A stretch of DNA of 63,837 bases, counting the filler, from Reclinomonas americana ATCC 50394 (lineage: Eukaryota): assembly GCA_048213135.1 (NCBI GenBank). It is 11 parts of 11 records of this genome, joined end to end, with 100 filler letters (N's around TTAATTAATTAA, not from the genome) between each part and the next. Parts side by side here need not be neighbours in the genome. Positions count along the whole stretch, not along the records: positions 10,684 to 29,816 come from AFZH01020354.1; 10 more parts are not named here. One strand, written 5' to 3'. Numbering within the stretch: the first letter of the stretch is position 1; each line of letters begins with the position of its first letter. Below the pieces are notes generated by a model. It ran no database searches. It was not told the DNA's origin and saw nothing but the letters and a program-made list of their open reading frames with translations. Positions 1-63,837 of the stretch are shown here, piece by piece. The translations under genes and the position numbers were made by a program.

Positions 1-3000
1 CGACGTTTCTGCGCGCCACAGGCATGCCAGACGACGGTGTTTTGGCGACAGTGACGGCTCGCTTCAAGCGTCAGCTGGTGCTCAAGGAACGGTGTGACAT
101 GCACGTGTGTGTGTGTGTGTTTATCTTGATCGCGACGTGCACCTCACTGGCAAGCGCAGTGAAATCCGCCGTCTCAAGAAGGAGCTGCGGAGAAAACACG
201 GGGCGTTGGAGGATGCGACAGGCAACGCCGCCGATGTGCCACGCTGGCTGCGGCCTCCGTTGCGTCTCACGTGCAGTCGTTGTCGACATTAACTGCATCT
301 CATCTCCGGGTTGTGCAGTCCGCCGGCAGGCGCTGGACTGAAGCTGAGTCTGGGTGACTTGCGCGATCCCGTCATCACTGTGGACTCGGCGGCGTCCCCC
401 ATTACGGTCGGTTTTGTGAAGAGCACACGTTGGATAGCTGTCGCCCGCTCACCTCTCCGCTGGTCACACAGACGGATCCGTCAGTGTCTGTCGGGGATCT
501 CATCCGACAACACGAAGAATACGTGCGCTGCCTCAAGGACGAGTTTCACGCGTACCGAGACCACTTCCAGGAGGAGCTCCGAGGTTTGTTGATTCTGTGC
601 CATGGTGGGTGACAGTGACCACAACTGATAGCATGCCTCCACAGCCTTGTCGACTGCACTTATGGAGGAGGCCGACAATGGACGCCGAGTGCAAATGATT
701 GAGGTCGCAATTCAGCGATGGACTGGCGAGAACCCGCTGCACAAGTTGTGTTCTCGTCGCACAAATATCTCAGCCGTCTCTGCGTTCTCATTGCCTTTTT
801 CTTCGAGCAGGATCAAGAATCCCAAGGCCTCTCCGTCCCTGTTCAGCGCACCACATCCGCACGCTCATGGCCCCGATCAGCAGCGGCGCGCCGTATCCAC
901 ATCAGTGAGTCCACGGTCGGCCGCCTCTCGCCAGACGCATGTCGTGTGCTTTGGCTGCGGCACCTCGGTGCCGATTCCGGAGACGCACTTGCAGCCGCGT
1001 CCTGGACCTCGTCTGCTGCCCGCCGGCACTCTGCTTAGTCCAGATCAGCGGTTCCGCTCACAGAACAGTCGCGAGTCAGCAAGACAGAGGCGCCCGTCCT
1101 CTGCATTTGTATTACTGGGAGTTGCGTGGGCTATTGTGGAGAAGAAGAAGAAGAAGTCGGCGAGGGAATGAGAGGCAGGACCTGACATGTGTGTGTCTGC
1201 AGGCGGGATCGGGTTCCTGCACATCGCTGAGTGGCTCCGACATTCCACTTGATGTCGAGGACGATCGCAGTGTCATGAGCTCACCGGGTGTCGAAAGCCT
1301 GCCCAACTCGCCGTTTGGGGAACCCATGTCGGGGCGCAGTGCCCACTCTGGTGAAGACCACAACGCGACAGTGACAAGCGAGTTGTGGGTTGTGCCGAAT
1401 GCAGATGCTGCTGTTGGTGGAGTGAGTGACGGTGAAACGAGGTGCGCCACGTGTTACGTGCCTCTCCCGCAGTCCTCGACACACACTTACCTCCTTTCTC
1501 GTGTTGCACACACAGTGCCGGTAATCACTCGGACGATCCGTCGAGTACCCGTAACGGCAAGACTCCGCCTCGACGTGGTCGACGAGCGGCAGGTAAATCC
1601 ACTGGCTCCTCGCCCACCAAGGCGAAGAGACGGCGTCGCTCCAAGTCGCCGTCCAAGACCAGCAGCAAGAGTGGCAGTCGGTCACGGTCGACATCCCCAG
1701 GTCGTCGCAGCGACTCGGAGGCCGCCGATGGTCCCACGCGCATGCAGATCAGCAGTCGCGAGACCAGTCGCGATTCATCAGCGCGCAGTGCGAGCGACAA
1801 TGCCGCGTCCGGTCGGCAAACACGATCAACTGCTTCAAAGGGTTTGTGTCGCCCCCCCCCCCCCCGTCTCCCACTTTATTTTGTGCATGTATGTGTGTGC
1901 CTTTGCCTGCCTGGCTGCCTGCCTTTATCATGCCATGCACCGAAGCGGCCAGCCCTTTTTCTCCATTGTTTGTCTCGTTGTGCCTTATTTGTGCCCTTGC
2001 CGCCTGTCATTTCCCTCGCACTACAGCCGGCGGTGTGGACGTCAAGACGGCGGCAGAGTTGTTGTCGCTGCGCAAGGAAAACGAGGAGCTGCGTGACGAG
2101 GTGGTTGCGCTGAAGACGCAAGTGGACATGCTGTTGGCCGAGAAGGAGGATGAAGAGAGCGAGGGTCTGCCCATCCCCGTGTCTCTGGCGCCGGACCGTG
2201 AGCGATCGGTACTTGCGTGTGCACGCGTCTTCTTCTTGTAGGGTTTACCCACCATTTCTCTCCGTCACTCGACAGCCATCGGTGCCACGAGAGGTGGAAT
2301 CGGCGGGGGAGGATGACGACGATGGCGACGAGGACAGCGACGCACGACCGCCATCCGACTGCTCGCTCGATCAGTGGGGTTCGCCCACGTATGAACGTGC
2401 CGTGTCCATGCGGAAGGCCCGCCGGCGGGCGAGTCACAAGGAAATTGGTCCGGCACGCCGTGTTCGCGATCTGCGTGTCGATGTGGCCGGCCTCGACGCC
2501 GCTCGTACGAGCTACGCAGGCCTGTCCGAGGGTAGCACGCCGACCGCCACCGACGGCAACAACGATGACGACGCCGACGGCGGAAACAGTGAGGTCTCCG
2601 GCGTGGTCATTACCGAGTCGCCGATCCTGCGCGCCAACATCCGCCGGGTCACCATTTGCGATCCAACATCTTACGACGGCGCGTCTGCGAGCAGTCCCGC
2701 CATGTCATCCGAGGCCGGCAGGGACGAGGATCCGGCTGTGCGCGCGGCTCGTCGACGCGAACGCGCTCGCCAGGTATGTAGACATCGATGGTCTTCTATT
2801 TTCTCCTCCTCCACGCATCGACTCTGACGACACCACACATGAGCAGGCGGGATCGGCGTCAGCGGGCACCATGCTGCGCATCATGACGTGCAACGTGAAC
2901 ACGCAGACACCGCGTACGTGGATGTTTGTCGGTCGTTCGCACGCACCCTCCATGCTGCACCGCCCGCACAGTATCGGAACACAGACCGAAGATCTCACCC

Positions 3001-4984
3001 GGCGCGACTCGTCGGCGGGACCGTGGCTTCTGCAGCTCACCTCGGCGATGCGAGAGCAGAGTGACAACGACAGCTCGCCGGTGGGTCCGCAGCCTCGGCG
3101 CCTGTCACTGGTGCCGGCACGCTTTGTGCCGCTCGAACATCGCGGCTCCATGTCGAGCCTGGCGCCCACGCTGGGTTCTCAGAGCCCATCGGGTGTCGAC
3201 ACACCGCAGCACGGCGCCGCACGAGCTCAGCAGGGATCGCCAAATCCGCTGCAAGCGGCCAACGCGGAGCGCGCTCGCCCCTCGGGTCTCGTGTTTGACG
3301 GCATGCCGACCCGCCAGCCGCTGCACGCCTCACAGTTGGTGGCCAACGCAGCGCACAATGTTGCGAGTGGCCATGGGCGTGCGGCTGGGGGCAGAGAGGC
3401 GTCGTCGTCGCTCACCGGTCTGCTGACGGCGGTGACGATGGAGACTGGAGGCGAGACGCAGTCCATCACTCGAATGCGTCCTGCGCCATCCAAGGGGGGC
3501 GCGAGTGGCGACGTGGCTGCTGCTGTCGTTGCGCAGGCAGCAGGAGAGTTGCTGGGCAGTGCGGTTGACGGCAACGGGCACCTCGACATTGAGCTGGATG
3601 AGTTGCGCGAGCAGTTCCGCCAGGAGATCAATGTCGGCGCCGGTGATGCGGCCGGCAAGGGCAGTGGAGGTCGACCGTCCGCTTCCGCACCTGCGGGTGC
3701 CTCCGGCTTCCGGTCAAAGACTCCACCGCTGCGCAACCCCAAGGCCACTCGACAGAATGCGCCGTTGCCGCCACCGGTCGCTGTGCCGCCGGTGCCACCG
3801 CCATCTGCGGGGAACGAGGCGGTCGCGGTCGCAGCACCACTGTCGCGCAGCGCCGATTCGAGTCCGCGGCACAGCGGTCGTGATCGATCGCAGTTGTCGG
3901 CCAAGCGCGTGCCCAAGCCGGTGGCACAGCAGGTGTTCCCGCGACCACTGCCGGAGCTCGACGACGAAGGTGTGCATGACATGGCGGACGAACAGCATGC
4001 ACAAAACTTTATGCATGCGGCGGCGTCATCGACACTGCCACCGCTGCACACGTGGTCGCCACAGCAGAGTGCTGGTGGTGGCCTCGCGCCGGCACCGGCC
4101 ACCGGCTCGTCCCTGTCGTCCATGCCGCCGCCACATCAGAGCGCACACACGCGCAACACCCGAGTGGCGACGCGTCTGCTGCGGCCGACCAGCGCCCTCA
4201 TGATGGATCCGTCGCTGGAGATTGTGCCGCTGCGTGCGCCCTCACGCAGCCCCTCACCCACCCTGACGCGACCAGCGACCTCCGGTCCACTCGGTCGCCA
4301 CGGGGGAGGTCACGTGGAGCAGCACATATCGGATCGCGAGGTCACGCTGGCCACGGAGCAGCAGTTCACGTTGAGTGGCGGTGCCGTGCGCCCGCAGTCT
4401 CGCGAACGGCAGCAGCTGGCGGTGCATCTGCCGGACGTGACTTCGGTACGCCGCGCGGCAGCCATTAGCGCGTCAAGGTACGAGGGCTTGAAGAGGGGGA
4501 ATCTTTCTGAGAAGGGCAATCACTTATTGGTTTTATACCAGGCGTTCGAGTTCCGTGGTGATTGCCACCATGGAAACCGACAGTTCGGCCGGTGGTAGCA
4601 GTGGGAGAGGACAAGGAACAGCTGCCGCCGCAGCAGCGCCCACACGCTCACTCAAATCGGCGAGCGCTCTGCCGCGACGCGCCCATCCGCAATTGAAATC
4701 CAAATCGGGAAGGTACAAATTGTCATGCTGCAGCTGCGCATCGGCGGTACGGCGAATCATGCTAAACTTGGCGAGTGTGTGTGTGTGTGTCTTGTTGCAG
4801 CGCAAGTGGCGAGGTCGAAACGTCCTCCTCGTCAACAGCCGTGACCACACTGACGACGACCGCCATTGTCGCCGCCGCCCTTGCATCATCGCGTGCAAGT
4901 AATTATAATGCCCCACCTGCGCCACCACCCACGGCCAGCGCACGCGACCTCTCGTACTGGGACACCACAGAGAGCTTCTCATAA
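1..4984 (+). CDS. Multi-exon hypothetical protein, 5' partial; coiled-coil segments plus long Ser/Pro/Ala-rich disordered regions
   Basis: Frame is conserved through about 10 GT-AG introns (e.g. donors at 259, 745, 1121). There is a long exon at ~2848-4478 and a stop TAA ending at 4984. Confidence 0.7.
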
Positions 4985-5348
4985 TGCACCACATAATGAA
5001 TTCAAATACGCGTTTTTCATGCAGAGATGCGCGCAAAGGAATCCGAGCCCCGAAATTTCCACCCATTTCCTTTTTTTCTTGCCTGCTGAGAGCGTTTACC
5101 CCCTCCCCTTTGTTTCTGCCGATATCTTGCATGATGACTTTCGACGACTCGAACCCTGCACCAGGTACTGTGCCTGTGAAACACACACACACACTGCATG
5201 TCGTGCCTTGTTTCTTTCTGCGTTTTTGCCTTGTTTGTGTGTGTGTTTCGTGACGTGTGCACATGCACATCACCACTTGCACCATTTTTCTTTTTTTGGG
5301 CACGCCAATTCTCTGTTCATTCGTGCGGTGTGTGTGTGCGTTCAATGA

Positions 5349-5448
5349 NNNNNNNNNNNNNNNNNNNNNNNNNNNNNNNNNNNNNNNNNNNNTTAATTAA
5401 TTAANNNNNNNNNNNNNNNNNNNNNNNNNNNNNNNNNNNNNNNNNNNN
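5349..5448. other. Artificial assembly spacer N44-TTAATTAATTAA-N44 (also at 10584, 29817, 34622, 38054, 43203, 47341, 54763, 58935, 61574)
   Basis: An identical 100-nt block carrying a six-frame stop linker occurs ten times. Confidence 0.98.
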
Positions 5449-5736
5449 GGTCGCCTTCATTGCTGGCCACCCGTGTCCACTGCGCCACGCCACCAAACAC
5501 GCCGATCAACATCCTGGACGCTGCCGTCATGGCGGCCGACGGCTCAAGACATACGCACAACCCGTTTGTGTCGATTGACGCATTAGCGGCGGTGCTCGGC
5601 CAGCGCTCGTGAAGCATACGACGGCAGGCCTCCACCTGAGAAAAAGAACTACACACACCTCTGTTTAATATATAACGAGTGTACACAACATCGGAGTTTT
5701 TTTTGATCTTCATCGTCACCGATGTCATCGTAGTCG

Positions 5737-8700
5737 TCAGTTGTCCACTTCCTCGTCTTCCTCCTGATCATCATCATCGTCGTCGTCGTCGCTGAGCACG
5801 ATAAAGTCTTCGAGGTCAGCGTACGTGTCGATTCCCACCGCCATGCCACGTGCCGCATCCTCACGCAGCACCCGGTCAATGTACGCGTTCCGACTGCGTG
5901 CCAACGACAGCGACTGCTTCCGTTGTGCGACACGGCGTCGCTTCCGTGGTCTCTCATCATCGTCGCCATCGTCGTCGCCATCGTTGTCTTCTGCCACTTC
6001 CTCCTCTCCCTCCTCTTCCTCTTCATCGGTCTCCGAAGCCGACGCACTGTCCTCATCCACGTCCTCACCATCGAGACGCACAACCCTCTTCCGCTCGCCG
6101 CCCACACACAGCGTCTGCAGTGAGGCGTTGTCTTCCAGCGCACTCAGCAATCGCGACAAGGACTGTGGCACACGATCACCGAGAGCCTGCCGCCACCTGG
6201 TCACCACACGCTGCACCTGCAGACACAGACGCTGCGCCGTGACGATGAGCTGCCGAATGCGACCAGCGACTCCCGCAGCAGCAGCAGCACGCTGCCGATG
6301 TCGCACGCGCAACGCCTTGCTGCTCGTGTCAGCGTCTGGGAATCGCGCTGCAACCCATTGTGCGAGCCACTTGACAAGACCCGCCACTGGAGTCATGCAC
6401 TGGAGCCACACGCGCACTTGTGGCGCACGCTCCGATCGCGGTGCGGAGCGCAGCTGACTGCGCGCCAGACCAAAGAGCCGACCACCGAACCGTGCAACTC
6501 GTGCGGCACTCGAAGCATCAGCCAGACCCGCGCGCAACACGCGTCGCATACGTGTCACGCACCACTGCACCTCTCGTGAGTCGCCGCAGTCGCCAGCATG
6601 TTGTACCAAGCGATCCAGACACAGCACGGCAAGCGGAACGCGACAGCGCGCACTCACAGAACAACCAGTGGTAACAGTCACCACCTCCACACCCTTGTCC
6701 TCTTCCTCCTCCTCATCCTCCTCCTCCTCCTCCTCATCATCATCCTCCTCCTCGTCTGCGTGTCCATCACCGTTCCCACCAACTGGGTCACCTTCCATCA
6801 TCATCATCTCCAGCGGTGGCATCATCATCATCATCATCGTCATTGGCGGCGCAGGCACCGGAACCATCGCTACATCACCATTTTGCACGTGTGGCCTCTC
6901 CTCCACACTTCGCTCTTCGTCGTCGAGCCCACGACCACGACCACCGCACACCGCCACCACCATGGTCTCCAACACACTCCTCCGCAATGCACGGTCGTCA
7001 GCAGCGAGTGCATACAGACAACCGTACGCAGCCGTCAGCACCGAGGGTGGAGCGTCACCACCAAACTGCTGGCAAAAGTGCCACAAGACGTCAGCCGGTA
7101 ACTGCAGAACGTCACGGCACTGCGTCCAGGTGCTGCTTTGTGCCATCAGCGACAGCGCCTGTGTGTACAAGACAAAGACGCGCGGCCGTGTGCTGCGTGC
7201 GACCTCGTGGTGCAGACACCAGGTGACGGCACACAGGACTTGCTTGGAGGCAGTCGATTGTGTGGCACCAGCGGGCGCCAGAATCACCTCTGCACGTGCC
7301 TGCGACCTGTGCACCCATCAGCCAACGAGACGAAAACAGTGTTTCGGTATTGCATTCCAACGCAACTCCTCGTTCTCCATGGTTTGTGACGTGCTGCGGC
7401 ACTCGGCAAACGGAAGCGGCAACGAGTTGTCTCCCGCCTCGCGCAGCGCCAGTGGCGGTGCAGCACCAGTGGATGAGCGGAGTCGAGCGCACAGCGCCTG
7501 CAACAGGAACTCGCGCAAGTTTTCCATGTCGGCATTCTGTGCATTGGTGGCGGCGGCGGTAGCTGCGGCCGTGTCACTGCCGCTACGCAAGAATGGCGGC
7601 AACACCACGTACTGTGGCGTCCGCTTGCGAAACACATTGTACGACCACTGAAGTGGCACACGCTGTATGCAAACAAAACACCCTGCGAGCGTCAGTCAAC
7701 AGACATTATTGCGTTGTCCCGCCACGCACACGTCACCTGCCACACGGCCGCCGACTCCAGACAAAGTGCACGCACCAACACACCAGTCAGGCTCCAGATG
7801 CTGATGTGCGGATCTGAGGCCTGACAGCGAAGGAACTCCACGAGGCAGCCGAGTGCGACTGGCGGTGGAACCTGCTGGCGAAGTGCATCCACCAACATGG
7901 TCCACATGTAGCGTACAGTGGCTGCACTCTGTTGCACCATCTGCCGCATGGCACTGTTCATGTCGATCTCGGCAACACCATCCACCATCGGCAGCACGTC
8001 GGCGAACTTGTTGACCTTCCACAACTCGGCCACGAGCGCAAAGAGGCTCGTCAACGACGGAATCCACTCGTTCCGCGGCAATGCCTCGTCCGACTCCACC
8101 ACGCCCACAATCAGTGCACACAGCGTATGCTGCAGCAGGCACAAACGGGTGGCGGTGCGGATGCTCGGAAAGAGCGGGTCGGTGGAAAACAAAGTGGCCG
8201 CTAGACGACTGGGCGACGAGAACAGTGCACGCAGATCGTCGATCCATGCACGCGCTCCTGCGGCACGACCATTTGTTCAGCAACGACGGCCAAGTGACTG
8301 TGATTGCGGAGACAACGCAACTGTGTGACTCGTCCGCCAGTGAGTATTGCAACGCAGTACCTACAAGGAGCGGAAGCGATTCGACAAGAGTCACCGCTGG
8401 CCACGACGTGTGAGTGATTCGCGCGACACATTCAGCAGCACACCATGCATACACAAACACGACACCTCCTCGATTCGTGCAGTGGAAACACTTGTCGAGG
8501 TCGAGGATGCGAATGCCCTCGTCGCCAGTGGCATCCACCGTGAAAAGGGCCTCGATACGCTGGCCGAGCCACTCAGCGGCAATGCGACGCCAGCGAGAGT
8601 GCGCCTCATCCTTTTCCTCGGTTCCACGTCTCTGTAGGCATTGAGCGAGTCCAGCGTACACTTGCCGGCGAACCGACGCACTGAGCATGCGGTCGCCAAG

Positions 8701-10522
8701 ACGTGTGACGGTGACTAGCATGCGCGCTTCGTCGTCGGCGCTTGGTAAGCAGCGCGACTCCACAAGAGCGAGAAACCCAGCAATGCCCAGCAGCCAGCCA
8801 GCCTCGACAGCACCCTCCAAATGCTTGCGCAGGTAAAGCACCAACGAATCCTGCACGGAGAGCAACGACAGTTGTGTTGAGCGCAAGCGACCAGTACACA
8901 GCGATGAGCGATCCACTTCACCAGCGAGGATCGGGAGAGCCAATACAGTGGCATGACGGTGCGCAAGATTTGCACCGCAAGCGCAGGCTGGAGGTGGTGC
9001 AGGTAGGTGACCCTGACATGCGCAGAAGAGAGATTAGATGCGGGACACGTCATGAAAATTGGAGGACCAGAGGCGACGCACCAGTCATGAATCGTCGCCG
9101 CGTGATCGGCCAACAGTGGACCACACCTTTCAAACAGTTCAGCGAGGATGCGGAGGAAGTGCTGCTGTGTCGCCTCGTGCGGATCCTCAAACAGCGTGGA
9201 GAAACACATGCCGAGTATACCGTGAGCAGTCGACGGCAACATCTCAACAACCTGCTGGCGGTCAGACGGACGACCCCCACACATTGTGGCCAGGAGGTGA
9301 GGCTCACGTAACTTGAGATGCCATGTAGACGCTGATGATTGCGAGCGAGGGGACCGTGGCGGCAGCTGCCACTTGCTCGTCTTGCTGCTGCACGGCCACA
9401 TTCGTCAAGTGGGTGACAAAGTCCAGAACCACAGCTCCGCGCTCGAGCCGACACAGATCGGCCACAAGCCGATCAGTCGCCGCCTGCCAGACCAATGGAC
9501 ATGGTCATATTCGCCATCCTCGCGATCGCAGGCTATTGTGTCACGCAGGAGACGAAACTCTTACAGCAGCCGCAGTCGATATGTCAGAAGTGCCGTCGAC
9601 GACAGCCGAGGATGATGATGATGACGACGAGGACGCATTTGGAAGTGCGTCTGCCGCGTGATCGCTCCGCACCTCCATGCAGGCTCGTTGAAACAGCGTG
9701 CAGGTGACAGAAAACGCCTGCACACAATCATATGAGTGTCAAGTTCACCTTGTGCTGCTGTGTTTCGTTTCACATGTGGTAAAAAACACACGCACCTGCT
9801 CCCGTTGCACTTCGAAGCGTGGCGACAGGTACAACAACATTGTGGCCAGCAGGAGAAACGATCCACCACTTCCATCGCCTTGTGCTTCCGGCGTCTCCTC
9901 CTCTCCTTCTTCACTCTTGTCGCTGGAGGCACAATGACTGGCAAAACGCAGCAACGCATCGACGACCGCCGGCTGATCGGCCACATCCATCTCCAAGAGA
10001 GCCAGAGCACCGGCACGCTCAGCCACCTCCACCCGCCCCAGAATACACCACAGTAGGTTCAACCAGGGAGCGACGCGATTGTCTGCGTCATCATCACTCG
10101 CCTCGTCCAACAACGACAGTACGCAGTGTACGCATGCCCGTGCAAGGGCACAGCAGACGGCGCCGTCGTCGATCGGCTGACGACGAAAGGTCGACAGGCA
10201 ACGAAACAGCGCCTGCACAACACGTGAGACAACGTCGACCAACAGCGAAGCAAAACGACGCACCGCGCTATGCTCACGACTCAATGCTGGCTGATCGTCA
10301 AACACCTCGACCAATGCCGCGATCAGCGGCAGAAAAAACGGCGAATGGTGGTCGGCGCACACCGACAACGACGACGACGACGACAGCAGCCGCGACAGGA
10401 ATGGTGAGGTGCATCCGTCGGTATCGGATGCACACAACACGAGTGGTACCACGAGATCGCAGACCTGCGAGGCACCACCAGCTGCTACCACGTCAGGGAT
10501 GCAGAAGGGGCCAACACACTCT
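5737..10522 (-). CDS. FANCI: Fanconi anemia group I protein-like (multi-exon; 5' end lies in or beyond the gap)
   Basis: Spliced segments HFLRILAELFERCGPLLADHAATIHDW, AVQILRTVMPL..SL-DSLVLYLRK..GIAGFLALV and VRRQVYAGL resemble the FANCI solenoid. The acidic C-terminus includes SRNAYIDRVLRED..YADLEDFIV. Confidence 0.7.
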
Positions 10523-10523
10523 G

Positions 10524-10583
<60 letters not shown>

Positions 10584-10748
10584 NNNNNNNNNNNNNNNNN
10601 NNNNNNNNNNNNNNNNNNNNNNNNNNNTTAATTAATTAANNNNNNNNNNNNNNNNNNNNNNNNNNNNNNNNNNNNNNNNNNNNTCACCGCATTCGGCAGT
10701 GGACAAGGGTTGTCCTCGGAGTAAACAGCACAAAGGTGACGCACAGCG

Positions 10749-13700
10749 ATGCGTGCGGCGCGCTCCCGTGGACTGTCGGCGGGCGAGGATGCTGCGCGCA
10801 CGAGCTTGCTTGACTCGGCGGACGACAGTGGTGCAGGCGTGATTAGTGACTCCTCGTCGCATGCACCAGCAACTGCCACAGGCACTGCTGTGCCTCCGCT
10901 GCCCACGGACTTTACACTCGACAGTGACGAGGCCGCTGCAGCCATTGCAGAGAAGCTGGTGTGTGTGTGCATGCATGCGCACTCTCTCCTTGTTCACTCT
11001 CTCTCACTCACACTCTCTTCCCTCCGTGTGTGCGTCTCTCTCTATCTTTCCTCGTGGCAAAGACGCGACCGGAGCAGCTGGTGGGAGTGCTGAGCGAGGA
11101 CGACACGCGCATTCGCATGTTCAAGTGCATTATTCGCAACATGCAGTACCGCAACTTGCGGGAGACCATGACGCCCTACATTCGCTTCATTCTCGGTGGC
11201 AACTACCAGGTGGTTGACAAGCGCCACTTGTTGCGTCATAGTCTCTGTCTTTTGTTTGTCGCGCGCGCGCGCACTTGTCTCATGCATTTGCATTTGGTGC
11301 ATGCATGATGCAGGGGTGGCAAGATTGAGATCAGTGGCAAACGCGGCCCCACGTTCCGCTCCAAGCGACTCAAGAGTCAAATGTCGGGTGGTGCCGGTGA
11401 GCGGGGGTTCGAGAAGCATCCGCCCTGTTTGTTGTTCTGCTCTGACATGGTTGTGCAGGTACCTTCCCCGGTCAGCTGACGCGTTACTGGCAAGGGTCGT
11501 ATGTGGATCTGGAGTCGCAGGATCTGGTCATTGAGGCGTGGCACTTCCGCTGGCTCTGCAAGAACGTGCGCAAGGGCGAGGCGCGTCTGCGACTCGTCGA
11601 CATTGCGCAGGCAGACATGCGGCAGTCGGTGGACATCAAGGGCGGCGCCGATTCCAAGTCCGGGGCCTATATCCTTTGTGCATCGTACACAAGCGTGCTT
11701 CGTTTCTCCACTGTGGTTGTGTGCTGCGTTGTCCTTGACTGCTGCTTGTTGCGATACCGACGGCAATGCGGCTGGACTTTGAGATCCTCTTCCAGGAGAT
11801 GCACCAGTTTCAACTCAGCTTCGACGACTGGACCGGGCGCGACATTGTGGCCGTCAACAAGGACACGTCTGGGTGCGTTGTTTTGCATGCGCTTTTTCTC
11901 CCACTTGTGTATCATGATCTGACGGGAGCAATGCAGTGCGTCCGCGACCTCCGATCCGTTCGTGCATGTTTCGATGCAAAAGGACTGGCGCAAGTGGCGT
12001 AAGCGCGGCGGACTGGTGGGTCGTGAATTCCAGTCGCACCGCGTGGATCAAACAACGTTGCGCAGTCAACATGCGGATGCACTCGACGAAGCACGTAACT
12101 CACCTTCTCACATGCGCTCAGCACTCCGGTGTGGGACCACTTGGGCTTGCTGACGTACTACGGAACCTTGTCGGAGATGGAGAACGAGGACTTGCAGGTG
12201 GTCGTGTACGATTGGGATGCCATGGAGAACACCAAGATTGGCGAGCGCCTGCTGCCGCTGCGCGGTGTGGTGGACACGCAGATGCTGCAGTGCCGCCTCG
12301 GTACGTATCCTTTCCGCGCGAACTGCACTCTCCACGACGTGACGCATCTGTACTGCATTTGCAGTGTACAAGTCGCATCGCCGTTCGAGCCAGGGCGGTG
12401 TGCTGTTCGGCAGCGTCAACCTGGTCACCTGTCCGCGGTACATGCAGTCGGGTGACTTTTGTTGCGTCTCACTGCATCACTGCTCCGTGTGTTTGTGCGT
12501 GCGCCTCACTCGATCATCACTGCTGCTACAGACACGCTCAAGCCCTGGCACATGTACCTAGCGGTGCACATTCAGTCGTGCCAGAACCTGAAGGCCATGG
12601 ACGAGTCGCTGTACTCGGACGCGTTTGTCGTTGTGCGCTACGATGGCATGTCGTTCCGCACCAAGGTTTGTCCGCGGCGCGTCGTATCGGTGCTTGTCAC
12701 AACTCGCAGTCTCCACATCTGACCTGCGTGCGCAGACCGTGTACGAAGACCTCAATCCACGATTCGACTACTACGTATACTTGCCGGTCATGTTTGTGGA
12801 CTACAGCGCCGATGAGTTCCGTCAAAAGGGCCGTATCGCCATCGAGGTGTTTGACGAAGACAGGGACGGCAACGATTTCCTTGGCTCGTGTTCGCTCTGT
12901 TGCGTGCACGTCCCCTCCTCCTTCATCGTTGTTGAGCTTCTCACTCATTTTTTCTCTCGTTGTGCTGCACAGCCGTGAGTGAGATTCTGCACTCCGCCAA
13001 GGTCGGGTACACGGAGCGACCGGGCGAGACCACCCGCATGTTCCAGGGCACGCTGCCGCTGCAGAATGCCTTCTTTGCCAACGTGGACCAGAAAGTGACC
13101 CTGGAGGCGTATTTCATCCCAGGTTCTCGCCTTTCCTTCTCTTCACAGAGGAGGTGCCTGCTCTTCTCACCCCTGTCACACGAATGCAGATCTCGGACCC
13201 AAAGTCCTGTTTGAGGAGGACCCAGAACCCGTGTTCGACCCGGAGGCGTCGGTGCCGAGTGCCATTATCAAGCGCCAGAAAGTGTGGCATGAAGAGATCA
13301 AGAAACACGGCGTTGTTGCGTGCTTGGTTCGTTGACGACACAGCGTGAGTCACTGCGAGTGACTTTTGTGGATGCAGACACGCAACTTCCCCGTGACTCG
13401 AGTGGACGAGAAGCTGAAGCAGCGATTCCTGCCGTCGTATGTGCAAGCGCCCGAGTATCCCATGCCTCGAGGTACGCCGATGAGCACTCTCTTCATTGTT
13501 CACCCTCACTCACATTCCGCTTCTCGTGTGGCAGACGTTCGCAACGAGCGAATCATTGCACGCATGATTGCACTCATGACGTGGGACTCGGATGAGTCGA
13601 TCTACCAGGGTCACAGCGACATTTGGACAACACCAGAGTACTTTCAGAGCATCGGGAAGGGAGACTCAGAGGACCATGCCATTCTCATGGTGCGCCATTT

Positions 13701-15760
13701 GTGACGAGAAAAAGGAGAGGGAGAGAGAGTGGGCTGAGGAGTGGTTATTCACCGACCACGCGCACAGTGCAACTTGCTGTTGGGCCTCGAAAAGTACAAG
13801 CGCACCGAGGCGTATCTCTGTCTCGGCGCACTGCCCGACGGTCGCGAGCACACGTGGGTGATGACGCGCGAGCCCGACGGCTCAGTGGTGTTCTGGGAGA
13901 CCACTTCGGGACGGCAGTATCAAGTTGCGACTGCAAGCATCACTTCTCCAGTCGTCGTCGTCGTCTCTCACTCGTCTACTGGCAGTTGCCGCAACGCTGG
14001 GAGGGACGGCGCGAAGACGAAGCCGAAGACGGCTATAATGCGAGTATCCCGACGGAGGCGGAGCTGGCGGCGGAGGGCATGGTCTCCATTGCGTGCGATC
14101 GCGTCGACGGTGCCATTGACAATGTGTGACACGATTGTTTCCCCCGATAGGTACGCGACGAAGACATGGTCGTGGTGCCTGGCGACACGTTTATCGACGT
14201 GCGCGACGTGCTCTTTGACCAGCTGGTGGAGGATGACCTCATGTTTGGACGGTACGCTACTCCGTGTCTTCCATACTCGTCTCATCCACTCACTGTGTTT
14301 TTTTCTTGTGCACACGTGCGCAGTCTGTCGGCTCGCCCGACCTCCAATCTCATGCAAAAGGTGTTCGACAGCGAGGTGCTCGACACGGCGGTGATGGAGG
14401 ACGCTGGACCTGCATCGTTGACCCCAATCGCGCTGCCGTACTCGCGCATCGATGTGGTCTTCAACAGTACCAACTTGTGGGCCAATGTGCAGGATCCGCG
14501 TCCAGGAGTTGCGTGGTGTGGTGTGCATGATGCGCGCGTATTTGCCGTCCTGTGTACCAACACATGTCACGTGCTACAGTTTGTCAAGTACGATTTTGAC
14601 GATGTTGCGCGCTGGGTGCCCTTCGTGTCGGACAGTCCCGAGCATGTGCGTCCTCATCGCTGTGCTTGCCCACGCTGTGTGCCATCCTCTCTCTCTCACT
14701 CCGCCATCTCCCCCGCCAGAGTTCTCTCCGACACCATCTGGTGTCCTTCTATCGCGAGGTGCCGCTGCAACCCCGACTTGCCGTCTATCGACTGCACAAG
14801 ATGGAGGAGGTGGTGCTGAAGGAGCTGCAGTGTTGCGTGCAGCTTGCTCGCGTACTCCATTTGCTTCCGTCCTCTTGCTGACTCGTACCGGTGCCGCAGT
14901 GTCATACTTTGTGTGGCGCAACAAGAACCACATGGACACGAAAGTGGTGAAGGAGCTGCGACGTGTTCTCCGGCACGGTCTGCGCATCATGGAACGCATG
15001 ACGGTACGTACGGTAGCATGTGCGACCCTGCACACTTTGCGTCTTCTCACAGAAGTGTTCTCTGTAGGTGGTGACTCCCTCGGAACTTGAGGCTCCAAAG
15101 AAGCGCCTAGCTGAGCTGCAGGAGAAGCTCAAGGGGCTTTTGGAGGACGCCAAAGTGGAGAATTCACCCGACGGACCCAGTGCGATTACGCGCACAGAGA
15201 TTGAGCGGGTCACGAAAGAAATCAAGGATCTCCGTCTGCAGATTATGGACTGGGGTGTGTGCTGCATCTATGTTGCTGTGCATCTGACGGCGATGCTCAC
15301 CTTGACGCTCTCCCACACAGACCTCGACGCGTGGAAGGGCATGCTGCAAGAGGCTGTTCCGCCGGGACAAGACTTTATCGGTCGGCCCTTCTGCTTCGCC
15401 TACCACGACGAAATCCGCATCCGCAAGGTTCGTGCGCGTTGCTCTAGAGAAGATCTCTAGTGGATCCATTCATTCACCTCTCTCCCGATCCCCCATCACA
15501 GTACATTATGAAGAACTTCCCAGTTCACGAGGAGACTGACAAGGACGTGCAGTTCGCATTCAGCACCTATGTTGAAGGCTACAGGAACCAAACTGTGGCT
15601 GTGTGGGTCTACGTGGCTCGCATGAAGCCGGTGCCACCTGGCCAAGGTACGTTGCTGCGTGTGTGCTTGCGTACGTGCCACACGATCATGCTGACCACTC
15701 GACCACTTCGCAGAGATCGAGGTGGACAAGACGCTGGACGACCTGGCTCCAAGTCTATGA
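10749..15760 (+). CDS. Multi-C2-domain protein with CEP76/CC2D2A-type transglutaminase-like C-terminal module (ciliary/centriolar)
   Basis: C2 motifs include SDPFVHV, LQVVVYDWDAMENTKIG, SDAFVVVRY and IEVFDEDRDGNDFLG. The motif GKGDSEDHAILM|CNLLLGL..AYLCLG..HTWVMT..VFWETTSG follows. About 20 introns; TGA at 15758-15760. Confidence 0.8.
11669..11757 (+). other. U12-type (minor spliceosome) AT-AC intron
   Basis: 5' end ATATCCTTT, branch sequence TCCTTGAC at 11732-11739, 3' end TAC. Removal restores the frame (SGAS-TAMRLDFE). No AG acceptor is available in 11700-11766. Confidence 0.88.
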
Positions 15761-15762
15761 TC

Positions 15763-16953
15763 TCAGTCGTGCTTTCGTGGCACCACATGCACCTGTGCGC
15801 GACGTAGAACATCCATGGTAAAACTGCCGGTTGTATGCAACACCGAGGCGAAGATCGCCAGCCCTACATCGTGAATGCGTGTCAGCGGTGCGTCCTTGCA
15901 GCACATCTTCAAACCGCAACGCACCCAGCACCGAGTACACGGAGACAAACAACTTTCCACCGACAGTCACCGGCACCACGTCGCCAAAGCCGATGGTGGC
16001 CAGCGTGGTCACCGCTGTGTGACCAACATGTAAGGCAGTGCAGCTCGCAGGATACGCAAACGGGAACGAACCAAAGTAGAAGGAGGTGTGAAGTGACCAG
16101 CCCTCGAGTAGAGCCATGCACACTGCACCCACTGCCGTATGCGCACCACGTGTGTGAGCGAAAGAGGATAGACGATAGATCCACGTGCAATGCCACCAAC
16201 CAGCCAACATGATCCCACAGGCCGCCAACAGGCCCCAACGCCCTCCACGCGCATCAATGGTCGGCGTGGTGACCTCCAGAACCCGATTGACAAGCACAGC
16301 ATACACACCCCTGCGCCATGTGAGCAACGCGCGGCAATCGACGATCATGAGAAGTGACGCAACATGCACATGATTGCATACACCACAAAGCACCACTGCG
16401 TCCCCTCGCCGCCACATCAGCATCACCACCAACGAGGCAATCGACGCCGTCAGAAAACTCACCCTCGAAAACGCATGCGTCGGCATCAAGTCACCAAAGC
16501 CGATCGTGGACAACTGCAACACCAACGTGAGATCACCAAAGAGCGGCGAGTGCAAGACACACAAACCGATGTGCACGAAAAGTAGAAAGCATCGACGGCC
16601 GTCCACCCCTCCAGCGTCATAAACAGCAGCGTACCAAAGCCGACGACCACCATCGAGGCAAGCATCACTGCAATCAATCAATCAATGCCACACACGCTCA
16701 CACACTCACGCAGAGGCACCCACTCACCACTAAGAGAGGTGACCGACGTCGCCGCCTCACCCGCCACTGCCGACGATCCAGTCGAGGCGCCAACTGCAGG
16801 CGACACCTCGGCCAGTGGCGCAATGAGCCCGAGATCGCCAGCAGCAGAGGAAGCAGCAGCAGCAACAGCAGTAGGCACCACCGGCTGCGTCACCGCCACA
16901 AAGACACTACGCGAGGCGTCGCCTCCAGTGGCAGCAGCCCCCGTTGTCGCCAT
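15763..16953 (-). CDS. Two-pore-domain (K2P/TPK-like) potassium channel
   Basis: Two pore units, EGWTAVDAFYFSCTS|LSTIGFGD and EGWSLHTSFYF|AVTTLATIGFGDVVP, with flanking TM helices. Confidence 0.9.
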
Positions 16954-17005
16954 GGATGCCGCGAAAAAAATAGTAAACGAAATTGAGACGCTTTCACCAC
17001 ACGAG

Positions 17006-20000
17006 ATGTCACGCGCTGCCAGTGCCGCGGCAGGCCCGTCGGCGACTGCCAGTGCGGCGGTGGGCGATGGTGAGGACAGCAATCGAGTGGTGTTGAAGGC
17101 GGAGAAGCTGGCGGCACGCAATCCCGTGGCCAAGGTCGACGACTTTTCCGAGGTGCTTTCGCTGCGTGCGCTGTCGGCGTCGCTGCTGCGGCCCGACGCC
17201 GACAAGCTCAAGAAGCTGTACATTTCGCTCAATGCGGAGGGCGACACCAAGACGTTGCGTCTCTGTGTGTGTGTGTGTGTGTGTGTGTTGTGTGTGTGCA
17301 TTGATGATGATGATTGACTGCAATTGGCGCGCGCAGGTTCCGTCTGCGATCACTCGACGGTCTCGCCAACTTGGTGAAGCGCAAGAATGCGTCGATACGT
17401 GGCCTTGATGTGTCAGGCAAGTGACGCTTTCCCCACCTCTCGCTCTTTGTGCATGCGTGGTCGACGGCTGAACGCTGTTGGCAGGCAATCCGCTGAGCGT
17501 GTTGACGCTGCCGCCGGAACAAGGGTTTCCCGGCAGCACCAAGAAGCGTGGCCTGGTGACGCTTCGGCATCTTGCTGCTCGTCGGTGCCAGCTGCACACG
17601 TTGGGCATCAAGTGGAGTTACCAGGCGCTGGTGGAGCTGGTGGAGCTCGACTTGTCGCACAACAATGTGAGTGGTGCTCCGTCCGCTCCGGGTTTGTGTT
17701 TCTCTCTGTTGGTGACCTCGGCGGCGCGCAGTTGGTGACATTGGATCTGCCGCGACTGCCTGCGTTGAAGAAACTGTTCGTGAGTCACAATCGGCTCGTG
17801 GCGCACGCCAGTCGTGGTGACCCGGATCAGCACATCTTCCGCACCATTGTCGACTCGTGCCCCGAGGTACGCATCCTTTCTCTCTCTTGCTCTGTGCCTC
17901 GGTGTCTTTGTTGCCGGTTGTGTGACCACTACGGCTGCAGTTGGTGGTCCTCGACGTCTCCGACAATCAGCTCAAGTACACGGACGCTCTCCGGATGGGT
18001 GTGGTGCGCAACACGCCCCACTCGCCCTCTCTTTCTCTCTTTTCTATTCGCTTGTCTCATTCCACCGGTGCAGGAATTCACCACGCTTCAATCGCTGCTG
18101 CAACTCACTGATGTGTGGATCAAGCGCAATCCGTTCACGCTCTTTGTCAACGACTACCGCAAGGCGGTGATCAAGTTCGTGCCGCATTTGAAGCGCGTCG
18201 ATGGCGAGCCCATGACCCGCGCCTTCAAGGAGAATGTGATGCGCACCTACGAGCCGGCGTTCAGCCCCTCCGACGAGGCTGCCGCCGACATTCTCGCCGA
18301 ACAGGACGTGTCGACGGAGGCCATCCTGGAGCCAGACGTCGACGATCCGATCGAGGCATTGGCTGCCGAAGGTGTTTGCTCTCCGGCCTCTGGAAAGATG
18401 CCGCCAGTCGACTCATTGTGTATTGCGTGCGCTTGACAGAGGTGACGAGTCCTGGAGTGGAGCTGGTCACCGACAGTCGTCGGCAGCCTGTGGGTCACAT
18501 GACCACGTTTCGCGACTACCAGTCGACGATTGACCTGCTGCAGTCGGGCGATGGGCACATTTCCGATCACGATCAGCACCTGCTGCTGGAGTCGTTGCAG
18601 CTGACGCTGCTGAATGTGCGCACCGTGGAGCAGTTCTTTGCGGATTTCGAGTGCGACTTTTCTGTCGCTGTTGTGGACCGTCTGTGGCGCTGCGTCACGG
18701 GGCACATGGATGTGGCGCGCAAACGACGCCGCCTGTCGCTGCTCTACTTGTTGTACCTGTCAGAGGACACTCGAGTTGCGCTGCAATCCTGTGGCGAGTT
18801 CCTCTATTTCATGTCGTCGTCACGCTCAATCTCGCCTGCTGCAGGCAAGCCGGCTTGCTCTCCGCAAAATCCTGGCCGCCACCACGGAGAAAGCACTGCA
18901 GTCGGACACCACCGTCAACTTGCGTTCTCGTGTGGAGCTGCCCACTGGCGACGACCACTACTATGCGTTGACCGTGGCCGTCAACGTGCTCACTCGGGTG
19001 AGGACTGTCAACTCGTCGCTTTAACGTTCCTGTGCTTTTTGTGCTCACTTGCTCGACGCAGAGTGCCAAGTTTCATTCGTGGCTGCACACTCAAGTCGGC
19101 GAAATCGGCGCTCAACCGACCGGCAACACAGTGAATCTGTTGGCGCTGCGTGCCGAGACGGCAGTTGCTGCGAGTGCCAAGGCCGGCAGCAAGAAGGGCA
19201 AGATCCGTCGCGAGGCAGAGATCGCCGAGCGCAATCTGAGAATGGCACTGGGCGAACACGTGAGTGATTTTGCTGAGGGGGGCAAGCGGGCGCATGCTCG
19301 ATGGGCAAGTATCTCACTGTGATGCTCGACGACACAGCTCATGCTCAATTACATTCACGAGCAGCAGCCGCGTGCCAAGGGCCGTATCCGCATCATTCGT
19401 GCGTCAAAACGCGCCGTTGCGATGTGCAAATCTCTCGCTCACCGATCTTTTTTTCGTGCACACAGTGTCTCGACTGGGAGAGGGAAAGCGAGCACGTGTT
19501 ACGGCCAAATGGACTGGTCGGAGCATCGAGCGGTTCGGCAGTCGTGGCGAGACAGTGGTTCCATTGCCGGCCATCAACGTGACTCGCGAGTGCAACTTTG
19601 CTGGCGTCTTCGAGGGAACCAGCAGCTTGATTATCATGTGCGTTGTGTAGGCGCGTATGTGTGCACGTTTCTCGTCCCGTTTTCCTCACGATCACCGCAG
19701 TCCCACACACACGCAGGGAACACTGGAGGTTGAGGTTGACGGCTACCCGGTGTTCTCCTTCAATGTCACCAGTCCGTGGCGTCCAGTGGCCTCCTTCTAC
19801 CCGCTGTTGGCACCGTTGAGCGGTCCTGGTATGCCGGCACCGGGCGATGCCGATGTCGATGGTGATCCGTGTGTTCGCGATTTCGGCATTCTTGTGGCCA
19901 GTCGGGAGCGTGCATCTGTGGCGCACAACCTGCAGTGTTATGTGGCCTACGAGGTGTGTTGACGACCATACATGCGCGCGTGCTCTGAAGAAATGGTTCC

Positions 20001-23000
20001 TTGACCGCCCACACGCCTTTGTGTGCGTAGCCCATGAACACTGTGCCGGAGCACCCCATCGACTACTTTGCGCGAGCCGTCACCACACTTGCCGACCGAC
20101 GACCCATGGTTTTCCGCTCATTCTATCGTGACGTGCTACCTGTCACGGTCAGCATTGTGCAGTCGTTCCGCCGTTGCGTTGGAGGGATGAGGTCACGCTT
20201 GAGCGTGTCGGAATGCGTCAGTCACAATGTGCCTGTGAGTAGTGTACCCGGCGGGTGTGCTGGAGCTACTGGTGCGGTCACTCGAGCATCCACGAGCGGG
20301 ACCTGTGCTGGCAGAGTCGCGCAAGCTGCCACGTCGTATTCAACAGAATCGAGCCTTTACAGGGTGCGTAACCAACATTTACCTGCATCTCTCGCGCACC
20401 GCACTCAATCTCGTACGGTCAGTGCCAACACGCGTCTCACCGACCACCGGCGCAATTTGTCCATGCGCTGCATGGGCCTGCTGTGCGAGCTCGACGCCGA
20501 CACTCTGGCCTACTTTGTGCGCAAGGGCTACTACACGTTGCTCCGTGAGGAACTGCGTGAGGTGCGCTGTCCCCTTCTCCGTGTTATAAGCATCACCCTT
20601 GCGTGTGAGCTAACGACGTGCTGTCATGTAGCAACTGGCGGCACGCAACCGCTTCTTGGAAACCAATCGGTAAGTTTCCTTCTCCCTCTGTGACCCACCC
20701 GCCGTCTGTGGAATTTTGACTGTGTTTCGTCGTAGGGACGGCATGCTGGACCCGGAGAGCACGGAGATCATTGCGGCTCTCATCTCGTGCATCACGCACT
20801 TGACGCTGGATCGGAGCACGCTGGGCCGCGCCTTCCAAGACAACTATTGGCGCCACATTATTGCTGTTTCGGCTCCCTCGTCTACTGCTTTTCTGATCTG
20901 TTCTCCACGCACTGACTGGCTGCTCCTCGCCACAGCTGCTTCACGAAGACGAGCGGCACATCAACCCAGTGCTGGCACAGGAAGTTGTCGTTTCGGTGCG
21001 TGTGTTCATGGAGCGCTCGCAGCGTGCCGGACGCACCACCGAGCGGCAGGCACTCATGCGTGAATCTGGCTCGTCGCTGGTTTCGCTGGTGCGAGTGTAC
21101 TCGGCTCATTGGGACATGGTGCTGAAGCGCCTGATCACTAGTCGCGGCAAAGTCTCCGAACGCGATCGTTCGGCTCCCGACGAGAGCTCCGGTCTGACAC
21201 TCCAGCAGGAGCCCGGCTCCACCTCGGCCGATGCGTCGCGACTCGACAGTGTGCTGGGTGCGTGTGTCCGTGTGCGCTTGCGCGCGCGTGTGTGTGTGTC
21301 TCGCGCGTAACCCGTGTCATGTGTGTGTGCGCACAGAGTCCGTGGCCAGTGCCAATCGCGACTACATGAAGCTGGAGAAGACCAAGGATCCGGCAGACTT
21401 GGACGAGCTGACGGTGGAGTTTGCCAAGCTGCAGGCTGGCCCTGAAGAAGCGCAAGTCGTCGTTGGCTTTCTCTTGCAGTTCTTGCAGTTGTTGGTTCGT
21501 TCTCCTTTTGTCGTGTGTCGACAGAAACAAGGGGGAGTGACTCTCGGTGCACATCGCAGCTTCACATCTTGCAAGCTTCGGTCGATGAGGACGATCCAAC
21601 ACGGCGACTGGCAGTCAGTGTTGTCCGCGACTTGCAACTCGAGGCACCGCGCTACGATACAGCCGCCACTTCTGCTGTCACTGCTCCTCGAAACCGCGGC
21701 ACCGCTCCGGTCCCCGGCACCGAGGTCACTCCGTTCAGCCTGTTGCAGGACTTTCTTCTCAAAGGCTTCCAGCTGTCGGAGCCGTGGGCATGCTACTGCT
21801 TTGGGGCCATTCCGGGGCAGTTGCGTGCTGCAGCGAGGCCAACTCGCTTGCACCCAGTTGTCATGCTTACACGGGTGATATTGCGTCGTCAGCTTGCTGG
21901 AGCTAAAGCAAGTCGAGGCACTCTGGCAGTGGCTGTCGGCCAAGGAAGTCATTGACTTGCTCCGCGGTCTGCCCGTGTTGTTATACACCCACCAGAAGAG
22001 TGTTTTTTGTGCAGTGACTGATCTGTCAGTCCACAGGCAACACCGAGTACATGGTGGTCGGTGCACTGGCCGCATTCCAGCGTGGACTGCAGGGCAAGCG
22101 AGGCACGAGTTGCGTGACGCAGTATGCCTCCAAGAAGCGTGTCATGTTACTCGCCTCATGCCTGCTATCAACAACAGGCGCCTACTTGCAGAGCAACTTG
22201 TCGCAGATTGTGCGCACAGTGCTGGAGATTCTGCGTGTGAATGTCAACACGTCGCGCACGCGGGAGAGCGAGAAGGAGGAACAGCACGCACTCAGCACGG
22301 GTTGTGTGGCCTTCCTTCGCGCCGTCGAGCCATTCCATCCCGCCATTTCGACTCTCAGCTACATTGATGCGCGGCAGACCATGTTGCGTTGCGCAACAAC
22401 GCGAGAATTGTGGCGCGCACTGACTGACAACCCTTGCAGGCGCACCATCTTGGAGCACGACCAGCGCGAGGAGCAGGAGGCGGATACATTGCTGGCCGCT
22501 GGCGGCGGAGACTCTGCGCCGTCGGGCAACACCATTGTGCGGCGCGAGGTGCCGATCGAGTGCACCGTGATCGGCAAATCTGTGCAGGTCTTTGCTGTTG
22601 GAGAGCTTACCGGTGGAGGAGTTTCACTCATGTTGGCACACATTTGTTGCACAGCACTTGATGGAGTCGCTGAACGTGCTGCAGCGAGGCAGTCGCACGG
22701 AGGCTCGCGTCATGGCGCGTCTAGCTGAAGTGCTGGAGGGCGACTTTTGTCAGGAGATGCGTTCGCAGCAAATGTGGACCATTCTGCAAGTGGGCGAACT
22801 GCGTTGCATGAAGCAGCTGAAAGGCGACGACGACTCGGTTCGTCCGCGTGTCTTTCTATTGCCTGGATGGTGTGGCTCATCAGGCGTACGCAGGAGTTTT
22901 ATCGCGATCCGACCGCCGACGACGACAGCCGTGTCGCCGATCCCCAGTGGTGGACTTTGGCCGACATCTCGGCGGAACCCAGTTGCGTGTCGCACAGCGT

Positions 23001-26000
23001 TCGCACTCCTCTGTCTTGTGCTGACCGACCGACCGTCTGCAGTCACCGAGCGTGATGCGCGACTCAAACAGCACGAAGACGTGTACAACACGGGCGGACA
23101 CGTGGAGGCCCTGAAAGTGTTGGGTGCCGAGGAACAGGCGAATGCATTCCTGGCGGCCGATGGTCGGCGAGCTGCCGCCGCACTGGTGCCAGGGGGTGCT
23201 GCGGACTCGGAGAAGTCGTCGGACTTTGCGAATAAGAAGGACGTCTTGTTTTCGGCAGTTGCGTCGTCCTTGCTGGTGCCAGCAGAATGGCCACTCTCTC
23301 CTGATCGCTCCACAGGTGCGACGTGAGGTGCGTCGTGTGGTGGAGACCACGCTGGAGCTCGGTCGCCGCGTGGCAGAACCGTCGAACAAGCATCAAGCCA
23401 ACGCGGGTCGCCGCGAGTACGCCGACACTTTTGAGGCGGCGTATCAAAGCCAGAGTGGCGGAGCAGGGCCTTCCAAGAGTGGCAGCAGTCGCGATCTCAG
23501 CAAGCATGTTGCGCTCTCCACTCCCGCCCCTTCTTCGTCTCTGTCCATACACGCTCATACATCCTTGTTGCTGGTTCTCGCAAAAGGTCTTCCGCGGGCA
23601 GCGAGAGGACGCTGCCATGTCGTCGCGGCGCGTCGAGGAGGATGTCGAAGATCGGGACGATGCCGATGAAGAGCCAGTTGAGTGCTGTTGTTCGTGCTTG
23701 ACGGGGTACGATGCCTATGCTTACGTGCGCAACAGCGAGCTGCGCCGGGTTCGGCTCGCAAACTCGTCACCACCATGAACATGGAGGAGCTGGCGAAGAA
23801 CAAGGTTGGGTTGGCAGCCGTGAACGATTGGACTGTACGTCGCTCACATGTCATTTGCAGATTCGCGACTACCACCAAGGCAAAGTGTCGTTTGCCGACG
23901 CCATGCGGTCCATTCGACATGGCCAGAACATCCTCATGGATCGCGGTGGTGGAGGTGGCTCGGGGTCGGGGGGGCCAGATCTCACCCTGTTCGAGTTGCG
24001 TGCACTCTCACCGCTCCATGTCCACGCTCGGGTGACGCTGACCGCGTCTCGTCGCGGCAGGCGCCTGCAAGATGTCCACGATCGAACACGGATGACCACG
24101 GCGGCGACACGGGGAGCTCGTGACCGCTCGGACGTGACGACGGCGTCGTACAGCTACGCCGAGACCTTCCGCAACAATCTGCGGTAAGTGCGCACTTCTT
24201 CTCCGCACTCACACGCTCAGTGTCTCACTGTCACGTGATGACCAGGCGTCTGTTCCAGTCCATGGAGCGCATCAACGAAGAGGGCGGCGATGTTGGCACG
24301 ACGCTCAAGGCCAAGACGCCGGAGGAGGGCGAGGAACTGTTGCCGGTGCAAAACATTCGACACTGGCGCTACCTCGATCCGGTGACTGGCGAGGACCCGA
24401 CGGATGCTCGCCGCACACTGGTTTGCGTTTTGATCCTCGTGCTGTGCTGTGAAGCCGCGACCGGGAACTCATGCGACTAACACAGGGCGCATCGATGGCA
24501 CTCAACGAGAGTCGAGACGTGCTGTGGCAGACGGCGGAGACCGCACTGCAGATCCACTACCGCATTCCCTACATGAAGCTGCCGGATTCCACGATCAAGA
24601 CCTGTGAGTGGCGAACCCGGTCCACATGTGTGAGAATGTCATTGACTCCGTACTCCAGATTTCGCCGCATCGGCCTCTGTGCGCATGCTGGTGGCTCTGT
24701 TGCGATACGGACCGCCAGACGAACGCTCAGGAAATCCACATCGAGACTGCGAGCGCACCAACCGAGTTGCGTTCGCGTGTTGATCGGATGCCTGTCGCTC
24801 ACACTGACGCTTTTTGACACCCATACAGGGCACGCTGCTGACTGAGCTGCGCCAGACGACATTCATTCGTACACTTGACAAGCTGGTGAAGGAGGGCGAG
24901 TACTTGTCTCAGGACATTGGACTCGGCGCCTTGCATCTGATTGGTGGGTTTCGACTGCTTTGCTTTACTGGAAACAAAAATATGTCACCTCTGACCATGG
25001 TCTGCACACGTACGCAGAGGAGATTATTCGCATGCCGGCTCGGCAGTGCATTGTGCCGACGTCGAGTGTGGACTTGTTTGAGTCGGTCAAGAAGATGATG
25101 GAAAAGTGCACGAGTTACCTCTCGCGTCGGCTGGATTCGGGCACTCCGTTGACGCGCCACGAGATGATTTTTGCACAGCAGGTGGGATGTTGAGGGGTGA
25201 ATGTGAATGTGTGTGCAAGGTTGCTGATGCTTCTCGTTGGCAGTGCTGTCGCGTTCTGGAGATCATCTGCACGCAGCTGCGGTACATTGTGTTCTTCCGC
25301 GACCAGGAACTGGATCCCGCCGTCGATGGAGTGACTCGAGATGTTTGTGCCTTCACCTGGCGGCACGCGTTGTGCACTGTTGCTGATTCGTCGTCTCGCA
25401 GGCACTGCAAGATCTCTGCGTCGAGCGACTGCTGGTCCGACTGGTGCCACCAAAGATGCTGACGCTCATCGTACGGCTGTTGTTCTTCGCGAACAGCATC
25501 TCGGATAGCACACAAGTGGAGCTGCAACGGTGTGGATGATGGGACGCGTGTGTGTTGCCATGGCAGTCACTCAATTGACCACGCGCGCTGCAGTCTCATG
25601 GAGGAGAAGTTGGCAGAGCGCGATGGACCGCACAGCAAGACAACGGTGGATCTCGAGGGCTTTGCCGCGTTTGACGCCGAGGGTCAGGAGATCCGCAGCA
25701 CCGAGCAGAAGCAAGGTGTGTGCTTGTATCTCGTGTTTATTTGTCACGCCTGTATGTCCTCACTCGTTTTGCAGAGATTCAGCGAAGACGACGCGTCTCG
25801 GTGTACAGTGAACTGCGCAAGTGCGATGTGGCCGACCGTATGGTCGAGTCGTGCACCTCGCTGCTGTCGTTGTACATGGAACTGCACGAGCAGCTGACGC
25901 ATTCGGTTCTGCTCAAGTTCATTCGCGTCGAGGTGAGTGACCTCTGACGTGGGGGCAGCCACTTGCGGCATACTGACAACATTCTTTGTTCTCGCTTTGG

Positions 26001-27575
26001 CAGGCCACGCAAGAGAAGCAGCTGCGCGAGTCTGCGTTGCAAGAGCTGCTGGACGCCGTGGAGGAGCACACATACGGCAAGGCACTGGAGCGGTATCTGC
26101 GAGCCCACAACTTTGTGGAACGCGACGATCGCATCCTGCAGTACGTCGTCACACCGACGTACTGGCAAAAGAAGGTGAGTGCTGCTGTGCGCGCATTGAG
26201 CTGTGCGCAGAGTGACGCACCACTAACGAGTCGCGTGTGTGCACAGGACGACATTCTAATGGTCGTGGTGACGACACGCAACCTGCTCCTGTTGAATCCG
26301 GTGCCGAAGAAGAAGCAGTGTGAAGTGTGCCCGCCGTCGGCGTTCTGTCCTCGTGGACCCACCATCTTCCGGTCAATCCCACGCATGGAGATCAAGGGCA
26401 TTTGGTCGGGACTCAACAAGGCTCGATTCGGCGTACAACACAGTCGACTGGTCGACCGACACACTGGCAAAGAGGACCACGTGTGGTACCTGTTTGCTCC
26501 GTTCGACATTCGCCTGTCTCGTCGTATGCTCGACGCCCTGGTGGAGTTGGTGCCGGAGGCCACCATCTTTGAGGACACCTTGTCGCCACTTGTGCTGCGC
26601 CACGCCATTTACGATTTCCGTGCCAGCTGTGGCAAACTGGTCGATGGTAAGTCCTTCAGTGTCGGCCACCTCGTGTTGTAGCAATATTCTCACGCGCTGT
26701 GCTGGCGCGCAGAGTTGCGACCGCTGCCCGGTGCGCCATTGTCACACATCGACATTGGCGTGTCGAAAGACAGTGGTGGCGACAAGCTGGCGGGCTTTGA
26801 GGACGAGGGCCCGAGCGAAGACGATGGCGACACGCAGTTCGACGACATGGATGCACTGCTGCATGAAGCTCTGGGGTGCGTACGTATGCACGACAACGTG
26901 TAGCGTTTGCTCTGCTAACGACGGGGACAGGAGCTTTGGGCGTACCACGGGTCTCAGTCCCGAGCGCCTCTTCTTCATGTGCCCCGTGCAGTTGGCTGTC
27001 GGCTCGGATACTTGCGATCGGCTGCTGCTTGTCTCCGATCGAGGCGTCTACGTCATGTTTGAGAAGCTGGAGCCGTATGTGCGAGAAGTGGCGGGGGCGC
27101 ACGACATGGTTCACGGAAGGGATGGAGTTCGCGGTCATGCTTCCGGTTCGCTCGTGTTTTTCATTTGTCCACGAATGTCGAAAGGCATGCTGCATCTCAC
27201 CAGCCGTGGCGCACAGGTGTGCTGTCAGTGGAGGAGGAGGCGAGGCAGAGGGCGGAGCGCATCCGTAGCATTCTCAGGTCCTGCAAGGACGCGTACCGCA
27301 TCGCCAGCTTGATCGAGCTGGACGAGATTCGCGAACTCCGCCGCGGCGACGGTGTGTACCCGAACATTGTGATGAAACGAGTGTCGCCTCTGGCGCGCAA
27401 CGAAGACGAATCGGAGACGGTTTGTGGTATCGATAAGTGTGTGTTTCTTTTGGGCGAAACTAAACGGTGCGCTGGTTCGCAGCTCGCCTTCTACTTCCAC
27501 TCGGACGCCACTTGCGAGGAGGGTTTCCGCGTGATGCGCTTTGTGGCATACTTGGGTGTGGACGACAAGGCGTGA
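17006..27575 (+). CDS. Giant multi-exon protein with N-terminal leucine-rich repeats and long alpha-helical (ARM/HEAT-like) regions; function unknown
   Basis: LRR motifs LDVSGNPL, LVELDLSHNN, LKKLFVSHNRL and LDVSDNQL, plus LRRcap YRKAVIKFVPHLKRVDG. The frame is traceable through about 40 introns to TGA at 27575. Confidence 0.75.
17417..17484 (+). other. GC-AG intron
   Basis: CAG|GCAAGT donor. Of the donors checked, only this one restores the LRR motif LDVS-G-NPL in frame. Confidence 0.75.
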
Positions 27576-27680
27576 ATGTAGTAATGAGAACAAGTGTTGC
27601 AATGTGGGTGTGTTGTACTCTAGGGGTTGGTGAGGAGCACGCCTCCGCGCTACCATCACCTCTATAGGCACACTGCTTGC

Positions 27681-30582
27681 TTATTGGCCGTACGGCTGAT
27701 CCGCCAGGAACTATGCGTGCACACAAATTGAATAGTGAGGAGAAGAGAGGCGCGCGCACGGAGTCACAGAATTGCTTGATGACGCACCCGAGTAATCATC
27801 ACAAAGGCAGCCTGTGGCTGGTCGTGCGGCACCTGTGGTCAGGAAGAAAAAAAAGCAAGAGGCAGAGTCAGCAACGGACGCGTGATGAAAGCGAGCGACG
27901 GTTGACGCACCATGTGGCCGGCGCCCTCCACAGCCATGAATGTCAGCGGTCCGAACGTCTTGAACTGACCGGCCACCGAGCCGCCGACAGCAAACGGCTT
28001 GTACGCTGTCTTGGCAAAATCGGCGTTGCCGGACCACTGTGCGACACAACAAAACGAGTCAATAGACTGCACTCTGTGGCGAGCGAAACAGAGAGCACGC
28101 ACCTGGATGGTGTCGGCGGTGTCGCGGCCACCCTCCCAGTTGCAGATGAGGTCCAGCTTGCCTGTGTGCGACGCGCAGCGTGTCAATGTCATTAAATGAC
28201 CACAAATGGTGATCAAACTCCACCAACCGTTGTAGATCAGCACGCGCAGGTTGTTCTTCAGCGCAAAGGCCACATCGGGGCGGAATGACTCGAGGCGGTC
28301 CGACGCCTTGAACAGCATGTTGACTGTGGTGTACAGGAATGCGTGAGAGAGAGAGACCAAGAAAGCTGGCGTTAGAGGAAAGGCAAGAGAACCAACAGAC
28401 CCTCATCGTTGCAAGTAGACCAGCTGCGCTTGACGTTGAGAGCGGCCTGCACACCAGCCGAGTTCATGTACGAGGTCTGGTTCTGGAAGTCTGCGTAAAA
28501 GGACACTGCGTGAGCTGCTGAGGTAACACAACACGTCAACCGCAGCGTGCACGAAACTGTAGCACAGCGGCGGGTACGTGCACTTCTCGTGAATGTTGTA
28601 CACATTCAGGTCGCCAGCAATCTGAAAGCACAAAAGTGAGTGCGAAAAAGCAGAGAGCAAAGGGATGTGCGGGAGGACAACAACGACGACGTACGCGGCT
28701 CATGATAGTGCTGCACTCGGCATTGGCCAGATCCCACAGCTTGTCGTTGATGAGCGACTGGCAGTGGCGCGCCGTCGCGTTGAGGCGATCGGCAGTCGAC
28801 TGGTCAATCAGACCATTGTCCAGGCCGTCTGCAATGACGGTAGTCAGTAACGTGACGCACACAAACACACACGCTCGGTCAGTCACTGGACGAAACAGGG
28901 AACTGCAATGCGGGAGAGCGATGGGAGTGAGAAATCTGGAGAGCACATGCGCACGGGGGGGCGGATTGAGAACGCAACTGTAGGCGGGGTACTGGAGGTA
29001 GGGCTGCGAAGAGGAAGAAAAGTATGGTGAGTGATCTATGGGGCACCGGCGGTGGTAGCAGCTGGAGAGTGGTACGCACATCGATCCAGCCGTTGCCGAT
29101 GGCCAGACCTGTGACGATCATGAACTGTGAGTGGAATAAAAACAAGGAGGAGAATGATGAAGATGAGTTGAGCGTACCCTGCAGGTTAATGCTGATGCCA
29201 GTCTTGGCGGCGTTGCCAAAGATGATGCTGTGATTCATGGCAGATGAGCAATATTCACACATACACAGCGAGCAGTCGCAGCAATGCAAGCGCACCGCTG
29301 GCCCACAGCCGGCACGTAGTGCTGTGGACAACATTTGAGGACTTGCATGAACAGAGAGACGACAACCAGGCAAAGGACGCAACTCCAGCGTACGACTCGC
29401 CAGTGAGGTAAAACGCGCGGTTCTGGTACTCGGGGAAGAGCTGCATGAAGCCCTGCAGGAAAGTGTACATGTCTGCACACGAGAGAGCAGATTGAGTGCC
29501 GATCAACACTTTCGGGGGGGGGGAGGAAAATAACAGCACCCTGCACTCACCATCGGCGACTCCGTCTTCGTCACGCACATACTCGGAGCTCGCATAGCTG
29601 GCGTGGGAGAGCGGTCAGGGCACAGAGCCAACCAACACATACACACAGACAGAGCAGAGCGGAGCACACCTGAAACCTGCGGAAAAACAAAAGAGTCGGT
29701 GAACAACAGGCATGCAAGCGGAACAATATATAGAATAGCACCATCTCGCCCTCACCAGTGTCCACAGGCTGGTCGATGAACAGCAGGTTGGCGTTCTGCA
29801 CATGTCACACCACGCANNNNNNNNNNNNNNNNNNNNNNNNNNNNNNNNNNNNNNNNNNNNTTAATTAATTAANNNNNNNNNNNNNNNNNNNNNNNNNNNN
29901 NNNNNNNNNNNNNNNNCACACACGCACGAGTCATGATGCTGATGAAAGAAATGGCATTTTGGACAGACATGCATGTGCACCATGTTCCACGAGTTCTGGT
30001 TGAACTTGAGCGTGCCGGCGCTGTTGTCGAGCACATACGGGCCGTTCTCAAACAGCACCGCCAACTCCGATGAGCAGCCTGCGAGAAGAGAGAGGAGAAT
30101 GAGTGAGGAATATTCTCGGCCAAACACGAGCGTGAGAGAGAGAGAGAGAGAGAATGTGTGAGAGAGAGTGTGTATGTCAACGCACCAGGGCCACCCGTCA
30201 TCCACAGCACAAGCGGGTCAGTGGACGGCTTGTTGCGCGACTGGAAGAGCCAGAAGAAGAGGTTGGCATCCTTTTGGGCATTCACTTGCACGTAGCTGCG
30301 CACACACAAGACACACACACACGCGCGCGAATGAGAGTCAGTGAGCAAGCGAGCGAGAGAGTGTGTGTGAGAGCGAGAGAAAGTCGCGCGGGGGTCAATG
30401 CGAGGGTCAAACAGTCAAACGCAATGTGCGATACTCCTCATTCATGTTCTCTCTGAGCACACGCACATACATACACATACACACACAGAGAGAGAGCAAC
30501 AGACATCAAACAAGAACAACAAGAGCAAAAGTGCGTGCAGTCATGGCTCCGTTTTTCCGCACAACTCACACACACTCTCTCA

Positions 30583-30615
<33 letters not shown>

Positions 30616-30784
30616 GCACACTCCTATACTCTCTCTCTTTCTCTCTCTCACTCACTCACCCCGTGTACTGCGTCTCGGCCATTTGCGCAAGACCCGGCAA
30701 CGAAGTCACCTGGTGCTTCTCCGTGGCCGCATACGCAGTCACCGCCAACACAACCACCACTGCCACCACAAACACAAAACGCAT
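27681..30784 (-). CDS. Secreted serine carboxypeptidase (peptidase S10), spanning one assembly gap
   Basis: Signal peptide [15 protein letters not shown]; motifs WMTGGPG-CSS, DQPVDTGFSY, GESYAGHY (catalytic Ser), IGNGW, DLICNW and AGHMVP (catalytic His). Confidence 0.95.
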
Positions 30785-31522
30785 TCTCTCTCACTCACGC
30801 ACAAAAGAAAACCCAAAGTTTCCATCGACTGGCATGGAGCAGTGAAATCGCATTGGACTTGCTCATTGTTTGGTGCGTGCGCTCAACCTGCTCTCTCTCT
30901 CTCTTTCTCGCATTCTCGCTTGCATGCTCGCCTCCTGCATGCCGCGCTCTCTGCTTGTGTCTGTTTGTGCGCGCGTGTGTCTGTGTGAGAGAGAGTGAGC
31001 AAAGTGTGGGCCATTTTTTCTCCGCGCACGCGACTCTCTCTCTCTTCGTCTTCTTCTCGCATGCAATCCGTCTCTTTTGTGATGCGTTTGTTGCTCACTC
31101 CTTCTCGCATGTTGCTTGCGTCGCGTTTGCTCGTGTCTTTTGTCGCTGTTTTGTGTGAGTGTCATGGCTTGCCATGACAGACGCCTCTCTTGCATTTCAT
31201 CGCTCACTGCTCATGCACACACAGCGTGCTCTCTCAAATCGCCACTCCAACACACACACACTCGCGCGCACGCGTTTCTGTGGTGTTTTATTGTTGGCCT
31301 TTCTCCTCCTTTTTGCCAAGCAAGTAAGCAACCACGGCGTCGTCTGCAAAGGAGCCGTCGTCTTCTTCCTCGTCGTCGGTGTTCCCTTTTACCAGCACTC
31401 TGCGACACAAGCCGCGAGTGCCATCCACACTTTCGCGTCGGAGCAACACAAAACCCACTGCTCATCCCGTTCCTCCTGCGCCTCCCGTTCCGCAGCCTCA
31501 GCTATCTGTTTTGAGAGTTAGC

Positions 31523-34299
31523 ATGCTGGCATCCATGTCGACCACGTCGTCGCTGGCTGGTGGCTCTGGTGGTGGTGCTGCTGCGGCGGCCAATGGAGGC
31601 AACGGCGTGTTGACGATTGGATCGCGTGCGGGCCAGAGTCTGGAGGATATGTGCCAGCGGCTGGCGCAGGATGATGCGTCGGCGCGTGAGGTCAATCTGT
31701 CGGGGCAGGGCTTGTCGGCGCGTCTCGTGTCGCAGGTGCTGTCGGCGCTCGAGCGCAATACGCATGTGCATACGGTGAAGCTGCGCCATAACAAGTTGGG
31801 CGAGGCCGGAGCAGCGTTGCGTCGTGTTGTTGTGCGATCCTGGTTGGAGACTATTGTGTGCTGACTCTTGGTTTGTGTGCTTGCAGTGCGCTGGCCGAGT
31901 GCCTGAAGCGCAATCGCAGTCTGCGCGTGGTGGATGCCGGATGCGCGGAGATTGGCGATGTCGGGTGCATTTCCATTGCCCAGGCGCTGCTGACCAATGT
32001 TGCGCACCTCTCTGCAATCGCCTCTCACAATAATGACTCATCGTGGCATTCTGGTTGACAGGAGACGGTCACCAGCCTGAACCTCATGTGCAACAACATC
32101 TCCGACGCGGGCGCCAAGGATCTGGGCGTCATGCTCATGAGCAACACCAAGCTGGAGAAGTTGCTGCTGACGCAAAACAAGATTGGACCGTCGGGTGCTG
32201 GCCCGCTGTTTTTCGGCGTGTCATCGCACAAGCGCTTGTCGGTACTCGGTTTGTCGTACAACCAGCTCGGGGACATTGGTGCACGGCTCGCCGCCGATTG
32301 CATCTCCAAGGTACTGGCGACCTACTTCTTCATCGTCTCCTTGCGTTGTTGGTCCTCATCTCTCGTGTATGCACGCGCAGAACATGATTCTGGAGGCGCT
32401 CTACTTGACCGGCAACAACATTGGCTTGGACGGCGCATTTGCACTGGCCGAGGGCCTGCACACGAATCGCTCTCTCAAGTGCCTCGATTTGCGCTCGAAC
32501 AAGATCAACGACGACGGCGCGAACAGGCTGGTGGAGGCCGTGCGTGACGTGATGGCCGACTCGACGCACGTGTCACCACTGTACCAGGTGCTGTTGCAAG
32601 CGAATCCGGTGAGCCAGGGTGTGCTCGACACTCTGCAGCTGCAGTTGCCGGAGGAGCCGCGAGATGTGCGCCTGGTGCCGCCGTCGCCACTGTCGGATAT
32701 GGACGGCAACGGAGCGGGTGTGTTTGCACCGATTGGATCGGCGGCTTCACGAAGCGACGAGCTCCGCCTGTCCGTGCTCGATCTCACCGCCCAATCGAGT
32801 TGCGTGACTATTTTGGTGTGCGTGTTGTTGTTGCTGTTAATCTGACTTCCCTTTCTTGCATCAACAACAGAGGGACCGGTGCAGAATGCGGCGCGATCGC
32901 CTCTGAGTGCCATCAGTGGCAATGCGGGTGCATTGTCGCTGCGACCGGGTGATCTGGAGAGGGAAGTCGAGCGGCTGCGTGCCGAGCTGGTGGAGGCCGA
33001 GAAGCGGCGAAAGGAGGATATGGCGCGTCAGGCCGAGAAGCATGCGCAGGCCGTTGCCGAGTTGCGTTGCCCTTTGTTGTTTCCGGATAAATAATAGTCG
33101 TGTCCTCCCTCCTCACACCATGCGCAGCCTTGAGCGACGACATGAGAACACGATTGAGGAGTTGCGCCGGCTCCACCGAGAACAATTGCAGCAAATGAAG
33201 AACGACACACAGCGCGCCGTGGCACAGTATCGTTGCGTTGCGACCGGGAACTGCTCCCTCCCTCCCCCCTCAATTGTCTGACGATCGTTTCGATCCTCCA
33301 CAGCTGGCTTCTTGCAAGGATTCCTCGGCGACGCGATGAAGGCTGCGCAGCTGCACCACTTGTCGGCCTCGAACGGCGGCGATGTGTCGGCGGCGAGCGC
33401 CTCGCCTCGATCGGACGGTGGTGGCGAGTCGGCTGCTCCCCCACCCATTACAGGAGCCGCGTTGCCTCCACTGGTCGGTCTGCCGCCAGTGGCGCGCGAA
33501 GCGGATCACACACTGTTGCAGGCGCTTCGTGCCAGAAGTATCATGCACCAGTTGCGCCGATTACTCCTTTGGCTCTCCACCTTTTTTTGCCGCAACTCGG
33601 TTCTCACGCTTCCCACTCACATCGCAGGACGGCACCAGTTGATGGTCCCGCACAAGCGCTGCCACCATCACTCACGCTTATCGCCCCGAGTGTAACCGAC
33701 AAGGCGGTCGACATCCCCATGGGTCTCGAGGGCGGTCACCTGTCGGTTTCGGAACTCAGCATTCCGCTGGACCACGCCGCGTTCCCTCGACGCGTTTCGG
33801 TCCTGGATGCTCCCGCCGCTGTCAAGCAGGCAATTTTGTCGTACCAGCCGCAGCAACACGGGCATAGCCACTTTACGTTGTCCGAGCTCGCCGCCCATGC
33901 CGTCACCTCGCACAAGTAGTTTCGTCATTATCACACGAGTGGTGCAGAAAATGTGCAGGTTGCTAATCATCTGTGTGCACCACCAGTTCACCGCAGCGTG
34001 GCAGCGTGGTGCCAAACATCTTGGCCAGCCTCTCTGGTCGCTCACCACTGAGAGCGGGAGGAAGCCCACCGCCGCCGACCGTGGTCGGTGCTGGCGAGCG
34101 CGAAGTGTTTGGACTGGACGAGTTGGCCGACGCACCGATGACCGTGGAGTGCATCATGGGCTCGGAGCGCCGTGAGATGCGCATTCGCAAGAACGCCACC
34201 TTTGAGGAGATCCGATACGCTGTGCGAGCACACTTTGGCAACCAGGTCGACATGGTGGACATGCAGCGGAGAGCGGATGGCTCAGTTGCGTTGCGATGA
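31523..34299 (+). CDS. RI-like (NLRC3-type) leucine-rich repeat protein with coiled-coil; possible PB1/ubiquitin-like C-terminus; 3' end uncertain
   Basis: Repeats LNLMCNNISDAGAKDL, LLLTQNKIGPSGA, LGLSYNQLGDIGA, LYLTGNNIGLDGA and LDLRSNKINDDGA. Confidence 0.85.
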
Positions 34300-34723
34300 T
34301 AGGAACAAAGACACGAGGAAAAAACTCACATGCGTTTGTCACAGACCGTGTTGCACCTGGAGCCGGCTCACTGAGCGTCGACTGGCGACGAAGGCGCAGC
34401 GCGAAACTCTCTTTCTTCCTTTTTTGATTTTTCGGAGGTGAGGTGTGACAAAACGAAAGAGGAGTCATCTACGTAAGTGTACAACAAGCATCGATGGTGT
34501 CCAAGGAAGCCGACGATGCGCTGTTTGACTTGTACGCCGATGCCTCAGCGCCTGTCACGCGCACTCCCACACAGGTCTTGTAATAAGGAAAAAAAAGACT
34601 GATGGCCACTTGACACTTCCCNNNNNNNNNNNNNNNNNNNNNNNNNNNNNNNNNNNNNNNNNNNNTTAATTAATTAANNNNNNNNNNNNNNNNNNNNNNN
34701 NNNNNNNNNNNNNNNNNNNNNCT

Positions 34724-37700
34724 GGTCCGTAGATCTGCAGCATTGTCAACTGTCAAAATGCATTGTGGAGACGTACGACTAAGAGCAGCAGCACACACTC
34801 ACTTCCTCGCGGATGCGGAGCGACTCGCTGAAACACCGCTCCGCCGCCTGATGCTGTCCCATTTCGCGATGAAGCCAACCCAAGTCACTAATGGCATTGG
34901 CGTACGCCGTCGAGTGCTGGCCCACCGAGCGTCGACACACTTCTAGTGCCCGATTGAAACTCTGTGTGGCACGTGCCGTCAACCGAGTGAGCACCAGCGA
35001 CAGCGACGCGACTGCACTCGCTGACACCACACCTCCACAGCCTGATGCTTGCGACCGACAGTGCGCTGTGCCGTGCCAAGAGTGGAGTACGCCGTCGCTG
35101 TTTCCGGATTTTGCAGGCCTGTATTTGTCGACATAGTTCAGCGCAACAGCGCAGACCCACACTTTTTGTGAAAACAATGAGCGCACCAAAGCATCGCACT
35201 CGGTCGTGGAGAACATCTTCGGCCACACGCAGAGCCTCCTCCTGCAAGCGAGACAAGTAAGTGAAGGTATGTGGTGTCGGTCAACAGTCCAGCCATTGTA
35301 CCTTTGCTCCGTCGGTGAACCGGAAGCGCAGGATGCGAACGAGCACACTGCGGTCGCGGAGCATGAGGGGCGTCCGACCAAATCCACAAGCCTCCAACAC
35401 CGCCATGGCTCGACGACACAGACTCTCGGCTTCCGCATACTGCTCTCGAACGAGCATGACAGTGGAAACCAGCGGCAGCAAGTCGCCACCAAAAGCAGCG
35501 TCAAACTCCGACCTCGACGAGAAGCGCTGTGACACAGTGGTGAGCAACACCACGAACGCTTTTTTTGTGCAGTCGGCAAGAATGGTACCTGCTCCCACAA
35601 GTCGACTGCGCGCCGCAGGGTCGGCAGTCTGCAGTCTTCGCTTTTCTGCAAACCGGCAACGACATAAGCCACAACCCGCGAGTGTGTTGATTGATGGGTG
35701 GCGACGACTCACAATCATCGTCTGCAACAAGTTGCGGAAAGCCACAAGAATCAGCGTCTGAGCCGTCTCAGCGTCCGTACACTCGGCTGGCAACTGCAAC
35801 CCAGCATCGTCGTTGTCGACAAGACCAACGGCTGTCAACTGCATGTCGATAACAGCCACCAACACGCGCGCCTCGTCCGCAGAGCGACAGGCAATGATGC
35901 TGCACGGAGAAGAAGGAAACGAGTGAGCATGTGCTTGTGTGCACAGTGTGTGAACGTAATCACGCACCCCGATGGCACCGCCTTCATGAGCAACCGCAGA
36001 GCGGATTTCGACGCCAGGTGCCTCGCACTGGTCGTCATGCGCCGCATGTAGTGCTCAAGGAAACGAATGACGATCGAGTGAACGGTGCTTGCGTCGTGCA
36101 CAGCCGACACAAAATCGAGCACTTCACGATTAACAGCGGCCCAGTCGGCGGCCTGCAAAAAATACAAACGTCTGCTCATCAGTACATGCGCGCCCGGCGA
36201 CCGCTTATGTATGCAGATACACGCAACAATGCTGCACATCAGTGACAGCAGTGCCAGTGAGTCGTTGTCGTCGGCTGCCGAGCAGAGGAGGTCGCGCACT
36301 TGCCGAGGCATGCAGAACACGGGGAACACGTTGCGGAAACCCTGCACGCATGCAGTAGGGTGAGCGACATGACGACAGATGCTGGATTACGCGTATTGCG
36401 TGTGCAAACCATGTATTGCGTAAGCTCGGCGTGGCGCGACTCGCAGGTCAGTGACGCGGACTGACGCAAGGCGTTTGCCGGTGACCCGCGTGCCGCGGCG
36501 GCGTCAAAGAGAGCCACCGTGTCGACCACTGGACAGCGCGATTGACCGCGGTACTCGACCAGATTCTGCGAGCTATTGAGAAAAGGCAGCACTGCAAAGG
36601 AGGCGACTTGGGAATTTACCTGTTCGGCCAGAGCAAAGAGCACTCGTTCAATGTCGCCCGCCATGACGGTACTGACAACACTGTCGGCCTCCTGCTCTTG
36701 CACACGCGTGGCATGCTCGGCAAGCGCACACAACATGCCCGGAGTGACATTGTACTCGACGGGAAAGCCGGCAAGTGCGGTCAGCACAGCACGCTCCACA
36801 GAGCCCGCCTCGAACGACTCGAGCGCCAAGTGGTACAGTGTGGAACCGGCGGCAGCGGAGGAGGAGCCTGCCACAACAACGCAGTGAGACACACGTCTAG
36901 TGATAAAACAAGAAGCAATGAGGAGGCACCTGCAGAAGCAGAGCTGAGTGACGGCTGACTCAGCAACTGCTCCACCACGCTGTCGACCGAGCGAATCGGC
37001 CGGCTGAGTGCAGAGCACAGAAAGCTGCTCACTCACAACAGTCAGTACGCGAATGGCACAATCACTTTAGCTGCACCGCACGACCAAACCTGGCCGCCGC
37101 TCGCAGCTCCACAGGCATGCGCTGACACGCAGTGGCGACGGCGTTCGCTTTCGGCGCAATCGCCTCTCCGCAGATATCAACGAGGAACTCGGCCGCCGAG
37201 GCCGCGTCCAGTGCGCCCAACGCGATCTCTCGTACACTGTCACGTGGCACCTGCATCAGCAACTGGCTGCACACTGTCGGGTCGCGCGTTGTCATGAGCA
37301 GCACAGGCGGCGTCAAGGCTGTCAGCGCACAGTCAGTCGACAGCCAGCACTGGGCAGAAAGCGTAGTAAACCAACGTACCTCGTCCACCAGCGCGCCGTC
37401 GCGATGGAAGCAGCTCACACACGGCCTCCACACTTGATGACTGCACATTCTCGAGCAGCAGCACTCGTCGCGACTCACTATAGAGATCGCACGCAGTCAA
37501 CAGAAGGAATCGGCACATACACACACACACGACAAGGGTCGCGCAACAGTGACGGCGCAAACAGCAGCCGATGGTACGCTCGCACACTGACATCGGCATT
37601 CGACTCCTGCGGTACCCACTCGGGATCCACACTCGACACGGCACGATTCATGACTGCCACCTGCGCATCGTCGTCGGGTAATCAGCAAAAACGCCAAGTG

Positions 37701-38053
37701 AAGGCCACCCAACAACACAGAGAAGTCGACGAACCGCGCTGGCCTTGTCCACCACCGTGCTCACATCCAACAGCAGCTGGTGGCCCATCATGCCCTCCTC
37801 GAGTTCCAGCCGGCCGCTCAACGCCGAGCAGAATGCCGACTTGCCGACGCCAGCGAGACCAGTGACAACGACCACGGGACATGCGTCGCCTGCATCACAC
37901 AGTGAGGGACACGAAAAAGCGTGACGGGTTGCTTTCTTCACCCCAACAGCACCTGACAGGCGCAAAATGTGCTGCACTGCAGTCGTGAGCTCCTCTTCGC
38001 GTCCCTTGAAGTGTGCCGGCGGTTCTGCAATCAACCGGGCCGGCAATTCCTCA
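34724..38053 (-). CDS. STAND (NB-ARC/NACHT-like) P-loop NTPase with C-terminal TPR repeats; both ends truncated by gaps
   Basis: FKGREEEL, Walker A VVVTGLAGVGKS, Walker B-like RRVLLLENV, and TPR YANAISDLGWLHREMGQHQAAERCFSESLRIREE. Confidence 0.75.
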
Positions 38054-38247
38054 NNNNNNNNNNNNNNNNNNNNNNNNNNNNNNNNNNNNNNNNNNNNTTA
38101 ATTAATTAANNNNNNNNNNNNNNNNNNNNNNNNNNNNNNNNNNNNNNNNNNNNGCTAGTGGTGCCGGTGAGGCATCCGCCGCCCTCATGAGCGCCAGTGA
38201 ACGCCGGCGTCCTGTAATACATTCGTTTGTGTAGTGTTGTGTGTGAC

Positions 38248-40646
38248 ATGCGTGTGGTGTGGAGAGTGCGACAGCGAGTGGCGTTGTTGGTGCTGCTGGC
38301 GGTGTGTGGCACGGTGGCGCTGGTGTATCGGAGTCACCAGCACAGCGGCAATGCAGCTGCGAGTGAGAGAGTGGCAGTGGGCGCGCGATCGCTGTTAAAC
38401 ACTGGTATGTATGCGCGCGCGTGTGCGCGCACGTGTGTGTGTTGTCCGCATTCATGCTCAGGTGCGTGTGTTGTGTGTGTGGTGGTACGTAGGCTGTGAA
38501 GAGGAATCGCACCCGTCGCCCGACCAGCCCATTTTCTGGATCTATGTGTGCCTGTGCATTGCGCTGGTGCTGGTTGCGGGATTGATGAGTGGTCTCACTC
38601 TCGGTCTCCTCTCGCTCGATCTGCGTGAGCTGGAGGTGCGGGCGGTAGTTGAAGAAAATGCACCACACACACTCTCTCTCTCTCTCTCTAAAGCCTCTCT
38701 TTTCCAGATGCTGAAACGAGTGGGAACGGCCGACGAGCGAAAGCACGCCAATCGTATCTTCCCGGTGGTGAAGCGACACCACTGGCTCCTCGTCACTCTG
38801 CTGCTGTGCAATGCCTGTGCCATGGAGGCGCTGCCGATCTTCCTCGATCGCCTGTTGTCGCCCGAGCTGGCCATTGTCATTTCGGTGACAGCGGTGTTGT
38901 TCTTTGGTGAGATCATTCCGCAGGCGCTGTGTTCACGCTACGGACTGGCGATTGGCTCGCGTCTGGCGTGGATGGTGCTCGGCCTCATGTGGGTCTGCTC
39001 ACCGATTGCGTACCCGATTGGCAAGCTGCTAGATTGCTTGCTCGGCCACTCCGATGTCACTTTCTTCCGGTACACAACTCACTTGTGCGCTGCGCATGCA
39101 TTCTTTGCTCACCCATTTTGCGTGCAGTCGGCCGCAGCTAAAGGAGTTCATCAGCATGCACTCCAACGTGGAGAATGGCGAAGGACCGCTCACGAAGGAC
39201 GAGGTGACGATCATGCGCGGCGCGCTGGACATGCGAGAGAAGACCGTGCAGGATTCCATGACGCCGGTGTGTCTCTGTCTCATCGTTGTGTGCGTTCATG
39301 AGTGGCTTACCACTTTCGACGGTAGATCGAGCACGTCTACATGTTATCGTACGATCGTGTGTTCGACGCGGAGGTGTGCCGTCGTCGTCGTTGTCGCCAA
39401 AAGGTGTGACCCTCGTCGCTCACGTCGTCCTTGGTGCAGATGCTGCGTGAAATCAAGCAGCACGGACACAGTCGAGTGCCCGTGTATCGCGGCAATCGCA
39501 CACATGTGGTCGGCGTTTTGCTGGTACGTCGAGCCAGGGGCGGTTGCACGACTACGCGACGCAATTCCCCCTAACGTGGACCTACAGACCAAGACGTTGG
39601 TGGGTGTGGATCCCGACGACGCGATTCCGCTGGCCCGCTGCGAGCTGCGCGAGCCGGTGTTTGTGGCCGCCTCCATGCCTCTGTTTGAGGTGCTGGACAT
39701 TATGCAGACGGGCCGTGCGCATTTGGTGCTTGTCGTCAAGGGCACTGATTATCGCCCTCGCGCGGCGTTGCCGGTGGTGAGTCGTCGTGTCGTGATGTGT
39801 CGCTGAATGCCCCTGCTTAGCGACGAACATTGTCTTTTCGCTTGGCGCAGGGTGCCTCAGCGTCGGCAGAGCCCGAGAAAAAGGCAGACAAGGAGAGAGT
39901 CAAGGACGCGCCTGTGGTCGGCTCGCTGTCGCCCGTGAAGCGCACCAGCAGCGACATTCACTCGGCCGAAGCCAACACCATTATCGGGATCATCACTCTG
40001 GAGGACATTGTGGAAGGTGGCGTTGCTAGTTTTTTTTTTTTTTGATAGCGATTGTTGTTGAGTGCTCACTGTGTTGTTGTGCAGAACTCATTGGCGAAGA
40101 AATCGAGGACGAATTCGACGAGGTTCCGCAGAGTGTCCTGCTGACGAGTGGTTCATCCAGCGGCGGCGGCGTCGGTGGTGCCGCTGTGCGTCTGTCGGCG
40201 CTGCACACACGACCTCGGTCCAGCAGTCGTTGCGTTCAATTTTTTTGTGTTGCCCGCCACTCCCGTGTTCGCCGTGGAGAGCTGACAGCAACTTGTGAAC
40301 AGAGCACCGAAACTCGGGACAGCGCAGCTTCTCGTCTGAGCGGCGTCGCGTCGATACCTTGGGAGTTGCGTCGTCTCGTGCAGTCGGCTGACTTTCCTGA
40401 ATGCTCAACATAATCTCCCGTCCATCGTAGGCGGCGTCGTCAAACGCCTCCGCGGACAGTGAGAGCGGTGACGGCAGCAAACCGCACCCCCATCCGACGC
40501 ATCGCACCTTTGCGAGTGTACCAATGACGACAACCACGACCACAACGTCCGCCACCACTGCTGCCGCCGACTCAGCTGCGGGTGCACGTCGGAAACCCGT
40601 CGACGAAGTCAACCTGTTGGACGGTCACAGTCGGAGCAGCGACTGA
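38248..40646 (+). CDS. CNNM/DUF21 + CBS-pair metal (Mg2+) transporter-like protein
   Basis: Motifs LVAGLMSGLTLGLLSLD, HWLLVTLLLCNACAMEALPIFLD, FGEIIPQALCSRYGL, GHSRVPVY and GIITLEDIVEELIGEEIEDE. Confidence 0.95.
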
Positions 40647-40730
40647 TTCGTGAGCAACAATGAAATCTGCAATTCCTTCCTTCACCGTTACAATTAAACA
40701 TTATTAAGGCTTGCCAGCATGCGAGACTCG

Positions 40731-63837: not shown

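What the first reader, a model, noticed from the sequence alone, without database searches (positions are those of the whole stretch)
11669..11757. U12-type AT-AC intron, implying a retained minor spliceosome
Seen: an 89-nt intron with ATATCCTTT donor, TCCTTGAC branch site (A about 19 nt from the 3' end) and TAC acceptor. Excision joins two C2 exons in frame, and no AG acceptor is available. Known: these are the diagnostic minor-intron signals, and the minor spliceosome is patchily lost across protists. Its retention in such a compact genome is informative.
Basis: partly seen in the sequence, partly recalled or inferred. Interest (0 to 1): 0.75.

Follow-up and report, generated by a model that had tools for sequence, protein, structure and literature searches.

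The report
Minor-class AT-AC intron, machinery present
This 89-base intron is a textbook member of the rare "minor" intron class, and the genome of this unidentified protist also holds most of the second splicing machine, with the twist that nearly all the minor introns detected are of the normally scarcer AT-AC kind.

Summary
The intron is there as described: ATATCCTTT donor, TCCTTGAC branch site 19 nt from a TAC end, in a 25-exon C2/CEP76-peptidase gene whose unspliced homolog requires its removal. A strict pattern finds 58 AT-type matches genome-wide against 0 in the control, but only 4 GT-type: about 34 versus 2 loci, 94% AT. U11 and U6atac score above Rfam cut-offs, a U4atac candidate pairs with that U6atac, and the AT-AC factor TXNL4B/Dim2 is present. 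U12 itself was not found in four searches, and no RNA run was listed. The U6atac is the known, unexplained "CC variant" that pairs poorly with the donor. Two corrections: in-frame AG acceptors do exist, though they are poor, and the genome is intron-rich, not reduced. A blind 409-kb sample shows no expansion. The scan noted U12 AT-AC introns on other pieces of this genome before, without genome-wide data. Verdict: a real new member of a known system; the AT-AC skew is the most unusual part, and the lineage is unresolved.

The parts
11669..11757 (+). U12-type AT-AC intron, 89 nt, phase 1, intron 4 of 24
   Evidence: 90 nt in the second haplotype
11669..11677 (+). Minor 5' splice site ATATCCTTT; +5..+9 pair with the 5' end of this genome's U11
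11732..11739 (+). Minor branch site TCCTTGAC, branch A at 11738, followed by T as in 32 of 34 fetched loci
11755..11757 (+). 3' splice site TAC, first AC after the branch site
11459..11668 (+). Upstream exon 4 (44% identical to P0001 residues 151-199)
11758..11872 (+). Downstream exon 5, in frame after excision
10749..15760 (+). Host gene model: 25 exons, 1101 aa, multi-C2 plus CEP76 peptidase-like domain (CEP76/CC2D2A superfamily); first exon and a few donors chosen by hand
12305..12313 (+). GTATCCTTT four bases inside major-type intron 7 (12301-12364); no minor branch site; role unknown

Best explanation
11669-11757 is a genuine U12-type AT-AC intron removed by a working minor spliceosome. 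U11 pairs with +5..+9 of the donor (complementarity shown), a U12 that I could not find pairs with TCCTTGACT and bulges A11738 (inferred), the U4atac/U6atac pair joins and U6atac forms the catalytic core (genes shown, activity inferred), and the first AC after the branch site is used. This U6atac is a CC variant: in the canonical register it makes only two contiguous pairs with the donor (+4, +5) and mismatches +6 and +7, so donor recognition after U11 leaves must rest more on proteins, plausibly Dim2/TXNL4B, which in plants and humans is tied to AT-AC introns (inferred). Minor introns are rare here and mostly AT-AC, most likely because GT-AG minor introns were converted to the major type or lost, while AT-AC ones cannot convert by a single change (inferred).
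For: Signals and frame. Homolog P0001 is continuous across the site and needs a 3n+2 removal. Allele: exons 40 substitutions in 3306 columns and 0 indels, introns 91 in 1671 plus 46 gap columns; this intron has a 1-nt indel. Class: 58 AT-type matches vs 0 in the reversed control; in 3 of 24 locus groups Pfam profile positions run on across the intron (CK2-beta 142|144, telomerase RBD 29|32, UDPGP 205|206); 8 of 8 groups with a Pfam-fixed upstream frame are phase 1. A SacI-domain gene has an AT-AC intron in the same codon context and phase as the human SACM1L GT-AG minor intron. Machinery: U11 (15), U6atac (12), U4atac candidate with 16 contiguous pairs to U6atac, including 7 of 7 positions the pattern left free (57, 101), Dim2 with TPDHT beside a separate Dim1 with TGNNN (69-71).
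Against: U12 not found by the family search (42 of 1907 candidates scored) or three patterns (cmscan of 14 of 14 and 19 of 84 hits). The U4atac candidate does not score with Rfam even at E<=10 and only one copy was seen. Homology alone does not fix the junction: the AT-AC junction ranks 6 of 294 in-frame combinations, tied with a GC-AG option. Two GT-AG options with a CAG acceptor remain in frame in both alleles. There is no transcript evidence.
Confidence: 0.93

Rival explanations
1. The stretch is removed by the major spliceosome through a nearby GT-AG or GC-AG pair (for example donor 11713 with acceptor 11795, or a GC donor at 11680 with acceptor 11783), and the minor signals are a dead remnant.
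For: 58 in-frame canonical alternatives exist; 2 are GT in both alleles, in frame in both, end in CAG and are 55-110 nt. A GC-AG option ties the AT-AC junction in alignment score. Major donors in this gene are degenerate.
Against: Acceptors at 11783 or later cut into the stretch that aligns with the homolog. 11783 is GAG, used by 0 of the other 23 introns. The best-scoring GT donor, 11695, is GC in the other allele, and donors from 11716 on are out of frame there. All minor signals are intact in both alleles while the intron interior varies.
Confidence: 0.04
2. It is an AT-AC intron removed by the major spliceosome (U2-type AT-AC), which earlier scan notes propose for other introns of this genome.
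For: U12 was not found; the U6atac pairs poorly with the donor; earlier unchecked notes describe AT-AC introns without minor signals here.
Against: It carries both extended minor motifs; none of the other 23 introns of the gene has TCCTTRAC in its last 45 nt; U11, U6atac and Dim2 are kept, the snRNAs in two near-identical alleles.
Confidence: 0.02
3. The minor spliceosome is decaying: the snRNA genes are relics, U12 is lost, and such introns are poorly spliced or retained.
For: No U12 found; U4atac too diverged for Rfam; few minor introns (0 strict matches in 409 kb).
Against: Retention would stop the protein at codon 342 of 1101 in a gene whose exons are under clear constraint. U4atac and U6atac complement each other over 16 pairs. 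16% of sampled bases are N (80,411 of 489,245), so a short gene can be hidden.
Confidence: 0.01

Closest known systems
U12-type AT-AC (A-type) introns of animals, plants, oomycetes and Acanthamoeba
   Same: Donor [G/A]TATCCTT and branch site TCCTT[G/A]AC within about 45 nt of the 3' end (10.1101/2020.10.12.336362, passages); one minor intron among many major ones; phase 1 bias (PMC10639083, passages).
   Different: In human 24-26% of minor introns are AT-AC (PMC8280824 and PMC10639083, passages); here about 34 of 36 strict-pattern loci (Wilson 82-98%). Branch site mostly TCCTTGAC (51 of 58 by eye). Methods differ, so the comparison is rough.
Blastocystis sp. subtype 1 minor introns
   Same: AT-AC enrichment (77%, 196 of 253; PMC10639083, passages).
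   Different: Blastocystis introns average 42 nt and are 49% phase 0; here 71-101 nt to the first acceptor dinucleotide and phase 1 in 8 of 8 Pfam-anchored groups. The skew looks stronger here (P about 0.006 against 77%, different methods).
CC-variant U6atac (Trichoplax, cnidarians, sponge, Acanthamoeba, Physarum, Physcomitrella, oomycetes; PMC2396436)
   Same: CCGA at positions 13-16 in place of AGGA; no AG-type copy seen; poor pairing to the donor, called unexplained in that paper (passages).
   Different: Positions 10-12 read CCA here against GAG (GAC in the sponge) in the published CC variants (supplement file 3, parts 48-49).
Physarum polycephalum expanded minor-intron system
   Same: CC-variant U6atac; AT-AC introns present.
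   Different: Physarum has 20,899 minor introns, a changed TTTGA branch site and more GTATCCTT than ATATCCTT donors (3021 vs 627). Here the branch site is canonical and there is no sign of expansion.
TXNL4B / Dim2 / DROL1 subfamily
   Same: TPDHT motif that the DROL1 paper gives as diagnostic; best PDB hits TXNL4B at 3e-14 vs TXNL4A at 8e-4.
   Different: Function not tested; its partner CENATAC was not searched.

Membership tests
U12-type intron | 5' splice site [G/A]TATCCTT | tested here: met
   ATATCCTTT at 11669, both alleles
U12-type intron | Branch site TCCTT[G/A]AC within about 45 nt of the 3' end | tested here: met
   11732-11739, A 19 nt from the end; 6-31 nt to the first acceptor dinucleotide in 24 of 24 locus groups
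U12-type intron | Removal restores the reading frame of a conserved protein | tested here: met
   1101 aa, 48% to P0001; retention stops at codon 342. Exact junction not fixed by homology alone
U12-type intron | Rare class, a single one among major introns | tested here: met
   1 of 24 introns in the gene; 0 strict matches in 408,834 non-N bases of 50 blind stretches
U12-type intron | Junction seen in transcripts | not testable with these tools
   No RNA holder was listed
U12-type intron | Splicing depends on U11/U12/U6atac | not testable with these tools
   Needs knock-down or in vitro splicing
U12-type intron | Position conserved in other species | tested here: inconclusive
   P0001 has no genomic context; human CC2D2A and CEP76 are absent from the supplement files searched of PMC8280824 (file 13 not searched), but they are not shown to be orthologs. 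Another locus (SacI domain, L008) matches the human SACM1L context
Minor spliceosome | U11 snRNA | tested here: met
   2 copies, 51 bits vs cut-off 39, 5' end AAAAAGG
Minor spliceosome | U6atac snRNA | tested here: met
   2 copies, 37.8 and 34.9 bits vs cut-off 33, T-run end
Minor spliceosome | U4atac snRNA | tested here: inconclusive
   No Rfam score; but G000:C69 about 90037-90241 has 16 contiguous pairs with U6atac, a K-turn-like 5' hairpin, stem I and an Sm site. I judge it real
Minor spliceosome | U12 snRNA | tested here: inconclusive
   Not found; searches were filtered or pattern-bound and the assembly has many gaps
Minor spliceosome | TXNL4B/Dim2 beside TXNL4A/Dim1 | tested here: met
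Minor spliceosome | U11/U12 proteins (65K, 59K, 48K, 35K, 31K, 25K, 20K), CENATAC, SCNM1 | not tested
Minor spliceosome | Survey criterion: at least 3 minor introns and at least 2 minor snRNAs (PMC10639083) | tested here: met
   About 36 loci by strict pattern, U11 and U6atac over cut-off; intronIC itself was not run
CC-variant U6atac | CCGA in place of AGGA, and no AG-type copy in the genome | tested here: met
   none of the other 28 fetched hits of the core pattern looks like U6atac (30 of 31 fetched; 15 scanned)
U2-type AT-AC intron | AT-AC ends with major-type donor and no minor branch site | tested here: not met
   Both minor motifs are present
Physarum-type expanded minor system | Thousands of minor introns and a changed branch site | tested here: not met
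   0 strict matches in 409 kb, upper bound about 7 per Mb; canonical branch site

The most novel reading that the evidence does not exclude
This lineage has turned its minor spliceosome into an almost pure AT-AC machine: a very permissive major spliceosome absorbed nearly all GT-AG minor introns, leaving some tens of AT-AC introns that cannot convert. They are read by a U6atac that no longer pairs with the donor, by a U4atac that carries the 65K-type hairpin missing from U6atac, and by a U12 so diverged that four searches missed it. It would be the strongest AT-AC skew I found reported and a small, clean system for the open question of how CC-variant U6atac recognises the donor.
Probability: 0.3. 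Interest if true: 0.62.

Novelty: new member of a known kind. Interest (0 to 1): 0.38.

Why it matters
Minor-spliceosome presence is patchy among protists: the largest survey reports no minor introns in Discoba, Ochrophyta or Alveolata, but finds them in Blastocystis and some amoebozoans (PMC10639083, passages). A firm data point from another lineage helps only once the organism is placed, which I could not do. Beyond presence, the near-exclusive AT-AC make-up, the CC-variant U6atac and the retained Dim2 give a natural test of why AT-AC introns persist and how the donor is read without U6atac pairing. In practice, annotation of this genome must allow AT-AC introns, or conserved genes (CK2-beta, telomerase, UDPGP, Sec5, SacI) will be mis-called.

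Tried and rejected
RNA evidence: no RNA holder was listed for 11040-13200, so no reads were laid; this says nothing either way.

U12: family search 0 matches, 42 of 1907 candidates scored; promoter-plus-branch-box pattern 0 hits vs 2 control; helix-I pattern 14 hits vs 24 control, none U12-like; looser pattern 84 hits vs 60 control, 32 inspected, 19 scanned with Rfam, none U12-like. The other 52 were seen only as matched strings.

U4atac by family search: 0, 50 of 876 scored.

A second, canonical U6atac: 31 hits of the core pattern vs 39 control; only the two known alleles look like U6atac.

A link between the CC variant and AT-AC bias: weakened, as Physarum has the CC variant and mostly GT donors.

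GTATCCTTT at 12305 as a second minor donor: rejected, no branch site and the homolog favours the donor at 12301.

Ion-channel GT-AG intron (L082) as the human CACNA1 minor-intron position: the 9 CACNA1 rows listed have a different flank; not supported. TBC, UDPGP, telomerase, VPS33, EXOC, UTP23 and NVL names gave no matching human row (names guessed from junction translations).

Lineage: no placement or earlier notes (50, 75). PDB search of the SacI exon gave only spurious lectin hits.

One search had a wrong donor for intron 9; corrected, whose numbers are used.

Full report
1. Observation. The stretch 11669-11757 is 89 nt, begins ATATCCTTT, holds TCCTTGAC at 11732-11739 with the branch A 19 nt from the end, and ends TAC. 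The combined pattern occurs once in the window and in 0 of 100 shuffles; the two motifs alone are only mildly enriched. The window is a chain of contigs; the gene lies on G000:C4887, in an assembly of 108 Mb and 16,441 contigs.

2. Host gene. Exon scans gave C2 hits in 3 of 11 exons and CEP76 peptidase-like hits in 3 of 11; the two exons flanking the intron gave none. The upstream exon found one convincing homolog among 1.84 billion representatives, P0001 (1091 aa, unnamed, an unspliced reading frame; 2 hits listed, the second spurious by inspection). Its nearest Atlas cluster is a eukaryotic C2 plus CEP76-peptidase family. A model guided by P0001 has 25 exons from 10749 to 15760, encodes 1101 aa and is 48% identical over 1041 columns (some donors and the first exon were chosen by hand). 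The other 23 introns are 62-104 nt, GT-AG, with 20 CAG, 2 TAG and 1 AAG acceptors, and none has TCCTTRAC in its last 45 nt. Retaining the AT-AC intron stops the protein at codon 342.

3. Is the junction right? The homolog is continuous here and the frames demand a 3n+2 removal. The junction lies in a variable loop, so homology does not pick it: it ranks 6 of 294 in-frame, stop-free combinations of GT/GC/AT donors with AG/AC acceptors, tied with one GC-AG option. 'No AG acceptor' is therefore too strong: 58 canonical in-frame alternatives exist with donors from 11600. The second haplotype prunes them. It changes the best GT donor (11695) to GC and adds one base near 11714, which puts donors from 11716 on out of frame. 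Two GT-AG options with CAG and normal length survive (donor 11713), but they add intron-like residues and remove residues that align with the homolog. The allele leaves all three minor signals intact while the intron interior has 3 substitutions and an indel. Gene-wide, exons differ at 40 of 3306 columns with no indel, introns at 91 of 1671 with 46 gap columns.

4. The class in this genome. ATATCCTTT, 40-70 nt, TCCTTRAC gives 58 matches against 0 in the reversed control; the GT version gives 4 against 1. By eye the 58 fall into 22 pairs, 1 triple and 11 singles, about 34 loci, against 2 GT loci: 94%, Wilson interval 82-98%. These are lower bounds and count only perfect signals in short introns. 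In the 34 fetched loci (30 of 58 AT, 4 of 4 GT; 24 groups) the first matching acceptor lies 6-31 nt after the branch A. Pfam hits appeared in 9 of 24 groups; in 3 the profile continues across the intron (CK2-beta, telomerase, UDPGP), and all 8 with an upstream hit are phase 1. One SacI-domain intron matches the codon context of the human SACM1L minor intron, which is GT-AG (PMC8280824 supplement row). In 50 blind stretches (489,245 bases, 80,411 N) there were 0 strict matches, 0 ATATCCTTT and 1 GTATCCTTT donor against 1 and 5 in the control: no expansion, and no hidden mass of GT donors with weak branch sites in that sample, though it is only about 0.4% of the assembly.

5. The machinery. U11: two alleles, 51 bits, cut-off 39; it pairs with donor +5..+9. 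U6atac: two alleles, 37.8 and 34.9 bits, cut-off 33. Its donor-pairing box reads ACCGA, not AAGGA, giving pairs at +4, +5 and +8 and mismatches at +6, +7 and +9. This is the CC variant of Davila Lopez et al. (PMC2396436; passages; supplement file 3 parts 48-49), who call it hard to explain; one search found no other paper using the term. No AG-type copy appeared among 31 core-pattern hits. U4atac: a pattern derived from this U6atac gave 6 hits against 11 in the control, so the pattern alone is no evidence; but one hit matches U6atac at 7 of 7 unconstrained positions and 16 contiguous pairs, and has a K-turn-like hairpin, stem I and an Sm site. Rfam does not score it. U12: not found in four searches. 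Since the U4atac candidate escapes Rfam and sits beside an N run, divergence or a gap is the likelier reason. Proteins: two DIM1-family genes, one with TGNNN (TXNL4A) and one with TPDHT (TXNL4B). TXNL4B/DROL1 and CENATAC are tied to AT-AC minor introns (10.1101/2020.10.19.345900 and PMC8280824, passages). Other minor proteins were not searched.

6. Mechanism. Shown: the signals, the frame, the class, U11, U6atac, Dim2 and the snRNA complementarities. Inferred: actual splicing at this junction, a U12, protein-aided donor recognition, and conversion or loss of GT-AG minor introns as the cause of the skew. The degenerate major donors here (8 of 23 GTTGCG) fit the idea, which PMC10639083 raises as speculation for Helobdella, that loose major donors ease conversion (passages). 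Against a simple link between the CC variant and the skew: Physarum has the variant and mostly GT donors.

7. Comparison and novelty. The intron meets every testable feature of a U12-type intron, and the genome meets the survey criterion of PMC10639083. Minor spliceosomes in protists are known (PMC2396436 and PMC2846911, passages), AT-AC enrichment is known from Blastocystis (77%), and the CC variant is known. Earlier notes of this scan report other U12 AT-AC introns in this genome without genome-wide data; new here are the snRNAs, Dim2, the genome-wide counts and the lack of expansion. The lineage could not be determined; earlier notes hint at 'stramenopile-like' or a group with nuclear SmpB, untested. 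Supplements of the two bioRxiv preprints were not seen, nor the per-species tables of PMC10639083, which may list species with an equal AT-AC share. PMC13550442 (passages) and PMC4980772 (listing only) added nothing decisive.

8. Verdict. Observation confirmed, interpretation supported, new member of a known kind. Interest 0.38; the bolder reading of an almost pure AT-AC minor spliceosome with rewired snRNAs has probability about 0.3 and would deserve about 0.6.

Noticed in passing
L098:1497-1701 (G000:C69 about 90037-90241): The U4atac candidate has an extra hairpin after its Sm site with a CCTACTT loop, the loop that human U6atac carries at its 3' end and that 65K/RBM41 bind in U12 and U6atac (PMC11039992, passages). 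This genome's U6atac lacks it. Insect U4atac sequences in the PMC2396436 supplement show a similar 3' hairpin. I found no statement of this swap in one search and two papers' passages.
   Followed up: partly
window 11230, 12057, 12461, 12899, 13315, 13924, 14508, 14832: 8 of the 23 major introns of this gene start GTTGCG, the shifted donor class that earlier notes describe for this genome.
   Followed up: partly
window 12301-12313: A perfect GT-type minor donor sits four bases inside a major intron that has no minor branch site, in both alleles; chance or a remnant of minor-to-major conversion.
   Followed up: partly
L035/L036 and L001/L002, about 60-70 nt upstream of the snRNA starts: U11 and U6atac share an upstream CCCACAAYCG element that resembles the plant snRNA upstream element (resemblance recalled, not tested).
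   Followed up: no
L008 (G000:C32) and L019: AT-AC intron in a SacI-domain gene: glycine codon plus T before the donor and a phenylalanine formed across the junction, as in the human SACM1L GT-AG minor intron; likely an ancient position with a different subtype. Orthology rests on a weak Pfam hit (E 0.0002).
   Followed up: partly
window N runs, e.g. 10584-10683: The window is ten-times joined from contigs by N runs around a 12-base spacer; the host gene starts 65 bases from a contig end, so its first exon may be incomplete.
   Followed up: no
G000 as a whole: The assembly holds two split haplotypes (intron hits and snRNAs come in near-identical pairs), about 16% N in sampled contigs, and megabase contigs C1 and C2 that look bacterial.
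   Followed up: partly
L124/L127 (G000:C85:152715-153860): The two Dim1 exon hits lie on opposite strands around an N gap, probably a scaffolding inversion.
   Followed up: no
window 15755-16681 (-): Convergent neighbour with potassium-channel pore-like motifs in its open frames (family recalled, not searched).
   Followed up: no
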